DNA from: Frankiaceae bacterium
GTDB taxonomy: Bacteria; Actinomycetota; Actinomycetes; BP-191
Reading direction: 5' to 3'
DNA length: 64,000 nt
Assembly: GCA_035940575.1 (NCBI GenBank)
Contig: DASZER010000011.1
Coordinates: forward strand, 315 to 64,314
Position numbers and translations under genes: made by a program. A model generated the notes under the pieces. That model was not told where the DNA came from. It worked only from the letters and a program-made list of their open reading frames with translations, and searched no databases. Shown here piece by piece: positions 1 to 64,000 of the stretch. The stretch's first letter is position 1; every line of letters starts with the position of its first letter.

Positions 1-2
1 TC

Positions 3-620
3 GACAAGTTCAAGCAGGTCAACGACCAGTACGGCCACCAGCGCGGCGACTCGGTGCTCATCGAGCTCGCGACGCGCGTCAAGGGCGCGATCCGCGAGGT
101 CGACACGCTCGCGCGGTACGGCGGCGAGGAGTTCGTGCTGATCCTCCCCGAGACCGACCTCGAAGGCGCCACGCTGGCGGCGGGCAAGATCTGCGAGATC
201 GTCCGGCAGCGGCGCTTCGGCGCGGCCGGCGAGGAGCCGATCCGCGTGACCGTCTCCGTGGGCGTCGCGGTGTACCCGGAGCACGGCCGCGCGGGCGCGA
301 CGCTCGTCCGCTCGGCGGACGCCGCGCTCTACGCCGCCAAGGAGTCGGGCCGCGACGGCTACTGGGTCGCGACGCCGATGCCGGACATGCCGTCGGCCGA
401 CGACCCGCCGCCCGCGCCGCCCGTGGAGACCGCTCCCGTCATCGAGGGCACGGTCCTCGCCGACGAGGACGACACCGACATCGGCAACGGCACCCGCGCC
501 ACCGAGGCGACCGACGCCGTCGACCCGGGCGCGACGGGCGCGAGCGGCGGCGGCGGCGCGGCGGAGGACCGCGCGGACACCGACGAGCCCGAGCCGGCGA
601 CGACGGGCCCAGTGGCGTAG
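3..620 (+). CDS. Diguanylate cyclase (GGDEF domain), 5'-truncated by the window edge
   Basis: The frame is open from base 3 (DKFKQVNDQYGHQRGD). It contains ARYGGEEF and ADAALYAAKESGR, followed by an acidic low-complexity tail. Confidence 0.9.
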   Translation, partial: DKFKQVNDQYGHQRGDSVLIELATRVKGAIREVDTLARYGGEEFVLILPETDLEGATLAAGKICEIVRQRRFGAAGEEPIRVTVSVGVAVYPEHGRAGATLVRSADAALYAAKESGRDGYWVATPMPDMPSADDPPPAPPVETAPVIEGTVLADEDDTDIGNGTRATEATDAVDPGATGASGGGGAAEDRADTDEPEPATTGPVA

Positions 621-638
621 TTCGTTAGGGTCGTCGGC

Positions 639-1514
639 ATGCGCCGCGTCACCAAGGCAGTCATCCCCGCCGCCGGTCTCGGCACGAGGTTCCTCCCCGC
701 GACGAAGGCGTCCCCCAAGGAGATGCTCCCCGTCGTCGACAAGCCCGCGATCCAGTACGTCGTCGAGGAGGCCGCGCGCGCCGGCCTGACCGACGTGCTG
801 CTCGTGACGGGCCGCGGCAAGCGCGCGCTCGAGGACCACTTCGACCGGATGCCCGAGCTGGAGAGCGCGCTGGCGGCGAAGGGCGACGACGCCCGCCTCG
901 CCCTCGTCCGCGAGCCCGAGGGCCTCGCCGACGTGCACTTCGTCCGCCAGGGCGACCCGCGCGGCCTCGGCCACGCGATCCTGTGCGCCGCCGCGCACGT
1001 CGGGGACGAGCCGTTCGCGGTGCTGCTCGGCGACGACCTCATCGACGAGCGCGACCCGCTGCTGGAGACGATGCTCGACATCCAGCGCGAACGCGGCGGC
1101 AGCGTCGTCGCGCTCATGGAGGTGCCGCCCGACCAGATCGCGATGTACGGCTGCGCGGCGACCGAGGGCGAGCCCGACGGCGACGTCGTACGCGTCACCG
1201 GACTGGTCGAGAAGCCCGACCCCGCCGAGGCGCCGAGCAACCTCGCGATCATCGGCCGCTACGTCCTCTCGCCGAGCATCTTCGACGAGATCCGCCAGAC
1301 GCCGCCGGGGCGCGGCAACGAGATCCAGATCACCGACGCGATGCAGCGCCTCCTCGCCCGCGAGCCGTTGCACGGCGTGGTGTTCCGCGGCCGCCGCTAC
1401 GACACCGGCGACCGCGCCGACTACCTCAAGGCGGTCGTGCGCCTCGCCGTCGACCGGCCCGACATCGGCCCTGGCTTCCTGGCCTGGCTGCGCGAGTTCG
1501 TGGCGGGCACGTGA
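639..1514 (+). CDS. galU: UTP--glucose-1-phosphate uridylyltransferase
   Basis: KAVIPAAGLGTRFLPATKASPKEMLPVVDKP, GLGHA and VEKP motifs. Confidence 0.95.
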   Translation: MRRVTKAVIPAAGLGTRFLPATKASPKEMLPVVDKPAIQYVVEEAARAGLTDVLLVTGRGKRALEDHFDRMPELESALAAKGDDARLALVREPEGLADVHFVRQGDPRGLGHAILCAAAHVGDEPFAVLLGDDLIDERDPLLETMLDIQRERGGSVVALMEVPPDQIAMYGCAATEGEPDGDVVRVTGLVEKPDPAEAPSNLAIIGRYVLSPSIFDEIRQTPPGRGNEIQITDAMQRLLAREPLHGVVFRGRRYDTGDRADYLKAVVRLAVDRPDIGPGFLAWLREFVAGT

Positions 1515-2695
1515 CCCCGGTCGACGCCCACCTCAAGCGGGTCCTCGGGGAGCTGCACCCGCTCCCCGAGCTCGAGCTGCGCCTGCTCGACGCCCACGGC
1601 TGCGTGCTCGCCGAGGACGTCGTCGCCGAGGGGCCGCTGCCGGCGCACGACACCGCGACCGTCGACGGCTACGCCGTCCGCGCGGCCGACGTCGCCGCCG
1701 CCACCGCCGAGGCGCCGGTGTCGCTGCACGTCGTCGCGGACGTGCCCGTCGGCCAGGTGCCGACGGTCGTCGTGCAGCAGGCCCTGGCCGTACGTGTCCG
1801 CGCCGGCTCGGTCGTCCCGCGCGGGACCGAGGCGGTCGTGCCGGCGGCGTACACCGACGGCGGCATCGCGCACGTGCGCGTCGCCCGGCCGGTGCCGGCG
1901 GGCGCGTACGTCCGCAGGGCAGGCGACGACGTCGCGGCGGGCACGCCCGTCCTCTCGCGCAGCGCCCTCGTCAACGCGCCGCAGGTCGCGCTGCTCGCGG
2001 CCGTGGGCCGCCGCAACGTCCTCGCCCGCCCGCGCCCGCGCGTCGTCGTCGTCGCCTCCGGCGCGGACCTCGCGGGCGAGGCGGCGGTACGCGACGCCAG
2101 CGGCACGGCGATCGCGGCGGCGGTGCGCGAGGCGGGCGGCGTGGCGTACCACGCGGGCGTCGTCGCGGAGGACCCGAGGGAGTTCGCGAACGTCGTCGAG
2201 GACCACCTCATCCAGGCCGACCTCGTCGTCGTCACGGGCTCGGGCATCGACGCGGTCAGCCGCGACGTGCTGCCGCGGCTCGGCGAGGTGACGTTCGAGG
2301 ACCTCGCGATGGAGCCGGCGGGCGTGCACGGGTTCGGGCGGATCGGGCCCGACGGGACGCCGGTGTTCGCGCTGCCCGGCGGCGCGGTCGCGTCGCTGGT
2401 GGCGTTCGAGGTGTTCGTGCGCCCCGCGCTGCGGCGGATGCTCGGCTCGGAGACGCTCGGGCGGCCGCACGTGAGCGCGGTGGCGACGCGGTCGTTCGCG
2501 TCGGCGCCGGGCCGCCGCGACTTCGTCCGCGCGCGCGTCGAGCGCTCCGCCGACCGCTGGGTCGTGACGCCGGTCGCGCCGCACCTCGCCGGCTTCGCCG
2601 CCGCCAACGCGCTGACGATCGTCCCCGAGGACGTGAGCGAGGTCGCCGAGGGCACGCCGTTGCTCACCTGGCTGCTGGAACGCCGCGGCGTATGA
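1511..2695 (+). CDS. moeA: MoeA-family / gephyrin-like protein (Glp)
   Basis: GTG start overlaps the galU stop (GTGA). Motifs DAHGCVLAEDV, DGYAVRAAD and FEVFVRPALRRMLG; conserved galU-moeA-rimJ synteny. Confidence 0.85.
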   Translation: MTPVDAHLKRVLGELHPLPELELRLLDAHGCVLAEDVVAEGPLPAHDTATVDGYAVRAADVAAATAEAPVSLHVVADVPVGQVPTVVVQQALAVRVRAGSVVPRGTEAVVPAAYTDGGIAHVRVARPVPAGAYVRRAGDDVAAGTPVLSRSALVNAPQVALLAAVGRRNVLARPRPRVVVVASGADLAGEAAVRDASGTAIAAAVREAGGVAYHAGVVAEDPREFANVVEDHLIQADLVVVTGSGIDAVSRDVLPRLGEVTFEDLAMEPAGVHGFGRIGPDGTPVFALPGGAVASLVAFEVFVRPALRRMLGSETLGRPHVSAVATRSFASAPGRRDFVRARVERSADRWVVTPVAPHLAGFAAANALTIVPEDVSEVAEGTPLLTWLLERRGV

Positions 2696-3303
2696 GCCGC
2701 GCCTGGCCCGCGACCCTGCGCGACGGCGAGGTCGAGCTGCGGCCGTACCGGATGCGCGACGCGGCGGCGTTCAGCGAGGTCAGGCTGTCGAACGAGGCGT
2801 GGCTGCGGCCGTGGGAGCCGACCGCGTCGGGGACGTGGGAGGACCGCTTCGCGGTGACGTCGTTCCCGCCGATGCTACGGGCGCTGCGCAGGCAGGCGCG
2901 GCAGGGGACGACGTACGCGTTCGCGGTCACCTACCGCGGCAGGTTCGTCGGCGGCACGACGGTCGGCAACATCTGGCGCGCGAGCCTCGGCTCCTGCTTC
3001 CTCGGCTACTGGGTCGACGGCCGCCACGCCGGACGCGGCATCGTGCCGACGGCGGTCGCGCTCGCGACCGACCACTGCTTCGGCCCGCTCGGGCTGCACC
3101 GCGTCGAGGCGAACGTGCGCCCCGAGAACGCCGCGAGCCGCCGCGTGATGGAGAAGCTCGGGTTCCGCGAGGAGGGGCTGCGCGAGCGCTACCTCTACAT
3201 CGACGGCGCGTGGCGCGACCACGTGTCGTACGCGCTCACGGTCGAGGACGTGCCGGGCGGATTGCTGCGCCGGTGGCACGCGGTCCGCGACAGATCGACA
3301 TAA
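2692..3303 (+). CDS. rimJ: RimJ/RimL-family GNAT N-acetyltransferase
   Basis: LGYWVD, GRGI, LHRVEANVRPENAASRRVMEKLGFREEG and IDGAWRDH motifs. Confidence 0.85.
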   Translation: MSRAWPATLRDGEVELRPYRMRDAAAFSEVRLSNEAWLRPWEPTASGTWEDRFAVTSFPPMLRALRRQARQGTTYAFAVTYRGRFVGGTTVGNIWRASLGSCFLGYWVDGRHAGRGIVPTAVALATDHCFGPLGLHRVEANVRPENAASRRVMEKLGFREEGLRERYLYIDGAWRDHVSYALTVEDVPGGLLRRWHAVRDRST

Positions 3304-3319
3304 CGCCGCGTGTCGCTGC

Positions 3320-3889
3320 GTGAACATCGCGCGCCGCGCCCCTACCGTCGTTGACGTGCCGCTGATCGCCGGCCTGGCCGTTCTCTGGTTCGTCGTGATC
3401 GCGTGGGCCACGCGGGACAACCGCGAGGCAGCGCACGACGGCCGCTCGATCGACCGCTACTCCCACGCGATGCGCGTCCTGTCGCGGCGCCCGCCGGCCA
3501 AGCCCGCGTCGTCGTCCTCGGGCCGCTACATCGTCGTCCCCGGCACCCGCGTCACCGACCCCGCGCAGGCCACCGCGCGGATGCTCGAACGCCGCCGCCG
3601 GATCCTCCACGGGCTGCTCACCGCGTCCGCGATCTCGTTCGCGGGGATGCTGCTCGGCGGGCCCTGGTTCGTGATCCACCTCGTGGTCGACGCGGCGCTG
3701 GTGGCGTACGTCGTGTTCCTCCGCAGGGTCGCGCTGGCGCAGGCCGAGAAGGCCCGCAGGGAGCGCCGCGCGCGGCTGCGGGAGCGCGAGGCGGAGCACC
3801 GCGCGCGCTACGAGGCCGAGCACGAGCCGGTCGCGCCGGTGCTCCCGATGCCCGAGCGCGTGGAGCGGAAGCGGGCGGTCGGCGACTGA
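3320..3889 (+). CDS. Membrane protein, probable GlpR/SepX-type divisome protein
   Basis: N-terminal TM helix, a SIDRYSHAMRVLSRR segment, RRRR followed by two TM helices and a charged tail. It sits between rimJ and tRNA-Ala as in other actinobacteria. Start codon uncertain. Confidence 0.6.
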   Translation: MNIARRAPTVVDVPLIAGLAVLWFVVIAWATRDNREAAHDGRSIDRYSHAMRVLSRRPPAKPASSSSGRYIVVPGTRVTDPAQATARMLERRRRILHGLLTASAISFAGMLLGGPWFVIHLVVDAALVAYVVFLRRVALAQAEKARRERRARLREREAEHRARYEAEHEPVAPVLPMPERVERKRAVGD

Positions 3890-3918
3890 CGCCGCGTGGT
3901 AGCCTCGTCGGCGTCCGA

Positions 3919-3992
3919 GGGGGTGTGGCTCAGTCCGGTAGAGCGCTTCCCTCGCACGGAAGAGGCCAGGGGTTCGAATCCCCTCACCTCCA
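3919..3992 (+). tRNA. tRNA-Ala(CGC)
   Basis: Cloverleaf with acceptor GGGGGTG/CACCTCC including G3:U70, anticodon arm CTTCC-CTCGCAC-GGAAG, T-loop TTCGAAT. Confidence 0.95.
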
Positions 3993-4006
3993 CTCTCGGA
4001 ACATGA

Positions 4007-4040
4007 GACGAAGGCCCCGGCACGCGCCGGGGCCTTCGTC
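4007..4040. terminator. Bidirectional hairpin terminator
   Basis: Perfect inverted repeat GACGAAGGCCCCGG/CCGGGGCCTTCGTC between convergent genes. Confidence 0.8.
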
Positions 4041-4049
4041 GTCAACGGC

Positions 4050-4979
4050 CTACGTGTACGACACCACCGCCCTCACCGAGCAGTGGTCGGAGTACGTCGC
4101 GCACACGCCCTTGTCGATCGTCGCCTGCGCGCTGCTCGTCGCCTTCGCGGTCGACCCGCGCTTGGCGAGGACGTAGTCGATCCGCTTGCCCGCGCTCGCG
4201 CCGCCGTGCGTCCAGTGCGTGTCGAGGCAGGACCGCGACGCCGCGCAGAGGTCGTAGATCACGTCCGACCAGCCGAGGTCGACGCCACCGCAGGTGGTGT
4301 TGGTCCCGGCCTGGACGACCGTGCCCTCCCACCAGCAGTTGTACTGCGCGCCGCCCCAGTCCGCGGAGTTCGTGTCGCTGCCGATCAGGTGCAGGTTGCC
4401 GCTCCACGTCGAGCGCGCGAGCTTGTCGGTGGCGAGCTGCATGTTGAGCCAGGTGCAGTGGTTGTTGGTGCCCTTCGGCGGCGTCTTCATCGACACCGCC
4501 GCGACGACCTTGCTCGTGTTGACCTTGTCCTGGAGCTTGACCTGGATCGCGGCGGCGTTGTTGGCGCCCGCGTCGCACGTCGCGTCGTCGGTGCCGCCGT
4601 AGCCGAGCCACGTCTCGGACTTCAGCAGGTCGAACCGCGCCGAGCGCCAGAACACCGCGCGCTTGTTCGCCGCCGCCGAGGAGTCGTAGACGTAGCCGTA
4701 CGACGTGCCGAGGCGGCCGGTGAGGTTGTTCGCGAAGTCGATGACCTTGACGGCGCTCTCGAAGTCCTGGCCGAGGATGACGTCGGGCGTCGGGGCGTTG
4801 GAGTCGGCCGCGATCGCGTCGATCCAGCCGGTCCAGTTCTCGTAGTACTGGTGCACGTTGTACTGGTAGACCGCGACCGCGCCGCTGCCCGTGGTGTACG
4901 ACGCGTCCGCGCTCCCGGGCAGTGCCAGGGCTCCCGGCACCGCGAGCAGCAGCGCGATCCTTCGCCATGCATTGATCAT
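4050..4979 (-). CDS. Secreted endonuclease/exonuclease/phosphatase (EEP) family protein
   Basis: Signal peptide; YQYNV, PDVILGQD, GSDTN, RIDYVL and YSDH motifs of the DNase I-like fold. Confidence 0.7.
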   Translation of the reverse strand: MINAWRRIALLLAVPGALALPGSADASYTTGSGAVAVYQYNVHQYYENWTGWIDAIAADSNAPTPDVILGQDFESAVKVIDFANNLTGRLGTSYGYVYDSSAAANKRAVFWRSARFDLLKSETWLGYGGTDDATCDAGANNAAAIQVKLQDKVNTSKVVAAVSMKTPPKGTNNHCTWLNMQLATDKLARSTWSGNLHLIGSDTNSADWGGAQYNCWWEGTVVQAGTNTTCGGVDLGWSDVIYDLCAASRSCLDTHWTHGGASAGKRIDYVLAKRGSTAKATSSAQATIDKGVCATYSDHCSVRAVVSYT

Positions 4980-5083
4980 GAGAATCCCCCTCTGGGTGTG
5001 GTGGGACGCGTCACGCTACGGACCGAATCCGATTTCGGATGCGTTTCCCGGAAAAGAGGATTTAGAAGGGAACTCGGGTTGAT

Positions 5084-5437
5084 CTACGCGTTCTCCGGCG
5101 GCGGCGTGACGCCCACCGCGGCGCACAGGGCGTCGATCCGCTCCGCCGACTTCCGCAGCGCCTGGACGTCCTTGACGGCGGCGTTGCCGTTGCCGTCGGC
5201 GACATGGCCCTGGAGCCGCCGGGTGTGGGTGGCGAAGCGGACGAGCTCGACGCCGAGGTCGTCGTAGTCGCTGTGCAGCAACGGCTTCGCGCGGTTCTCG
5301 ACGTCCCCGGGCTTCGTCTGCGTCTCCGCGGCGTAGTACGTCTCGCACGCCGCCCGCGCGTCCTCGACGGTGGCGTTCGAACGCGGCGCCGCGCAGCCCG
5401 CGACGGCGCTGGCGAGGGCGAGGGGCAGCAGCCTCAC
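5084..5437 (-). CDS. Hypothetical lipoprotein
   Basis: Lipobox AVAGC; start overlaps the stop of the upstream SIMPL gene. Confidence 0.6.
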   Translation of the reverse strand: MRLLPLALASAVAGCAAPRSNATVEDARAACETYYAAETQTKPGDVENRAKPLLHSDYDDLGVELVRFATHTRRLQGHVADGNGNAAVKDVQALRKSAERIDALCAAVGVTPPPENA

Positions 5438-6123
5438 AGCGACGTCGGCGCCTCGATCGTGAACCGCGCCTCGACCGACGCCCGCACGACCTGGTGCACG
5501 GGCTCCAGGTCCAGCGACACCGGCTCGGGCGCGACCGACTCCCTGCGCATCGGCGAGGGCGCGGCCATCGCGGCGACCGCATAGGGCGGGCCGCCGCCGT
5601 ACGACGTCACGGCCTCCGTCAGCAGCCCGGTGTCGGCGAGCTCGACCAGGCCGGTGAGCCGCGAGCCGAGCGCGCCCGCGTACTCCGACGCCCGCGTCAC
5701 CGCGTCGCGCGCCGCCGCGACCCGCGCCGAGCGGTAGACGGCCGAGTCGCGGCGCAGCGCCCAGCGCGGGCCGTACACGTCGACCATCTCCTGCTCGGCG
5801 AGGCGCGACACGAGGTCGCCGAGGCGCGTGAAGTCCACGACCTCGACGGTGTGCCGCACGTACCCGTGGTAGCCGACGACCCGCTCGCGCGGCTTGCCGT
5901 CCTTGAGCTCGGGGGAGATCCGAACGGCCGCCGTCTCGACCCGCTCGACCGCGTCGCCGAACGACGCCACGAGCGCGAGCACCGCGGACGAGCGGCGGTC
6001 GAGCGAGGCCAGCGTGCGCTCGCGGTCCTTGTCCTGCGCGGCGACCGACACCTCGACCGTCGCTACCTCGGGCTCGACCTCGAGGACGGTCTCGCCGCGC
6101 ACGGACACGAGTGGCGCCTCCAC
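5434..6123 (-). CDS. SIMPL (DUF541) domain protein
   Basis: C-terminal part of ORF 5434..7845, from GTG at 6123. VSVRGETVLEVEPEVATVEVSV, AARDAVTRASEYAGALG and VRASVEARF patterns. Confidence 0.8.
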   Translation of the reverse strand: MEAPLVSVRGETVLEVEPEVATVEVSVAAQDKDRERTLASLDRRSSAVLALVASFGDAVERVETAAVRISPELKDGKPRERVVGYHGYVRHTVEVVDFTRLGDLVSRLAEQEMVDVYGPRWALRRDSAVYRSARVAAARDAVTRASEYAGALGSRLTGLVELADTGLLTEAVTSYGGGPPYAVAAMAAPSPMRRESVAPEPVSLDLEPVHQVVRASVEARFTIEAPTSL

Positions 6124-6137
6124 GGGCGCAGCATGAC

Positions 6138-7697
6138 CTAGATCCAGCTCGAGAACCACATGCGGCTGTGCCACGTCTCGTACGGCACGATCTCCGCCGC
6201 GAGGATCGGGTACAGGTAGTAGAAGTTCAGGATCACCAGCAGCGCGTACGCGCCCACGCCCGCGGCGCCGATCTGGCGGCGTTGCGGCGAGTCGCCGGGG
6301 CGGCCGAGCGCGAGGCCCGCGCAGTACGCCAGCGCGAGGCACATGAACGGCACGGCCGGCAGCGCGTAGAACAGGAACTCCGTGCGGTCCGACGGCCAGA
6401 ACCACGGGACGTACCCGGCCGCGAACGCCACGAGGATGAACGACGCGCGCCAGTCGCGCCGCGAGATCCAGCCCCACACGCAGCCGCCGAGCGCGATCAC
6501 CGAGCCCCACCAGATCGCGGGCGTGCCGATGCCGAGGACGGCCTGCGCGGTCCCCTCGCGCGGCGTCTCGTAGAAGTACGCGACGGGCCGCGCGAGGAAC
6601 AGCCAGCCGTACGGCTTCGACTCGTACGCGTGCGACGAGTCGAGGTGCACGTGGAAGTCGTAGACCTGCTGGTGGTACGCCAGCCAGCCCTTGATCGGGC
6701 CGCAGCCGTCGCCCCAGCTCGGGTTGCCGCACGAACGCCGCCAGCCCCCGTCGGTCACGAACCAGCCGCTCCACGTGCCGACGTACGTCACCACGGGGAC
6801 GACCGTCGCGACGAACACGAACGCCGTCCACGCGTCGCGCCGCAGCGCCGCGCGGAACGGCCGCGGGATGCCCGCCGCCCTGCGCGCGCCGACGTCCCAC
6901 GCGAACGCCACCAGCGCGAGCGCGGGCACGTAGTAGACCGCGCTCCACTTCACGCCGATCGCGGCGCCGAGCATGACGCCCGTCGCGACGCGCCAGGGTC
7001 TGAGCCCGAGCGAGGGACCCGGGAACGACAGGTCCTCGCCGAGGCGTTCGGAGAGCCGCCTCCGGCCCCAGTCCCTGTCGGCGACGAGGCACGCTGCGGC
7101 GGCCACGACGAAGAACATCAGGAAGACGTCGAGCATCGCCATCCGGCTCTGCACGAAGTGCAGCCCGTCGAGGGCGAGCAGCATCCCCGCGAAGCAGCCG
7201 AGCAGCGTCGAGCGGAACAGCCGCCGCCCCATCCGCGCGACGACGAGGATCGACAGCGCGCCGAACACGCACGCCGCGATCCGCCAGCCGAACGCCGCGC
7301 GCGAGCCGCCGTTGGGGTCGTAGCCGAAGATCAGCTCGCCGATGCCGATGAGCCACTTGCCGAGCGGCGGGTGGACGACGTACGCCGGCTCGCCGACCTT
7401 GTCGATGATGCAGACGTTGTCGGGGCGGTGGGCGTGCTCGTAGCCGAAGCGCACGAGCGTCTGCGCGTCGCACGAGTAGTAGACCTCGTCGAACGCCGTC
7501 TTGGCCGGGGTCGCCAGCCGGTAGAACCGCAGCGCGAAGCCGAACAGCGTCACCGCGATCGGGCCGAGCCAGCCGAGCAGCGCGTTGCCGGGGATCGGGC
7601 GCCACAACGGCCGCTCGGGCCGGTGCCCGCGGCGCGGCCGCCGCGCGGGCGCCTCCACCGGCTCCCAGACGTCGGGTGCCACTCCGGTCGTCGCCAT
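6138..7697 (-). CDS. pmt: Protein O-mannosyltransferase (PMT family)
   Basis: FDEVYY, VHPPLGKWLI, FGWR, SRMAMLD, VKWS and HAYESKP motifs; multi-TM; divergent from rsmI. Confidence 0.9.
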   Translation of the reverse strand: MATTGVAPDVWEPVEAPARRPRRGHRPERPLWRPIPGNALLGWLGPIAVTLFGFALRFYRLATPAKTAFDEVYYSCDAQTLVRFGYEHAHRPDNVCIIDKVGEPAYVVHPPLGKWLIGIGELIFGYDPNGGSRAAFGWRIAACVFGALSILVVARMGRRLFRSTLLGCFAGMLLALDGLHFVQSRMAMLDVFLMFFVVAAAACLVADRDWGRRRLSERLGEDLSFPGPSLGLRPWRVATGVMLGAAIGVKWSAVYYVPALALVAFAWDVGARRAAGIPRPFRAALRRDAWTAFVFVATVVPVVTYVGTWSGWFVTDGGWRRSCGNPSWGDGCGPIKGWLAYHQQVYDFHVHLDSSHAYESKPYGWLFLARPVAYFYETPREGTAQAVLGIGTPAIWWGSVIALGGCVWGWISRRDWRASFILVAFAAGYVPWFWPSDRTEFLFYALPAVPFMCLALAYCAGLALGRPGDSPQRRQIGAAGVGAYALLVILNFYYLYPILAAEIVPYETWHSRMWFSSWI

Positions 7698-7735
7698 GGC
7701 CCGGATCGTACGGGCGCGGCTGCCAGGATGACCGC

Positions 7736-8590
7736 ATGAGCGGCCGCCTCGTCCTCTGCGGCGCACCGATCGGCAACGTCGCCGACGCGTCGCCGCGCCT
7801 CGCCCGCACGCTGGCCGAGGCCGGCGTCGTCGCGGCCGAGGACACCCGCAGGCTGCTGCGGCTGGCCCGCGAGCTGGACGTGCGCGTCGCGCGCGTCGTG
7901 TCCTACCACGACGCCAACGAGTCCTCGCGCACCCCCGAGCTGCTGCGCGCGCTGGAGGCCGGCGAGACCGTCGCGCTCGTGACCGACGCGGGCATGCCGG
8001 GCGTCTCCGACCCGGGCTACCGACTCGTGGCGGCGGCCGTCGCGGCGGGCGTCGACGTGACGGTGGTGCCGGGCCCGAGCGCGGTGACGGCGGCGGTCGC
8101 GCTGTCGGGGCTGCCGAGCGACCGGTGGTGCATGGAGGGGTTCCTGCCGCGCAAGGCGGGCGAGCGGCGTACGCGGCTCGCCGACCTCGCGGACGAGCGG
8201 CGGACGCTCGTGCTGTTCGAGGCGCCGCACCGGCTCGCCGCGACGCTCGCGGATCTCGCGGAGGCGTTCGGCGGTGACCGCCGCGCCGTCGCGTGCAGGG
8301 AGCTGACGAAGACGTACGAGGAGGTCAGGCGCGGCACCCTGGGCGAGCTCGCCGAGTGGGCGGCAGGGGAGGTGCGCGGCGAGCTGACGCTCGTGGTGGA
8401 GGGCGCGGCGCAACGTCCCGCCGGCGCGTCGCCGGCGGACCTCGCCGACGAGGTCGCGAGCCGCGAGGCGGCGGGCTCGGCGCGCAAGGACGCGATCGCC
8501 GAGACCGCCAAGGCGCGCGGGCTGCCCAAGCGCGAGGTGTACGACGCCGTCGTCGCGGCGCGCCCCGCGCGGCCGCCGCGAGCACCGTAG
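7736..8590 (+). CDS. rsmI: 16S rRNA (cytidine1402-2'-O)-methyltransferase
   Basis: PIGN, AEDTR, TDAGMPGVSDPG, PGPSA and RELTKTYEE motifs. Confidence 0.95.
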   Translation: MSGRLVLCGAPIGNVADASPRLARTLAEAGVVAAEDTRRLLRLARELDVRVARVVSYHDANESSRTPELLRALEAGETVALVTDAGMPGVSDPGYRLVAAAVAAGVDVTVVPGPSAVTAAVALSGLPSDRWCMEGFLPRKAGERRTRLADLADERRTLVLFEAPHRLAATLADLAEAFGGDRRAVACRELTKTYEEVRRGTLGELAEWAAGEVRGELTLVVEGAAQRPAGASPADLADEVASREAAGSARKDAIAETAKARGLPKREVYDAVVAARPARPPRAP

Positions 8591-8649
8591 CGGCCGATCG
8601 AGACGTGGCCGTGACCCGCGCCGCCGGGTGGTCGCCTAGGGTCGGGAGG

Positions 8650-9363
8650 GTGACCCGGCTGCGCGCGCTCGTGCTCCTCGCGCTCGGGTGCGCGCTGGCC
8701 GTCGCGGCGGCGTCGACGGGGCCTTTCCTCGAGCCCGACCGCGAGACGGCGTTCGCGGTCCGCGGCGTGCGCGTCCGCGCCCGCGAGGAGCGGCCCAAGC
8801 CGCCGTTCGCGGTCGAGCCGCCGCGGGCGATCCGCGCGGTCGTCGACTGGTTCAACGTCGTCGTCCAGGTCCTCGCGATCCTGCTCACCGCGGCCGTCAT
8901 CCTCGTGGGGCTCTACCTGTTCGTCCGCACGCTGCTGGCGCTCGTCCGCCTGCGCCTGCACCGCGGCCGCGCCACGAGGTCGAGGGAGTACGACAGCGGC
9001 GAGACCTCGCACGACGACGCGGAGAGCAAGCTGCGCCGCCGCGTCGCCGACGACCTGCGGCTGCTCTCGGCCGACCTCGACGACGACGCCGACCCGCGCG
9101 AGGCCGTCATCGCCTGCTACGTCCGCATGGAGCGCGCGCTCGCCGAGGCGGGCTCGCCGCGCGGGGCGACCGAGACGCCGTTGGAGCTGCTGCGCCGGGT
9201 CCTCGCGTCGTTCGCCGTCCCCGAGGCCGACGTGCGCAGGCTCACCGACCTGTTCACCGAGGCGCGGTTCTCCTCGCACCCGGTCACCGACGAGATGCGT
9301 CACGCGGCCCGCCGCTCGCTCGGCGCAGTGTCCGACGCGCTGACCGCGGGAGCCGCTCCGTGA
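8650..9363 (+). CDS. DUF4129 domain membrane protein
   Basis: DPREAVIACYVRME, ETPLE and LTDLFTEARFSSH motifs; first gene of a MoxR operon. Confidence 0.75.
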   Translation: MTRLRALVLLALGCALAVAAASTGPFLEPDRETAFAVRGVRVRAREERPKPPFAVEPPRAIRAVVDWFNVVVQVLAILLTAAVILVGLYLFVRTLLALVRLRLHRGRATRSREYDSGETSHDDAESKLRRRVADDLRLLSADLDDDADPREAVIACYVRMERALAEAGSPRGATETPLELLRRVLASFAVPEADVRRLTDLFTEARFSSHPVTDEMRHAARRSLGAVSDALTAGAAP

Positions 9364-9854
9364 GGGCGCGCCGGTGGTTCTGGTGGAGCGCCGCGCTGTT
9401 CGCGGCGTTCCTCGGCGTCGGGCTGGTCGTGCCCGCGTCGCGCGGGCGGCAGGACAGGGTCGCGGTGCTGACGGGCGTGCTCGTCGTCTGCGTGCTCGTA
9501 CGCCGCTCGATCGGCGTGGGCACGCGGCCGGAGCCGGAGACCGGGTACGGCCCGGCCGACCTCGGCATCGCGGACGAGCAGGACGTACGGCTCGCGCGGC
9601 TCGACACGTCCGTCGCGCGCGCCGCCGAGTCGGCGGAGCACTACGCGAACGCGTTCGTGCCGATGCTGCGCAGGCTCGCGAAGGAACGGCTCGCCGACCG
9701 CGCGGGCATCGACGCCGACGCCGACCCGGCGGGGGCACGGCGAGTGATGGGTGAGGAGCTATGGGAGATCTTCGCGACGCGGCCGGACGCGCACGGGCGG
9801 GCACCCGAGCCGGCACGGCTGCGCGTGCTCGTGGAACGGCTGGAACGGCTGTAG
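9360..9854 (+). CDS. Hypothetical membrane protein of the MoxR operon
   Basis: GTGA overlap with the upstream gene, two TM helices, C-terminal LVERLERL. Confidence 0.65.
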   Translation: MRARRWFWWSAALFAAFLGVGLVVPASRGRQDRVAVLTGVLVVCVLVRRSIGVGTRPEPETGYGPADLGIADEQDVRLARLDTSVARAAESAEHYANAFVPMLRRLAKERLADRAGIDADADPAGARRVMGEELWEIFATRPDAHGRAPEPARLRVLVERLERL

Positions 9855-10825
9855 CCGAGCCGCTGTCGCTCGTCGCCGCGCGGCGGCGTTGCGGCGACGT
9901 GCTCGACGCGGTGTCGACGGTCGTCGTCGGCAAGCGCGACGCGCTGGAGCTCGTGCTGCTCGGCGTCCTCGCCCGCGGCCACGTGCTGCTGGAGGACAAC
10001 CCGGGCCTCGGCAAGACGCTCATCGCGCGCACGTTCGCCGGCGCTCTGGGGCTCGACTTCAAGCGCATCCAGTTCACGCCCGACCTGCTGCCCTCGGACA
10101 TCACGGGGTCGTACGTGTACGACCAGCGCGCGGGGACGTTCGACTTCCGCAGGGGGCCGCTGTTCACCAACGTCCTGCTCGCCGACGAGATCAACCGCAC
10201 GCCTCCCAAGACCCAGGCCGCGCTGCTGGAGGTCATGCAGGAGGGGCAGGTGTCGGTCGAGGGGACGACGTTCGACGTCGAGAAGCCGTTCGCGGTCCTC
10301 GCGACGCAGAACCCCATCGAGTACGAGGGGACGTACCCGCTCCCCGAGGCGCAGCTCGACCGCTTCCTCTGCCGCGTCCGCGTCGGCTACCCCGACCGCG
10401 ACGACGAGTGGGAGGTGCTGCGCCGCAGGGTCGAGCGCCGCGTGGACGAGCAGAGCGTCGAGCCCGTCGTCTCGCGCGACGAGGTGCTCGCGCTGCAGGC
10501 GACCGTCGAGACGGTGACGGTCGAGGAGACCGTGGGCCGCTACATGGTCGACCTCGCCGCCGCGACGCGCGGCAACCCCCAGGTGCTCGTCGGCGCCTCG
10601 CCGCGCGGCGCGCTCGCGCTGCTCAAGCTCTCGCGCGGCCACGCGCTGCTCGACGGCCGCGACTACGTCACGCCCGACGACGTGAAGGCCGTCGCCGTCC
10701 CCGCGCTCGGCCACCGCGTGACGTTGCGGCCGGAGATGTGGGTGCGGCGCGTCACCGGCGACGACGTCGTCGCGCAGGTGCTCACGACCGTCCCGACCCC
10801 GCCGACGGTGGCGCCGGGCCGATGA
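9851..10825 (+). CDS. moxR: MoxR-family AAA+ ATPase (start uncertain)
   Basis: HVLLEDNPGLGKT, RIQFTPDLLPSD, LADEINR, ATQNPIE and YPLPEAQLDRF motifs. Confidence 0.9.
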   Translation, partial: VAEPLSLVAARRRCGDVLDAVSTVVVGKRDALELVLLGVLARGHVLLEDNPGLGKTLIARTFAGALGLDFKRIQFTPDLLPSDITGSYVYDQRAGTFDFRRGPLFTNVLLADEINRTPPKTQAALLEVMQEGQVSVEGTTFDVEKPFAVLATQNPIEYEGTYPLPEAQLDRFLCRVRVGYPDRDDEWEVLRRRVERRVDEQSVEPVVSRDEVLALQATVETVTVEETVGRYMVDLAAATRGNPQVLVGASPRGALALLKLSRGHALLDGRDYVTPDDVKAVAVPALGHRVTLRPEMWVRRVTGDDVVAQVLTTVPTPPTVAPGR

Positions 10826-12081
10826 CCACCCCGCACGTCGGCAGGCTGACGACGTTCGTCGCCCTCGCGCTGCTCACCGCCACGATCGCCGGCCGCGTCG
10901 AGGTCGCGGTCCTCGGCGTCGCCGCGGCGGCCGTCCTCGGCGCGAGCCTGCGCCGCGAGGCGCCGTCGGTGACGACCGAGGTGCTCGTGTCGGACGAGCG
11001 CGTCTACGAGGGCGACGAGCTCGACCTCACGATCCGCCTGCGCGCGACCGGCGACGCGGACTCCGTGACCGTGCGGCTGTCGGCGCACCCGGCGTTGCGG
11101 GTCCGCCACCGCGACGCCACGGTCACGGTCCCGCTGCGCGACGGCGAGACGCGCGACGTCGTCCTCAAGGCGGTCGCGTCGCGGTGGGGCGTGCTCTCGG
11201 CGGGGCCCGCGTACGTCGTCGCGTACGGCCGCGGCCGTACGCACGCCGAGGCCGTCGTCGCACCCGCGCAGGTCGTCCGCGTGCTGCCGCGCCGCGAGGA
11301 GTTCGACGCCTCCGCCGCGCACCCGCACACCCGCGCGCTGGCAGGCAGCCACCCGGCGCGCGTCGCGGGCGAGGGCATCGAGCCGACGGGCGTGCGGGAG
11401 TACCGGCCCGGGGACGCGTTCCGGCGCGTCAACTGGCGCGTGACCGCGCGCCGCCGCGCGATGCACGTCACCGAGCAGGTGCCCGAGCGCAACGCCGAGG
11501 TCGTGCTGTTCCTCGACACGTACGTCGACCGCGGCCCCGAGGGCGCGACGACGCTCGACCTCGCGGTCCGCGCCGGGGCGGCCATCGCCGAGCACTACCT
11601 CGCGTCGATGGACCGCGTCGGCGCCGTCAGCTTCGGCGGCGTGCTGAGCTGGCTCTACGCCGACGCCGGGCGCGTGCAGCAGCACCGCGTCGTGGAGCAC
11701 CTCATCGGCACCGCGACCGTCAAGACGTACGCCGACAAGGACGTGGCGTTCCTCCCGGCACGGTCGCTGCCGCCGCGCGCGCTCGTGATCGCGCTGTCGC
11801 CGCTGCTCGACACCCGCGCGGCCGGCGCGATCGCCGACCTCGCCCACCGCGGCTACGGCCTCGTCGTCGTGGACACGTCGCCGCGGCCGCTGCTCCCGCC
11901 GCCGACCAGGTGGGCGCGCGACCTCGCGCAGCGCCTCTTCCTCGTCGAGCGCGACGCGCTCGTGCACCGGCTCGCCGAGGTCGGCGTCCCCGTCGTGCCG
12001 TGGACGGGGGCGGGCTCGCTCAACGTCGTGCTCGCCGAGGTCACGCGGCTGCACGCCCGCCCGCGCGTGGCGATGCGATGA
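10822..12081 (+). CDS. DUF58 domain protein
   Basis: VREYRPGDAFRRVNWRVTAR motif; follows moxR with ATGA overlap. Confidence 0.85.
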   Translation: MTTPHVGRLTTFVALALLTATIAGRVEVAVLGVAAAAVLGASLRREAPSVTTEVLVSDERVYEGDELDLTIRLRATGDADSVTVRLSAHPALRVRHRDATVTVPLRDGETRDVVLKAVASRWGVLSAGPAYVVAYGRGRTHAEAVVAPAQVVRVLPRREEFDASAAHPHTRALAGSHPARVAGEGIEPTGVREYRPGDAFRRVNWRVTARRRAMHVTEQVPERNAEVVLFLDTYVDRGPEGATTLDLAVRAGAAIAEHYLASMDRVGAVSFGGVLSWLYADAGRVQQHRVVEHLIGTATVKTYADKDVAFLPARSLPPRALVIALSPLLDTRAAGAIADLAHRGYGLVVVDTSPRPLLPPPTRWARDLAQRLFLVERDALVHRLAEVGVPVVPWTGAGSLNVVLAEVTRLHARPRVAMR

Positions 12082-12584
12082 GGGACCTCGCCCGGCTCGG
12101 CGCCGCCCTCTGCGCGGTGCTCGTCCTCCTCCGCGACCACGCCATCGCCCCGGGCACGCCCGCGCTGTGGCAGGCGACGTACCTCTGCGCCGCCGTCGTG
12201 GTCGCGGGGCTCTCGCTGTTCCGCGACGGCTTCGCCACGGCGTCGGGCGTCGCGCTCGGCGGCCACTACCTCCTCGCGCTGAACTACGGCGACGTCACCG
12301 CCGACCTCGGCGCCCCGATCGTGGCCGGGCTCGTCGTGCTGCACCTCGACCTGCTCGACCTCGCGCTGTCGGTGCCGCGCGAGCGGGCGATCGACCCGGC
12401 GTTCCTCCGGTCGCGGCTGCGGCACGCGGCGTTCGTCTTCGGCCTCGGCGTCGTCGCGGGCTCCGTGGCCGTGCTCGTCGCGACCGTGGACTGGCCGTCC
12501 TCGACCCTCACCAGGGCGATCGGCGTGGCAGGCGTCGCGCTCGCCGTCGTAATCCCGCTCGGGATGCTGCGCGCGCGACGGTAG
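12078..12584 (+). CDS. Hypothetical membrane protein
   Basis: ATGA overlap; about 5-6 hydrophobic segments. Confidence 0.65.
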
Positions 12585-12594
12585 GTTGAGGCGC

Positions 12595-14361
12595 ATGAGC
12601 AGGCACGTCCTCACCGCGGTCGCGTGGCCGTACGCCAACGGCCCCCGCCACATCGGTCACGTCGCCGGGTTCGGCGTGCCGAGCGACGTGTTCAGCAGGT
12701 ACCACCGGATGGCCGGCGACGACGTGCTGATGGTCAGCGGCACGGACGAGCACGGGACGCCGATCCTCGTGCAGGCCGACCGCGAGGGGCTCACGCCGCG
12801 CGAGGCCGCGGACAAGTACAACCGCCAGATCGTCGGCGACCTGCACGGCCTCGGGCTCGCGTACGACCTGTTCACGCGCACCACGACGCGCAACCACTAC
12901 TCGGTCGTCCAGGACCTGTTCCTCGCGCTGCACAAGTCCGGCTACATCGTCGAGCGCCCGCAGCTCTCGGCGATCAGCCCGTCGACGGGACGTACGCTGC
13001 CCGACCGCTACATCGAGGGCACCTGCCCGATCTGCGGCTACGACGGCGCGCGCGGCGACCAGTGCGACAGCTGCGGCAACCAGCTCGACCCGCAGGACCT
13101 CAAGAACCCGCGCTCGCGCATCAACGGCGAGGTGCCGAAGTTCGTCGAGTCGGCGCAGCTCTTCCTCGAGCTGCCGGCGTTCGCCGAGCGGCTCGGCTCG
13201 TGGCTCCAGGCCCGCACCGACTGGCGCCCGAACGTCCTCAAGTTCTCGATGAACCTGCTCGAGGACCTCAAGCCGCGCGCGATCAGCCGCGACCTCGACT
13301 GGGGCGTGCCGATCCCGCTGCCGGGCTGGTCGGACAACCCGGCCAAGAAGCTGTACGTCTGGTTCGACGCCGTCATCGGCTACCTGTCGGCGTCGGTCGA
13401 GTGGGCGCGGCGCAGCGGCGACCCCGACGCGTGGCGCGCGTGGTGGCAGAACGACGACGCCCGCGGCTACTACTTCATGGGCAAGGACAACGTCGTCTTC
13501 CACACGGTCATCTGGCCGTCGATCCTGCTCGGGTCCACGGACGCGTACGGCCCCGTCGCGCTGCCCGACGAGGTCGTGTCGAGCGAGTTCCTGACGATGG
13601 AGGGGCGGAAGTTCTCCTCGTCGCGCTCGGTCGTGATCCTCGTCCAGGACGTGCTCGAGAGGTACGGCGCCGACCCGCTGCGCTACTACCTCTCGGTCGC
13701 CGGGCCCGAGACGAACGACACCGACTTCACGTGGGAGCAGTTCGTCACCCGCAACAACACCGAGCTCGTCGCCGGGTGGGGCAACCTCGTCAACCGCACG
13801 CTGTCGATGGTGTCGAAGAACCTCGGCGCGATCCCCGCGCCGGGCGAGCTGAACGACGGCGACCGCGCGCTGCTCGACGCGGGCCGCGCGGCGTTCGGCA
13901 CCGTCGGCGCGCTGCTCGAACGCTCGCAGCAGAAGGCCGCCGTCACCGAGACGATGCGGGTCGTCGGCGAGGCCAACAAGTACCTCTCCGACAACGCGCC
14001 GTGGAAGCTCCGCGAGTCCGACCCGGCCCGGTTCGAGACCGTGCTGCACTGCGCGCTGCAGCTCGTCTCCGACTGCAACGCGCTGCTGACGCCCGTCCTC
14101 CCCGCCGCCGCCGACCGCGTCCACGCGATGCTCGGCGGCACGGGCGAGTGGGCGGGCCAGCCCTCGCTGGTCGACGTCGACGACCTCGACGGCGGCCCGT
14201 CGTACCCGGTGCTCACGGGGATGTACACGGAGGCGCAGGCGCGGTGGGCGTCGTCGCCGATCGCGGTGGGGACCCCGATCGCGCCGCCCGAGCCGTTGTT
14301 CCGCAAGCTCGACCCCTCCGTCGTGGACGAGGAGCTCGCCCGCCTGGAGGCGGGGGAGTGA
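12595..14361 (+). CDS. metG: Methionine--tRNA ligase
   Basis: [26 protein letters not shown] zinc knuckle, YVWFDA, GKDN and KFSSS motifs. Confidence 0.97.
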
Positions 14362-15182
14362 GCTCGCGCTACGAGCGCGAGGGCGACGCGCCGCCCGCGC
14401 CCGAGCCGTTGCGTGTCGAGACCGTCGACGCGCACTGCCACCTCGACCTCATGGGCGTCGAGGACGACCTGGCCACCGCGCTCGCGCTGTCGGCGTCGGT
14501 CGGCGTGCCGCGCGTCGTGACGATCGGCGTGGACGTCGAGACGTCGCGGCTCGCCGCGCGCCAGGCCGACGCGCACCCCGGCATCCTCGCGGCGGCGGCG
14601 ATCCACCCGAACTCCGCCGACGAGGCGACCGACGAGGCGTTGCGCGCGATCGAGGCGCTGGCCTCGGTCGACCGCGTGCGCGCGATCGGCGAGACCGGGC
14701 TCGACTACTACCGCGACACCGCCGACGTCGCGAACCAGCACAGGTCGTTCCGCGCGCACATCCAGATCGCGAAGGCGACGGGCACCGCGCTGGTGATCCA
14801 CGACCGCGAGGCGCACGACGACGTGCTGCGGCTGCTGCGGGAGGAGGGGGCGCCGGAGCGGACGGTGTTCCACTGCTTCAGCGGCGACGCGGAGATGGCG
14901 CGCACGTGCGCGGACCTGGGCTACTACCTGTCGTTCGCCGGCAACGTGACGTTCAAGAACGCGCAGCACCTCCGCGACGCCGCCGCGCTCGCGCCGCTCG
15001 ACCTGCTGCTCGTCGAGACCGACGCGCCGTTCCTCACGCCGATGCCGTACCGGGGGCGCCCCAACGCGCCGTACCTCATCCCGCTCACGGTGCGCGCGCT
15101 CGCGGCCGTGAAGGGCGTGGACGAGGACGACGTCGCGGGCGCCGTGGCCGCCAACGCGGAGCGGGTCTTCGGGGCCTGGTAG
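14358..15182 (+). CDS. tatD: TatD-family DNase
   Basis: [31 protein letters not shown] and ETDAPFL motifs. Confidence 0.93.
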
Positions 15183-15427
15183 GGCCGCTCTGTCACCCGC
15201 CGGTGACGTCCGTATGGCGAGAATGCTGGCAGGAGGAAGCAGCCGCCGGGGCGAAAACAGCACCCAGTCGGGCCTCTCGACGCCCGCGCGCGGCTGGACA
15301 TATGCGCGCAAACGTCGTTAGCGTCCACCGCTGATCGCCGGGGTGGGGAAGCCCCAGCGGCCGGATCCGTCAGGTTCCAGGCCCTGCCGCATGCCCCATG
15401 CCCGGACCCTCCGAGCATCGGAGCACT

Positions 15428-16492
15428 GTGCGTAAGAGGCTGTTCCAGGGGCTGATCCTGTCCACGCTGCTCTCCACGGGGTACGTCTGGGTGACCCTCG
15501 ACAAGACCGTCTCGGTCGAGGTCGACGGGCGGCCGAGGGCGGTGCGGACCTTCGCCAGGACGGTCGACGGTGTCCTCGACCAGATCGGCGTGGAGCCCGG
15601 GCAGCACGACCTCGTCGCACCCGCCGCGAACGTCGACGTCAAGGACGGCTCGCGCATCGTCGTCCGCCGCGGCAGGCAGCTCACCCTCCGCCTCAACGGC
15701 CGGACCAAGACCGTCTGGGTCACCGCGCTGTCGGTGGACGAGGCGCTCCAGCAGCTCGCGATCCGCAACCACACGGGCGCGTGGCTCTCCGCGAGCCGTT
15801 CGCGCGACATCCCGCTCACGGGCCTGGCGCTGGAGGTACGCACCCCCGCCCGCGTGAGCATCGCGGTCGACGGCCGCGCCCGTACGGTCACGACGACCGC
15901 CGCCACCGTGCGCGAGGTGCTGCTGCAGGCCGGCGTACGTCTCGCCGCCGCGGACAAGGTCTCCGTCGGCATGAGCATCCTCCCGCTCGACGGCCTCCAG
16001 ATCCGCATCACCCGCGTCCGCGCGGGCTCGGAGTCGCAGACCATCGAGATCCCGTACGCCACGGTCCGCAAGCCCGACCCGAGGATGTGGCTCGGCGAGA
16101 CCCGCGTCGGGACGCCGGGCGTCGAGGGCGCGCGGCTGCGCGTGTGGCAGCTCACGTACACCGACAAGCGCCTCACCGGCCGCCGCCTCAAGGTCGACCG
16201 CGTCGTGCGCAAGCCGGTGACGGAGGTCGTGTTCTACGGCACCCGCCGCCGCACGGTCGACGACCTCAACTGGCACGCGCTCGCGCAGTGCGAGTCCGGC
16301 AACAACCCGCGCGCCATCGGCGGCGGCGGCGCGTACCGCGGGCTCTACCAGTTCCGCCTCTCGACCTGGCACTCGGTCGGGGGCAGCGGCGACCCGATCA
16401 ACGCGTCCCGCGAGGAGCAGACGTTCCGCGCCAAGAAGCTCTACCTGCGCGCGGGCCGCGCGCCGTGGCCGTACTGCGGCCGGCTGCTGTAG
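15428..16492 (+). CDS. rpfB: Resuscitation-promoting factor RpfB (DUF348 x3, G5 and lytic transglycosylase domains)
   Basis: [10 protein letters not shown] repeats, G5 domain, [12 protein letters not shown]...GLYQF...WPYCG; located between tatD and rsmA. Confidence 0.9.
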
Positions 16493-17316
16493 ACGCGCTC
16501 CTGACGCCGGCGGAGGTCCGTGACCTCGCCGCGCGGCACGGCATCCGCCCGACGAAGTCGCTCGGGCAGAACTTCGTGGTCGACGCCAACACCGTCCGCC
16601 GAATCGTCCGCGCCGCCGCGCTCTCGCCTGACGACGTCGTGGTCGAGGTCGGCCCTGGGCTCGGCTCGCTGACGCTCGGCCTCCTGCCGGCCGTACGCCG
16701 CGTCGTCGCGGTCGAGGTCGACCCCGCGCTCGCGGCGGCGCTGCCGGAGACGGCCGCACGGGCGGGCGGCGACCTGGAGGTCGTGACCGCCGACGCGCTG
16801 CGCGTGACGTCGTTGCCAGGGCCCGACCCGACGGCGCTCGTCGCGAACCTGCCGTACAACGTCGCCGTCCCCATCGTGCTCACGCTGCTCGACCGCTTCC
16901 CGAGCCTGGAGCGCGGGCTCGTGATGGTGCAGCAGGAGGTGGCCGACCGGCTCACCGCCCCGCCCGGCTCGCGCGTCTACGGCATCCCGTCGGTCAAGCT
17001 CGCCTGGTACGCCGCCGCGCGGCAGGCCGGCGCCGTGCCGCGCACGGTGTTCTGGCCCGTGCCGAACGTCGACTCGGGGCTCGTCGCGTTCACCCGCCGT
17101 ACGGCACCCCCCGGCGATCGCGCCGCGGTGTTCGCCGTGGTGGACGCGGCGTTCGCGCAGCGGCGCAAGACGCTGCGCGCCGCGCTCGCCGGGTGGGCGG
17201 GCTCGCCGCCGCTCGCGGAGGAGGCGTTGCGCCGCGCGGGCGTCGACCCCGGGCTGCGCGGCGAGGCGCTCGGCGTCGAGGACTTCGCGCGGATCGCGGC
17301 CGCCCGCGCCCACTAA
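16489..17316 (+). CDS. rsmA: 16S rRNA adenine dimethyltransferase (start uncertain)
   Basis: [36 protein letters not shown] and FAQRRKTL motifs. Confidence 0.93.
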
Positions 17317-17327
17317 GTTGTACGGCG

Positions 17328-18218
17328 ATGGTCACGGTCCGCGTCCCCGGCAAGGTCAACCTGCACCTCGCCGTCGGCGCGCGCAGGGGCGACGGGTACC
17401 ACGACGTCACGACGGTGTTCCAGGCCGTCGGCCTCTACGACGACGTCGTCGCGTCGGCGTCGGACGACGACGAGATCACGTGCACGATCTCCGGCGAGGG
17501 CGCCACGACGCTGCCGCGCGACTCGCGCAACCTCGCCGTCGCCGCGGCCCTGCGCCTCGCCGCCGTCGCGGGCGTCACGAGCGGCGTACGGCTCCACCTC
17601 GTCAAGGGCATCCCCGTCGCGGGTGGCATGGCCGGCGGCTCGGCCGACGCGGCGGGCGCGCTCGTCGCGTGCGACGCGCTGTGGGGCACGGGCCTGCCGC
17701 GCGAGGAGATCGAGGCGCTGGCCGCGAGCCTCGGCAGCGACGTGCCGTTCGCGCTGCACGGCGGCTCCGCGCTCGGCGTCGGGCGCGGCGAGCAGGTGTC
17801 GCCGGTGCTGGCCCGCGGGCAGTTCCACTGGGTGTTCGCGCTCGCCGAGGCAGGCCTCGCCACGTCGTCGGTCTACGAGGAGCACGACCGCGGCGACCCG
17901 ATGCCCGTACGCGAGCCCGACGGCGTGCTCGCGGCGCTGCGCGCCTCGGACGTCGTCGCGCTCGGCAGGGCGTTGCACAACGACCTCCAGGTCGCCGCGC
18001 TGCGGCTGCGCCCCGCCCTGCGGCGCACGCTCGACGCGGGCATGGAGCGCGGCGCGCTCGGCGCGGTCGTCAGCGGCAGCGGCCCGACGTGCGCGTTCCT
18101 CTGCGCGACCAGGAGCGACGCGGTCGCGCTCGCGGCGGGGCTCGCGGGCGCGGGCGTGTGCCGTTCGGTGCGGACCGCGCACGGCCCGGTCGCGGGCGCC
18201 CGGGTCGTGGAGCCGTGA
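17328..18218 (+). CDS. ispE: 4-diphosphocytidyl-2-C-methyl-D-erythritol kinase
   Basis: PGKVNLHL, KGIPVAGGMAGGSADAA, LGSDVPF and SGSGPT motifs. Confidence 0.95.
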   Translation: MVTVRVPGKVNLHLAVGARRGDGYHDVTTVFQAVGLYDDVVASASDDDEITCTISGEGATTLPRDSRNLAVAAALRLAAVAGVTSGVRLHLVKGIPVAGGMAGGSADAAGALVACDALWGTGLPREEIEALAASLGSDVPFALHGGSALGVGRGEQVSPVLARGQFHWVFALAEAGLATSSVYEEHDRGDPMPVREPDGVLAALRASDVVALGRALHNDLQVAALRLRPALRRTLDAGMERGALGAVVSGSGPTCAFLCATRSDAVALAAGLAGAGVCRSVRTAHGPVAGARVVEP

Positions 18219-19951
18219 GCAACCTCGTCAACGTCGAGTCGGCCGGCAAGACGTACGGCACGACGACCGTCCTCGACGACGTGTCGCTCGGCATCGGCGC
18301 GGAGGAGCGCATCGGCGTCGTCGGCCGCAACGGCGGCGGCAAGACCACGCTCCTGCGCGTCCTGCTGCGCCAGGAGCCGCCGGACACGGGCCGCGTCACG
18401 CACACGTCGGGGCTGCGCGTCGGCTGGCTGCCGCAGCACGTCGAGCTGCCGCCCACGGCCACCGTGAGGGACGCCGTGGTCGGCGCCGCCGCCGAGCACG
18501 AGTGGGCGGGCGACTCGCGGGTGCGCGCGGTGCTCGACGGGCTCGGGGTGCGGGAGCGCTTCGACGCGCCGGTGGGGCCGATGTCCGGTGGCGAACGCCG
18601 CCGGGTCGCGCTGGCGGCGTTGCTCGTCGGCGAGCACGACCTGGTCGTCCTGGACGAGCCGACCAACCACCTCGACGTCGAGGGCATCGCGTGGCTCGCG
18701 GCGCACCTTGCCGAGCGCCGCTGCGCGCAGCTCGTCGTGACGCACGACCGGTGGTTCCTCGACGCCGTCTGCACCGACACGTGGGAGGTAGCCGACGGGC
18801 GCGTGCGCTCGTATACCGGCGGCTACAGCGCGTACGTCCTCGCCAAGGCCGAGCGCGAGCGCGTCGCCGCCGCGACCGAGGCGCGCCGCCAGAACCTCCT
18901 GCGCAAGGAGCTCGCCTGGCTGCGCCGCGGCCCGCCCGCGCGGACGTCCAAGCCGCGCTTCCGCATCGACGCGGCCAACGCGCTCATCGCCGACGAGCCG
19001 CCCGCCCGCGACGCGACCGACCTCGTGGCGTTCGCGACCGCGCGGCTCGGCAAGACCGTCGTGGACCTCGAGGACGCCGACGTCGTCGCCGGGCCGCACA
19101 CGCTCCTGTCGCGGCTGACCTGGCACCTCGGCCCCGGCGACCGCGTCGGCATCGTCGGCGTCAACGGCTCCGGCAAGACGACGCTGCTGCGCGTCCTCGC
19201 GGGCGCGCTGCCGCCGGCGTCCGGTCGCGTCGTCATCGGCAAGACGGTGCGGACGGCGTACCTCGACCAGGAGGTGCGCGGGCTGCCCACCGCCGGGCGC
19301 GTGCTTGAGGCCGTCGAGGAGATCGCGCGGCACGTCGACCTCGGGCGCGGGCGCTCGTTGTCGGCGGCGCAGCTCCTCGAACGCTTCGGGTTCGAGCAGG
19401 GCCGCCAGTGGACGCCGGTGCCCGACCTGTCGGGCGGCGAGCGCCGCCGCCTCCAGCTCCTCCGGCTGCTGATGACCGAGCCGAACCTGCTGCTCCTCGA
19501 CGAGCCGACGAACGACCTCGACATCGAGACCCTGGCCGCGTTGGAGGACCTGCTCGACGGCTGGCCGGGCACGCTCGTCGTCGTCTCGCACGACAGGTAC
19601 TTCCTCGAGCGCACCACCGACCGCGTGCTCGCGCTGTACGGCGACGGGACGCTGCGCGCCCTGCCCGGTGGAGTTGACGAGTACCTCGCGCGCCTCGCGC
19701 CCGCCGCCGCGCCCGCCGACGCGGCGAAGCGCGAGCGGACCGGCGACACGCGCGCCGCGAAGAAGGAGCTCGTCCGCCTCGAACGCCTCATGGAGCGCTA
19801 CGAGCGCCAGGAGGCGAAGCTGCACGACGCCCTCGCCGCGTCCGCCACCGACTACGAGGCCGTGACCAAGCTCGACGCCGAGCTGCGCGAGGTGCAGGCC
19901 GCGAAGGCCGAGGCCGAGGAGCAGTGGCTCGTGCTGTCCGATGAGGTCTAG
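18215..19951 (+). CDS. ABC-F family ATP-binding protein (Uup-like)
   Basis: Two ABC domains (GRNGGGKT, GVNGSGKT, SGGERRR, LDEPTN), no TM segments, C-terminal coiled coil. Confidence 0.9.
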   Translation: MSNLVNVESAGKTYGTTTVLDDVSLGIGAEERIGVVGRNGGGKTTLLRVLLRQEPPDTGRVTHTSGLRVGWLPQHVELPPTATVRDAVVGAAAEHEWAGDSRVRAVLDGLGVRERFDAPVGPMSGGERRRVALAALLVGEHDLVVLDEPTNHLDVEGIAWLAAHLAERRCAQLVVTHDRWFLDAVCTDTWEVADGRVRSYTGGYSAYVLAKAERERVAAATEARRQNLLRKELAWLRRGPPARTSKPRFRIDAANALIADEPPARDATDLVAFATARLGKTVVDLEDADVVAGPHTLLSRLTWHLGPGDRVGIVGVNGSGKTTLLRVLAGALPPASGRVVIGKTVRTAYLDQEVRGLPTAGRVLEAVEEIARHVDLGRGRSLSAAQLLERFGFEQGRQWTPVPDLSGGERRRLQLLRLLMTEPNLLLLDEPTNDLDIETLAALEDLLDGWPGTLVVVSHDRYFLERTTDRVLALYGDGTLRALPGGVDEYLARLAPAAAPADAAKRERTGDTRAAKKELVRLERLMERYERQEAKLHDALAASATDYEAVTKLDAELREVQAAKAEAEEQWLVLSDEV

Positions 19952-19980
19952 CCTCGGCTCACGTCGAGCGGGGGAGCGAT

Positions 19981-20634
19981 ATGGACGTCTGCGCGGTCTG
20001 CGAGGGTCCTGGCGGCGTCTTCGCCGCGGGCGTCTGCTCGGGGTGCGAGCGCGCCGTCTGCTCGCACCACCTCGCCGTCTGGGCGTGGATCGACGAGCGC
20101 CGCGCCGTCTACGCGGTGTTCCCCGGCACGCACGCAGGGACACTCGTGTCGATGGCCGCGCCCGCGAGCGACCCGGAGTCCCTCCAGGAGCACGAGGCGT
20201 ACCGGCAGGCGTGGGTCGCGGGCCGAACGTCGTGCCTCACGTGCCGTGACGCGGACGGTACGAGCGCCGCCTCCGACGTGCGCAGGTTGCGGCACGCGAC
20301 GTGGGCGGAGATGAGGGCGTACGTCACGAACGGCGCGGTCCCCGACCGCGACCCGGACGCCGCCCTCGACGCCAAGGCGCGGCTCGAACGTCTCGTGACG
20401 GAGTTCCGGACGGCGATGACCGGCGCCGGCTCACCGGGCGCGCACGCCGGCGAGTGGGTGCTCGCGCTCGGCCTCGACCGTGTGCTGCGCGTCCGGACCG
20501 GCGGGACGTACAAGGTGTCGGTGACCTCGCCAGGTGTCGACGTCGCCCAGCCACCGCGCGCCTTCGACGTGTTCCCCGCGCACGAGGGCATGACGCGCCT
20601 GCTGCTGTCGCACGGCGTCGCGCTGCCCTCCTGA
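19981..20634 (+). CDS. Hypothetical protein with Cys/His zinc-binding-like motifs
   Basis: RBS GGGGAG; CAVC, CSGC, CSHH and CLTC motifs. Confidence 0.55.
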   Translation: MDVCAVCEGPGGVFAAGVCSGCERAVCSHHLAVWAWIDERRAVYAVFPGTHAGTLVSMAAPASDPESLQEHEAYRQAWVAGRTSCLTCRDADGTSAASDVRRLRHATWAEMRAYVTNGAVPDRDPDAALDAKARLERLVTEFRTAMTGAGSPGAHAGEWVLALGLDRVLRVRTGGTYKVSVTSPGVDVAQPPRAFDVFPAHEGMTRLLLSHGVALPS

Positions 20635-20649
20635 CGTAGCGTTCGGCGG

Positions 20650-21237
20650 GTGTGGTCCTACGGCGACGTCGTCGCGCACCGGCACCTGTGCGGCGACCGG
20701 TGCTGGATGGGCCTGCCCGTCTACGTCGCCTCGGACGAGCCCGACCTCGTCGTGACGTACCTGCCGGGCGGCGCGGCGTTCCGCTACGTCGACGGCGAGT
20801 GGCCGACGGAGACGGGCCGCCACCCGTGGCACCCGGGCACCGAGTGGGGCGGCCACGGCGTGCTCATGCTGCAACGGCCCGGCGACCCGTACGGCGTCTG
20901 GGTGTTCTGGCGGGGCAAGGCGCGCGAGCACCGCTTCTGGTACCTCAACATCCACGACTGGTCGCGCGCGCACGACGGGTTCGCGATCCGCGACCTCGAG
21001 CTCGACGTCGTGCTGCGGCCCGACGGGACGCACGCGTGGAAGGACGACGAGTACGTCGACCAGCGCGTCGCCGAGGGGCGCTTCACCGCCGTCGACGCCG
21101 CGCGCGCCCGGGAGGTCGGCCGCGACCTGACGGCGATGCTCGACCGCGGCGAGTGGTGGTGGTCCGACGAGTGGGCGTCGTGGACGCCGCCGCCGGAGTG
21201 GGGACCGCTGGCGCTGCCGGAGGACTGGGAGCCGTAG
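20650..21237 (+). CDS. DUF402 domain protein
   Basis: FWYLNI, DLELDVV and WKDDE motifs with a Trp-rich WTPPPEW tail. Confidence 0.8.
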   Translation: MWSYGDVVAHRHLCGDRCWMGLPVYVASDEPDLVVTYLPGGAAFRYVDGEWPTETGRHPWHPGTEWGGHGVLMLQRPGDPYGVWVFWRGKAREHRFWYLNIHDWSRAHDGFAIRDLELDVVLRPDGTHAWKDDEYVDQRVAEGRFTAVDAARAREVGRDLTAMLDRGEWWWSDEWASWTPPPEWGPLALPEDWEP

Positions 21238-21302
21238 GCGCGTTCGTGCCGAGCGGCACCTCGGCGTAACGCGGGCGGCGCGCGCCCGGGCAGCATCGCG
21301 AC

Positions 21303-21509
21303 GTGGGGACGATCAGGTCGGGAGCGCTCGACTCCCTCGGCTACGACGCCGACACGGCGGTGCTCACGGTGTCGTTCGCCGACGGCGGGACGTACGAGTA
21401 CTACGGCGTGCCGCGCCGCCTCTACGAGCGCCTGCTCGCCGCGCAGCCGCACCCGTGGTCCGCGCTCGGCGCCGAGGTGCGGCGCCACCCGTTCCGGCGC
21501 GTCGACTAG
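21303..21509 (+). CDS. KTSC domain protein
   Basis: SLGYDADTAVLTVSFADGGTYEYYGVP matches the KTSC pattern. Confidence 0.8.
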   Translation: MGTIRSGALDSLGYDADTAVLTVSFADGGTYEYYGVPRRLYERLLAAQPHPWSALGAEVRRHPFRRVD

Positions 21510-21874
21510 TCGAACGACGGCGAGAGCGGGCCGAGCTTCAGCGCGACGTAGACCTCGGCGAGCACCAGCGCCGCGACCGCGAGCCTCGCGGCGACCAGCG
21601 ACGCGCGCGGCGAGCCGTCGACCCGGCGGACGGTCGCGCCGACGACGAGCCCGAGGAACGCGAGGACGGCGGTCTTCCCGAGCACCCCCGCGACGCCCTG
21701 GCGGTACTTCGTCTCCTCGTCGTTGACGAACGAGAAGCCGATCCACAACGCCTGCAGCGTCGCGAGCACGATCGCGAGGACGGCCGTCGTCGTGTACGCC
21801 ACCCACTTGCGGGGCGGGCGCCACAGGCCCGTCTCCTCGGTGGTGTCCCGCGTCCTCTCGGCGGTCTGGGTCAT
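21506..21874 (-). CDS. Hypothetical 3-TM membrane protein (paralogue A)
   Basis: RBS GGAGG; three hydrophobic segments; ends LKLGPLSPSFD. Confidence 0.7.
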   Translation of the reverse strand: MTQTAERTRDTTEETGLWRPPRKWVAYTTTAVLAIVLATLQALWIGFSFVNDEETKYRQGVAGVLGKTAVLAFLGLVVGATVRRVDGSPRASLVAARLAVAALVLAEVYVALKLGPLSPSFD

Positions 21875-21883
21875 CGTCGCCTC

Positions 21884-22246
21884 CTAGTCGAACGACGGCG
21901 CGAGCGGTCCGAGCCTCAGCAGCGCGTACGCCTCCACGATCGCGAGCGCGGCAAGCACGACCGCGCCGACGGCGCGCGACGTGCGCCCGCGACCGTGGGC
22001 GGTGCCCACGACGGCGGTGACGCCGAGCACCAGCAGGGCCACCGCGCCCGCGGGCCAGAGGACCCGCCCGACGCTCATCTCGTACAGCGCCTCGTCGGTG
22101 TGCTCGAAGTGGATCGAGGAGCCGACGCCCTGGACCAGGACGAGCACCGCGGCGGCCGCCGCGAGCGGGGTGACGCGGTCGCGGCTCTCCTGCGGGCTCT
22201 GCGCCGGTGCCGTTCGTTCGTGGGGACGGGTCTGCGTCTGGGTCAT
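21884..22246 (-). CDS. Hypothetical 3-TM membrane protein (paralogue B)
   Basis: RBS GGGAGG; ends LRLGPLAPSFD. Confidence 0.7.
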   Translation of the reverse strand: MTQTQTRPHERTAPAQSPQESRDRVTPLAAAAAVLVLVQGVGSSIHFEHTDEALYEMSVGRVLWPAGAVALLVLGVTAVVGTAHGRGRTSRAVGAVVLAALAIVEAYALLRLGPLAPSFD

Positions 22247-22297
22247 CGCGGCCTCCCTCGTCGGCGCGGGTCTACCCGGCGCCGGGGGCGGTACGCG

Positions 22298-22930
22298 TCA
22301 GGCCTTGGACTTCGAGCGCAGCGTCGGCTTCTGCTCGAGGTTGCCCAGGCCGTTCCAGGCGAGGTTGACGAGGTGCGCGGCGACGTCGTCGCGCGACGGC
22401 TTGCGCGCGTCGACCCACCACTGCCCGACGAGCGCGACCATGCCGACGAGCGCGTGCGAGTAGATCGGCGCGAGCTTGGGGTTGTAGCCGCGCGCCTTGA
22501 ACTGCGCGGCGAGGATGTGCTCGACCTGCGTCGCGATGTCGCCGATGACCGACGCGAAGAGCCCCGTCGTCGAGGCGACCGGGGACTCGCGGACGAGGAT
22601 GCGGAAGCCGTCGGTCTGCGTCTCGATGTACGCGAGCAGCGCGCCCGCCGCCTGCTCCAGCAGCACGCGCGGGTGGTCGCCGATGAGCGAGTGCGTGATG
22701 TCGTCGATGAGCCGCTGGACCTCGCGGTCCTTGACGACGGCGTAGACGCCTTCCTTGGAGCCGAAGTGCTCGTACACGATCGGCTTCGAGACGCCGGCGC
22801 GGTGGGCGATCTCCTCGATCGACGTCGCCTCGAAGCCGCGTTCGGCGAACAGCTCGCGCGACACGTCCAGGAGCTGCGCGCGGCGCTGCTGCCCGGTCAT
22901 GCGTACGCGTTTGGTCCCCTCGTCGCTCAC
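22298..22930 (-). CDS. TetR/AcrR-family transcriptional regulator
   Basis: HTH segment LFAERGFEATSIEEIAHRAGVSKPIVYEHFGSKEG. Confidence 0.9.
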   Translation of the reverse strand: MSDEGTKRVRMTGQQRRAQLLDVSRELFAERGFEATSIEEIAHRAGVSKPIVYEHFGSKEGVYAVVKDREVQRLIDDITHSLIGDHPRVLLEQAAGALLAYIETQTDGFRILVRESPVASTTGLFASVIGDIATQVEHILAAQFKARGYNPKLAPIYSHALVGMVALVGQWWVDARKPSRDDVAAHLVNLAWNGLGNLEQKPTLRSKSKA

Positions 22931-22943
22931 GCGGGGGACTGTC

Positions 22944-23876
22944 TCACGCGCGCGCCTTGTCGAGGCGCTCGCGCGTCGGCCAGCGGACGTCGTACGCCAG
23001 GCCGGTCTTCTCGAACAGCCAGATCAGCCGAGCCGACGAGTCGAGCTGGCCGCGGTCGACGCCGTGGCGCGCGGCGGTCGGGTCGGCGTGGTGGAGGTTG
23101 TGCCACGACTCGCCCATGCTGATGACCGCGAGCGGCCAGAAGTTCGTGCTCTTGTCGCGCGTCTTGAACGGCCTGTTGCCGAACGTGTGGCACAGCGAGT
23201 TGATGCTCCACGTCACGTGGTGCAGCACGAACACGCGGACCAGCGAGCCCCAGAAGAACGCCGTCAGCATCCCGGCGAGCGACTGCGTGATCGCGAGGCC
23301 GAGGAACGCCGGCAGCAGCAGCGACACCGCGACGAGCGCGGGGAACATGCGGTGGATCCGTACGAGGTCGTCGTCGGCGAGCAGGTCGGGCGCGTAGCGC
23401 TCCAGCGACGTCTGCTGCGGGTCGAACAGCCACCCGATGTGCGCGTGCCACAGGCCCTTCATCTGGGCCTTGAAGCCCTCGCCGTACTCGTGCGGCGAGT
23501 GCGGGTCGCCCGGCCTGTCGCTGAACGCGTGGTGGCGGCGGTGGTCGGCGACCCAGCGGATGACCGGGCCCTCGACCGCGAGCGAGCCGGCGACCGCGAG
23601 CGCGATCTTCAACGGCCGCTTGGCCTTGAACGACCCGTGCGTGAAGTAGCGGTGGAAGCCGACCGTGATGCCGTGGCCCGCCACCTCCAGCATGCCGACC
23701 GCGATCAGCACGTCGACCCAGCCGATGCCGTGGCCCCAGAGGACGAAGCCGCTCGCCAGCACCGCCGCGAACGGCAGCACGACGAACAGCACGAGAGCCG
23801 TCTGCTCCCAGCTCTTCTTCGGCTCCGTGGGGATGACGGGCGCGGCGGTCTCGATGCGATCGGAGAGCAGGGTCAT
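22944..23876 (-). CDS. Acyl-CoA (delta-9-type) fatty acid desaturase
   Basis: His boxes HRYFTH, HRRHH and HNLHH; GDPHSP. Confidence 0.92.
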
Positions 23877-23908
23877 GGGCTACGTCCAAATCGGTGGAGG
23901 GGCCTTTG

Positions 23909-23940
23909 CTACGCCACCGTAACCTACCGAACCGTAACCT
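23909..23940. promoter_or_regulatory. Tandem 15-bp direct repeat, putative operator
   Basis: CTACGCCACCGTAAC followed by CTACCGAACCGTAAC in the desaturase/tRNA-Gln divergent intergenic region. Confidence 0.45.
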
Positions 23941-23978
23941 GGCAACCCGGACGCCGCCGCTACGATTGCCTGGCGCGT

Positions 23979-24055
23979 TGGGGAGTGGTGTAAGTAGGCG
24001 AGCACGGGGTCCTTTGGAGTCTCAGGTTCAGGTTCGAGTCCTGGCTCCCCAGCCA
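23979..24055 (+). tRNA. tRNA-Gln(TTG)
   Basis: Acceptor TGGGGAG/CTCCCCA, anticodon loop CTTTGGA, T-loop TTCGAGT, encoded CCA; upstream of glmU. Confidence 0.92.
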
Positions 24056-24109
24056 CGCGGCGCCGCACGGGTAGACTGGAGCCCTTCCCCCCCGACGCCG
24101 AGGAGCCTC

Positions 24110-25444
24110 GTGCCGCCGTCCGCCGTGCCTCCGGCCGCGGTCGTGGTGCTCGCGGCAGGCGAGGGCACGCGCATGCGGTCCGCGCTCCCCAAGGTCCTCC
24201 ACCCGGTCTGCGGACGTTCGCTGCTCGCGCACGTGCTCGCCGCCGTCGAGCCGCTGAACGCGACGCACACGCTCGTCGTCGTCGGCCACGGGCGCGACGA
24301 GGTGACCGCGGCGCTGCCCGAGGGCGTGACGGCGGTCGTCCAGGAGGAGCAGCGCGGGACCGGCCACGCGGTGCGGGTCGCGCTCGACGCGGTGCCCGGC
24401 CTCGACGGCACGGTCGTGGTGACGTACGGCGACATGCCCCTGCTGCCGACGGAGACGCTGGAGCGGCTCGTCGCCGAGCACGAGGGCGGCGCGACGGTGC
24501 TGACGGCGCGCTTCGCGGACCCGTTCGGCTACGGGCGGATCGTGCGCGACGCCGACGGCTACGTCTCCGCGATCGTCGAGGAGCGCGACGCGACCGACGA
24601 GCAGCGCGCGATCGGCGAGGTCAACGGCGGCGTCTACGCGTTCGACGCGAACGCGCTCAGGGACGCGTTGGGACGGCTCTCGACCGACAACGCGCAGGGC
24701 GAGGAGTACCTCACCGACGTCGTCGCGCTGATCGGCCGCGCGAAGCCGGTCGTGGGTGTCGAGGAGGAGCTGGCCGGGGTCAACGACCGCGCGCAGCTCG
24801 CCGCCGTCGGCGCGGTCCTGCGCGACCGGACGCTGCTGGCGCTGATGCGCTCGGGCGTCACGGTGGTCGACCCGTCGACCACGTGGGTCGACGCGACGGT
24901 GACCATCGAGCCCGACGTGACGATCGAGCCGTTCACCCGGCTGCGCGGCACGACGCGCGTCGAAAGCGGCGCGGTCGTGGGCCCGCACGCGGAGGTCGTG
25001 GACGCGGTGATCGGACCGGGCGCGACCGTCGGGCCGTTCGCGTACCTGCGCCCGGGCACCGTCCTCGGCCGCAAGGCGAAGGCGGGGACGTACGTCGAGA
25101 TCAAGGCCAGCACGATCGGCGCGGAGACGAAGGTGCCGCACCTGTCGTACGTGGGCGACGCGACCATCGGCGAGCGTACGAACATCGGAGCGGCGACGGT
25201 CGTCGTGAACTACGACGGCCGCGACAAGCACAAGACGGTCATCGGCGACGACGTGCGCATCGGCAGCGACACGATGCTCGTCGCGCCGGTCGAGGTCGGC
25301 GACGGCGCGTACACGGCCGCCGGGTCCGTCATCACGAAGAACGTCCCGGCGGGCGCGCTCGGCGTCGGCAGGGCGTACCAGCGGAACGTCGAAGGTTGGG
25401 TCGCGCGCCGGCGCGGCGCCACGCGAGAGGGAGCGGAATCGTGA
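24110..25444 (+). CDS. glmU: Bifunctional UDP-GlcNAc pyrophosphorylase / glucosamine-1-phosphate acetyltransferase
   Basis: [36 protein letters not shown] and NYDG motifs; RBS AGGAG. Confidence 0.95.
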
Positions 25445-26418
25445 CGGGCCTGGAGATCGCCGGCCACAAGACGTTGATGCTGTTCTCGGGGCGGGGGTAC
25501 CCCGAGCTCGCGGACGAGGTGGCGGAGAACCTCGGCTGCCAGCGGTCGCCGGTGACGTTGTACGACTTCGCGAACGGCGAGACGTACTGCCGCTTCGAGG
25601 AGTCCGTGCGCGGGTCGGACGCGTTCGTGCTGCAGAGCTACGCCGACGACCTCAACACCGGCGTCATGGAGCAGCTCATCATGTGCGACGCGCTCAAGCG
25701 CGCGTCGGCGAAGCGCATCACGGTCGTCACGCCGTTCTACCCGTACTCGCGCCAGGACAAGAAGACGATGGCGCGCGAGCCCATCTCGGCGAAGCTGATG
25801 GCCGACCTGTTCCGCGCCGCAGGGGCGAACCGGATCATGGCGATCGACCTCCACACGCCGCAGATCCAGGGCTACCTCGACGCGCCGCTCGACCACCTGA
25901 CCGCGCTGCCGTTGCTGTCCGACCACATCGCCGAGCACGGCGACCTCGACAACGTCACCATCGTCTCGCCCGACGCGGGTCGCGTGCGCGTCGCGGAGAA
26001 GTACACCGACCGCCTCGGCACGCCGCTGGCGATCATCCACAAGCGCCGCGACCCTCGGGTCGCGAACCAGGCCAAGGTGTTCAGCGTCGTCGGCCAGGTC
26101 GAGGGGCGCTCCTGCATCCTCGTGGACGACATGATCGACACCGGCGGCACGATCGTGAAGGCGGCGGACGCGCTGTTCGAGCAGGGCGCCGCGGAGGTGC
26201 GGGTCGCGGCGACGCACGGCATCTTCAGCGGCCCCGCGGTCGACCGGCTCAAGAACAGCCGGATCAGCGAGGTCATCGTCACGAACACGCTGCCGATCAC
26301 GCCGGAGAAGCAGTTCGACAAGCTCACGGTGCTGTCGATCGCGCCGATCCTCGCCGCCGCGATCCGCGCCGTCTTCGACGACTCGACGGTCTCCGGCCTG
26401 TTCGACGGCACGAACTAG
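25441..26418 (+). CDS. prs: Ribose-phosphate pyrophosphokinase
   Basis: [27 protein letters not shown] and DDMIDTGGT motifs. Confidence 0.95.
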
Positions 26419-26427
26419 GAAACCGGT

Positions 26428-26455
26428 AGGGGCGGGTCCCGAAGGGCCCGCCCCT
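26428..26455 (+). terminator. Hairpin terminator after prs
   Basis: AGGGGCGGGTCC-CGAA-GGGCCCGCCCCT stem-loop. Confidence 0.7.
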
Positions 26456-26460
26456 CACGA

Positions 26461-26517
26461 CTCTCGTGGTGCCGTCACGCGGTGGTGCCGTCTCTCGTGG
26501 TGCCGTCTCGCGGTGCC
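26461..26517. repeat. Short imperfect tandem repeat
   Basis: GTGGTGCCGTC occurs 3 times at about 15-16 bp spacing, plus a partial fourth copy. Confidence 0.6.
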
Positions 26518-26553
26518 CGGCGTCGGCCGGGCCGTTGCCGTCTGGGGGAGATG

Positions 26554-27123
26554 CTAGCGGGTGGAGGTGGTGTAGTCAGCGTCCTCCTCGAAGCCTTCGC
26601 GGTCGGCGATGCGGTCGAGCAGGCCGCTGTAGAGGCCGATCGCCTCGCGGCCCACGCGGACGAGGTCCGCGTAGCTCTCCGGCAGCCTGCCGATCTCGCC
26701 GAGGCGGGTGAGGATCTCGTGGACCGCCTGCTGGTCGTCCGGCCCGAGGAAGTCCGACAGGTCGTCGAGGTCGTCGCCGAGGTGGGACGCGGTCTGCAAC
26801 GCCTGGCCGCGCAGGCGGCGCATCTGGTGCTTGCGATGCGGGTCCACGACGAGCCGCACCGCGCCGATGCGGAAGGCGCGGCGGCCGTAGCCGTCCTCGA
26901 GCATGTACGTCTCGAACTCGTCGATCCCGCGCTTGAAGAAGATCAGGGAGCGACGGGTCTCGAACCACGCGGCGCGGAATGCACGCCGCTGCGCCTGTTC
27001 GAGGTTCGTGCGGCTGCGGCGGGTCTCCAGGAAGGCGGCGCCACCGGCCATCGCGGAGAACAGCGCGATGCCGATGGAGAACGGGTCGGGGTCGACGCCG
27101 GGGCGTTCGGTCGTGTCGAGCAT
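26554..27123 (-). CDS. Hypothetical protein with N-terminal membrane anchor
   Basis: Coding-like codon bias; FSIGIALFSAMAGGAAF hydrophobic segment. Start uncertain. Confidence 0.6.
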   Translation of the reverse strand: MLDTTERPGVDPDPFSIGIALFSAMAGGAAFLETRRSRTNLEQAQRRAFRAAWFETRRSLIFFKRGIDEFETYMLEDGYGRRAFRIGAVRLVVDPHRKHQMRRLRGQALQTASHLGDDLDDLSDFLGPDDQQAVHEILTRLGEIGRLPESYADLVRVGREAIGLYSGLLDRIADREGFEEDADYTTSTR

Positions 27124-27190
27124 GGCGACGACGCTAGAGCGGTTCGCGGCTGTGGACGGAGAGTTGTCCACAACGCGCCACGTACGGCGC

Positions 27191-28690
27191 CTACGTCGCG
27201 CAGAAGAAGCCGTACTTCGCGAGGCCCTTGGGCAGCGGGGTGTCGGCGAGGCGGTCGCGGACGTACGTCGCGGGGCCGCGCCACGACGCAAACTGCGCCG
27301 CCGGCCGCCGGATGACCGGGTCCTTCTTCGAGTAGCGCGACGGCGCGGAGTTGCCCTCGACGAACGGCGCCTGGCCGATCTCGTTCGCGCCCTTGCCGGT
27401 GTACCGCAGGATGAACAGGCCGAGGTCGATGTCGACGACGTAGATCAGGCCGTTCTGCACGACCGGGTACGACCACATGGCGCCGGTCCAGCGCTCGGCG
27501 GTCCGGTAGAACAGCCGCGCGTCGCGGAAGTCGGGCTCGAACGTCGGCTTCGGCACGAACGCCCCCGCCTCCGACGGCTTCGACGGCTCGGCGATGTCGA
27601 CGGCACGCAGGCCGCCGCCGTACCAGGGGACGAGCGCGACGGACGGGAAGACGGTCTGGTTGTGCGAGGTGAACGTGCCGTTCAGCTCGCGCGAGCGCTG
27701 GCAGTCGTTCTCCTGCAGCTTGAACTCCGCGCCGGGGACGAGCCGCGGCGCGTTCTCGATCGACAGGTCCGCCATCCGCAGCCAGCCGAACGGGCAGCCC
27801 GACGACGCGACGCCCGGCGTGTAGACGTCGGCGTAGCCCTCCTGGACGAGGACGGCGTACGGCTTGCCGGGGACCTTGACGCCGCCGTGCACGTTGCCGA
27901 GGTACGTCGCGGGCACGCCGAGCGGGACGACGACGCCGGGCGAGCCCATGGCGAGCGTCGAGGTGTCGGCGACGTAGAAGCCGTAGTCCCACGTGCCGAG
28001 GTACGCGCGCGTGCCGTCGTCGCTCACCGACAGTGAGTGCAGGTAGCCGCCGGAGGAGTCGACGGCGTTGAGCGGCCGCGCGCTGTCGGCGACGGTGTCG
28101 AACGTCGCCGCGAGCGACGGCGCCTTCGGGTCGGTGATGTCGTACACGACGAGGTCGGGCGAGTAGATCGTGAACGCGAGGTACACGAGCGCGCGCCCCG
28201 GCTTCTTCGGGTCCTTCCAGAGGAAGAACTCGTGCGGCGAGCGCGGCCCGAAGTCGACGGTCGAGAGCAGCACCGGCTTGGCGCAGTTGCGGATGTCGTA
28301 GAGGTGCAGGTAGTTGCCGGTGGTCGAGCCGATGCCGTCGAGGGAGTACGTCATCACGACGAGCAGCCCGAGGCCCGCGTCGGCGCGCAGCTCGCGCTGC
28401 GTGGAGCCCGACTTCGCGGGGATGGTGCCGACCTGGCGGGGGCGCGAGGGGTTGCGCACGTCCACGATCGCGACGCCCGCGCGCTCGCCCCGGTCGCCGA
28501 CGTAGACGCAGCTCCCGGCGACGGCGATGGGGGAGTTCATGCCCCTGTTGCCGAGCGTCGTGCGGCCGACGAGCTGGAAGCTCTTGGCGGTGCCGTACTT
28601 CGACGGCAACGGCAGCGGCGCGGCCTGCGAGGGGGCGGCGAGCGAGGCGGCGACGGCGAGAGCCGTCACACCGGTGAGCAGCGTGCGCAT
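27191..28690 (-). CDS. Secreted LVIVD-repeat (beta-propeller) protein
   Basis: Signal peptide; repeated VAIVDVRNPSRP, LYDIRNCAKP, VVYDITDPKAP and LRAVDIAEPSKP units. Confidence 0.8.
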   Translation of the reverse strand: MRTLLTGVTALAVAASLAAPSQAAPLPLPSKYGTAKSFQLVGRTTLGNRGMNSPIAVAGSCVYVGDRGERAGVAIVDVRNPSRPRQVGTIPAKSGSTQRELRADAGLGLLVVMTYSLDGIGSTTGNYLHLYDIRNCAKPVLLSTVDFGPRSPHEFFLWKDPKKPGRALVYLAFTIYSPDLVVYDITDPKAPSLAATFDTVADSARPLNAVDSSGGYLHSLSVSDDGTRAYLGTWDYGFYVADTSTLAMGSPGVVVPLGVPATYLGNVHGGVKVPGKPYAVLVQEGYADVYTPGVASSGCPFGWLRMADLSIENAPRLVPGAEFKLQENDCQRSRELNGTFTSHNQTVFPSVALVPWYGGGLRAVDIAEPSKPSEAGAFVPKPTFEPDFRDARLFYRTAERWTGAMWSYPVVQNGLIYVVDIDLGLFILRYTGKGANEIGQAPFVEGNSAPSRYSKKDPVIRRPAAQFASWRGPATYVRDRLADTPLPKGLAKYGFFCAT

Positions 28691-28816
28691 GAGGGACCTC
28701 CGGCGGCTTTACGGGGCAGTTCGTCGGCGGAGGCCGGTTTCCTCTAGACTCCCCGATTTGGCGCGGGCGCAACGGCCGCGCGCCACCCCACGACGTTGAA
28801 AGCAAGGAGCAGTGCC

Positions 28817-29476
28817 GTGTCCGAGGTCCGCATCGCCGCCGAGCCGCGCACCGAGTTCGGCAAGGGTGGCGCGCGCCGCACCCGCCGGGCAGGGAAGGTT
28901 CCCGCCGTCCTCTACGGGCACGGCTCCGACGTCCGCCACATCTCGCTTCCCGCGCGCGAGCTGCAGCACGCGTTCAAGGGCGAGAGCGGCGTCAACGTCC
29001 TCCTCTCGCTCGACCTCCCGGACGGCCACGAGCTCGCGCTGCCCCGGCAGGTCCAGCGCGACCCGCTGCGCGGCGACCTGACCCACATCGACCTGCTGCT
29101 CGTCCGCAAGGGCGAGAAGGTCTCGGTCGACGTCCCGATCGTGCTCGTCGGCGAGGCGCCGGCGGCCAAGGCGGGCGGCGCGCTCGACCAGCAGGCGACG
29201 TTCCTGCACGTCGAGGCCGAGGCGACGCACATCCCGACGCAGCTCGAGGTCGACATCTCCGGCCTCACCGAGATCGGCGCGCACGGCATCCTCGCGTCGG
29301 ACGTGAAGCTGCCCGAGGGCACGACGCTGCTCAGCGACCCCGAGGCGATCGTCGTGCACGTCGTCGGCGCGATGGCCGACGAGCCCGTCGACGAGGCGGT
29401 GGACGCGGCGTCCGAGGAGGACACCGAGGCCGGCACGGGTGAGGCGGCCGAGGGCGAGACCCCGGCCGGCGAGTAG
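28817..29476 (+). CDS. rplY: 50S ribosomal protein L25 / general stress protein Ctc
   Basis: [30 protein letters not shown] and an acidic tail; RBS AAGGAG. Confidence 0.95.
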
Positions 29477-29478
29477 CC

Positions 29479-30063
29479 ATGGGCGAGGGCCCGGCGCTGG
29501 TCGTCGGGCTCGGCAACCCCGGCCCGCGCTACGCAGGCAACCGGCACAACGTCGGCTTCATGGTGCTCGACGAGCTCGCCCGGCGGGTCGGCGCGTCGTT
29601 CAAGGCGCACCGCGGCCGCGCGGACGTCATCGAGGCGCGCCTCGGCGACTCCCGCGCGATCCTCGCCAAGCCGAAGTCGTACATGAACGAGTCGGGCGGG
29701 CCCGTCGCGTCGCTGCGCGACTTCTTCAAGGTGGCGGCGCCCGACATCGTCGTCGTGCACGACGAGCTCGACATCCCGTACGCCACGTTGCGGCTCAAGC
29801 TCGGCGGCGGCGACAACGGCCACAACGGCCTGAAGTCGATCACGAAGTCGATCGGCACCCGCGAGTACCACCGCGTGCGCTTCGGCATCGGCCGCCCGCC
29901 CGGGCGGCAGGACCCCGCCGACTTCGTCCTCAACGACTTCTCCACGGTGGAGCGCAGGGAGCTGCCGTTCCACCTCGACCGGGCCGCCGACGCGGTCGAG
30001 GCGCTGCTCGCGAAGGGCCTCGCGGCGGCGCAGAACGAGTTCCACGGCGCCGGCGACGCGTGA
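29479..30063 (+). CDS. pth: Peptidyl-tRNA hydrolase
   Basis: VGLGNPG, RHNVGF, YMNESG, HDELD and [11 protein letters not shown] motifs. Confidence 0.97.
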
Positions 30064-30656
30064 CCGTCGTACGGCTCGGGGAGGCCGACCTCGCGCGCGC
30101 GGCCGAGGTGGTCGGCGACGGGTTCTTCGCGGACCCCCTGCTCGCGTACGCGATCCCCGACGACGACGACCGGCGCACGCTCGCGCCCGCGCACTTCCTC
30201 CCCGTCGCGCGGCTCGCGTTCCAGGTCGGCGAGGTCTGGTGGGACGGCGACGCCGTCGCCTGCTGGCTGCCGCCGGGCCACCACGACGCGACGGAGGACG
30301 AGGCCGTCGCGGCCGGGCTCGACCGGATGGCCGACCACGTCGGCGCCGAGCCGGCCGCGCGCCTGGACGGCGTCTTCGACCACCTCCGCGAGCGCCGCCT
30401 CGCGCTCGGCGTGCCCGACCACTGGTACCTCGCGCTGCTCGGCGTCCGGACGTCCGCGCAGGGGCGCGGGCTCGGCGGCGCGGTGATCGCGCCGCGGCTG
30501 GCGCTGGCGGACGAGGCCGGCGAGTGGTGCTTCCTCGAGACCCTGGGAGAGCGGAACGTGCCCTTCTACGAACGCCACGGGTTCGACCTGGTCGAGTCGG
30601 GCGTCGAGCCCGGCAGCGGGCTGCCGTACTGGATGCTCCTGCGGAGGCCGAGATGA
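30060..30656 (+). CDS. GNAT-family N-acetyltransferase
   Basis: [15 protein letters not shown] and [10 protein letters not shown] motifs. Confidence 0.85.
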
Positions 30657-31384
30657 GCAACTGGGCTAGCGGCGACGCGTACGAGCCGTTCATAGGCCGG
30701 TGGAGCCGGCTGGTCGCGGCGGAGTTCGTGCCGTGGCTGGGCGTGCCGCCGGGCGCGCGCTGGCTCGACGTCGGCTGCGGCACCGGCGCGCTCACCTCGA
30801 CGGTCCTCGCGCTCGCGGAGCCGGCGAGCGTCGTGGGCGTCGACCCGTCGGGGGCGTTCGTCTCCTACGCCGCCGCGCGCGTGCCGCAGGCGGAGTTCCG
30901 CGTGGGCTACGCGGACGCGACGGGCCTGGACGACGGCGCGGTCGACGTGGCCGTCGCGGGCCTGGTGCTGAACTTCGTGCCCGACCCGGCGGCCGCCGTC
31001 GCGGAGCTGCGGCGGGTGGCGCGGCACACGGTCGGCGCGTACGTCTGGGACTACACGGGCGGCATGGAGATCCTGCGGCACTTCTGGGACGCCGCCCGCT
31101 CCCTCGACCCCGGCGTGGCCGACGAGGACTTCCCGCTGTGCAGGCCGGGCGCGCTGGCGGAGCTCCTCGGCGGCGAGGCGCGCGCGATCGACGTGCCCGC
31201 CGTCTTCGAGGACTTCGAGTCGTACTGGGCGCCGTTCCTCGGCGGCACCGGGCCGGCGCCCGCGTACGTCGCCTCGCTCGACGACGAGCGGCGGGACGCG
31301 CTGCGCGAGGCGGTCCGCGAGCGGGTAGGGGAGCGGCCCTCGCTCAACGCCCGCGCGTGGGCGGTGCGCGCGCGGGTGACGTAG
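30653..31384 (+). CDS. Class I SAM-dependent methyltransferase
   Basis: WLDVGCGTGAL, GVDPS and LVLNFVPD motifs. Confidence 0.88.
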   Translation: MSNWASGDAYEPFIGRWSRLVAAEFVPWLGVPPGARWLDVGCGTGALTSTVLALAEPASVVGVDPSGAFVSYAAARVPQAEFRVGYADATGLDDGAVDVAVAGLVLNFVPDPAAAVAELRRVARHTVGAYVWDYTGGMEILRHFWDAARSLDPGVADEDFPLCRPGALAELLGGEARAIDVPAVFEDFESYWAPFLGGTGPAPAYVASLDDERRDALREAVRERVGERPSLNARAWAVRARVT

Positions 31385-31442
31385 GCTCGGCGCACACCCC
31401 CCGGCGCCGCGCCGTGCGGGGCTTTCGTCGTGAGAGGACGCC

Positions 31443-34909
<3,467 letters not shown>

Positions 34910-34913
<4 letters not shown>

Positions 34914-35926
34914 CGCTCGCCCGCCTCCGCACGGTCGCGGCCGCCCTCGCGGGCGCCGTTCTCCTTGCCGGGTGCGCCGAGACCGGCGTCGGCGTCGCCG
35001 CGCGCGTCGGCGGCGACCGCATCCTCAACGACGAGGTGGTCGCGTACGTCGACCGCGGCCTCGACGACCCGGCCGCGCGCAACGTCGACCGCGTCCTGCT
35101 CCAGCGCGCGTGGCTCAGCCAGCTCGTCAAGCTGCGGCTCTACCGCGAGGCCGCGCGCCGGCTCGACGCGATGCCGTCGGACGAGGAGTACCGGCGCATG
35201 GTCGACACCTACGTCCAGCAGGCGGGCGGCCGCGCGGCGATCGAGCAGGACTTCACCGGCCGCGGCGTCGACGCGCGCGACGTGGACGAGGTCATCGAGA
35301 CCGTGCTGCTGTTCGAGCTGATCGGCGACGCCCTGGTCAAGGACGTGGCCACGCCCGAGCCCGAGCTGCGCGCGGACTACGCGCGGCAGATCGAGCAGTT
35401 CGACCAGGCGGAGGTCGCCCACATCAAGCTGCGCGACCAGCGGACCGCGACCACGGTCGTCGCGCAGCTCAAGGCGGGCGCGAGCTTCGACGAGCTCGCG
35501 AAGCAGTCTCTCGACCCGGCGACGGCCGCGCAGGGCGGCAAGCTCGGCGTGATCGGCAACGGCTCCAAGCGGTTCGCGAAGCCGATCGTGGACGCGGTGT
35601 TCCGCTCGCGGACCGGCGCGATCATCGGGCCCGTCAAGGTCAGCGACGGCTTCGAGATCTTCCGCGTGATCGAGCGGCGGACGCTGTCGTTCGAGGACGC
35701 GCGGGACCTGCTGCGCCGGGCCAAGCTCAAGGACCAGCGGGACGCGAAGCGCGCCGCCTACATCCAGGAGCTGAGCCGCGAGATGGGCATCTCGGTGAAC
35801 CCGCGCTTCGGGCGCTGGAACTTCAAGGAGACCGGCATCGAGCAGGCGGGCGACAGCCTCTCCACGACCGTCCCCTCGCCCGGCGCGACGGGCGCGCCCG
35901 GCGGCGGCCCGGCGCCCGGCCAGTGA
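34910..35926 (+). CDS. SurA/PrsA-like peptidyl-prolyl isomerase lipoprotein
   Basis: Lipobox LLAGC; parvulin motifs HIKL, FDELAKQSLD and GGKLG; VNPRFG. Confidence 0.8.
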
Positions 35927-37098
35927 ACGACGCGCCGATGGACAGGCTCGTCCTCGTCGCGAACACGCACCGCGTCGCGCCCGGCCTGCTCTCGTGGTCG
36001 GCGTGGGACGAGATGCGCAACGGCGACGTCTGCTGCGCCGACCCCGAGCACCCGCAGCTCCCGTTCCTCGAGGCGGCGGGCGTGGACGTCACCGTGCTGC
36101 GGCCGGAGGACGGTCCCGAGGGCATGCGGGTGTCGTACCTGATGGGCGGCGGCGACCCGGTGGCCGCGGGGCTCGCGCACCTGTTCCGCGAGCGGGCGCG
36201 CGGCGGTCGCACGGCCGTGTGGCTCGCGAGCGCGGGCGGCGACCCGGCGTTCGTTCGGGCGCTCGGCGACCTCGCCGCGCGCGAGGGCGGCATCGAGATG
36301 GAGGTCGTCTACGGGTCGTACGACATGCCCGGCGCGCGGCTGCTCGACCTCGTCGCGACGATGGACAGGCTGCGCTCGCCGGGCGGCTGCCCGTGGGACG
36401 CCGAGCAGACGCACGAGACGCTCGCGCCGTACCTCGTGGAGGAGACGTACGAGGCGCTGGAGGCGATCGAGACAGGGGACCTCGAGGCGCTGCGCGACGA
36501 GCTCGGCGACGTGCTGCTCCAGGTGGTGTTCCACGCGCGCGTCGCGGAGGAGCGCGGGGAGCACCGCTGGACGATCGACGACGTCGCGGGCGGCATCGTC
36601 GAGAAGCTCGTGCGCCGCCACCCGCACGTGTTCGGCGACGTGAAGGTCTCCGGCGCCGACGAGGTCGTGCGCAACTGGGACGAGATCAAGGCGGCCGAAC
36701 GCTCCGAGGCGGGCGACGACGCGGGCGCGCTGCACGGCGTACCGCTCGGGCAGCCGGCGACATCGCTCGCGGCGAAGCTGCAGAAGCGCGCGACGAAGGC
36801 GGGGCTGCCGCCCGCGCTGCTGCCCTACGCCGACGACGCGCTGGCCGCGATCGAGCGCACGGCGCCGGAGGAGCGGCCCGCGGCGGTGGGCAGGCTGCTG
36901 TTCGCGGTCGTCGCGCTGGCGCGCTCGCTCGACGTCGACCCCGAGGCGGCGCTGCGGGAGGTGTCGCGCGACTTCCGCGAGCGGTTCGAGGCGGCCGAGC
37001 AGACGGCCCGCACGACCGGCGTCGCCCTGTCACAGTGGGACGAAGCCGCCTGGCGCGAGGTCTGGGACGCGGCGGCGTTGCCTCCCGTGGAGGGATGA
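35923..37098 (+). CDS. mazG: MazG-family nucleoside triphosphate pyrophosphohydrolase
   Basis: LRSPGGCPWDAEQTH, EETYE, ELGDVLLQVVFH and RRHPHVF motifs. Confidence 0.9.
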   Translation: MNDAPMDRLVLVANTHRVAPGLLSWSAWDEMRNGDVCCADPEHPQLPFLEAAGVDVTVLRPEDGPEGMRVSYLMGGGDPVAAGLAHLFRERARGGRTAVWLASAGGDPAFVRALGDLAAREGGIEMEVVYGSYDMPGARLLDLVATMDRLRSPGGCPWDAEQTHETLAPYLVEETYEALEAIETGDLEALRDELGDVLLQVVFHARVAEERGEHRWTIDDVAGGIVEKLVRRHPHVFGDVKVSGADEVVRNWDEIKAAERSEAGDDAGALHGVPLGQPATSLAAKLQKRATKAGLPPALLPYADDALAAIERTAPEERPAAVGRLLFAVVALARSLDVDPEAALREVSRDFRERFEAAEQTARTTGVALSQWDEAAWREVWDAAALPPVEG

Positions 37099-37099
37099 C

Positions 37100-37678
37100 A
37101 TGAGCAGGTTCTCGTCCAACCAGATCGTGACGATGGTGTGCGCCGTCGCGGCGGCGGTCGTGCTGGCGCCGGTCGGCGTCATGGCCGCGACCGGTCAGCT
37201 CGTCAACATCGTCGATCCGTCGAACGCCGGGCGCGCCGCGCGCGTGGGCAGCGGCGGGACGTTGCACGTCGAGACGCGTCCCGGCGCGGTCCAGAACTCC
37301 TTCACCCGCCAGATCAACACGACGGAGCTCGGCAACTCGCCTGTCTACGAGGTGACGGCGCCGCAGCGGATCGCGTTGACGCAGCTCACGGTGTCGAACG
37401 GCGAGAGCGACTACCCGGAGACCGAGGTCCGCGTCAACGCGTACGTGCAGACGACCGGCACGGCCGCCTGCGGCACCACGACGACGGGCTACACGCAGGT
37501 CGAGCTCGCGCGGTTCGTGCTCCCGCCGAAGGACACGAGGCAGATCCTGTGGAACGGCCCGCCGCTCGTCGTGCCCTCGGGGGCGTCGGGCAAGAAGAGC
37601 TGCGTCGTGCTGTACCTCCAGGAGCACGGCAGCCCCAGCGAGACCTTCTACAACGTGAGCGGCTACACGTTCTCGTAG
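37100..37678 (+). CDS. Hypothetical secreted or anchored protein
   Basis: N-terminal hydrophobic segment, beta-rich body, RBS GGAGG. Confidence 0.65.
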   Translation: MSRFSSNQIVTMVCAVAAAVVLAPVGVMAATGQLVNIVDPSNAGRAARVGSGGTLHVETRPGAVQNSFTRQINTTELGNSPVYEVTAPQRIALTQLTVSNGESDYPETEVRVNAYVQTTGTAACGTTTTGYTQVELARFVLPPKDTRQILWNGPPLVVPSGASGKKSCVVLYLQEHGSPSETFYNVSGYTFS

Positions 37679-37707
37679 GCTCCGGGGAGCAACGTCCCCG
37701 ATCCTGA

Positions 37708-39006
<1,299 letters not shown>

Positions 39007-39558
39007 GTGGCGTCCCGCGGGTCAGGCCCGTCGTCGCGGAAGGCGGCGCCGCGCAAGGCCTCGGCGGCGCGGCGTCCCGAGCAGCGGCGGCGCACGACGG
39101 GGACGGCGCTGCCTAAGCCGCCGCTCCCGGGCGCGAAGCGCACCGCCGTCACGACGCGAGCCGCGATCCTCGGCGCCGTGCTGATGGTGCTCGCGCTCGC
39201 GCTGACGGTGCCGTTGCGGCAGTACCTCGCGCAGCGCGGCGCGGTCGCGCGGCTGCGGGCCAAGCAGGAGCAGGCGCAGCGGCGCGTCGACGCGCTGGAG
39301 GCGCGCAAGCGGCAGCTCCAGGACCCGGCGTACGTCGAGCAGCTCGCGCGCGAGCGGCTGCACTTCGTGCGTCCCGGCGAGGTGCCGTACATCCTGCTCA
39401 CGCCGCCGCCGACGCCGGTGCCGTCGCGCTCGAACGTCGCGGGCGGGCCCGGCGTCGGGGGGACGGGCCCCTGGTACTCGCGGCTGTGGGGCACGGTCGA
39501 CGCGGCCGGCACGGCGCCGCGGCGGACGCCCTCGCCGACGCCGACGCCGTCGAGGTGA
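39007..39558 (+). CDS. Septum formation initiator (FtsB/DivIC family)
   Basis: TM helix, coiled coil, DPAYVEQLARERLHFVRPGE and PWYSRLW; directly after eno. Confidence 0.85.
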   Translation: MASRGSGPSSRKAAPRKASAARRPEQRRRTTGTALPKPPLPGAKRTAVTTRAAILGAVLMVLALALTVPLRQYLAQRGAVARLRAKQEQAQRRVDALEARKRQLQDPAYVEQLARERLHFVRPGEVPYILLTPPPTPVPSRSNVAGGPGVGGTGPWYSRLWGTVDAAGTAPRRTPSPTPTPSR

Positions 39559-39562
39559 CCCC

Positions 39563-40033
39563 GTGATCCCGGACGAGGACAGGGCGGCGGTCGAGGCGCA
39601 GCTCGGGCGGCCGCCGCGCGGTCTCCGCGCGGTCGCGCACCGCTGCTCGTGCGGCCTCCCCGACGTCGTGGAGACCGACCCCGTGCTGGAGGACGGGACG
39701 CCGTTCCCGACGCTGTACTACCTGACCTGCCCGCGCGCCGCCTCGGCGGTCGGGCGGCTCGAAGCGTCCGGCCTGATGAACGAGATGACCGCGCGGCTCG
39801 CCGACGACCCCGACCTCGCGGCGGCGTACGCGCGGGCGTCGGAGGACTACCTCGCGCGGCGCGACGCGATCCGCCGGCTCGACGGCGACCCGACGGCGGG
39901 CGGCATGCCCGAGCGCGTGAAGTGCCTGCACGTCCTCGTCGCGCACGAGCTCGCCGCCCCCGGCACGAACCCGTTCGGCCGCGAGGCGCTCGACGCGACC
40001 GGCGACTGGGGCGCGCGGGGGCGGTGCGTGTGA
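39563..40033 (+). CDS. DUF501 domain protein
   Basis: QLGRPPRG, PFPTLYYLTCP and GGMPERVKCLH motifs. Confidence 0.9.
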   Translation: MIPDEDRAAVEAQLGRPPRGLRAVAHRCSCGLPDVVETDPVLEDGTPFPTLYYLTCPRAASAVGRLEASGLMNEMTARLADDPDLAAAYARASEDYLARRDAIRRLDGDPTAGGMPERVKCLHVLVAHELAAPGTNPFGREALDATGDWGARGRCV

Positions 40034-40941
40034 CGCGCGTCGCCGCCGTCGACTGCGGCACGAACTCCATCCGCCTGCTCGTCGCCGACGAGGCGAACGG
40101 CAGGCTCACCGACGTCGTGCGCGAGATGCGGATCGTGCGGCTCGGGCAGGGCGTGGACCGCACGGGGGTGCTCGCGCCGGAGGCGCTGGAACGCACGTTC
40201 GCGGCGTTGCGCGAGTACGCGTCGCTGGTGGGCCTGCACGGCGCCTCGCGGGTGCGGATGGTCGCGACCTCGGCGACGCGCGACGCCGCGAACGCGGAGG
40301 AGTTCGTGCGCGGCTGCACGGAGATCCTCGCGGTCGAGCCGGAGGTCGTGTCGGGCGACGAGGAGGCGCGGCTGTCGTTCCTCGGCGCGACGTACGAGCT
40401 CGCCGGTGCGCCGGGACCGTACGTCGTCGCGGACATCGGCGGCGGCTCCACCGAGATCGTCGTGGGCGCGGACGAGGCCGAGCAGGCCGTGAGCGTCGAC
40501 GTCGGCTGCGTACGGCTCACCGAGCGGTGGCTGCGCTCCGACCCGCCGACCGACGAGGAGGTCGCGGGCGCGACGGCCGACGTCGCGCGCGCGCTCGACA
40601 CCGTCGAGGCGGCCGTGGACGTGTCGCAGGCGCGGACGTTCGTCGGCATGGCGGGCAGCGTCACGACGCTCGGCGCGATGGCGCTGGGCCTGGACGAGTA
40701 CGACCCCGACGCGATCCACCTCACGCGGCTCAGCGCCGAGCGCGTCGAGGAGCTGACGGCGGCGCTGCTGCGCGCGACGCGCGAGGAGCGCGCGCGGATC
40801 GGCGCGATGCACCCGGGGCGCGTGGACGTGATCGGCGCCGGGGCGCTGGTGCTGCGCGAGATCGTGCGCCGCTGGTCGCTGCGGGAGGTCGTCGTGAGCG
40901 AGCGCGACATCCTCGACGGCATCGCGCTGAGCCTGGTGTGA
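40030..40941 (+). CDS. ppx: Ppx/GppA exopolyphosphatase
   Basis: DCGTNSIRL, ATSATRDA, EEARLSF, DIGGGSTE and DILDG motifs. Confidence 0.92.
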   Translation: MTRVAAVDCGTNSIRLLVADEANGRLTDVVREMRIVRLGQGVDRTGVLAPEALERTFAALREYASLVGLHGASRVRMVATSATRDAANAEEFVRGCTEILAVEPEVVSGDEEARLSFLGATYELAGAPGPYVVADIGGGSTEIVVGADEAEQAVSVDVGCVRLTERWLRSDPPTDEEVAGATADVARALDTVEAAVDVSQARTFVGMAGSVTTLGAMALGLDEYDPDAIHLTRLSAERVEELTAALLRATREERARIGAMHPGRVDVIGAGALVLREIVRRWSLREVVVSERDILDGIALSLV

Positions 40942-41603
40942 GGCGGCGCCTCGTCGCGGCCGCCGCCCTCGGGGCGGTGGCGCTCGCCGGCGCGGCGGCG
41001 TGGGTGTGGTGGGTGCCGGGCTACCGGCCGTCGCTGCGCGAGGGGGAGGCGTACGCGATCGACGTGTCCGCGCACCAGGGCCGGATCGACTGGCGCGCGG
41101 TCGCGCGCGACGGCATCGGCATCGCCTGGATCAAGGCGACCGAGGGCGGCGACTTCACGGACGACCGCTTCGTCGCCAACTGGGAGGCGGCGGGCGACGC
41201 CGGCGTGCGGCGCGGCGCGTACCACTTCTTCACGCTGTGCCGCCCGGGCGAGGAGCAGGCGCGCCACTTCCTGCGTACGGTGAACGAGGACGGCGAGGTG
41301 CCGCACGCGGTCGACCTCGAGCTGGCAGGCAACTGCGCCGCCCGCCCGTCGCGCGAGGACGTCGCGCGCGAGCTCGCGGCGTTCCTCGGCGAGGTGGAGG
41401 AGGCGTCGCACCGGCCGACGGTGCTCTACCTCGGCGACGACTGGCGCGAGCGTTACGGCCTGCCCACCGGCGACCGGCCGCTGTGGTTGCGGCGCGTGCT
41501 GCGCCGGCCCTCGGGCGGCTGGTACGCGTGGCAGGTGCAGGGCCGCGCGCGGGTCGACGGCGTCGAAGGACCGGTCGACCTCGACGTCGTGCGCGTCGGC
41601 TAG
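40938..41603 (+). CDS. GH25 lysozyme (muramidase)
   Basis: IDVSAHQG, IKATEG, GAYHF, DLE, WQ and VDLD motifs. Confidence 0.88.
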   Translation: MRRRLVAAAALGAVALAGAAAWVWWVPGYRPSLREGEAYAIDVSAHQGRIDWRAVARDGIGIAWIKATEGGDFTDDRFVANWEAAGDAGVRRGAYHFFTLCRPGEEQARHFLRTVNEDGEVPHAVDLELAGNCAARPSREDVARELAAFLGEVEEASHRPTVLYLGDDWRERYGLPTGDRPLWLRRVLRRPSGGWYAWQVQGRARVDGVEGPVDLDVVRVG

Positions 41604-41613
41604 GGTGCGCGCC

Positions 41614-42300
41614 ATGGGCGATCTGGTGACGTTCGCGAGCAACGGCGACACGGCGGAGGGCTACCTGGCGATCCCGCAGGGCGGCAGCGGTCCCGGCGTC
41701 GTCGTCATCCAGGAGTGGTGGGGCCTCATGCCCCACATCAAGGACGTGTGCGAGCGGCTCGCGGGGCAGGGGTTCGTGGCGCTGGCGCCCGACCTGTACC
41801 GCGGCGAGACCGCGAGCGAGCCCGACGGGGCGATGCGGCTGCTGATGGGGCTGGCGATGGACCGCGCGGCCAAGGACATCGCGGGCGCGGCCGCGTACCT
41901 CAAGGGCCGCGACGAGGTGACGGGCGAGGGGATCGGCTGCGTCGGCTTCTGCATGGGCGGCAGCCTCGCGCTGTGGTCGGGCACGATCTCCGACGACATC
42001 GTCGCGACGGTCGGGTTCTACCCCGCCGTGCCCTGGGAGAAGATGAGCCCCTCCTGGGCCAACTACGCGGGCAAGGCCGCGATCCTCCACACGTCCGAGG
42101 AGGACGGCGGCCCCGAGGCGCCCGGCATCGTGACGGCACGCGAGGCGATCGAGGCGGCCGGGGGCACGGTGACCGTCTACGGCTACCCCGGCACCAAGCA
42201 CGCGTTCTACAACGACTCCCGTCCCGAGGTGTACGACGAGGACGCGGCGACGCTGGCGCGCGAACGGACGCTCGCGCTGTTCCGCGAGAGGCTCGGCTAG
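41614..42300 (+). CDS. Dienelactone hydrolase family protein
   Basis: QEWWGL, APDLY, GFCMGG and HAF motifs. Confidence 0.9.
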   Translation: MGDLVTFASNGDTAEGYLAIPQGGSGPGVVVIQEWWGLMPHIKDVCERLAGQGFVALAPDLYRGETASEPDGAMRLLMGLAMDRAAKDIAGAAAYLKGRDEVTGEGIGCVGFCMGGSLALWSGTISDDIVATVGFYPAVPWEKMSPSWANYAGKAAILHTSEEDGGPEAPGIVTAREAIEAAGGTVTVYGYPGTKHAFYNDSRPEVYDEDAATLARERTLALFRERLG

Positions 42301-43214
42301 TGGCGGTCATCGAGGTAGCGGGCGCGCGCAAGACGTACACGAGGTTCCGCAAGCCGCCGCAGCGCGCCGTCGACGGGCTGGACCTCGCGGTGCCCGAGGG
42401 CGGCGTGCACGGCTTCCTCGGCCCGAACGGCTCCGGCAAGACGACGACGATCCGGATGCTGCTCGGGCTGGTCAAGCCCGACAGCGGCGAGATCAGGCTG
42501 CTCGGGCGCCCGGTCCCCGAGGGGCTGCCGGAGTCGGTCCAGGAGGTCGGCGCGCTGGTCGAGACGCCGCTGTTCTTCCCGAACTTCTCCGGCCGCCTCA
42601 ACCTGGAGCTGCTCGCCCACGTCGCCGGCCTCCCGGGCTCGCGGGTCGACGAGGCGCTCGAACGCGTCGGCCTCACCGACCGCGCCGGCGACCGCGTGAA
42701 GGCGTACTCGCTCGGCATGCGGCAGCGGCTCGGCATCGCGGCGGCGTTGATGAAGCGACCCCGCCTGCTGATCCTGGACGAGCCGTCGAACGGCCTCGAC
42801 CCGGCCGGCATCCGCGAGGTGCGCGAGCTGATCCGCCACCTCGGGGCGAACGGCGTGACGGTGTTCCTCTCGTCGCACCTGCTCGGCGAGGTCGAGCAGG
42901 TCTGCGACACCGTCGACATCCTCGTGCGCGGCAAGCGGATCACGTCGGGCTCGGTCAAGGAGGTGCTCGCCGCGCGCGCGACGGGCGAGGTGCGGGTGCG
43001 GACGGAGGACGTGGCGCTGGCCGCCTCGACGCTGACCGGCGCGGGCTACGACGTCACGGAGGCGGGCGACCACCTCGTCGTGGCGAACGCGCCCGACCCG
43101 GCCGCGATCGCGCGGGCGCTGGGGGAGCGGGGCCAGTGGGTGTCGGAGCTGACGCCGTTGACGGCGAACCTCGAGAGCGTGTTCCTGGAGCTGACCGCCG
43201 GGGGTGGCATGTGA
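42300..43214 (+). CDS. ABC transporter ATP-binding protein
   Basis: GPNGSGKT, YSLGMRQR, LDEP and SSH motifs. Confidence 0.9.
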   Translation: MAVIEVAGARKTYTRFRKPPQRAVDGLDLAVPEGGVHGFLGPNGSGKTTTIRMLLGLVKPDSGEIRLLGRPVPEGLPESVQEVGALVETPLFFPNFSGRLNLELLAHVAGLPGSRVDEALERVGLTDRAGDRVKAYSLGMRQRLGIAAALMKRPRLLILDEPSNGLDPAGIREVRELIRHLGANGVTVFLSSHLLGEVEQVCDTVDILVRGKRITSGSVKEVLAARATGEVRVRTEDVALAASTLTGAGYDVTEAGDHLVVANAPDPAAIARALGERGQWVSELTPLTANLESVFLELTAGGGM

Positions 43215-44116
43215 ACGGCCTGCTGCGCGCGGAGGTCAAGCGGCTCGTGTCGCGGCGGCTCGCCCGCGTGGTCGCGCTGGTGTTCCTCGGCATCCTGCTG
43301 CTCGTCCAGGTCGTCGGCGCCGTGCGCTCGCGCGACCCGAACGCCGAAGAGCGCGTGGACATCGCGGTGGCGCGGCAGTACTGCGAGGACGCCAAGGCGA
43401 GCGGGGAGTTCGAGCCCGACGGCGACTGCGACCAGGTGTACACCAGCGAGGACCCGCGCTACAACGCCAAGGACCTGCTGCCCGACGCGGCCGGCTCGGT
43501 CGCGGTCGCCGCGGCGATCGTGGGGTTCGTCGTCGGGGCGTCGTACGTCGGCGCCGAGTGGGCCGCGGGGACGATGCAGGCGCTGCTGTTCTGGGAGCCG
43601 AGGCGCTGGCGCGTGCTGCTCGCGAAGGGGCTCGCGCTGGTCGGCGTCATGGTGGCGTTCACCGTGGCCATGGAGGTCGTGTGCTTCGCGACGACGCTGC
43701 TCGTCGGCGCCACGCGCGGCTCCAACGAGGGGGTGTCGGGCGTCCTCGGCGACGCGTTCTCGACGGCCGGTCGCGGGCTGATCGTGGTGACGTTCACGTC
43801 GCTGCTCGGCTTCGCCGTGGCGGGGCTCACGCGCGTGACGGGGGCGGCGCTCGGCGCGGCGTTCGTCTACTTCGCGATCCTCGAGCAGGTGGTCGCGGGG
43901 CTGCGGCCCGGATTGTTCCGCTACCTCATCGCGCCGAACATCGGCGCCGTGATGACCGGCGGCCTCAGCGTGCCGGCCGGGCGCGGGGAGGACGACTTCG
44001 GCGAGACCGTCGAGATCCTGCTGTCGGTCACGCGGGGGACGCTGACGCTCGCGGTGTACCTGGTCATCGTCCTGGGGGCGTTCTACGCGGTGTTCAGCCG
44101 CCGCGACGTCACCTAG
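43211..44116 (+). CDS. ABC-2-type transporter permease
   Basis: LLRAEVKR, GAEWAAGT and C-terminal FSRRDVT; multi-TM. Confidence 0.85.
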   Translation: MNGLLRAEVKRLVSRRLARVVALVFLGILLLVQVVGAVRSRDPNAEERVDIAVARQYCEDAKASGEFEPDGDCDQVYTSEDPRYNAKDLLPDAAGSVAVAAAIVGFVVGASYVGAEWAAGTMQALLFWEPRRWRVLLAKGLALVGVMVAFTVAMEVVCFATTLLVGATRGSNEGVSGVLGDAFSTAGRGLIVVTFTSLLGFAVAGLTRVTGAALGAAFVYFAILEQVVAGLRPGLFRYLIAPNIGAVMTGGLSVPAGRGEDDFGETVEILLSVTRGTLTLAVYLVIVLGAFYAVFSRRDVT

Positions 44117-44905
44117 GTGGCCTGCGTCCCACCCGGGTCGGAGCATCCGGCGGAGGTGGCGTTCCGGCACACGCCGGTGGCGTACACGGCGGCGGACGTC
44201 GCGCGGCTCGCGGAGACCGCACCGTCGCCCGACCACCTCGACGCGCGCGTGTCGGTGTGCCGCGCGTGCCCGCGCCTGGTGGAGTGGCGCGAGCGCGTCG
44301 CCGACGAGAAGCGGGCGTCGTACGCCGCCGAGACCTACTGGGGACGGCCCGTCCCCTCGTGGGGGCCGCCGCGCGCGCGCATCGCGATCGTCGGCCTCGC
44401 GCCGGCGGCGCACGGCGGCAACCGCACGGGGCGCATCTTCACCGGCGACCGTTCCGGCGACTGGCTCTACGCCGCCCTGCACAGGGCGGGCCTCGCGGCG
44501 CGGCCGACGTCGACGTACGCCGGCGACGGCCAGCGGCTCGTCGACGTCCGCATCGTGGCCGCCGTGCACTGCGCGCCGCCGGCGAACAAGCCGACGCCCG
44601 AGGAGCGCGACGCGTGCCGCCCGTGGCTCGAGCGCGACCTCGCGATGCTGGCGCCGACGCTGCGCGTCGTGGTGGTGCTCGGCGGCTTCGCGTGGGCCGC
44701 GGCGTTCCCCGCGCTGGCCGCCGCCGGGTACGCGCCGCCGCGCGAGCGGAGGGCGTTCGGGCACGGCGTGGAGGTCGAGCTCGGCGGGGGTGGCCCCACG
44801 GTGATCGGGTGCTACCACCCGAGCCAGCAGAACACGTTCACGGGGCGCTTGACCGAGCCGATGCTGGATGCCGTCCTCGCCAGGGCGACCGCTTTGGGGG
44901 GATAG
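44117..44905 (+). CDS. udgB: Uracil-DNA glycosylase family 5
   Basis: [34 protein letters not shown] and YHPSQQN motifs. Confidence 0.9.
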
Positions 44906-44941
44906 TTCGCCGTCCGCAAGCAGCGAACGGAGGTGACCCCC

Positions 44942-45082
44942 ATGAAGCGCATCGCCCTCGGCTTCGCCGCCCTCGCGTCGGCGGCCGCCCTCGCGGCCCC
45001 TGCCGCGGCGCACGAAGTCTGCCTGCCCGTGATCGACTACACAGGCATGCCGATCTGCGTCGACGCCCCGGTCCTGAAGTAG
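44942..45082 (+). CDS. Small secreted Cys-containing peptide (46 aa)
   Basis: RBS GGAGGTGA; MKRIALGFAALASAAALAAPAAA-HEVCLPVIDYTGMPICVDAPVLK. Not in the ORF track. Confidence 0.75.
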   Translation: MKRIALGFAALASAAALAAPAAAHEVCLPVIDYTGMPICVDAPVLK

Positions 45083-45170
45083 GACCCCCGCGCCTGGCGC
45101 GGGTCGCCGCCACCCTTCGGCAGGTGTGCGTACGACCCGTTCGGACGCCGGGCGCGACCCTCCGAACCTC

Positions 45171-45210
45171 CGGCGGCGGAGCCCCCTCCCAGGGGCCCCG
45201 CCGCCGTTCG
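45171..45210 (+). terminator. Hairpin after peptide gene 44942-45082
   Basis: CGGCGGCGG...CCGCCGCCG stem followed by TTCG. Confidence 0.5.
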
Positions 45211-45267
45211 TCGTGACGGGCTACGTTCACGGGCACCCCCGATCCCTCGAAGGGAGGTGAACCCCTC

Positions 45268-45444
45268 GTGAAGCGACTCCTTCTCGGCCTCGTGGCCGGG
45301 GCCGCGCTGGCCACGGCCGTCCCCGCGTCGGCCTCCGTGCTGCCCGTGATGTGCGGCATCACACCGCGTTACCCCTGCGGCGTCTGCTACGTCGACGACG
45401 CGACCCAGGAACGGACCTGCGTCAGCCCGCGCGACCTCGTCTGA
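45268..45444 (+). CDS. Small secreted 4-Cys peptide (58 aa)
   Basis: RBS GGGAGGTGA; MKRLLLGLVAGAALATAVPASA-SVLPVMCGITPRYPCGVCYVDDATQERTCVSPRDLV. Not in the ORF track. Confidence 0.75.
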   Translation: MKRLLLGLVAGAALATAVPASASVLPVMCGITPRYPCGVCYVDDATQERTCVSPRDLV

Positions 45445-45521
45445 GGCACGCGCGTGACGCGGGACGCGGCCTTTCGGCGGCCGCTGTCGCGACCGGATTC
45501 GGCCCGTGGCGCGACGAAGCC

Positions 45522-45558
45522 CGGCGGCGGGAGCCCTACCAGGGGCTCCCGCCGTTCG
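45522..45558 (+). terminator. Hairpin after peptide gene 45268-45444
   Basis: CGGCGGGAGCCC...GGGCTCCCGCCG stem followed by TTCG; similar to the 45171 hairpin. Confidence 0.55.
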
Positions 45559-45577
45559 CGCGCTCTAGGCTCGTCGC

Positions 45578-47083
45578 GTGGCGCACGTGCTGATCGTCGG
45601 AGGGGGCTACGTCGGCCTCTACACGGCGTTGCGGCTGCAGCGCCGCCTCCGCGCCGAGCTGCGGCGCGGCGACGTCTCGGTGACGCTCGTCAGCCCCGAG
45701 CCGGTGATGACGTACCAGCCGTTCCTGCCCGAGGCGGCGGCGGGGAGCATCGAGCCGCGGCACGTCGTGGTGCCGTTGCGCCGCGTCCTGCGCCGCGTGT
45801 CCGTGGTGACGGGCACGGTGTCGTCGGTGACGCACGCCTCCCGCGTCGCGCGCGTGGTGCCCGCCGGGGGCGAGGTGTACGACCTGGCGTACGACGTCCT
45901 CGTCCTGGCGCCCGGGTCGGTCGCGCGGACCCTGCCGATCCCGGGGCTCGCCGAGACGGCGGTCGGCTTCAAGACCGTGTCCGAGGCGATCTACCTGCGC
46001 AACCGCGTGCTCGAGTGCCTCGACGTCGCGGCGTCCACGCGCGACCCGGCGGTGCGGCGGCGGGCGCTGACGTTCGTGTTCGTGGGGGCTGGCTACGCGG
46101 GCGTCGAGGCGTTCGCCGAGCTGGAGGACATGGCGCGCGAGGCGGTGCGCCGCTACTACCGCGAGCTGTCGTGGGACGAGACGCGGTGGGTGCTCGTCGA
46201 GGCGGCGCCGCGCATCCTCGGCGAGATCGGTCCCGGCATGGCCGGCTACACGCTGCGCCGGCTGCGCGCCCGGGGCATGGAGGTCCGCCTCGGGACGCGG
46301 CTCGACTCCTGCGTCGGGGGACGCGTCGTGCTGTCGGACGGGGAGACGTTCGAGGCGGACACCGTCGTGTGGACCGCGGGCGTCAAGCCGCACCCCGTCG
46401 TCGCCTCGACCGACCTGCCGCTGGACGAGCGCGGGCGCGTCGTCGCCGCCGCGACCCTCGCCGTCGCCGACGGCGCGTGGTCGGCCGGCGACTGCGCCGC
46501 CGTGCCCGACCTGACGCGGCCCGGCGAGTGGTGCGGCCCCACGGCCCAGCACGCCGTACGCCAGGCCAGGCGGCTCGCCGACAACGTCGTGCTGTCGCTG
46601 CGCGGCCGCCCGCCGCGGCCGTACCGGCACCGCGACGCCGGCTCCGTAGCCTCGCTCGGCCTGCACCAGGGCGTCGCGCAGGTCTACGGCGTGCGGCTGC
46701 GCGGGTGGCCCGCGTGGTTCATGCACAGGACGTACCACGTGTCGCGGGTGCCGACGTTCAACCGCAAGGCGCGGGTCGTCGCCGACTGGACGCTGGCGCT
46801 GTTCTTCCGCCGCGACATCGTGTCGCTGGGCGCGCTGGCGCGCGTTCCGCGGCTGTCCACAGATGTGCCTGCTCGCCCGTCATCCACAGGCTCCGCGCCC
46901 GACGATGGACGCATGGACAAGGTGAGGGACGAGGCGTACTGGGCGGAGCTGGAGCGGCGCGGGCGGGAGGCGTACGAGGAGTACGTCGCCGAGCACGGGC
47001 CCATCCCGCAGGAGTACGCGGACCGCGTACGGCAGTGGGTCGCGGAGGACGCCGAGGCGCAGCGACGGCGGCGAGGCGAGTGA
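45578..47083 (+). CDS. ndh: Type II NADH dehydrogenase family FAD oxidoreductase with C-terminal extension
   Basis: GGGYVG, YQPFLPE, GAGYAGVE, WTAGVK, AGD and TAQHAVRQ motifs. Homology appears to end near 46830 but the frame continues. Confidence 0.85.
   Translation: MAHVLIVGGGYVGLYTALRLQRRLRAELRRGDVSVTLVSPEPVMTYQPFLPEAAAGSIEPRHVVVPLRRVLRRVSVVTGTVSSVTHASRVARVVPAGGEVYDLAYDVLVLAPGSVARTLPIPGLAETAVGFKTVSEAIYLRNRVLECLDVAASTRDPAVRRRALTFVFVGAGYAGVEAFAELEDMAREAVRRYYRELSWDETRWVLVEAAPRILGEIGPGMAGYTLRRLRARGMEVRLGTRLDSCVGGRVVLSDGETFEADTVVWTAGVKPHPVVASTDLPLDERGRVVAAATLAVADGAWSAGDCAAVPDLTRPGEWCGPTAQHAVRQARRLADNVVLSLRGRPPRPYRHRDAGSVASLGLHQGVAQVYGVRLRGWPAWFMHRTYHVSRVPTFNRKARVVADWTLALFFRRDIVSLGALARVPRLSTDVPARPSSTGSAPDDGRMDKVRDEAYWAELERRGREAYEEYVAEHGPIPQEYADRVRQWVAEDAEAQRRRRGE
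46913..47083 (+). CDS. Putative antitoxin (56 aa), in frame with ndh
   Basis: MDKVRDEAYWAELERRGREAYEEYVAEHGPIPQEY...; acidic, has an EHGP motif and overlaps the PIN gene start (GTGA). Confidence 0.55.
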   Translation: MDKVRDEAYWAELERRGREAYEEYVAEHGPIPQEYADRVRQWVAEDAEAQRRRRGE

Positions 47084-47454
47084 CGGCGCGCTACGTGCTC
47101 GACGCCGGCGTGCTGATCGCGGCGGCGCGGGGGCGTTCGGAGCCGTGGGCGTGGCAGACCGGGCCCGGCCGGTCCGCGATCGTGCCCGCGGCCGTGCTCG
47201 CGCAGGTGTGGCGGCGGCCTCCGTCGGGGAACCTCGCCCGCTTCCTCAAGGGCGTGGCCGTCGAGGAGCTGACCGAGGACGCGGCGCGCGAGGCGGGGGA
47301 GCTGCTCGGGCGGGCAGGCACGGCGGACGTCGTGGACGCGTCGGTGGTCGTGGTGGCGCGGCGCTACGGCGCCGACGTCGTGACCGCCGACACGGGCGAC
47401 GTGGGGCGGCTCGTCGCGGCGCCGAGAGCGGAGGTGCGGGTGCGGCGGCTGTAG
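47080..47454 (+). CDS. PIN-domain (VapC-like) toxin
   Basis: YVLDAGVLIA, VPAAVLAQVWR, DVVDASVV and VVTADTGD acidic PIN motifs. Confidence 0.8.
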   Translation: MTARYVLDAGVLIAAARGRSEPWAWQTGPGRSAIVPAAVLAQVWRRPPSGNLARFLKGVAVEELTEDAAREAGELLGRAGTADVVDASVVVVARRYGADVVTADTGDVGRLVAAPRAEVRVRRL

Positions 47455-47471
47455 GGAGCGACACTGGACAC

Positions 47472-47546
47472 GCCCCCGTGGCCCAACTGGCAGAGGCGAC
47501 CGGCTTAAAACCGGTACCGGTGCGGGTTCGACTCCCGCCGGGGGCA
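47472..47546 (+). tRNA. tRNA-Leu(TAA), short variable arm
   Basis: Acceptor GCCCCCG/CGGGGGC, anticodon arm ACCGG-CTTAAAA-CCGGT, T-loop TTCGACT. Confidence 0.92.
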
Positions 47547-47563
47547 CCGCACGTCACACGCGG

Positions 47564-47722
47564 TCAGGCCGCGCACGACCTCAGCGCGGCGACGTAGACG
47601 CGGCAGTACTGGATGCCGTACCAGCAGTCGGTGTCGATGCCGCCCTGGCACGTCGGCGCGGCCACCGCGGGGACGGCCAGCGCGCCGGCCACGAGCGCGG
47701 GGAGAAGCAGGAGTCGGGTCAT
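47564..47722 (-). CDS. Small secreted 4-Cys peptide (52 aa)
   Basis: MTRLLLLPALVAGALAVPAVA-APTCQGGIDTDCWYGIQYCRVYVAALRSCAA. Not in the ORF track. Confidence 0.65.
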   Translation of the reverse strand: MTRLLLLPALVAGALAVPAVAAPTCQGGIDTDCWYGIQYCRVYVAALRSCAA

Positions 47723-47813
47723 GCCCCGGCACGGTAGCAACAGGGGTAATCACCGCCGCCCGCCCGCGTGTGACGAACGGCGCCATCGCGGGCGCCACCG
47801 AGAGGGGTCCCCC

Positions 47814-48053
47814 ATGCGCTCCGTCCTGCTCGCCGCCGCCGCCGCGGCGTCCGCCCTGTCCGCCGCGCCGGTCGCGCCCGCGTCGGCGGCGCCGGTCGCG
47901 CCGGCGTCGGCGGCGCCGGTCGCGCCCGTGGGCGTGTGCGTCCGGGTCGGCGACTGCGTCACCGTCACGGTGGGGCTGAGCGGCCCGACCGTCTGCGTGG
48001 CGGTCACCCAGAGCTCGCTCCCGCTGGTGATCGCGCCGATCTGCCGCCCGTAG
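47814..48053 (+). CDS. Small secreted 4-Cys peptide (79 aa) with SAAPVAP repeats
   Basis: RBS GAGAGGGG; signal peptide, 3x SAAPVAP, then VGVCVRVGDCVTVTVGLSGPTVCVAVTQSSLPLVIAPICRP. Confidence 0.65.
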   Translation: MRSVLLAAAAAASALSAAPVAPASAAPVAPASAAPVAPVGVCVRVGDCVTVTVGLSGPTVCVAVTQSSLPLVIAPICRP

Positions 48054-48063
48054 CGGCGCGCCC

Positions 48064-48095
48064 TGGGCTCAGGCCCATCTGAGTACCTGAGCCCA
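48064..48095. promoter_or_regulatory. Inverted repeat (terminator or operator)
   Basis: TGGGCTCAGG...CCTGAGCCCA upstream of the lipid operon. Confidence 0.4.
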
Positions 48096-48154
48096 CCCGA
48101 AGTCGGGTCGGAGCGCGGATGGCGGCGGCGCCGCCGCGGCCGAGCATCGTTCCC

Positions 48155-48742
48155 ATGGACGGTCTCTACGCGCTGAAGCCCTGGTACGCCCGCCGGCTAC
48201 GCCCGGTCCGCACCGCGCTCGTCGCCCGCCGCGTCCCGCCGCACGCGCTCACCGCGGCGGGCGTCGCGGCGGCGGCCGCGGGCGGCGTCGCGCTCGCCAC
48301 CGGCCACGGCCTGGCCGTCCTGCCACTCGTCGCCGCGAGGCTCGCGTTCGCGAACCTCGACGGCGCGGTCGCCCGCGAGTCCGGTCGCGCGACGCCCGGG
48401 GGGAGCGTCGTCAACGAGCTCGGCGACCGGCTCGCGGACGCGGCACTGCTGGCGGGCGCGGTCGCGCTGGCGCCGCCGGCGCTCGTCCTCGGTGCCGTGC
48501 TCGCGGCGACGATGCCGTCGTGGGTCGCGCTCGCCGGCGCCGCCGCGGGCGCCCCGCGCGTCAACGGCGGCCCCGTGGGCAAGACCGAACGCTGCGCCCT
48601 CGTCTGCCTCGCCGCCCTCGCCCCGGCGACCACGCAGGCGGTCCTCTGGGCGGTCGTCGCGGGCTCGCTCGCCACGGCCACGCTCCGCCTCTCCCGCGTC
48701 GCCCGCGCGCTGCGCCCCGCCGCCACCGCGAGCGCCCGATGA
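48155..48742 (+). CDS. CDP-alcohol phosphatidyltransferase family protein
   Basis: LYALKP, NLDGAVAR...G..VNELGDRLAD signature and GPVGKTER. Confidence 0.85.
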   Translation: MDGLYALKPWYARRLRPVRTALVARRVPPHALTAAGVAAAAAGGVALATGHGLAVLPLVAARLAFANLDGAVARESGRATPGGSVVNELGDRLADAALLAGAVALAPPALVLGAVLAATMPSWVALAGAAAGAPRVNGGPVGKTERCALVCLAALAPATTQAVLWAVVAGSLATATLRLSRVARALRPAATASAR

Positions 48743-49533
48743 GCGCCGCGTACGTCGTCGCCGGCGCGCTCGCGGCGGGCGGCGTCGGCGTGGCCGCCAG
48801 CGGCGACTCGACGCTGCGCCGCCGCTGGCTCACCTGGGCCGTCACCGCACCCGTCGTCGGCGGCCTGCTCGCGCTCGGCGAGCCCGGCGCGGCCGCCCTC
48901 GCGAGCGGCCTCGGCGTCGTCGCGTCGTGCGAGTACGCCCGCCTGGCCCGCCTCGCCCGCGCCGACCGCGCGCTGCTCGTCGCGGCCGCCGCCCTCCTGC
49001 CCGTCGCGAGCGCCATGACCCCGCGCGCGACGGCGGTCGCGCCGTGGCTCGCGCTCCTCGCCGCCGTTCCCGCGATCGCCGGGGCCGACAGGACGAACGG
49101 TCTGCGCCGCGCGGCGCTCACGGCGTTCGGCGTGCTCTGGATCGCGTGGTCGCTGTCGCACCTCGTGCTGCTCGGCGGCACGGCGTTCGCGGTCTGCGCG
49201 GCCGTCTCGGTCGCGGACGTCACGGCGTGGTGCGGCGGCCGCTGGATCGGCGGCCCGAGGCTCTCCCGCCTGTCCCCGAACAAGACCTGGGGCGGCGTCG
49301 CCGGTGCCGCCCTCGGCGCCGCGCTGACGCTCCGCCTGCTCGGCGTGCCGAGCTACGCCCTGCTCCTCGCTGTCGTCGTCGGCGGCGTCCTCGGCGACCT
49401 GCTCGAGTCGATGGCCAAGCGCGAGGCCGGCGTCAAGGACGCGGGCTCGTGGCTGCCGGGCTTCGGCGGGCTGCTCGACCGCGTCGACTCGCTGCTCGTC
49501 GTCCTCCCGCTCGCCTGGCTGGTGACCTCGTGA
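48739..49533 (+). CDS. Phosphatidate cytidylyltransferase family protein
   Basis: LSPNKTWGG and GDLLESMAKREAGVKDAGSWLPGFGGLLDRVDS motifs. Confidence 0.9.
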   Translation: MSAAYVVAGALAAGGVGVAASGDSTLRRRWLTWAVTAPVVGGLLALGEPGAAALASGLGVVASCEYARLARLARADRALLVAAAALLPVASAMTPRATAVAPWLALLAAVPAIAGADRTNGLRRAALTAFGVLWIAWSLSHLVLLGGTAFAVCAAVSVADVTAWCGGRWIGGPRLSRLSPNKTWGGVAGAALGAALTLRLLGVPSYALLLAVVVGGVLGDLLESMAKREAGVKDAGSWLPGFGGLLDRVDSLLVVLPLAWLVTS

Positions 49534-50674
49534 ACGCCGCCCGCCCGCGCCGCCTCCTCTGGCGCACCGCCCTGCGTCCGGGCGGCCTCACCGTCACCGG
49601 AACGCTCCCGCGCGGCGGCTGCGTCGTCGTCGCCAACCACTCCTCGCACGCCGACACGCCCGCCCTGCTCGCCGCCCTCGACGCGCGGCACCGCCCGCTC
49701 GTCGCGGCGGCGGCGGACTACTGGTTCCGCGCCGGGTGGCGGGCGCGGGTCTGCCGCACGCTCGTCGGCGGCTTCCCCGTCCGCCGCGACGGGGGCGGCT
49801 GCGCCGACCTGATGGGTGCCGTGCCCGCCCTGCGCGCCGGGCGCGCGGTCGTCGTCTTCGCCGAGGGGACGCGCTCGCGGACCGGCGAGGTGGGGCCGTT
49901 CCACTCGGGCGCGCTGCGCCTCGCCGAGGCGGCCGGCGTGCCGGTCGTCCCCGTCGGCCTCGCCGGCACCCGCGACGTGCTGCCGCCGCACGGCGCCCTG
50001 CACCTGAGCCCGGTCGCGGTCCGCATCGGTACGCCGCTGCACCGGCCGACGAAGGACGAGGCGCGCGACGCCGTCGTCGCGCTGGCCGCCGCGCCCGCGC
50101 CGCGCCGCCGCTCGCCGTGGCACCGCCGCGCCGCCGCCCTCGCGCTGGCGCCGGCGGGGCTGCTGCTGGCGTTCGGCTGGGGGCTCGCCGAGGCGATCGT
50201 CTGGCCGCTCGTGCCTGAGCTGCTCGTCGCGCTCGTCGCGGTCTCGGTGCCGAAGGCGGCGCCGCGCCTCGCGCTCGCCGCCGCGGCGGGCAGCCTCGCG
50301 GGCGGCCTGGCGGCGTACGCCCTCGGCGCCGCCGGCGCGCACCCGCCCGCGCCGCTCACGACCCCGCGCATGCACGCCGTCGCGGCCGCGCAGCTCGACG
50401 CCGAGGGCGCGGCGGCGCTGCGGCACCAGCCGTTCTCCGGCGTCCCTACAAGGTCTACGCCGTCCGCGCCGGCGCCGCGCGCACCGACCCCGTCGCGTTC
50501 ACCGCGTGGAGCGTCGCCGCCCGCGGCGGCCGCATCCTCGCCGTGGGGCTCGCCCTCGCCGCCGCGGCGGTGGCCCTGCGCCGGCTGCTCGCCCGCTGCT
50601 ACGGCACCTACCTCGCCTGGCTCGGCGCCACGTTCGCCCTCTCCCTGCACCGCGTCGTCACGACGTGGTCCTGA
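49530..50674 (+). pseudogene. Lysophospholipid acyltransferase fused to a YqaA/DedA-like membrane domain, frameshifted near 50445
   Basis: NHSSHAD and FAEGTRS motifs. Restoring one C in GTCCCTAC gives GVPYKVYA and a hydrophobic C-terminus ending at TGA 50674. Confidence 0.7.
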
Positions 50675-50765
50675 CCCGAAGGAGCACCACCGTCGTGCTC
50701 GCGCCGATCCTCGCCCTGCCCACCCTGGCGCTCTCCGGCGCCGACCACTGACCGGAAGGAACCTC

Positions 50766-51050
50766 ATGTACACGCACGACGAAGTCCGTCCCGTCCCCGC
50801 CGGGTCCATCGGCCGCGGCATCGGCTACGTCACCGCCGCGGTCGCCGGAGCGTTCGCGCTCTGGGCGCTGGTCACGGGCGGCGGGGTGTTCGCGCTCCCG
50901 TTCGGCGTCTACGCCGCCGCGGTGCCGTTGGCGATCAGGTCGACGTCGCCGGTCGCGCGCGGGGTCGCCGCGGTCGCCGCGTCGTTCGCGCTGATCGCGT
51001 GCCTGTTCTTCCTGTCGGTCATGGCCCTGCTCATGACGAGCGACTTCTGA
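50766..51050 (+). CDS. Small hypothetical membrane protein
   Basis: RBS AAGGA; three hydrophobic segments. Confidence 0.6.
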   Translation: MYTHDEVRPVPAGSIGRGIGYVTAAVAGAFALWALVTGGGVFALPFGVYAAAVPLAIRSTSPVARGVAAVAASFALIACLFFLSVMALLMTSDF

Positions 51051-51187
51051 TGCGCACGCACGTGCCCGCGCCCCACAGGTCGCTCGTCGTCGCCGGCCTG
51101 CTCGCCCTCGCGGGGGTCCTCGGCTACGTCCTCGCCGAGGTGCTGCGCGCCGTCGGCGAGCGGATCGTGAGCCAGCCATGGGGATGA
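51050..51187 (+). CDS. Small single-TM protein (45 aa)
   Basis: TGATG coupling to the upstream gene; LVVAGLLALAGVLGYVLA. Confidence 0.45.
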   Translation: MRTHVPAPHRSLVVAGLLALAGVLGYVLAEVLRAVGERIVSQPWG

Positions 51188-51456
51188 CCACGACCGCGGA
51201 CGTGCCGCAGGTTCGGCACCCGTTCCTCCACGGGCTCGGCGGCGGCGCCGCCTCGACGCTGACGGCCGTGCTGTTCGGAGGGTTCGCGATGTCGATCCCG
51301 GTGTTCGTCGTGACCCTCGTCGTCACGGGCGTGGCGGTGCTCGTCGCGCGGCCGCTGACGTTCGCCCGGGCCTGCGGGATCCTCGTCGGCGTCAGCGCCG
51401 TGCTGGCGGTCGCGGTCGCGGGCATCGCGGCATGGGCCGTGAACGCGGGGCTCTGA
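51184..51456 (+). CDS. Small hypothetical membrane protein
   Basis: ATGA overlap; three hydrophobic segments. Confidence 0.55.
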   Translation: MTTTADVPQVRHPFLHGLGGGAASTLTAVLFGGFAMSIPVFVVTLVVTGVAVLVARPLTFARACGILVGVSAVLAVAVAGIAAWAVNAGL

Positions 51457-51530
51457 GTGGCCAGTTGGCCGTACCGCCCGCCCGCCGCGCCGGGTGAGGA
51501 TGCACGCCCCTCACCACGAAAGGCCACGGG

Positions 51531-52379
51531 ATGAACCGCACCACCGTCCTCGGCGCCGCCGTCGCGGCGCTGCTCCTCACCATCGCCCCGGCGGGCGCCG
51601 AGACCGAGTACCGCGTCGGCCCCGACCCGACCGCCACCGCCATCGAGAAGAACGGCCCCTTCGCCTACGCCTCCACGACCGTCGCCGACGCGGCCACGCC
51701 CGGCTTCGGCGCCGCGACGATCTACTACCCGACCGACACGACGCTGCCGCCGCTCGGCGGCGTCGCGATCTCGCCCGGCTACACCGAGACGCAGTCGGCG
51801 ATCTCGTGGTTCGGGCCGCGGCTCGCCTCGCACGGCTTCGTCGTCATCACGTTCAACACGAACTCGCCGTACGACCAGCCCGCCGCCCGCGGCGACCAGC
51901 TCCTCGCCGCGCTCGACTACCTGACCGGCAGCAGCGCCGTACGCACCCGCGTCGACGCCTCGCGGCTGGCCGTCATGGGCCACTCGATGGGCGGCGGCGG
52001 CTCGCTGGAGGCGACGAAGAAGCGCCCGTCGCTGCAGGCGTCGATCCCGATGGCGCCGTGGCACACCGACAAGACCTGGCCCGAGCCGGCCACGCCGACG
52101 CTGATCGTCGGCGCCGAGAACGACAGCATCGCCCCGGTCGCGAGCCACGCCGAGCCGTTCTACGAGAGCCTCACCAGCGCGGTCGAGAAGGCGTACGTCG
52201 AGCTCAACAACGCCAGCCACAGCGTCACCAACACCGCCAACGCCACGACCTCCCGCCTCGCCGTCGCGTGGCTCAAGCGGTTCGTGGACAACGACACCCG
52301 CTACGACCAGTTCCTCTGCCCGCCCCCGGCGCCGAGCAGCGCGATCCAGGAGTACCGGGACACCTGCCCGCACGCGTAG
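51531..52379 (+). CDS. Secreted cutinase / PET-hydrolase-like alpha/beta hydrolase
   Basis: Signal peptide; GPDPT, IYYP, PGYT, LASHGFVV, GHSMGGGG, ENDSIAP, NASH, RFVDNDTRY and a C-terminal Cys pair. Confidence 0.92.
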   Translation: MNRTTVLGAAVAALLLTIAPAGAETEYRVGPDPTATAIEKNGPFAYASTTVADAATPGFGAATIYYPTDTTLPPLGGVAISPGYTETQSAISWFGPRLASHGFVVITFNTNSPYDQPAARGDQLLAALDYLTGSSAVRTRVDASRLAVMGHSMGGGGSLEATKKRPSLQASIPMAPWHTDKTWPEPATPTLIVGAENDSIAPVASHAEPFYESLTSAVEKAYVELNNASHSVTNTANATTSRLAVAWLKRFVDNDTRYDQFLCPPPAPSSAIQEYRDTCPHA

Positions 52380-52728
52380 CCGTGCGAGGGCGGGGCGGCG
52401 CGCCCAGCCGCCGCCCCGCCCGCCCCCTCCTTTACACGCGTGCCGGGCCTCCTCTACGGTCGCCGGACCCAGCCGCCCTGCCCAGCGGAGGTGCACCCCT
52501 CGTGCCCCAGCCTCTCGCGCGCCCGCCCCTCCCGTCGTCCTCGCGCGGTCCCGCACCGGACCGCTAGCCCGCGCGGGCGCGCGCCCCGGCTCCGGCCGCG
52601 CGCGACCCGACGCCCCGCGCCTCGTGCGCCCCCAGCCGGCCACGCGCGTGCCTGCCACCCCGCGCGGCGGCGTTCCGTGTCGCCCGGAACGCCTGGACGA
52701 CGTTCGGCGACAGGAGGAGGTGATCCCC

Positions 52729-52926
52729 ATGACCAAGCGATTCGCCGGTCTCGCCCTCGCGGGCGCGGCCGCCCTGACCTTCGTCCTGCCCGCCACCTCG
52801 GCGAGCGCCTCGTGCCAGTTCACAGAGCCGCTCGCGGAGTGCGTGAAGGACCTCGTGTCCACCGTCGGCCCCGCCGTCGGGTGCGTGCCCGTGGGCACAT
52901 TCGAGCTCTGCCCCGTGAGCGCGTAG
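52729..52926 (+). CDS. Small secreted 4-Cys peptide (65 aa)
   Basis: RBS GGAGGAGGTGA; MTKRFAGLALAGAAALTFVLPATSASA-SCQFTEPLAECVKDLVSTVGPAVGCVPVGTFELCPVSA. Confidence 0.75.
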   Translation: MTKRFAGLALAGAAALTFVLPATSASASCQFTEPLAECVKDLVSTVGPAVGCVPVGTFELCPVSA

Positions 52927-53141
52927 CACGACGCCGTCGCCGCGGCGCCTCCCCGGGATTCGGCCCTGGGAACGGCAGCCGGTCGGACGGCGACGGCACA
53001 CGGAGCAACAGGTCCGGAGCGCCGGCGCTCCCCGCCGGGCGGCGGCACGGCCCGCCGGTGGGCGCGGCGCCCCGGACGTCCCGCCAGGGTTTCCGCCCCC
53101 GGCGGGGAACACGTACGGACCACCCCGACGAAGGCCAGGAG

Positions 53142-54119
53142 ATGGACGAGCACGAGACGGCGTACCGCACACCGTTCCGCTCGTGGGACACGCGTGGCTG
53201 GGTGCGCTCGAAGCCGCACCAGCCGACGGAGTTCGCGGACGGGCGGGCGTTCTTCACGCCCGAGGTCGTGCCGCTGCTCGCGCTGCCCGCGGCTGCGGCC
53301 CTGTCGCGCGACGCCGTCGACGACCTCTGCGCGCGCCACCTCCAGTGGCACCTGGCCATGACCGTCGACCTCGAGCTCGGCCCCGTCAACGACGCCGTGC
53401 ACGTCGTCCGCGACTCCGGCGACGTCTTCCCGCGCGACCTGCGCACCGACGCGCTGCGCCTCTACACCGACGAGGCCGGGCACGCCGAGATGTGCGCCAC
53501 GATGGCCGACGCCGTCGAGCGCGCGACCGGCGTCGCGCCGCCCGCCGGCCCGCCGCCGTTCGTGCGCGCGGTGCGCGACGCGGCCGCCGCCGCCGAGCCC
53601 GGCGCCCGCGACGCCGTTCGCCTGCTCGCGGCGTTCGTCTCCGAGACGCTCATCTCGGCGACGCTGACGCGGGTGCCGTTCGACGAGCGCGTGCACGTCG
53701 GCGTACGCCAGCTCGTCGCCGACCACGCCGAGGACGAGCGCCGCCACGCGGTGCTGTTCCGCGACGTGTTCGCGCGCTACTGGCCGTCGCTCGACGCCGC
53801 CGTACGCCGGGCCGTCGGGCTGCTCCTGCCCGACCTGATCACGACGTTCCTCGCGCCCGACGACGCCGAGCTCGCCGTCGCCGCCGCCGCCCACGCCGAC
53901 GTGCTCGGCGACCCCGTCGTCGCGGCGGGCGAGGCGGCGCTGCGGGCGACCGCGAACGGCGCGTTCCTCGCCGCCGCCGAGCCGACGCTGCGCGTGCTGC
54001 ACGAGCACGGCGCGTTCGACGACCCGGATGTCGCGGCGGCGTTCGTCGACTCCGGGCTCTTCCCCGACATCGGGTCCGCCGCGCTGCGCCGGCCGAGCGA
54101 GGCGTTGGCGCCGCGCTGA
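53142..54119 (+). CDS. AurF/CmlI-family ferritin-like diiron oxygenase
   Basis: RBS AGGAG; W...WVRSKP N-terminus, LELGPVN, YTDEAGH, FVSETLIS and DHAEDERRH diiron ligand motifs. Confidence 0.8.
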   Translation: MDEHETAYRTPFRSWDTRGWVRSKPHQPTEFADGRAFFTPEVVPLLALPAAAALSRDAVDDLCARHLQWHLAMTVDLELGPVNDAVHVVRDSGDVFPRDLRTDALRLYTDEAGHAEMCATMADAVERATGVAPPAGPPPFVRAVRDAAAAAEPGARDAVRLLAAFVSETLISATLTRVPFDERVHVGVRQLVADHAEDERRHAVLFRDVFARYWPSLDAAVRRAVGLLLPDLITTFLAPDDAELAVAAAAHADVLGDPVVAAGEAALRATANGAFLAAAEPTLRVLHEHGAFDDPDVAAAFVDSGLFPDIGSAALRRPSEALAPR

Positions 54120-54172
54120 ACGGGGAGGCCCGCACCGACCCGTCCCGACTCGTGCGGAAGGGAGGTGAGCAC

Positions 54173-54361
54173 ATGACCAAGCGCATCGCGCGCCTCGCCC
54201 TCGCGGGCGCCGCGCTGACGGCGTTCGCCCTGCCGGCGGCACCGGCGTCCGCCGCGACCGTCTGCCTGGACCCCGCCACAGTGGCCCCCGTCTGCACGTC
54301 GACGCCCGGCCGGACCTGCGTCGTCCAGGAGCCGACAACCGGCACCGAGCTCTGCGTCTAG
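54173..54361 (+). CDS. Small secreted 4-Cys peptide (62 aa)
   Basis: RBS GGGAGGTGA; MTKRIARLALAGAALTAFALPAAPASA-ATVCLDPATVAPVCTSTPGRTCVVQEPTTGTELCV. Confidence 0.75.
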   Translation: MTKRIARLALAGAALTAFALPAAPASAATVCLDPATVAPVCTSTPGRTCVVQEPTTGTELCV

Positions 54362-54375
54362 ACCCCCCGGAACGC

Positions 54376-54420
54376 GCGCGGGGAGCGGCGGATCGGCCCG
54401 CCGCGCTTCGGCCCCCGCGC
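54376..54420. terminator. Hairpin between convergent genes
   Basis: GCGCGGGG...CCCCGCGC outer stem with an internal GCGGCGG/CCGCCGC stem. Confidence 0.5.
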
Positions 54421-56102
54421 TACCGGGCGGTCGCCACCGACGGCGGCAGCTCGCGGGCGCTCGACGGCAGCGCCACGTCGAGCGCGTACAGCGCGTTGCG
54501 CACCGCCCGTCCCGCCGCCCGCGCCAGGCCCGGGTCGAGGACCCCTCGCCTGGCGCAGTCCAGCGCCGCGCGCGCGATCCTGTCCGCGTGGCCCGCGACG
54601 TCGGCGGCGTCGTAGCGGCCCGCCGCCCGCGCGAACACGTACGGCAGCGCGTTCAGCGCCAGCGCCAGGTCGAGCACCGCCCGCCGCGCCGCCTTGCCCT
54701 CCGGCTCCCGCGCCGACGCGGGCGGGTCGTCCGCGAGCCGCAGCACCGCGAGCAGCCGCGCGAGGCGCGGCGTCGTCTCCGTCCACACGAGGTCGTTGTC
54801 GTAGGTGATCGTGTCCTCGCGCCGCTTCGCGAGGATGAACACCTTCATCAGCGCGACCGCGAGCCGTTCGGCCGTCTCGACGTGGTACGGCTGCGCCTCC
54901 CACTCCGCGACGAACCGGTCGCGGAACCCGTCGAGCAGCGCGTCGGCCGAGACCTCGTTGCCGGTGCGCGAGCGGATCTTGCCGTCGGGGCTGCGGATCA
55001 TGCCGTACCAGATGCCGTCGGTCCCGTCCGCGACGGGCGCGTGACCGAGGCGGCGGAGGATCTCCAGGAACTGGGTGAACGACTCCCGCCACTGCTCGCC
55101 CGTGATCCGCACGACGCGCCCCTTCGGGTGGAGCTGCGCGCGGCGGACCCAGATCGCGACGAAGAACACCAGGGACAACGGCGTCCCGTCGCGCCGCAGC
55201 AACGTCACCTCGCCGAGCCCCACGTCGGAGAGGTCCATGTACACGGAGCCGTCGGGGCGGCGCAGCGCGGTGCCGTTCTCGACGGCCCTGTCGAGCAGCT
55301 CCATCGCGCACGGCAGCGCCTCGAGCTCGCGCAGCACGAAGTCGTGGCGCATCCCGACCCGCAGGTACGTCTCGCGGATGCCCTCGATCGCCCACTCGGT
55401 CACGCGCTCGTTGAGCGCGACCGCGTCGGGGTCGCCCGCCCACTGCCGCCGCAACAGCTCGGCCGCCTCGGCGTCGAGCTCGGTCACCTCGTCGTCGTAG
55501 GCCGCGATCGCCATGCGCTCGGTGTGGAAGCGCGTGTACCAGCGGCCCACCCAGTGGTCCTTCTTCGTGTCCGGCTCGGCGCCCTCGCCCCAGCGCAGGT
55601 ACGCGACGAGCGCCTGGCAGACGTGGATGCCGAAGTTCGCGAGCTCCTCGGTCGTCGTGATCTCCCAGCCCTGCGTCTCGTGGAGGCGCGACGCGGACTT
55701 GCCGAGGAAGACGTTGCGCAGGTGGCCCACGTGCAGCGGCTTGTTCGCGTTGGGGCAGCCGATCGAGAACACCATCGGCTCGCCGAGCGGCGGCTGCCAG
55801 CCGTAGCGGTCGCCGCTCGCCGCGACCGCTTCCGTGACGGCGCGGACGACGAGGCCGTCGGCGGGGCGGACGTAGACGCGCGGCGGGATCGGCAGCGCCG
55901 CCTCGATGCCCTCGACGTCGGCGAGGGTCTTGGCGAGCGTTCGGGCGGCGTCCTTGGGGTTGCCCTCGGGGTCGGCCTCCCGCGCGTCGACGCGGAACTC
56001 CGCGGGCGCGTTCGGTGCCGCCCGCTCGACCTCGAGGCGCAGGCCGGTGGCCCGCTCGATCAGCGCGGAGAGGGCGCGTTCGGCCGGTCCCGCGACCGCC
56101 AC
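54420..56102 (-). CDS. Divergent arginyl-tRNA synthetase-like protein (class I aaRS paralogue)
   Basis: CPNANKPLHVGHLRNVFLG (HIGH), LLRRDGT, YGMI...KIRSRTGN (KMSKS-like) and a DALR-like helical C-terminus; RBS GAGGGAGAGG. Confidence 0.8.
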   Translation of the reverse strand: MAVAGPAERALSALIERATGLRLEVERAAPNAPAEFRVDAREADPEGNPKDAARTLAKTLADVEGIEAALPIPPRVYVRPADGLVVRAVTEAVAASGDRYGWQPPLGEPMVFSIGCPNANKPLHVGHLRNVFLGKSASRLHETQGWEITTTEELANFGIHVCQALVAYLRWGEGAEPDTKKDHWVGRWYTRFHTERMAIAAYDDEVTELDAEAAELLRRQWAGDPDAVALNERVTEWAIEGIRETYLRVGMRHDFVLRELEALPCAMELLDRAVENGTALRRPDGSVYMDLSDVGLGEVTLLRRDGTPLSLVFFVAIWVRRAQLHPKGRVVRITGEQWRESFTQFLEILRRLGHAPVADGTDGIWYGMIRSPDGKIRSRTGNEVSADALLDGFRDRFVAEWEAQPYHVETAERLAVALMKVFILAKRREDTITYDNDLVWTETTPRLARLLAVLRLADDPPASAREPEGKAARRAVLDLALALNALPYVFARAAGRYDAADVAGHADRIARAALDCARRGVLDPGLARAAGRAVRNALYALDVALPSSARELPPSVATAR

Positions 56103-56133
56103 CGCGCCTCTCCCTCTCGTGCCGTGCCTGTCG

Positions 56134-56402
56134 TGCGCCCGACGGGGCTCGAACCCGCAACCTTCGGTTTACAAGACCGATGCTCTTGAGACGGGACGTG
56201 CGATCCGCCCTCGCGCCGCGGGGTCCCACCGACGCCTTCGGCTAGCGCGGTGGAGGGCCGCACGAGGGTCTGCAGCTCCTCGTGAGGAGAGGTGCGCCGC
56301 CGCTAGCAGACGACGTTCTCTCCGGACGACCTGTGGGTGGTTCGTGCGACGGGTCGAGCGGGCCGGGTGTCCCCTCTCTTTCACCGATTGAGCTACGAGC
56401 GC
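56134..56402 (-). tRNA. tRNA with anticodon TGT (Thr reading), D-loop interrupted by a 196-nt structured insertion (56187-56382)
   Basis: The 5' piece GCGCTCG-TA-GCTC-AATCGGT (56402-56383) and the 3' piece A-GAGC-A-TCGGT-CTTGTAA-ACCGA-AGGTT-GCGGG-TTCGAGC-CCCGT-CGGGCGC-A (56186-56134) join into a canonical 73-nt cloverleaf. Confidence 0.85.
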
Positions 56403-56588
56403 AGGGATGCGACGCCCGAATCGGGGCCGCCGGGGGATGGTGGCGGCGCGACGGTGGCGGCGTCAAGGGCGCGCGATGTTCCGGACGGCCCAGGCAGGAA
56501 CCGCCGGATGGGTGACGAATCACCCGCCGTTCGCAGGCACGCGCGTCGCTGCGGGGGCAGGACCGCATGACGAAGGAAGGGACACCCC

Positions 56589-57101
56589 TTGAAGGTCAGC
56601 AAGTACGGAGTGCTCGGGCTCGGCGTCGTCGCCGCGCTCGGCGTCGCGACCCCCGGCTTCACCGGCGGCAACAAGTACGCGCCCGTCGCCGACACCCGCG
56701 ACTGCGGCGACGGCGACGCCGTCAACTGGCTCGGCGCCACCACCCTGTGGCCGCCGAACCACAAGTTCCAGTCCTCGACCGTGGCCGCCGACGGCGGCAC
56801 CGACACCGAGGGCGTCTCGATCGCGATCGTCCCGTCGGTCCTCGACGCGACCGGCGGCGACGGCGGCGCCAACCACGACCCCGACTGGATGTACGAGTCG
56901 GCGCCTGCGACCGGCACGGGCACGGCCACCCAGGACCTCGCGCTGCGCGCCGAGCGTTCGGGCCGTGGCGAGGGCCGCGTGTACACGATCGACTGGACCG
57001 CGACGTTCGACGACGGCCTCAAGACCTGCTCCTCGACCGACGAGGGCCAGACGCCGTTCACCGTCACCGTCCCGCACGACATGCGCGACAAGAACAGCTG
57101 A
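56589..57101 (+). CDS. Secreted protein with an LWPPNHK...LRAER...GRVYTI...VPHD domain
   Basis: RBS GAAGGGA, TTG start, signal peptide and a recognisable conserved motif set. Confidence 0.7.
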   Translation: MKVSKYGVLGLGVVAALGVATPGFTGGNKYAPVADTRDCGDGDAVNWLGATTLWPPNHKFQSSTVAADGGTDTEGVSIAIVPSVLDATGGDGGANHDPDWMYESAPATGTGTATQDLALRAERSGRGEGRVYTIDWTATFDDGLKTCSSTDEGQTPFTVTVPHDMRDKNS

Positions 57102-57910
57102 GCACCCCGCACGTCACCCGAGGGCCCGGCTCCGGCCGGGCCCTCGGCCTGCGCGCCGCCGCCCTCGCGGTCGCGGCGGCGCTGCTGACCGGCTGCGTCT
57201 CCGGCGACGCCGAGGACCCCGGCGGCCTGCCGCACCGCGACCTCGCGGCCACCCCCGAGTCGCTGCCGCCCGAGGCGCCACCGGCCGCCGCGTCCGTCTC
57301 GGGCTCGCCCAGCGCCTCGCGGCCCGCCTCCCCCCGGTCTCCCGGGTCTTCCGCGCCTTCCGTCTCCGGCTCGTCGCGGTCGCCCGGAGCGACCGCGCGC
57401 CCCTCGTCCGGCGCGACGCCGGCGGGTCCCGGCGCGGCGTTCCGCGCCGTCGGCGCGACCCGCGACGCGACGGGCGACCCGGAGGGCGCAGGCCCCGCCT
57501 ACGCCGACCTGGCCGGCGTCACGATCGAGGACGACGGCACGAACGCGCGCGTCACCGTGACGTTCGCCGGGGACGTGCCCGCGCGGCTGCCGGCCGGCGA
57601 GACGATGGGGGTCGGCGTCGACCTCTACCGCTCCCGGACGCAGAACGAGAGCGACTACCAGCTCTTCACCGACGGGAGCTCCGGCGGCTGGTACGCCTAC
57701 CTCCAGCAGGGCAGCACGTTCGTGCGCTACCCGGGCCGCTTCGGCATCGGCGGGCGGCGGATCGTGTTCACGGTGCCGTGGTCGGCGCTGGGGTCGCCCG
57801 CGTCGGGCCGCTTCTCGGCGTTCGCCGACTGGACGCGCGACGCGGCGCCGGGAAACGAGTTCAGCGAGGACCACGCGCCGGACCTCGGCAACGCGGCGTT
57901 CACCCGCTGA
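57098..57910 (+). CDS. Hypothetical lipoprotein with Ser/Pro-rich linker (start uncertain)
   Basis: Lipobox LLTGC, low-complexity linker and a beta-rich C-terminal domain (DATGD, ADLAGV, FTVPWSALG, DHAPD). Confidence 0.65.
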   Translation: MSTPHVTRGPGSGRALGLRAAALAVAAALLTGCVSGDAEDPGGLPHRDLAATPESLPPEAPPAAASVSGSPSASRPASPRSPGSSAPSVSGSSRSPGATARPSSGATPAGPGAAFRAVGATRDATGDPEGAGPAYADLAGVTIEDDGTNARVTVTFAGDVPARLPAGETMGVGVDLYRSRTQNESDYQLFTDGSSGGWYAYLQQGSTFVRYPGRFGIGGRRIVFTVPWSALGSPASGRFSAFADWTRDAAPGNEFSEDHAPDLGNAAFTR

Positions 57911-58310
57911 CGTTCGGCCCCGCCCGCTCCACGTCGACGAGCAGCATCACGCGGCGTTCGCGCTCCATGGCGGCGCGGTAGTCGTCCCAGTCCGGGTGCT
58001 CGCCCGCGACGTCGCGGTAGTACTCGACCAGCAGGTCCATCGCCTCGGGCAGGCTCACGACCTCCGCGCGCCCCTCGAGCTGCGCCCACTCGCCGTAGAA
58101 GGCGTCGGAGAGCACGCACAGCGACACGAACGGGTCGCGGCGGACGTTCTTGGTCTTGATCGCGGTCTCGCGCGTCGAGATGCGCAGCCGGCCGTCGGGC
58201 CCGACGCCGACGGTCACCGGCGAGAGCTGCGGGCGGTCGTCGGAGCGCGTGGTCGACAGGACCGCCCGGTGGTTGCTCCGGACGAACTCCAAGGCCTCGG
58301 CGACGTCCAA
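57900..58310 (-). CDS. PPOX-class F420-dependent oxidoreductase
   Basis: AVLSTTRSDDRPQLSPV, KTKNVRRDP and EHPDWDDYRAAM motifs. Confidence 0.88.
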   Translation of the reverse strand: MDVAEALEFVRSNHRAVLSTTRSDDRPQLSPVTVGVGPDGRLRISTRETAIKTKNVRRDPFVSLCVLSDAFYGEWAQLEGRAEVVSLPEAMDLLVEYYRDVAGEHPDWDDYRAAMERERRVMLLVDVERAGPNVSG

Positions 58311-58357
58311 TCGGGGCTCCCTTCGCGCACTGGCCGGGCGGCTGGTTGGATCGTGCC

Positions 58358-59581
58358 ATGCGTCGTTCCGCCGCGTTCGCGGCCTTCGCCCTGCTGCTCG
58401 CCGGCTGCGGCGGCGGCGGCAAGCCCGCCGCCTCGCCGTCCGCGTCGGCCCCGCGCCCCGCGTCGTCCGCGCCGTCCGCGTCCGGCCCCGGCGCGTCGAC
58501 GCCGCCGTCGAAGCAGGGCGCGCCGCGGCTGGAGAAGGTCGCGCTGTTCCAAGGCGCCGTCTACGTCACCTCGCCGCCGAACGACCCGCGGCTGTTCGTC
58601 GTCGAGCTGCCGGGGCGCGTTCGCGTCGTCCGCGACGGTCAGCTCAAGAAGGAGCCGTTCCTCGACATCGTCGACCTCGTGTCGCTCGGCGGGGAGCAGG
58701 GGCTCCTGTCGGTCGCGTTCGCGCCGGACTACGCGCAGTCCGGCCGCTTCTACGTCGACTACACCGACAAGGCCGGCGACGTGCGGATCGTCGAGTACCG
58801 CGTCTCGGGGTCCGACCCCGACCGCGCCGACGAGGGCACCCGCCGCGAGCTGCTGCGGATCGCCAAGCCCGCCGCCAACCACAACGGCGGCCTCGTGCTG
58901 TTCGACCCGACGGGGAAGCTGCTCATCGGCATCGGCGACGGCGGTGGCGGCGGCGACCCGGAGAACGACGCGCAGAACCTCGGCAACCTGCTCGGCAAGG
59001 TCCTGCGGATCGACCCGCTGCCGTCGGGCGACCAGCCGTACGGCATCCCGCGGGACAACCCGTTCGTCGGCCGCGCCGGCGCGCGCGGGGAGGTCTGGCA
59101 GTACGGGCTGCGCAACCCGTGGCGGTTCTCGTTCGACCCGGCGACCGGCGACTTCTACCTGGGCGACGTCGGCCAGAACCGCGTCGAGGAGGTCAACGTC
59201 GTCCCGCGCGACCGGCAGGCGGGCGCCAACTACGGCTGGCGCGTGTACGAGGGCCGCTCGCGCTTCAAGCCCGGCGAGGAGCCGACGGACCCGCAGCGGC
59301 TGGTCACGCCGGTGCACGTCTACAACCACGCCGACGGCCGTTGCGCCGTCACGGCCGGGGTCGTGTACCGCGGGAGCGTCGAGGCGCTGCGCGGGCGGTT
59401 CCTGTTCGGCGACTACTGCTCGGGCGAGGTGTGGTCGTTCCCGGCGGGCACCGGCGACCGGCCGGCGGTGACGAAGCTGCCGTTCTCGGGCGGGCACGTG
59501 TCGTCGTTCGGCGTCGACTCGGCGGGCGAGGCGTACGTGCTGTCGCAGGACGGCGAGGTCTGGAGAATCACCGCGGGCTGA
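58358..59581 (+). CDS. PQQ-dependent sugar (glucose/sorbosone) dehydrogenase lipoprotein
   Basis: Lipobox LLAGC; EQGLLSVAF, NHNGG, GDGG, GKVLRID, GLRNPWRFSFD and NYGW motifs. Confidence 0.9.
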   Translation: MRRSAAFAAFALLLAGCGGGGKPAASPSASAPRPASSAPSASGPGASTPPSKQGAPRLEKVALFQGAVYVTSPPNDPRLFVVELPGRVRVVRDGQLKKEPFLDIVDLVSLGGEQGLLSVAFAPDYAQSGRFYVDYTDKAGDVRIVEYRVSGSDPDRADEGTRRELLRIAKPAANHNGGLVLFDPTGKLLIGIGDGGGGGDPENDAQNLGNLLGKVLRIDPLPSGDQPYGIPRDNPFVGRAGARGEVWQYGLRNPWRFSFDPATGDFYLGDVGQNRVEEVNVVPRDRQAGANYGWRVYEGRSRFKPGEEPTDPQRLVTPVHVYNHADGRCAVTAGVVYRGSVEALRGRFLFGDYCSGEVWSFPAGTGDRPAVTKLPFSGGHVSSFGVDSAGEAYVLSQDGEVWRITAG

Positions 59582-59661
59582 GCCGTATCCCCGGGCGCAC
59601 CTCCCGCGCCTGTAGGCCCGAACGACCACGACCGAACGCCCAGGAAGCAGGTTCTCTTCTC

Positions 59662-60210
59662 ATGCTCGTACGTTCCACGGCTCTTGCCGCGCTCGCCGCG
59701 GCCGCGGCCCTCGCGGCCGGCGGCACCACCGCGACCGTCGTCCTCTCCGCCTCCGACAAGGGCGTCGCCGCCTCGTCCGAGCGCACCGAGCACGCGAAGG
59801 CCGGCGCCGAGCACGGCAAGTCCGCCGACGCCGTGAACGACGACGCCGAGGACGAGGGCACCGACACCGCGGTCGAGGCGCCCGAGTGCCCGGCCGGCGT
59901 GAAGAACCACGGCGCGTACGTCTCGTCGGTCGCCAAGGCGAAGGCCGAGGACGCCGAGCCCGGCGACCACGGCGCGCTCGTCTCCGCCGCCGCCAAGAGC
60001 GACTGCGGCAAGACCGAGGGCGACGAGGGCGACGAGGACGACGACGCCGACGAGGCGAAGCCCGCGAAGCCGTCCAAGGGCGAGGGCGCCAAGTCCGACG
60101 CCGCCGAGGCCGGCAAGGCCAACGCCTCCGAGAAGGGCCAGGCCGGGCAGCAGCTCGGCGCCGCTCGCGGCAAGTCCGCCGAGCACGCGCCGGCGCGGCC
60201 CACGCGCTAG
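59662..60210 (+). CDS. Secreted low-complexity protein with two HGAxVSxxAK repeats
   Basis: Signal-like N-terminus; KNHGAYVSSVAK and GDHGALVSAAAK; acidic and Lys-rich tail. Confidence 0.65.
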   Translation: MLVRSTALAALAAAAALAAGGTTATVVLSASDKGVAASSERTEHAKAGAEHGKSADAVNDDAEDEGTDTAVEAPECPAGVKNHGAYVSSVAKAKAEDAEPGDHGALVSAAAKSDCGKTEGDEGDEDDDADEAKPAKPSKGEGAKSDAAEAGKANASEKGQAGQQLGAARGKSAEHAPARPTR

Positions 60211-60228
60211 CCCCCCACCAGACCGACA

Positions 60229-60264
60229 CAGCCCGGCTGCGCGCCCCCGAGCGCGGCCGGGCTG
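60229..60264 (+). terminator. Hairpin terminator
   Basis: CAGCCCGGCTGCGC...GCGCGGCCGGGCTG inverted repeat. Confidence 0.6.
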
Positions 60265-60554
60265 AGTCGTGTCCGCCCCCGCCGCGCTACGCGCGCCGGG
60301 GCGGCGAGCACGCCGCGACGCCGCGGGGGGCGATGGCCGAACGTGGCGGTGGGGCAGCGGCCAACCGCGTAGCGACCGTGGCGAGCGCGGCGAGCGCGGC
60401 GAGCGCGGCGGTGGGCGGCGTGGACGCGGGCGCGTGGGGGCAACGCGGGCGTGCGACGCGGAGGGGCAGCGGCGCGCGTGAGGCGGCGACGCGACGCGGC
60501 GGAGCGGCTGGCGTGCGGGCGCGGCGGTGTCGGGTGGGTGGTGCGCGCGTGGGG

Positions 60555-60779
60555 TCAGACGACGCGGCGGCGGTGCAGGTCGTGCTCGTGGACGATCGCG
60601 GTGGCGTAGCCGTGGGGCAGGTCGTGCTCGTCCTTGAGCCAGGTCACCCGCTCCTCGAAGCGCAGCAGCGCGGGGCCGTTCTCGATCGCCTCGAACCACT
60701 GGGGGAGGTGCCGACCGGTCACCTCGGGGATCCGCTGGAGCATGTTCTGGTGGGTCTCCAAGGAGTGGTGCAGCGACAT
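60555..60779 (-). CDS. DUF4287 domain protein
   Basis: IPEVTGR...W and WLKDEHDLPHGYATAIVHE motifs; RBS GGGAGG. Confidence 0.85.
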   Translation of the reverse strand: MSLHHSLETHQNMLQRIPEVTGRHLPQWFEAIENGPALLRFEERVTWLKDEHDLPHGYATAIVHEHDLHRRRVV

Positions 60780-60871
60780 GCGACCTCCCGGTGCGCGCTA
60801 GCGGTCCATGGCCCCACCTTGCCTCTCCGCCCGTCTCTCGGCAAGACCCGACTTGGGCCATTTCCGCGCCG

Positions 60872-62347
60872 TCACCGGACCGCCCCCATGCGCCGCATCA
60901 GGGCCACCGCGGCCGGGTACGCCGCGAACGCCCGCCGCACGTCCTCGGGCGTCGCGACGCGGTACGCCATCGCCGCGACGTAGCAGCGCATCGTCCTGTC
61001 CCACCGCGCCGCGCCGGCCGCGCGCCGGGCCCGCAGCAGCATCGCCGCCCCCTGGACGTAGACGGAGCGGTAGTACGCGGACGTACGCGGCTCCCAGTAC
61101 GTCATCGGGGCGCCGACGCGGTTGACGCCCGAGGCGGGGATCGACGACGACAGGTAGCGGCTGCCCGTGCCGCGGACGAGCGCCTCGGCGTACGTGGCGA
61201 ACGCCTCGTCCAGCCAGGGGTCGCGGCCCTGGTTGTTGCCGACGAGACCGTAGAACCACTCGTGCGCGACCTCGTGCACGAGCGTCGCGTCCTGGTCCTG
61301 CCTGCTCCCGAGCAGGATCGCGGACGGGAACTCGACCCCGCCCCGCAGGTCGGGGACGACGGCGACCTGGAGCATCTCGTACGGGTACGGCCCGAACCGC
61401 CGCGTCAGCCCCGTGATCGCGCTCCGGTGCAGCGCGAGCAGCCGTTCGGGGTCGTCGGGGAGGCCTGGGGCCACGCCGACGCGGACGCGGTACCCCTCGG
61501 CGAGGCCCTCGGCGATCGCGAACGGTCCCACGGCGATCATCACGTCGCGTACGGCGTCGGCCTCGCGGTGCTCCACCAGCCCCTCGGTGTGGCGCACGAT
61601 GCCCGTCCCGAGCACGGAGTCGCGGCCCGAGGGCACCTTCACCGCGAGGTCGGCGAGCCGGAACGCCTCGCTGGTCGCCGCCTCGGCGAACGCCGCCGTC
61701 GCGGGCTCGGTGGCCCAGCCGCGGCCGCGCTGCCAGGCGAGCAGCGGGAAGCCCGACCCGAACCACGCGACGTCGCCGCGGTGGCCGAGGCGCTCGTTGG
61801 CGCCCGAGGGCAGCGTGAGCGAGAAGTCGAGGTCGATCGTGAGGGCGGTGCCCGCGGGCGCCACCCGCCCGAGAGGTGCGGTGAGCAGGGTGCCGCCGTT
61901 GCCCAGGGAGAACGCCCGCGCGGTCCCGTCGACCACGAACCGCCCGACCGACGTGGAGCCGCCGGCGCGGCGGGGGACGGGGGCGTTGGCCCAGAGGCGG
62001 AACACGAGCCTGTCGACGGGCCGGTCCGGGGTGAACACGACGCGCTCCGTGCCGGTGACCGTCGCCTTGGAGGCGGCGACGTCGAACGACAGCGTCACGA
62101 CGGGGCGGTCGGGGTACGGCCGCGCGTAAGCGGTCGGGCAGGAGGACGACGACGGCGAGGGCGACGCCGTGGCGGACGGAGACGCGGGCGGCGAGGCCGA
62201 CGAGGGGGAGGCCGTGACGGGCGGCGCGGTGGAGACCGTCGCGGACGGCGTGGGGGCGGCCGTCGGAGCGCCGCCGCCGTCGCCGCCGCCGGTGCAGGCG
62301 CAGGCCACGGCGACGAGGGCGGTGAGGGCGGCGGTCAGGTGGCGCAT
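60872..62347 (-). CDS. M1-family (gluzincin) metallopeptidase, lipoprotein
   Basis: GGVEFP, HEVAHEW...WLDEAFA and VYVQGA motifs; N-terminal Cys with an S/P/T linker. Confidence 0.85.
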   Translation of the reverse strand: MRHLTAALTALVAVACACTGGGDGGGAPTAAPTPSATVSTAPPVTASPSSASPPASPSATASPSPSSSSCPTAYARPYPDRPVVTLSFDVAASKATVTGTERVVFTPDRPVDRLVFRLWANAPVPRRAGGSTSVGRFVVDGTARAFSLGNGGTLLTAPLGRVAPAGTALTIDLDFSLTLPSGANERLGHRGDVAWFGSGFPLLAWQRGRGWATEPATAAFAEAATSEAFRLADLAVKVPSGRDSVLGTGIVRHTEGLVEHREADAVRDVMIAVGPFAIAEGLAEGYRVRVGVAPGLPDDPERLLALHRSAITGLTRRFGPYPYEMLQVAVVPDLRGGVEFPSAILLGSRQDQDATLVHEVAHEWFYGLVGNNQGRDPWLDEAFATYAEALVRGTGSRYLSSSIPASGVNRVGAPMTYWEPRTSAYYRSVYVQGAAMLLRARRAAGAARWDRTMRCYVAAMAYRVATPEDVRRAFAAYPAAVALMRRMGAVR

Positions 62348-62373
62348 GAGGTGACGGTAGCCTCGCGCACGCT

Positions 62374-62730
62374 GTGGACAACGAGCGGACGTCGAATCTG
62401 TGGACAGAGCGCGTGGCGGCTTTCGAGGCCGCCGCGGCCGACGCGCGACGGCGGCTGCAACGGCGCTCCGCCGGCTGGTGGCGCGACGAGGTGGCGCCGG
62501 GCGTGACGCGCGCCGACCGCGTAGCGGGACTCGTCGCGACGCTGGCCGCGCTCGACCCCACCGGCGAGGGGAGGGGCGCGCCGCCGCGCCCGGCCAGGGA
62601 CCAGACGCTTTCCGACCAGCTCGCGGTGGTGGCGTACGACCTCACGCTCCCGGACGCGAGCGGCGCCGACCTCGACGCGGCGCTCGACGCGGTCGCTACT
62701 GCTCTGCGTGACGTAGATCCTCGGCGGTGA
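62374..62730 (+). CDS. Hypothetical protein (start uncertain)
   Basis: Coding-like ORF divergent from the peptidase; LSDQLAVVAYDL segment. Confidence 0.5.
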   Translation: MDNERTSNLWTERVAAFEAAAADARRRLQRRSAGWWRDEVAPGVTRADRVAGLVATLAALDPTGEGRGAPPRPARDQTLSDQLAVVAYDLTLPDASGADLDAALDAVATALRDVDPRR

Positions 62731-63988
62731 CCCGGGGCGCGGGGATGGGCGGCGGGGCCGCGGCCGTGGGCAGCCGCACGACGACCGTGCAGCCCGCGCC
62801 GGGCGCGGACCGCAACGACAACTCGCCGCCCATGCCCTCGACGAGGCGGCGGGCGAGGTAGAGGCCGAGGCCGGTCCCCGGCACGGCGTGGTCGCCGATC
62901 CGCCGGAACCGCCCGAGCGCCGCCTCCTGCTCGTCCTCCGCGATGCCGGGGCCCTCGTCGCGGACCTCCAGCGTCACCATCCCGGCCGCCGCGTCGCGCG
63001 CGACGACCTCGACGGGTCCGTCGCCGCCGTGGATGACGGCGTTCTCCACGATCTGCGCGACGACGGTCCCGAGGTGCACGGTGTCGGCGGTGACGCCGAG
63101 CGACTCCGGCACGTCGACGAGGACGCGGTCGGCGGCGCCGGCCGCCGCGACCGACTCCAGGACGAGCCCGCGCAGCGCGAGCGGGGTCTTGCGGAACGTC
63201 ACGTCGTCGGCGTCGAGCCGCGCCGCCATGAGCAGCGCCTCGACGAGGCGTTCGAGCCGGCGCGACGCGCGCAGGCCCGCGTCGAGCAGCGCGTCCGACG
63301 CCTCGGCGGAGACGCGGCCCGAGTAGTGCCGCAACGTCGTCAGCGTCCCGAAGATCGTCGTCAACGGCGTCCGCATCTCGTGGCCGACGAGGGTCAGCAG
63401 GCGTTCCTCGAGCTGCTCGGCCTCGCGCAGCATCCGCCGGCTCTCGAGCATCGACGCGAGCAGGTCGGCGAGCGGCGCGATGAGCAGCAGGTCCTTCGCC
63501 GTGTACGCGCCCACGCGCGCCGACTCGACGCAGACGACGACGGCGACGCGGCCGCGCGCCTTGCCCGGCACGTAGATGCCCGAACGCATCGCGACGCTGC
63601 CGGGGATGTAGCCGGGCTCGCGCCGTACGTCGTGCACGACGATCGGCTCGCCGAGCTCCCACGCGCGCCCCGACATGCCCTCGCCCCTGCCGAGGGAGTG
63701 GTTGCGTACGCCGCTGTCGTAGCCGTGCATCCCGAACAGGTGCAGCCGCCCGCCGTCGACGTACCCGACGGCCGCCGCGTCCGCGGAGAGGACGTGCGCG
63801 AGGCGCTTCACGACCGAGTCGGACGCGGACCTGTCGCCGACGACCGACATCGCGTCGGCGACGATGTCGACGAGGAGCTGGACGCGCGCGTCGTCGTCGC
63901 GGCGCGCGGCGAGGTAGCCCCTCTGGAACGCGAGGAGCGCCGCTGCCGCCAGGACGAGGGGCAGCGCGACGACGAGCGCTGGGTGCAC
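62696..63988 (-). CDS. GAF-domain sensor histidine kinase
   Basis: N-terminal TM, GAF domain, HEMRTPLT, ENAVIHG, DEGPGI and GTGLGL motifs. Confidence 0.9.
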   Translation of the reverse strand: MHPALVVALPLVLAAAALLAFQRGYLAARRDDDARVQLLVDIVADAMSVVGDRSASDSVVKRLAHVLSADAAAVGYVDGGRLHLFGMHGYDSGVRNHSLGRGEGMSGRAWELGEPIVVHDVRREPGYIPGSVAMRSGIYVPGKARGRVAVVVCVESARVGAYTAKDLLLIAPLADLLASMLESRRMLREAEQLEERLLTLVGHEMRTPLTTIFGTLTTLRHYSGRVSAEASDALLDAGLRASRRLERLVEALLMAARLDADDVTFRKTPLALRGLVLESVAAAGAADRVLVDVPESLGVTADTVHLGTVVAQIVENAVIHGGDGPVEVVARDAAAGMVTLEVRDEGPGIAEDEQEAALGRFRRIGDHAVPGTGLGLYLARRLVEGMGGELSLRSAPGAGCTVVVRLPTAAAPPPIPAPRVTAEDLRHAEQ

Positions 63989-64000
63989 GGTGCTTATCGT

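What the first reader, a model, noticed from the sequence alone, without database searches (positions are those of the whole stretch)
54420..56402. Candidate dedicated pair: giant tRNA plus ArgRS paralogue in one operon
Seen in sequence: the interrupted tRNA ends 31 nt before the GTG of the ArgRS-like gene on the same strand, with no evident terminator between them. Established knowledge: ArgRS reads A20 in the D-loop through its N-terminal domain and C35 in the anticodon. This tRNA has U20 followed by the large insertion at that exact site, and G35. Its acceptor stem (GCGCTCG/CGGGCGC) resembles many bacterial tRNA-Arg, while C2-G71, G35 and U36 fit ThrRS determinants, and TGT is one base from Arg TCT. 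A precedent for a co-encoded aaRS paralogue and tRNA with a Thr anticodon is Streptomyces ProRSx/tRNA-ProA. Inference: an orthogonal aaRS/tRNA module that recodes ACA codons, supplies aminoacyl-tRNA to non-ribosomal chemistry, or forms an RNP in which the insert is the protein-binding handle.
Basis: partly seen in the sequence, partly recalled or inferred. Interest (0 to 1): 0.9.

Follow-up and report, generated by a model that had tools for sequence, protein, structure and literature searches.

The report
Giant tRNA cassette reading rare ACA codons
A 269-base tRNA with a large extra domain, an altered arginine-tRNA-synthetase copy and an oxygenase travel together with small secreted peptides whose cysteine loops each hold one nearly unused ACA codon, which suggests that this codon is read in a special way in those peptides.

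Summary
A tRNA-like gene (56402..56134, minus strand, anticodon UGU) carries a 196-nt structured insert between D-loop positions 20 and 21. It ends 31 nt before a 560-aa ArgRS paralogue. The genome also has a normal argS and a normal tRNA-Thr(UGU).

The pair recurs in all 6 distinct loci of the close paralogue clade and in 1 distant Acidimicrobiaceae locus. Metatranscriptome contigs of relatives carry the RNA with its insert at high depth, and no spliced form was seen. The paralogue keeps the full ArgRS fold and the HIGH motif but has lost the residues that hold arginine.

New here: tRNA, paralogue, an AurF-like diiron oxygenase and families of small secreted Cys-loop peptides occur in exactly the same 5 of 17 genomes of the order. 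In 24 peptide genes, 41 ACA codons sit inside Cys..Cys loops, almost always one per loop. Elsewhere ACA runs at 0.38 per 1000 codons and swaps freely with other Thr codons.

Best reading (confidence about 0.5): the paralogue charges the giant tRNA with a residue other than Thr or Arg, and the ribosome inserts it at these ACA codons. Charging, the residue and ribosomal use are inferred, not shown.

The parts
56134..56402 (-). Giant tRNA-like RNA (tRNA*), 269 nt, anticodon UGU at 56173..56171
   Evidence: Sequence. Rfam tRNA 30.2 bits. The flanking tRNA parts are identical in 5 relatives, with a compensatory G-C to C-G change in the anticodon stem of L058. RNA contigs of relatives cover it.
56383..56402 (-). 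5' tRNA part: acceptor 5' strand, U8 A9, D-stem 5' strand, D-loop A14 to U20 with G18 G19
   Evidence: Sequence. 20 nt by the script.
56187..56382 (-). 196-nt insert in the D-loop between positions 20 and 21; it leaves the loop through a helix (GAGAGGGGAC / GTCCCGTCTC)
   Evidence: Alifold on 6 sequences: 13 of 72 predicted pairs keep pairing through changes on both sides. Single copy in the genome by nhmmer: E 6.7e-38, next best 0.17.
56224..56333 (-). Conserved core of the insert: 6 helices and two conserved 7-nt loops (UGCUAGC, AGCCGAA)
   Evidence: Alignment A7. 92.3% of cells paired against 42-54% when the partners are slid; 5 pairs changed on both sides, reached by 0 of 500 shuffles. Model R1 hits once in each of G000, G003, G004 and G005 and in 0 of 147 other genomes of the class.
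56134..56186 (-). 3' tRNA part: A21, D-stem 3' strand, anticodon arm, variable loop, T-arm, acceptor 3' strand, discriminator A
   Evidence: Sequence; Rfam alignment.
56103..56133 (-). 31-nt spacer with a GAGGGAGAGG ribosome-binding site; no terminator
   Evidence: One RNA contig of a relative (X20, record 4) runs from the paralogue's 5' end through the spacer into the tRNA; a contig alone does not prove a single transcript.
54420..56102 (-). ArgRS paralogue, 560 aa (P0001): full ArgRS fold and HIGH motif (HVGH), arginine-binding residues replaced
54173..54361 (+). pepA: secreted 62-aa peptide with two Cys loops; ACA codons at 54278-54280 and 54335-54337
53142..54119 (+). AurF-like diiron oxygenase, 325 aa (start taken as the ATG at 53142)
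   Evidence: PF11583 73.9 bits. Start inferred from where relatives begin to align. Next to the paralogue in all 5 other close loci. Present in the same 5 of 17 genomes. Atlas cluster 'diiron oxygenase family'.
52729..52926 (+). pepB: secreted 65-aa peptide with two Cys loops; ACA codons at 52822-52824 and 52897-52899
44942..45082 (+). pepC: secreted 46-aa peptide with one loop, CLPVIDY-ACA-GMPIC; ACA at 45041-45043
   Evidence: The orthologue in G005 keeps ACA in its loop.
45268..45444 (+). pepD: secreted 58-aa peptide with loop CGI-ACA-PRYPC; ACA at 45361-45363
   Evidence: The orthologues in G005 and G003 keep ACA (CGI-ACA-PRIPC).

Best explanation
This is a lineage-restricted decoding cassette with four parts. 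Part one is tRNA*, a 269-nt tRNA with anticodon UGU. Its body descends from a tRNA-Arg, and a 196-nt folded domain grafted into the D-loop stays in the mature RNA. Part two is an ArgRS-derived synthetase that keeps the ATP site and the three-domain tRNA-binding architecture but has a remodelled, non-acidic amino-acid pocket. Part three is an AurF-like diiron oxygenase. Part four is several families of small secreted peptides in which each Cys..Cys loop holds one ACA codon. Proposed mechanism: the paralogue recognises tRNA* and loads it with a residue that is neither Arg nor Thr. Its N-terminal domain, which in ArgRS reads D-loop base 20, would sit at the foot of the insert. A20 and C35 are gone, so normal ArgRS should ignore the RNA. 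The oxygenase makes or tailors the residue, before or after loading, or acts on the peptide. The ribosome then inserts the residue at the ACA codons of the peptide mRNAs, in competition with the ordinary tRNA-Thr(UGU), which serves the few other ACA codons. Shown: anatomy, conservation, covariation, co-occurrence, abundance of the unspliced RNA, loss of the arginine pocket, and the ACA pattern. Inferred: charging by the paralogue, the nature of the residue, entry into the ribosome, and the roles of the insert and the oxygenase.
For: LINKAGE. tRNA* lies next to the paralogue in all 6 distinct close loci (window, L005=L055, L006=L056, L019=L057, L058, L020) and in the distant L007. In the order, the paralogue, the tRNA* junction pattern and the oxygenase are each found in the same 5 of 17 genomes. 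All three are missing from the other 12, including G001, which is the same genus and 100% complete.

RNA. Contigs of relatives in 4 metatranscriptome runs from 3 studies carry the tRNA parts joined to the insert, at depths of 56 to 4532. Flanking coding sequence sits at 0-10 in three of the runs. No joint removes the insert.

PROTEIN. The AF2 model has pLDDT 93.7. Its best Foldseek match is the yeast ArgRS-tRNA complex 1f7u, TM 0.80 over the full length. HVGH and the PN asparagine are invariant. The columns of yeast Glu148, Tyr347 and Asp351 hold E/D, Y and D in 6 of 6 canonical ArgRS, but S, S/A and F in the close clade, and no acidic residue or Tyr/Asp pair in 12 of 12 paralogues aligned. 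The canonical C-terminal ERM is also replaced.

tRNA BODY. It is closest to the genome's own tRNA-Arg(ACG) at 79% and tRNA-Arg(TCT) at 78%, against 73% for tRNA-Thr(TGT). Its anticodon loop differs from that of tRNA-Arg(TCT) only at base 35.

CODONS. ACA makes up 162 of 430,432 codons (0.38 per 1000; 0.6% of Thr codons) in 1134 long ORFs. In 17 peptide genes of the main family, 31 of 92 Thr-box codons are ACA: 0 of 31 before the first Cys and 31 of 61 after it. All 31 lie in a Cys..Cys loop, and 31 of 32 loops have exactly one. Two more genes in L020 add 5 ACA. Two further peptide families, pepC and pepD, keep their ACA in 5 of 5 genes. Some of these genes lie on other contigs, so the tRNA would act in trans. 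Strong peptide hits occur only in the 5 cassette genomes. A whole-genome scan of G000 for C..ACA..C loops in a good coding frame passes only 4, all on the window's contig.

CONTROL. In 153 ordinary ORF pairs between G000 and G005 (60,280 codons), 37 ACA codons align to Thr 22 times. Sixteen of those are ACC, ACG or ACT in G005 and only 6 are ACA, much like the ACT control (18 of 25). The paralogue and oxygenase genes hold no conserved ACA.

L020. There tRNA* sits directly upstream of two peptide genes and the oxygenase on the same strand.
Against: No aminoacylation, proteomic or ribosome data exist. A canonical tRNA-Thr(UGU) is present in every genome checked, so ACA would be read two ways unless something directs the choice, and I found no such thing. 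There was no excess insert-mRNA pairing and no cassette-specific EF-Tu or SelB-like gene. A 196-nt domain at the tRNA elbow may not pass through the ribosome; this is untested. tRNA* keeps G1-C72, C2-G71, G35 and U36, which I recall as ThrRS identity elements, so ThrRS might charge it with Thr. All cassette genomes belong to one genus plus one metagenome relative, so the co-occurrence counts are not independent events. Seven more distant paralogue loci have no such tRNA nearby (L008/L009, L010, L015, L021-L023, L059). No ACA-peptide partner was found in the Acidimicrobiaceae genome. One weak peptide relative in G001 has an ordinary Thr codon at a possibly equivalent place.
Confidence: 0.5

Rival explanations
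1. Indirect, selenocysteine-like route. ThrRS first loads tRNA* with Thr. The paralogue and/or the AurF-like oxygenase then convert the residue on the tRNA, with the insert as their recognition handle. The product is inserted at ACA codons. This is still recoding, but the paralogue is not the charging enzyme.
For: tRNA* of the main clade keeps G1-C72, C2-G71, G35 and U36 (their role as ThrRS identity elements is recalled). The oxygenase is always part of the cassette. A weak peptide relative in the cassette-free G001 has a normal Thr codon before Phe in a loop (CNPTFHLVC), which resembles the ACA-Phe motif. Recognition of tRNA-Sec through its unusual D-arm by the converting enzymes is a recalled precedent.
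Against: The acceptor stem is simply inherited from tRNA-Arg. The two Acidimicrobiaceae tRNA* have G1.U72 and A1-U72, and U72 is almost never found in tRNA-Thr (Results of bioRxiv 10.64898/2026.05.03.722492). The paralogue keeps the HIGH motif and the alpha-amino asparagine expected of an enzyme that activates an amino acid.
Confidence: 0.17
2. Rare-codon control, as with bldA. tRNA* delivers ordinary Thr, and its expression gates translation of the ACA-bearing peptide genes. The paralogue has some other role tied to the tRNA.
For: ACA is very rare. The peptide genes and tRNA* co-occur. Control of TTA-containing genes by the bldA tRNA in Streptomyces is a recalled precedent.
Against: A normal tRNA-Thr(UGU) exists in every genome checked, including the cassette-free G001, so ACA can already be read. 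Control would need an ACA anywhere in the gene, not exactly one in 31 of 32 Cys loops and none in 31 Thr codons upstream of the first Cys. It also leaves unexplained a synthetase copy with a rebuilt pocket and the 196-nt insert.
Confidence: 0.12
3. Non-ribosomal use. Aminoacyl-tRNA* donates its residue to an enzyme that tailors the peptides or builds a small molecule, and never enters the ribosome.
For: The bulky insert may not fit the ribosome (inference). More distant paralogues sit beside metabolic enzymes: a luciferase-like monooxygenase, an FAD oxidoreductase, an argininosuccinate-synthase-like protein, and a MetRS-cupin fusion with an aminotransferase. tRNA-dependent tailoring enzymes are known (recalled).
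Against: It gives no reason for selection on the codon itself, 41 ACA in 24 peptide genes, nor for the invariant UGU anticodon loop across both lineages. No Fem-, CDPS- or PEARL-like transferase was seen among the neighbours scanned.
Confidence: 0.1
4. An ordinary tRNA-Thr gene interrupted by an intron or mobile insert that is spliced out. Its position next to the paralogue is incidental, or the tRNA-like fold is a cis-regulatory leader of the paralogue mRNA.
For: Bacterial tRNA genes can hold group I introns (recalled). The RNA lies 31 nt upstream of the paralogue with no terminator between them.
Against: No Rfam intron or ribozyme family matches at E<=1. The insert is single copy. The insert-bearing form is the abundant RNA, and no clean joint was seen (contigs cannot prove absence). 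The body is Arg-like, not Thr-like. Linkage survives rearrangement: in L020 the RNA is on the opposite strand, 2 kb away from the paralogue, which rules out a purely cis role.
Confidence: 0.04

Closest known systems
ProRSx with tRNA-ProX (ProA, ProN, ProT) of Streptomyces and Kitasatospora
   Same: In high-GC actinobacteria, an aaRS isoform is encoded next to a tRNA whose anticodon does not fit its body, and the pair reads a sense codon with another residue (abstract of PMC10404621).
   Different: There the tRNAs are of normal size, the enzyme still uses proline, and the effect is proteome-wide mistranslation. Here the lineage is ArgRS, the parental amino-acid pocket is lost, the tRNA carries a 196-nt domain, and a dedicated set of target genes holds the codon at fixed places.
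Pyrrolysine system (PylRS, tRNA-Pyl, pylBCD)
   Same: A cassette of dedicated synthetase, dedicated tRNA and biosynthetic enzyme(s), with target genes that carry the special codon in frame (recalled).
   Different: Pyl uses the UAG stop codon, a class II enzyme and a compact tRNA. Here a sense codon is used alongside a competing normal tRNA, and the residue is unknown.
Selenocysteine system (tRNA-Sec, SelA, SelB)
   Same: A tRNA with unusual architecture that partner enzymes use as a handle, and conversion of the residue on the tRNA (recalled).
   Different: tRNA-Sec is about 95 nt and needs SelB and an mRNA element. No such factor or element was found here.
ACA Thr-to-Asp reassignment in RAAP-2 Acidimicrobiales
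   Same: Capture of the GC-depleted ACA codon in high-GC Actinomycetota by an altered tRNA(UGU). Their tRNA has G1:U72, as does the L007 tRNA* (Results of bioRxiv 10.64898/2026.05.03.722492).
   Different: That change is genome-wide, uses a tRNA of normal size with a 10-nt D-loop, and the authors found no duplicated aaRS. Here ordinary ACA still behaves as Thr, a normal tRNA-Thr(UGU) remains, and the special use is confined to peptide genes.
Canonical ArgRS with tRNA-Arg (for example PDB 1f7u)
   Same: The same three-domain fold (TM 0.80), the HIGH motif, and a tRNA body like tRNA-Arg.
   Different: The argS equivalog score is not reached. The arginine-binding residues and the C-terminal ERM are replaced. 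The tRNA lacks A20 and C35.
bldA tRNA-Leu(UAA) and TTA codons
   Same: A very rare A/U-ending codon in a high-GC actinobacterium, concentrated in a special set of genes (recalled).
   Different: bldA is the only tRNA for its codon and inserts the normal residue. Here a normal isoacceptor coexists and the codon sits at fixed structural positions.

Membership tests
Arginine--tRNA ligase (argS, TIGR00456 equivalog) | Score above the curated equivalog cut-off | tested here: not met
   108.1 bits against a cut-off of 261.65.
Arginine--tRNA ligase (argS, TIGR00456 equivalog) | Three-domain ArgRS fold: N-terminal domain, Rossmann catalytic core, helical anticodon-binding domain | tested here: met
   AF2 pLDDT 93.7. 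Foldseek 1f7u_A TM 0.80, 585 aligned columns. Pfam sees only the catalytic domain.
Arginine--tRNA ligase (argS, TIGR00456 equivalog) | HIGH signature of class I synthetases | tested here: met
   PLHVGH is invariant across all 32 family members and in alignment A5.
Arginine--tRNA ligase (argS, TIGR00456 equivalog) | Arginine-binding residues (yeast Glu148, Tyr347, Asp351; residue roles recalled) | tested here: not met
   These columns hold E/D, Y and D in 6 of 6 canonical sequences, and S, S/A and F in the close clade. None of 12 paralogues keeps them.
tRNA (Rfam RF00005) | Cloverleaf with acceptor, D, anticodon and T arms and the elbow bases G18 G19 / T54 Psi55 C56 | tested here: met
   All four stems pair and GG and TTCGA are present. 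Rfam 30.2 bits against 29, in a local match that skips the insert. A compensatory change in the anticodon stem of L058. ARAGORN fails on it.
tRNA (Rfam RF00005) | Length of 70-95 nt | tested here: not met
   269 nt in the gene, and RNA contigs keep the insert.
Intron-containing bacterial tRNA gene (group I intron) | Match to an intron family, position in the anticodon loop, and a spliced product | tested here: not met
   No Rfam match at E<=1. The insert is in the D-loop. No clean joint in 4 RNA runs (contigs cannot exclude a rare spliced form).
ProRSx/tRNA-ProX type mistranslation pair | aaRS isoform encoded beside a tRNA whose anticodon belongs to another amino acid | tested here: met
ProRSx/tRNA-ProX type mistranslation pair | The enzyme keeps the parental amino acid and the effect is proteome-wide | tested here: not met
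   The arginine pocket is lost. The codon is concentrated in peptide genes. The effect on the proteome cannot be tested here.
Natural genetic-code expansion cassette (Pyl-like) | Dedicated tRNA, synthetase and biosynthetic gene inherited together with target genes that carry the codon | tested here: met
   Same 5 of 17 genomes for all four parts; ACA pattern.
Natural genetic-code expansion cassette (Pyl-like) | A non-canonical residue is inserted by the ribosome at the codon | not testable with these tools
   Needs mass spectrometry and aminoacylation assays.
bldA-like rare-codon regulator | Sole tRNA able to read the rare codon | tested here: not met
   A canonical tRNA-Thr(UGU) is present in G000, G001, G003 and G005.

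The most novel reading that the evidence does not exclude
A natural further genetically encoded amino acid. In one actinobacterial genus the nearly vacant sense codon ACA has been captured, for a set of secreted Cys-loop peptides only, by an orthogonal pair made from tRNA-Arg and ArgRS. The tRNA has grown a 196-nt domain that acts as its identity handle. The residue inserted is a non-canonical one made or finished by the AurF-like diiron oxygenase.
Probability: 0.3. Interest if true: 0.98.

Novelty: new variant of a known kind. Interest (0 to 1): 0.93.

Why it matters
Only two natural expansions of the genetic code are known, and both use stop codons. Known sense-codon changes are genome-wide or amount to deliberate mistranslation.

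This cassette points to a third mode: a sense codon emptied by GC pressure and reused at fixed sites in a dedicated gene family, beside the normal reading.

It would give a new orthogonal class I synthetase and tRNA pair for code engineering. It would show that a tRNA can carry a domain of about 200 nt at its elbow, and it would open a new class of secreted peptides.

Even if the residue proves to be plain Thr, an abundant 270-nt tRNA tied to a synthetase paralogue is a new kind of RNA.

The question can be tested directly with one heterologous expression and one mass measurement.

Tried and rejected

INSERT AS KNOWN RNA OR MOBILE ELEMENT. Rfam gave nothing but tRNA. The single-sequence fold was not remarkable for this GC content (z -1.34). 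nhmmer found no other copy of the insert in G000.

PAIRING OF tRNA* WITH THE PEPTIDE mRNAs. RNAduplex energies equalled those of shuffled mRNAs, and the full-length duplexes were meaningless.

DEDICATED ELONGATION FACTOR. PF00009 matches numbered 8 in G000, 8 in G001, and 10-11 in G003-G005. These include split matches, and no cassette-specific EF-Tu or SelB-like gene stood out.

GENOME-WIDE ACA REASSIGNMENT. Not supported in G000. Not supported in the Acidimicrobiaceae genome G017: 16 aligned ACA positions, mostly at variable sites, with one in a conserved motif aligned to Thr; Asp once; ACA 155 against ACT 189 in its ORFs; a canonical G1-C72 tRNA-Thr(UGU) is present.

PEPTIDE PARTNERS IN THE DISTANT GENOMES G017-G020. 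The main-family profile found none, and neither did the L007 and 338-kb scans.

DISTANT PARALOGUE LOCI WITHOUT tRNA*. L008/L009, L010, L015, L021-L023 and L059. The junction pattern was absent from G018-G020.

PROMOTERS. The sigma-70 scan found none in 52400..56700.

RNA RUNS. Parts of the stretch without cover, and the small word shares, are no evidence either way. Contigs that end at 56186 belong to ordinary tRNA-Thr genes of other organisms.

LITERATURE. Searches were keyword-based, with listings read. I found no paper on an ArgRS paralogue with its own tRNA, nor on a bacterial tRNA with a large D-loop insert. The review PMC9437257 does not mention ArgRS in its main text (find). Supplements were not seen. 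The genome lists of the RAAP-2 preprint could tell whether G017 belongs to that clade.

Complex prediction was not used, because no protein-protein claim is made.


Full report
WHAT IS THERE

The window comes from a 3.2-Mb assembly of 75 contigs with 73% GC, rated 80% complete.

On the minus strand, 56402..56134 reads as a complete cloverleaf. All four stems pair. G18 G19 and the TTCGA T-loop are present, and the anticodon loop is CTTGTAA. The D-loop, however, holds 196 extra nucleotides between U20 and A21. ARAGORN misses the gene. Rfam's tRNA model matches the 3' part locally at 30.2 bits, and no other Rfam family matches at E<=1.

Thirty-one nucleotides further on, behind a strong ribosome-binding site and with no terminator-like site between them, starts a 560-aa ORF. 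It matches only the ArgRS catalytic domain and falls far below the argS equivalog cut-off, 108 against 262 bits.

The genome also has a normal argS, 545 aa with canonical motifs, and a normal tRNA-Thr(UGU).

THE PAIR IS CONSERVED

The protein has 24 close relatives (57-88% identity) from Mycobacteriales and Frankiaceae-labelled MAGs and metagenomes. It has 7 distant ones (31-37%) that also lack the Pfam N-terminal and DALR matches. The remaining hits are ordinary ArgRS.

I could read DNA around 6 distinct close loci: the window, L005, L006, L019, L058 and L020. All 6 have the interrupted tRNA. The tRNA parts are identical in 4 of the 5 relatives. L058 has one compensatory G-C to C-G change in the anticodon stem, and L020 has one T-loop change.

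In five loci the tRNA lies 27-52 nt upstream of the paralogue. In L020 it lies on the other strand about 2 kb away, so it acts in trans.

A 36%-identical paralogue in an Acidimicrobiaceae MAG (L007) also has a D-loop-interrupted tRNA(UGU), 200 nt long, 294 nt upstream. Seven other distant paralogue loci have none.

Within the order, the paralogue is found in 5 of 17 genomes. A pattern spanning the tRNA-insert junction is found in the same 5 and in none of the other 12, including G001, which belongs to the same genus and is 100% complete.

THE INSERT IS A FOLDED DOMAIN KEPT IN THE RNA

It leaves the D-loop through a helix that covaries (GGGAC/GTCCC in the window, GGAGC/GCTCC in L019). It also holds a conserved core of six helices with two invariant 7-nt loops.
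- On 6 sequences, 92% of cells pair, against 42-54% when the partners are slid.
- Five pairs change on both sides, a value reached by 0 of 500 shuffles.

Six sequences from related organisms are few, so this is support and not proof.

The domain is single copy in the genome. A covariance model of its core hits once in each of 4 cassette genomes and in none of 147 other genomes of the class.

In four metatranscriptome runs from three studies, contigs of relatives join the tRNA parts to the insert at depths of 56, 100, 266, 904 and 4532. In three of the runs the flanking coding sequence is at 0-10. One contig ends within 3 nt of the tRNA's 5' end and runs on into what I recall as Illumina adapter. 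No joint removes the insert. Contigs cannot exclude a rare spliced form, but the abundant species is the long one.

THE PROTEIN IS AN ArgRS THAT NO LONGER BINDS ARGININE

The AlphaFold model is confident (pLDDT 93.7). It superposes over its full length on ArgRS structures, best on the yeast ArgRS-tRNA complex (TM 0.80). The N-terminal domain, which in ArgRS reads D-loop base 20 (recalled), and the helical anticodon-binding domain are therefore both present.

HVGH and the PN asparagine are invariant. The columns that hold the guanidinium-binding Glu148, Tyr347 and Asp351 of yeast ArgRS (roles recalled; alignment) differ:
- They carry E/D, Y and D in 6 of 6 canonical sequences.
- They carry Ser, Ser/Ala and Phe in the close clade.
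- They carry varied non-acidic residues in all 12 paralogues aligned.

The canonical C-terminal ERM is also replaced.

The tRNA shows matching changes. Its body is closest to the genome's own tRNA-Arg(ACG) and tRNA-Arg(TCT), at 79% and 78% against 73% for tRNA-Thr(UGU). Its acceptor 3' strand and discriminator equal those of tRNA-Arg(TCT), and its anticodon loop differs from that tRNA only at base 35. Both ArgRS identity bases, A20 and C35 (recalled), are gone. Enzyme and tRNA thus look like a duplicated Arg pair that moved away together.

THE UNEXPECTED PART: TARGET GENES

Downstream of the paralogue and convergent with it lies a plus-strand row of three genes: pepB, an AurF-like diiron oxygenase, and pepA.

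The oxygenase flanks the paralogue in all 5 other close loci. It is present in exactly the same 5 of 17 genomes.

pepA and pepB are small peptides with a signal peptide (MTKR..ALPAAPA.A) and two Cys..Cys loops. Each loop contains one ACA codon.

How rare ACA is, and where it sits:
- ACA accounts for 162 of 430,432 codons in 1134 long ORFs, which is 0.38 per 1000 and 0.6% of Thr codons.
- A profile of the peptides finds strong matches (E<=3.6e-6 with this architecture) only in the 5 cassette genomes. Some are on other contigs.
- In these 17 genes, 31 of 92 Thr-box codons are ACA. None of the 31 Thr codons before the first Cys is ACA.
- All 31 ACA lie inside a loop, and 31 of 32 loops have exactly one.
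- L020 adds two genes with 5 ACA. They sit between tRNA* and the oxygenase on one strand.
- Two further peptide families in the window, pepC and pepD, carry an ACA in a loop. Their orthologues keep it: 2 of 2 genes for pepC and 3 of 3 for pepD.

In all, 24 genes hold 41 loop ACA codons. The peptides are only about 40% identical to each other, and their other codons are more than 90% GC3. The codon itself is therefore under selection.

Two rows run against a clean pattern. G002:C125 and G000:C44 lie in cassette genomes and have no ACA; I read them as other Cys-peptide families. G006:C134 has one loop ACA although no cassette was found in that genome, which is 73% complete.

ORDINARY ACA CODONS REMAIN Thr

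In 153 ORF pairs between G000 and G005 (60,280 aligned codons), 37 ACA codons align to Thr 22 times. Sixteen of those are ACC, ACG or ACT in G005 and only 6 are ACA. This is much like the ACT control, 18 of 25. The paralogue and oxygenase genes hold no conserved ACA. Every genome checked keeps a normal tRNA-Thr(UGU). The special use of ACA is local, not a change of the whole code.

MECHANISM

Selection on a codon at fixed positions, in genes that are inherited only together with a tRNA bearing the matching anticodon, points to decoding on the ribosome.

A synthetase copy with an intact ATP site but a rebuilt side-chain pocket points to a residue other than Arg. The fixed one-per-loop position, beside ordinary ACC and ACG Thr codons in the same peptides, points to a residue other than plain Thr.

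I therefore rank the readings as follows:
- Direct charging by the paralogue, followed by ribosomal insertion at ACA: 0.5.
- A selenocysteine-like indirect route: 0.17.
- bldA-like control with plain Thr: 0.12.
- Non-ribosomal use: 0.1.
- A spliced intron or a cis leader: 0.04.

The insert probably serves as an identity handle at the site the ArgRS N-terminal domain contacts, and perhaps as a handle for the oxygenase. This is inference.

Open problems:
- How competition with the normal tRNA-Thr(UGU) is settled.
- Whether so large an elbow domain can pass through the ribosome.
- What the residue is. The hydrophobic pocket and an oxygenase of the aryl-amine N-oxygenase family hint at an aromatic or oxidised residue, but nothing here tests that.

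COMPARISON AND NOVELTY

The logic resembles the ProRSx/tRNA-ProX pairs (abstract of PMC10404621) and the Pyl and Sec systems (recalled). It also echoes the recently reported capture of ACA for Asp in RAAP-2 Acidimicrobiales (Results read).

It differs from all of them in four ways: the ArgRS lineage with a lost parental pocket, the 196-nt D-loop domain, the coexistence with normal decoding, and the dedicated peptide targets.

Keyword searches of the held library found no description of such a tRNA or of an ArgRS paralogue with its own tRNA.

I file it as a new variant of a known kind, the dedicated synthetase-tRNA recoding pair. There is a real chance that it is a new genetically encoded residue.

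Noticed in passing
L120:1496-1745 (G017:C77, about 89.3 kb); L007:3408-3607: The Acidimicrobiaceae genome holds two D-loop-expanded tRNA(UGU) genes. One lies next to the paralogue (G1.U72, 200 nt). A second, about 250 nt long with A1-U72 and an encoded CCA, has no ArgRS-like gene within the 12 kb read. A normal tRNA-Thr(UGU) with G1-C72 is also present.
   Followed up: partly
L007:3490-3560: The insert of the L007 tRNA contains a 10-nt direct repeat (CAAGAGCATT) of the D-stem 3' side, 46 nt before the real one. It could be a trace of how the insert arose, or an alternative D-stem partner.
   Followed up: no
L015, L022, L021, L010, L007 (flanks of distant paralogues): Paralogues at 30-37% identity sit beside metabolic genes. 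These are a MetRS fused to a cupin domain plus an aminotransferase (L015), an argininosuccinate-synthase-like protein and RidA (L022), an FAD oxidoreductase (L021), a fatty-acid desaturase (L010), and a luciferase-like monooxygenase (L007). All have lost the arginine-binding residues, each with different replacements, as if each had its own substrate.
   Followed up: partly
L059 (G002:C145:5515-7197): Genome G002 carries a second, 38%-identical paralogue on another contig, with no tRNA* beside it.
   Followed up: no
Peptide genes listed: 12 of the 17 main-family peptide genes end in TAG, 3 in TAA and 2 in TGA. I recall TGA as the usual stop codon in high-GC actinobacteria. All have a strong GGAGGTGA-type ribosome-binding site.
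   Followed up: no
G006:C134:2555-2719: A Cys peptide with an ACA codon in its first loop occurs in G006, where neither paralogue, tRNA* nor oxygenase was found. That genome is only 73% complete, in 370 contigs, so the cassette may simply be unassembled.
   Followed up: no
G003:C18:18104-18295: In one family member the second loop (CIPSGDLERPC) has a normal Asp codon where its relatives have Gly-ACA. A TGA follows the last Cys directly. It may be a decaying copy, or a hint about what the ACA residue resembles.
   Followed up: no
window 56589-57101 (+): A 170-aa ORF with no family match is transcribed divergently from tRNA*. It is conserved beside the tRNA in L005, L019 and L058 but not in L006 or L020. 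It has no ACA codons.
   Followed up: partly
window 51531-52379 (+): A PETase/cutinase-like hydrolase (PF12740, 365.6 bits) lies just upstream of pepB. It was not found in the relatives' loci by tblastn.
   Followed up: no

What the first reader, a model, noticed from the sequence alone, without database searches (positions are those of the whole stretch)
56134..56402. tRNA(TGT) with a 196-nt highly structured insertion in its D-loop
Seen in sequence: on the minus strand, a 20-nt 5' half (acceptor, D-stem and AATCGGT) and a 53-nt 3' half rejoin into an intact cloverleaf. It keeps U8, A14, G18G19, the TTCGA loop and fully paired stems, so it does not look decayed. The insert sits right after U20 and folds as a nested rod: GAGAGGGGAC/GTCCCGTCTC closing stem, then CCGCTCG/CGAGGGCGG, CGTCGC/GCGGCG, CCCAC/GTGGG, GCTAGCG/CGCTAGC, CGCAC/GTGCG and a CTCCT-CACG-AGGAG tip. 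Established knowledge: bacterial tRNA introns are typically group I, mostly in the anticodon loop. Here I see no convincing group I P7 pairing or usable terminal G, no group II GUGYG/domain V, no bulge-helix-bulge and no target-site duplication. Inference: this is either a 269-nt tRNA with an extra D-arm domain or an unrecognised intron class. Standard tRNA finders may miss it.
Basis: partly seen in the sequence, partly recalled or inferred. Interest (0 to 1): 0.92.

Follow-up and report, generated by a model that had tools for sequence, protein, structure and literature searches.

The report
tRNA carrying a large D-loop domain
A soil actinobacterium encodes an otherwise perfect transfer RNA with a conserved, folded 196-base RNA domain grafted into its D-loop, always next to a remodelled arginyl-tRNA-synthetase-like enzyme, which looks like a private RNA-enzyme pair of a kind not described before.

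Summary
Window 56134-56402 (-) is a tRNA(UGU) body split between nucleotides 20 and 21 by a 196-nt insert. ARAGORN misses it intact and calls tRNA-Thr once the insert is removed. It is single-copy and is the only long-D-loop hit in the 3.2-Mb assembly.

The whole unit recurs in four other species of one genus. Mean pairwise identity is about 98% in the exons, 72% in the insert and 31-42% in the flanks, and the stems covary.

A divergent ArgRS-like gene follows it in all five genomes, and both are missing from the same other genomes. The enzyme keeps the ArgRS fold and HIGH motif, but four columns invariant in canonical ArgRS (recalled as arginine-binding) are replaced. The insert sits at D-loop position 20, the nucleotide ArgRS uses for identity.

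Two sister tRNAs in the genus carry unrelated inserts (165 and 173 nt) at the same site, with anticodons GAC and AGA.

Contigs from RNA libraries hold the insert-containing form at depths of 100 and 4532. No spliced joint was listed. Rfam finds no group I or II intron or other family.

Best reading (about 0.45): the domain is retained and marks a dedicated tRNA-like partner of the ligase. Main rival (about 0.28): a new kind of intervening sequence.

The parts
56134..56402 (-). Whole 269-nt tRNA-like gene (type 1, anticodon UGU)
   Evidence: Sequence read. Full-length homologues at 75-89% identity in G003-G006, plus metagenome contig L115.
56383..56402 (-). 5' part, nucleotides 1-20: acceptor 5' strand, U8 A9, D-stem 5' strand, A14 A15 U16 C17 G18 G19 U20
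   Evidence: Mean pairwise identity 98.3% among 6 sequences.
56187..56382 (-). 196-nt inserted domain between U20 and A21
   Evidence: Single copy in the genome. Mean pairwise identity 71.7%, against 42% upstream and 31% downstream; length stays within 187-196 nt. No Rfam family at E<=10.
56369..56378 (-). 5' strand of the closing stem of the insert (GAG..GGGAC)
   Evidence: Pairs with 56188-56197. 8 pairs, 97.9% of cells paired, 2 pairs changed on both sides (helix 3).
56188..56197 (-). 3' strand of the closing stem (GTCCC..CTC)
   Evidence: helix 3.
56225..56331 (-). Branched core of the insert: helix GGTCG/CGGCC enclosing two hairpin arms, followed by a third hairpin with loop AGCCGAA. Holds the most conserved blocks.
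   Evidence: Consensus fold. Pair counts, helices 6-10 (88-100% of cells paired; compensatory changes in helices 7, 9 and 10). Invariant blocks.
56134..56186 (-). 3' part: A21, D-stem 3' strand, anticodon arm, variable loop AGGTT, T-arm (TTCGAGC loop), acceptor 3' strand, discriminator A73. No CCA is encoded.
   Evidence: Mean pairwise identity 98.7%. One G-C to C-G compensatory change in the anticodon stem of G004.
56171..56173 (-). Anticodon TGT
   Evidence: The loop CTTGTAA is invariant in 6 of 6 sequences.
56103..56133 (-). 31-nt spacer with a purine-rich Shine-Dalgarno-like stretch before the GTG start of the ligase gene. No terminator was found here.
   Evidence: Sequence. The scan found no terminator-like site between the two genes. 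One RNA-library contig runs across it (X6 record 19).
54420..56102 (-). ArgRS-like class I ligase paralogue (560 aa, P0001)
   Evidence: Only PF00750 matches. TIGR00456 scores 108 bits against a cut-off of 261.65. AF2 model pLDDT 93.2; best fold match is ArgRS-tRNAArg 1f7u_A, TMq 0.80. Four columns invariant in canonical ArgRS are replaced. Lies 30-50 nt downstream of the tRNA in all 5 genomes.
53091..54119 (+). AurF-like di-iron oxygenase gene, convergent with the ligase gene. A conserved neighbour, not shown to belong to the system.
   Evidence: PF11583, E = 1.6e-20. Present next to the paralogue in all four other genomes, but the wider synteny is conserved as well.

Best explanation
The gene makes a roughly 269-nt chimeric tRNA. 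It is a complete L-shaped tRNA body that keeps a branched 196-nt RNA domain, growing out of the D-loop between nucleotides 20 and 21.

It is transcribed together with, and works with, the ArgRS-like ligase encoded 31 nt downstream. That enzyme keeps the ArgRS architecture and the ATP and acceptor-end motifs, but has replaced the residues that hold arginine. It therefore probably loads something other than arginine onto the 3' end of this RNA.

The extra domain sits where ArgRS-type enzymes read their identity nucleotide (position 20 or 20a, in the variable pocket). I infer two roles for it: a private recognition handle for the paralogue, and a block that keeps the RNA out of ordinary translation. 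The anticodon would then be read by the enzyme's C-terminal helical domain, not by a codon.

Shown here: the gene's anatomy, its conservation and covariation, its linkage to the paralogue, the replaced active-site columns in the enzyme, and the presence of insert-containing sequence in RNA libraries. Inferred: that the domain stays in the mature RNA, that the paralogue binds and charges it, and what the product is used for.
For: (1) The tRNA body is intact and under strong constraint. All 21 cloverleaf pairs are standard, and U8, A14, G18 G19, A21 and the TTCGA loop are present. The exons are 98-99% identical across species whose paralogue proteins are only 69-88% identical.

(2) The insert is constrained as a structure. 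Its identity is 72%, against 31-42% in the flanks. 93.7% of cells pair, against 41-51% when the partners are slid, and 11 pairs are changed on both sides.

(3) Linkage. The paralogue lies directly downstream in 5 of 5 genomes. Among 61 relatives, the full-length RNA and the paralogue occur in the same 5 genomes and in no other. Among 401 genomes of the class, the paralogue occurs in 5.

(4) A second pair exists in G006: a sister tRNA with a 165-nt insert at the same site, 2.4 kb upstream of a second paralogue that is 38% identical.

(5) The insertion site is the ArgRS identity position. A review states that A20 in the variable pocket is the main bacterial arginine determinant, unique among tRNA families, and that D20/C20a are read in the yeast complex (PMC9976931, passages seen). 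The model of the paralogue aligns over 582 columns with the 606-residue ArgRS of 1f7u, and its first 100 residues are modelled confidently as an alpha/beta domain.

(6) The enzyme is remodelled, not decayed. HIGH (H124, H127) and S378-R379-G381 are kept in 33 of 33 paralogues. The columns that are E/D, Y, D/E and Q in 20-21 of 21 canonical ArgRS are S, S/A, F and W in the 25 close paralogues.

(7) RNA libraries.
- In X16, a 320-nt contig at depth 100 spans the whole unit with the insert, while the flanks are at depth 0-2.
- In X6, a 548-nt contig at depth 4532 covers most of the insert, the 3' part and the start of the ligase gene.
- In X19, a 239-nt contig covers 56140-56378.
- No joint that skips the insert was listed.

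(8) The three inserts (196, 165 and 173 nt) share no sequence, but each is closed by a long stem. That fits lineage-specific handles better than a shared ribozyme core.

(9) A viral-contig tRNA of the same body type carries only a 22-nt hairpin at this site. That is too small to be a self-splicing intron.
Against: - All RNA evidence comes from assembled contigs of relatives, not raw reads. Contigs drop rare forms, standard libraries capture mature tRNAs poorly, and 31 further pieces were not shown. A spliced 73-nt form cannot be excluded.
- The perfect rejoining of the halves, and the intact, invariant anticodon loops with three different anticodons (UGU, GAC, AGA), are what one would expect of tRNAs that decode after the insert is removed.
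- Type 3 in G001 has no paralogue on its 9.5-kb contig or elsewhere in that assembly, which is 73% complete.
- Distant paralogues (L024, L025) have no tRNA-like gene within 3 kb.
- No binding or charging was tested.
- The roles of the replaced residues are recalled from the yeast ArgRS literature, not taken from a call.
- Only 6 distinct sequences support the covariation.
Confidence: 0.45

Rival explanations
1. The insert is an intervening sequence of a new kind. It would be removed after transcription by self-splicing, by a host nuclease plus ligase, or by RNase III-type excision that leaves a two-piece tRNA. The result is a normal-size tRNA. The ArgRS-like enzyme would charge it with a non-cognate residue for conditional mistranslation, as in the tRNAProX/ProRSx pairs of Streptomyces.
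For: - The two halves rejoin into a flawless cloverleaf that ARAGORN calls tRNA-Thr.
- The closing stem brings positions 20 and 21 within a few nucleotides of each other.
- The anticodon loops are intact and differ between the three types (UGU, GAC, AGA) on one body type. That recalls the dual-identity tRNAs encoded next to a ProRS isoform (PMC10404621, abstract seen).
- The 5' part ends in U, and the invariant GCCGA in the insert could pair with UCGGU20 with a terminal U-G. This is read from the sequence and is only a 5-nt match.
- An RtcB ligase gene is present in the genome.
- Engineered tRNA-aptamer fusions usually lose translational activity (PMC7590224, introduction passage seen), so decoding would require removal of the insert.
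Against: - No group I, group II or small-ribozyme family matches at E<=10, and none matches for types 2 and 3.
- The last insert nucleotide is A in 5 of 6 sequences, not the terminal G of group I introns.
- The three inserts share no sequence, so there is no common catalytic core.
- No archaeal-type splicing endonuclease was found, though the assembly is only 80% complete.
- RNA-library contigs hold the unspliced form at depths of 100 and 4532, and no joint across the insert was listed.
- The genome has a separate ordinary tRNA-Thr(UGU).
Confidence: 0.28
2. The tRNA-like element is a cis-acting leader of the ligase mRNA. It would be a tRNA mimic that the enzyme binds to control its own synthesis, in the manner of the ThrRS operator or a T-box, and not a free RNA.
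For: It lies 31 nt upstream of the ligase start in the same orientation, with no terminator found between them. One RNA-library contig at depth 4532 runs from the insert through the 3' part into the first ~280 nt of the ligase gene.
Against: - In X16 the contig is about the size of the tRNA unit. It ends 2 nt beyond the tRNA 5' end, and the flanks are at depth 0-2.
- Type 3 stands alone, with an encoded CCA and its own terminator-like hairpin.
- Type 2 lies 2.4 kb and two genes away from its paralogue.
- Full conservation of the acceptor stem, the discriminator and the elbow nucleotides is more than an operator would need.
Confidence: 0.1
3. It is a dead tRNA gene disrupted by a selfish or random insertion, or an assembly artefact.
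For: tRNA finders do not call it. The genome has another tRNA-Thr(UGU), so this copy is dispensable for decoding.
Against: - The insert is single-copy.
- The same architecture occurs in 5 separately assembled genomes plus metagenome contig L115, which is new. L116 is 99.98% identical to the G003 contig and so is not independent.
- The exons are 98-99% identical while the flanks are 31-42%.
- Compensatory changes occur in the insert and in the anticodon stem.
- It is present in RNA libraries at depths far above the flanks.
Confidence: 0.03

Closest known systems
tRNAProX / ProRSx pairs of Streptomyces and Kitasatospora (PMC10404621; abstract seen)
   Same: Both occur in Actinobacteria. In both, an extra tRNA whose body and anticodon do not match in the usual way is encoded next to a distinct isoform of one aminoacyl-tRNA synthetase.
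   Different: Those tRNAs are of normal size and are shown to decode. Here the tRNA carries a 165-196-nt domain in its D-loop. The enzyme is ArgRS-like, not ProRS-like, and has replaced the columns recalled as amino-acid-binding. No decoding is shown.
Canonical ArgRS with tRNAArg (PDB 1f7u, 5b63; identity rules in PMC9976931)
   Same: The overall fold is the same (TMq 0.80). The HIGH motif and the S-R-x-G motif are kept. The discriminator is A73. The feature that distinguishes the RNA lies at D-loop position 20/20a, which is what ArgRS reads.
   Different: TIGR00456 scores 108 bits against a cut-off of 261.65. The Pfam models for the N-terminal and DALR domains do not match. The columns equivalent to yeast E148, Y347, D351 and Q375 are S, S/A, F and W. 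Position 35 of the anticodon is G or A, not the C35 determinant.
Bacterial group I introns in tRNA genes (cyanobacterial tRNALeu, Azoarcus tRNAIle; recalled)
   Same: A structured insert of about 200 nt sits inside a bacterial tRNA gene whose halves rejoin perfectly. The 5' part ends in U.
   Different: Those introns lie in the anticodon loop, match Rfam Intron_gpI and end in G. This insert lies in the D-loop, matches nothing and ends in A in 5 of 6 sequences.
tmRNA, viral tRNA-like structures and bacterial YrlA RNAs (recalled; TLS passage seen in PMC9976931)
   Same: All combine a tRNA-like module with a large extra RNA domain. The review notes that large stem-loops inserted in the core of some valine TLSs do not prevent valylation.
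   Different: In those RNAs the extra part replaces or reshapes the anticodon arm, or builds the acceptor by a pseudoknot. Here all four arms are canonical and the domain is added at the elbow side of the D-loop.
Intervening sequences of bacterial 23S rRNA removed by RNase III (recalled)
   Same: An extended helical insert closed by a long stem sits inside a conserved structural RNA.
   Different: Those sequences are excised without religation and evolve freely. This insert has invariant loop blocks, and RNA-library contigs contain it uncut.

Membership tests
Canonical tRNA (Rfam RF00005) | Cloverleaf with 7/4/5/5-bp stems and a 7-nt anticodon loop | tested here: met
   21 of 21 pairs are standard in G000. 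These helices are 100% paired in 6 of 6 sequences (helices 1, 2, 11, 12).
Canonical tRNA (Rfam RF00005) | Conserved tertiary nucleotides: U8, A14, G18 G19, A21, T-loop TTCRA, 15:48 pair | tested here: met
   Read directly from the sequence. These positions are invariant in all 6 sequences.
Canonical tRNA (Rfam RF00005) | Length about 70-95 nt, with a D-loop of a few to about 11 nt | tested here: not met
   The gene is 269 nt and the D-loop is 204 nt. ARAGORN finds nothing. The review of non-canonical tRNAs cites D-loops of 4-11 nt in the passages seen (PMC7609411).
Canonical tRNA (Rfam RF00005) | Score above the gathering threshold over the true gene | tested here: inconclusive
   30.2 bits against a threshold of 29, but on 56134-56203 only, using insert sequence as a false 5' half.
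Canonical tRNA (Rfam RF00005) | Aminoacylated and used by the ribosome | not testable with these tools
   Needs acid-gel or tRNA-seq charging assays and reporter decoding.
Group I intron | Match to the conserved core (Rfam Intron_gpI) | tested here: not met
   No match at E<=10 with permissive filters on 56050-56500.
Group I intron | Terminal G at the 3' end of the intron | tested here: not met
   The nucleotide before A21 is A in 5 of 6 sequences and G only in G003.
Group I intron | U-G pair at the 5' splice site within P1, formed with a nearby guide sequence | tested here: inconclusive
   The 5' part ends in U20 and the invariant GCCGA could pair with UCGGU. However, it lies about 140 nt inside the insert, and 5 nt can match by chance.
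Group II intron | Domain V and the 5' GUGYG motif; Rfam group II models | tested here: not met
   No Rfam match. The insert starts with GAAA.
Archaeal/eukaryal protein-spliced tRNA intron | Splicing endonuclease (PF01974) encoded in the genome | tested here: not met
   0 matches in G000, which is 80% complete. The control search hit 4 archaeal genomes.
Archaeal/eukaryal protein-spliced tRNA intron | Bulge-helix-bulge motif at the exon-intron borders | not tested
   No formal BHB search was run. By eye, the borders lie in single-stranded linkers (GAAA on the 5' side, A on the 3' side) next to the closing stem.
MITE / REP-type repeat | Many copies in the genome | tested here: not met
   The only match in G000 is the insert itself.
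Arginine--tRNA ligase (TIGR00456) | Score above the curated cut-off | tested here: not met
   108.1 bits against 261.65. The genome's true ArgRS on contig C43 scores 408.1.
Arginine--tRNA ligase (TIGR00456) | Three-domain ArgRS fold | tested here: met
   AF2 model pLDDT 93.2. Foldseek's best match is 1f7u_A with TMq 0.80, and the 16 best matches are all ArgRS. By sequence, only PF00750 matches.
Arginine--tRNA ligase (TIGR00456) | HIGH signature and the S/T-R-x-G motif | tested here: met
   H124, H127, S378 and R379 are invariant in 33 of 33 paralogues; G381 is kept in 32 of 33.
Arginine--tRNA ligase (TIGR00456) | Arginine-binding residues (yeast E148, Y347, D351, Q375; roles recalled) | tested here: not met
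   These columns are E/D in 21 of 21, Y in 21 of 21, D/E in 21 of 21 and Q in 20 of 21 canonical ArgRS. In the close paralogues they are S (25/25), S/A (25/25), F (24/25) and W (25/25).
Dedicated tRNA / synthetase-paralogue pair (tRNAProX/ProRSx type) | An unusual tRNA gene encoded next to a distinct synthetase isoform, the two inherited together | tested here: met
   They are adjacent in 5 of 5 genomes. Among 61 relatives, the same 5 genomes hold both. A second pair exists in G006.
Dedicated tRNA / synthetase-paralogue pair (tRNAProX/ProRSx type) | The paralogue charges that tRNA, and the tRNA decodes a non-cognate codon | not testable with these tools
   Needs aminoacylation and reporter assays.

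The most novel reading that the evidence does not exclude
This is a new class of chimeric tRNA. A full L-shaped tRNA permanently carries a large folded RNA domain on the variable pocket of its D-loop. The domain has co-evolved with a re-purposed ArgRS-type ligase that has given up arginine. Together they form a natural orthogonal RNA-enzyme pair, which carries an unknown acyl group for a use outside normal decoding. The domain serves both as the identity tag and as the barrier to the ribosome. Sister members with other anticodons and other domains show that the design is modular.
Probability: 0.38. Interest if true: 0.95.

Novelty: new variant of a known kind. Interest (0 to 1): 0.84.

Why it matters
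No tRNA that I could find in print keeps a domain of more than 100 nt in its D-loop. [quoted passage not shown]

If the domain is retained, this is a natural example of what synthetic biologists try to build: an aptamer-tagged tRNA read by its own synthetase. It would also show how a synthetase paralogue escapes cross-talk with the housekeeping pair, by moving the identity signal into a new RNA domain.

If the domain is removed, it is a bacterial tRNA intervening sequence at a new site, with none of the known splicing signatures.

Either way the gene is invisible to tRNA finders. Similar genes are probably missing from annotations; two more turned up in the same genus and one in a viral contig. 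The pair is small (about 2 kb) and directly testable by expression in a laboratory host.

Tried and rejected
- Minimum-energy folding of the single sequence gave z = -1.34 and is uninformative on its own. RNAalifold on the whole unit misfolded the tRNA part, so I folded the insert alone and imposed the cloverleaf.
- The search for related loci on genome contigs picked the HIGH-motif peptide as its pattern. It returned mostly ordinary ArgRS of Spirochaetota and Bacteroidota; only L024 and L025 were useful.
- L024 and L025 have no tRNA-like gene within 3 kb.
- The single metagenome scan, with a 29-nt 3'-half pattern, gave only two loci. One of them (L116) is 99.98% identical to G003's contig and so is not independent.
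- No covariance model was built. At 269 positions the calibration would have exceeded the allowed time, so no model search for distant members was possible.
- The syntenic locus in G002, which lacks both genes, could not be used as a clean empty site, because synteny breaks after the GSDH gene.
- In one search my 'AurF' query was cut out of frame. I redid it correctly.
- PADLOC gave no match for either paralogue or for the two genes between the second pair.
- The CCA count used a loose test. I take from it only that many ordinary tRNAs of G000 also lack an encoded CCA.
The contigs behind proteins P0002-P0025 could therefore not be fetched, which limits the covariation set to 6 sequences. Supplementary files of papers were not consulted.
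- Genomes G022, G038 and G050 are unpublished. They enter only as genomes without the full-length RNA or the paralogue in the tallies. L013 (from G038) was read only to see that its match is an ordinary tRNA. No positive claim rests on them.
Full report
WHAT IS THERE

Read on the minus strand, window 56402-56134 is a tRNA gene interrupted once.
- Nucleotides 1-20 (GCGCTCG TA GCTC AATCGGT) give the acceptor 5' strand, U8 A9, the D-stem 5' strand and the D-loop up to G18 G19 U20.
- A 196-nt insert follows (56382-56187).
- The last 53 nt start with A21 and give the D-stem 3' strand, a 5-bp anticodon stem with loop CTTGTAA (anticodon UGU), variable loop AGGTT, a T-arm with loop TTCGAGC, the acceptor 3' strand and discriminator A.

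All 21 cloverleaf pairs are standard. ARAGORN finds nothing there, with or without its intron mode. Once a script removes the insert, it calls tRNA-Thr(tgt) for most boundary choices. Rfam's tRNA model reaches 30.2 bits, just above its threshold of 29. It does so only by using insert sequence as a false 5' half, and no other Rfam family matches 56050-56500 at E<=10.

NOT CHANCE, NOT A REPEAT, NOT AN ARTEFACT

The insert matches only itself in the 3.2-Mb, 80%-complete assembly. I wrote a strict scan for tRNA halves separated by up to 450 nt. It found 23 loci on both strands, 22 with ordinary D-loops, and this one. The genome has a separate, quite different tRNA-Thr(UGU) on contig C8, so this copy is supernumerary.

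CONSERVATION

Among 61 related genomes, 27 had some match. Full-length matches (positions 1-269, 75-89% identity) occur only in G000 and four other species of the same genus: G003, G004, G005 and G006. A metagenome scan added one new variant, L115, and a near-duplicate of G003, L116, which is 99.98% identical.

Across the six distinct sequences, mean pairwise identity is as follows:
- 5' part: 98.3%
- 3' part: 98.7%
- insert: 71.7%
- the 100 nt upstream: 42%
- the 30-nt spacer downstream: 31%

Insert length stays within 187-196 nt. The only change in the 3' part is a G-C to C-G swap in the anticodon stem of G004.

FOLD OF THE INSERT

RNAalifold on the insert alone gives a closing stem and two further helices, leading to a branched core. 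In the core, helix GGTCG/CGGCC encloses two hairpin arms and is followed by a hairpin with loop AGCCGAA.

With the cloverleaf added, 93.7% of 477 cells pair and 11 of 80 pairs have changes on both sides. No shuffle out of 500 reaches these values, and slid controls pair only 41-51%.

Its inner helices are weaker (70.8%, 88% and 79% paired) and show no compensatory change. With six related sequences these counts are suggestive, not proof.

THE NEIGHBOUR

A 560-aa gene starts 31 nt downstream, after a purine-rich stretch (54420-56102, minus strand).
- It matches only the ArgRS catalytic Pfam domain.
- It scores 108 bits on TIGR00456 against a cut-off of 261.65.
- It is 22% identical to the genome's real ArgRS on contig C43, which scores 408 bits and has all three Pfam domains.

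An AlphaFold model built from 33 paralogues is confident (pLDDT 93.2, pTM 0.91). Its best structural matches are all ArgRS, headed by the yeast ArgRS-tRNAArg complex 1f7u_A (TMq 0.80, 582 columns). The N-terminal alpha/beta domain and the C-terminal helical domain therefore persist as folds.

I aligned 33 paralogues with 21 canonical ArgRS. The HIGH histidines and the S-R-x-G motif are kept throughout. Four columns differ sharply. They align with yeast E148, Y347, D351 and Q375 (alignment), whose role in holding arginine I recall from the yeast structure papers. In canonical enzymes they are E/D (21/21), Y (21/21), D/E (21/21) and Q (20/21). In the 25 close paralogues they are S (25/25), S or A (25/25), F (24/25) and W (25/25). 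The enzyme looks active but no longer built for arginine.

LINKAGE

The paralogue lies 30-50 nt downstream of the RNA in all four other genomes. Among the same 61 genomes it occurs in exactly the five that hold the full-length RNA. It is missing from G002 (100% complete) and G001 (73% complete). It occurs in 5 of 401 genomes sampled from the class.

Wider synteny is also conserved in the genus, including a convergent AurF-like gene. Neighbours beyond the pair therefore prove nothing.

In the protein database, 32 proteins carry only the catalytic Pfam domain. About 25 are 57-100% identical, from MAGs labelled Mycobacteriales or Frankiaceae, and 7 are 31-36% identical.

SISTER MEMBERS

G006 has a second paralogue, 38% identical. 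About 2.4 kb upstream of it lies a second interrupted tRNA with the same body. It has a 165-nt insert after GGT20 and the anticodon GAC. One of the two genes in between resembles CgnE/B or M29-type proteins; this is an Atlas lead only.

G001 has a third interrupted tRNA, with a 173-nt insert at the same site, anticodon AGA, an encoded CCA and a terminator-like hairpin. No paralogue was found on its 9.5-kb contig or elsewhere in that incomplete assembly.

The three inserts share no sequence, but each is closed by a long stem. None matches Rfam. The T-arm and acceptor signature of this body occurs in the family only in this genus: 8 places in 6 of 17 genomes.

In viral contigs the signature occurs 21 times. 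Eleven of these ARAGORN does not call. One is a 96-nt tRNA-like gene with a 22-nt hairpin at the same D-loop site.

WHY THE SITE MATTERS

The insert expands the stretch between G19 and A21. [quoted passage not shown] The new domain therefore sits where an ArgRS-type enzyme looks first.

The usual C35 determinant is absent (position 35 is G or A). This fits an enzyme whose anticodon-binding domain has diverged.

RNA EVIDENCE

One search found the probable source run plus 23 runs holding 6-9% of the sampled words. I laid the contigs of three RNA or RNA-like runs and one DNA run at 80% likeness.
- X16, a soil metatranscriptome: a 320-nt contig at depth 100 spans the whole unit. The two conserved ends align, and the middle is diverged but of the same length. 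It stops 2 nt beyond the tRNA 5' end. At its other end it carries adapter sequence about 34 nt past the 3' end. Flanking bins are at depth 0-2.
- X6, an ice metatranscriptome: a 548-nt contig at depth 4532 covers most of the insert, the 3' part, the spacer and about 280 nt of the ligase gene.
- X19, whose RNA status is a guess: a 239-nt contig covers 56140-56378.

The only joint listed is the diverged middle in X16; none skips the insert. Contigs that stop at 56186 continue into D-arms and acceptor stems of other sequence, and differ from the window at 3-9 positions in 42-56 nt. They are other organisms' ordinary tRNAs, not the spliced form.

There are limits. These are contigs of relatives. 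Ends and depth are weak evidence, rare forms are dropped, and 31 pieces were not shown.

READING

The retained-domain reading best joins the facts:
- a tRNA body under full constraint
- a structured and conserved but lineage-specific domain at the ArgRS identity site
- strict co-inheritance with a remodelled ArgRS-type ligase
- insert-containing RNA in three libraries

I put it at about 0.45.

The intervening-sequence reading (about 0.28) explains the perfect rejoining and the intact, differing anticodons. It would make the system a relative of the tRNAProX/ProRSx mistranslation pairs (PMC10404621, abstract seen). Against it:
- no known splicing signature
- no terminal G
- no archaeal-type endonuclease
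- no shared core among the three inserts
- no support from the RNA contigs

A cis-acting leader (about 0.10) fits the X6 contig, but not the stand-alone type 3 or the distant type 2. A dead gene or an artefact is contradicted by conservation, covariation and expression.

What the enzyme attaches is unknown. One distant paralogue (L025) sits between a lysine/ornithine N-hydroxylase, an aminotransferase and a MetRS-like gene. That hints at small-molecule biosynthesis for that branch.

COMPARISON AND NOVELTY

Seven full-text searches found no description of a bacterial tRNA with a D-loop domain or of this ArgRS-like family. A review of non-canonical natural tRNAs discusses D-loops of 4-11 nt in the passages I saw (PMC7609411). 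Engineered tRNA-aptamer fusions are reported to lose translational activity in most cases (PMC7590224, introduction passage).

I file the finding as a new variant of a known kind: a dedicated tRNA and synthetase-paralogue pair. The bolder reading, a new class of chimeric tRNA, stays open.

Noticed in passing
L114 (G006:C145) 2866-3103 and 5494-7221: A second interrupted tRNA (165-nt D-loop insert, anticodon GAC) lies 2.4 kb upstream of a second ArgRS-like paralogue. Between them are two genes with no Pfam match, one of which looks like CgnE/B or M29 aminopeptidase by Atlas. An integrase fragment lies just after the paralogue.
   Followed up: partly
L007 (G001:C109) about 1311-1555: A third interrupted tRNA: a 173-nt D-loop insert, anticodon AGA on a short-variable-loop body, an encoded CCA and a terminator-like hairpin. 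No ArgRS-like gene was found in that 73%-complete genome.
   Followed up: partly
L129 (G001:C59) about 5640-5715: A normal-size tRNA(TGT) with the same acceptor and T-arm signature as the interrupted tRNAs and a lower-GC anticodon arm. It may be an insert-less relative of their body.
   Followed up: no
L151 (viral contig), minus strand, about 1776-1871: A 96-nt tRNA-like gene (anticodon TTC) of the same body type, with a 22-nt hairpin inserted in the D-loop. ARAGORN does not call it. No ArgRS-like gene lies in the 9-kb locus.
   Followed up: partly
L160, L150/L158/L166, L147/L156/L165 (viral contigs): Further matches to the T-arm and acceptor signature that ARAGORN does not call. They include a 64-nt mini tRNA-like element (L160) and three contigs that share one 3' half preceded by AT-rich sequence.
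   Followed up: no
L025 126-6633: A distant ArgRS-like paralogue (36% identical) sits in a row with a lysine/ornithine N-monooxygenase, a class-III aminotransferase and a MetRS-like gene. The arrangement looks like a small-molecule biosynthesis cluster that uses synthetase-like enzymes.
   Followed up: no
window 51531-52379 (+): A gene with a strong match to the PET-hydrolase-like family (PF12740, 365.6 bits).
   Followed up: no
window 55825-56361 as laid in run X6: A relative's contig covering the insert, the 3' part and the start of the ligase gene has depth 4532 in an ice metatranscriptome. That is far above anything else laid, and the reason is not explained.
   Followed up: no
G000 whole genome: ARAGORN lists several oddly long or odd-anticodon tRNAs in this 74%-GC genome (Arg gcg of 81-94 nt, Ser act, SeC tca, two with four-base anticodons). 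They are probably false calls. No tRNA-Thr(GGU), Tyr or Cys was found in the 80%-complete assembly.
   Followed up: no
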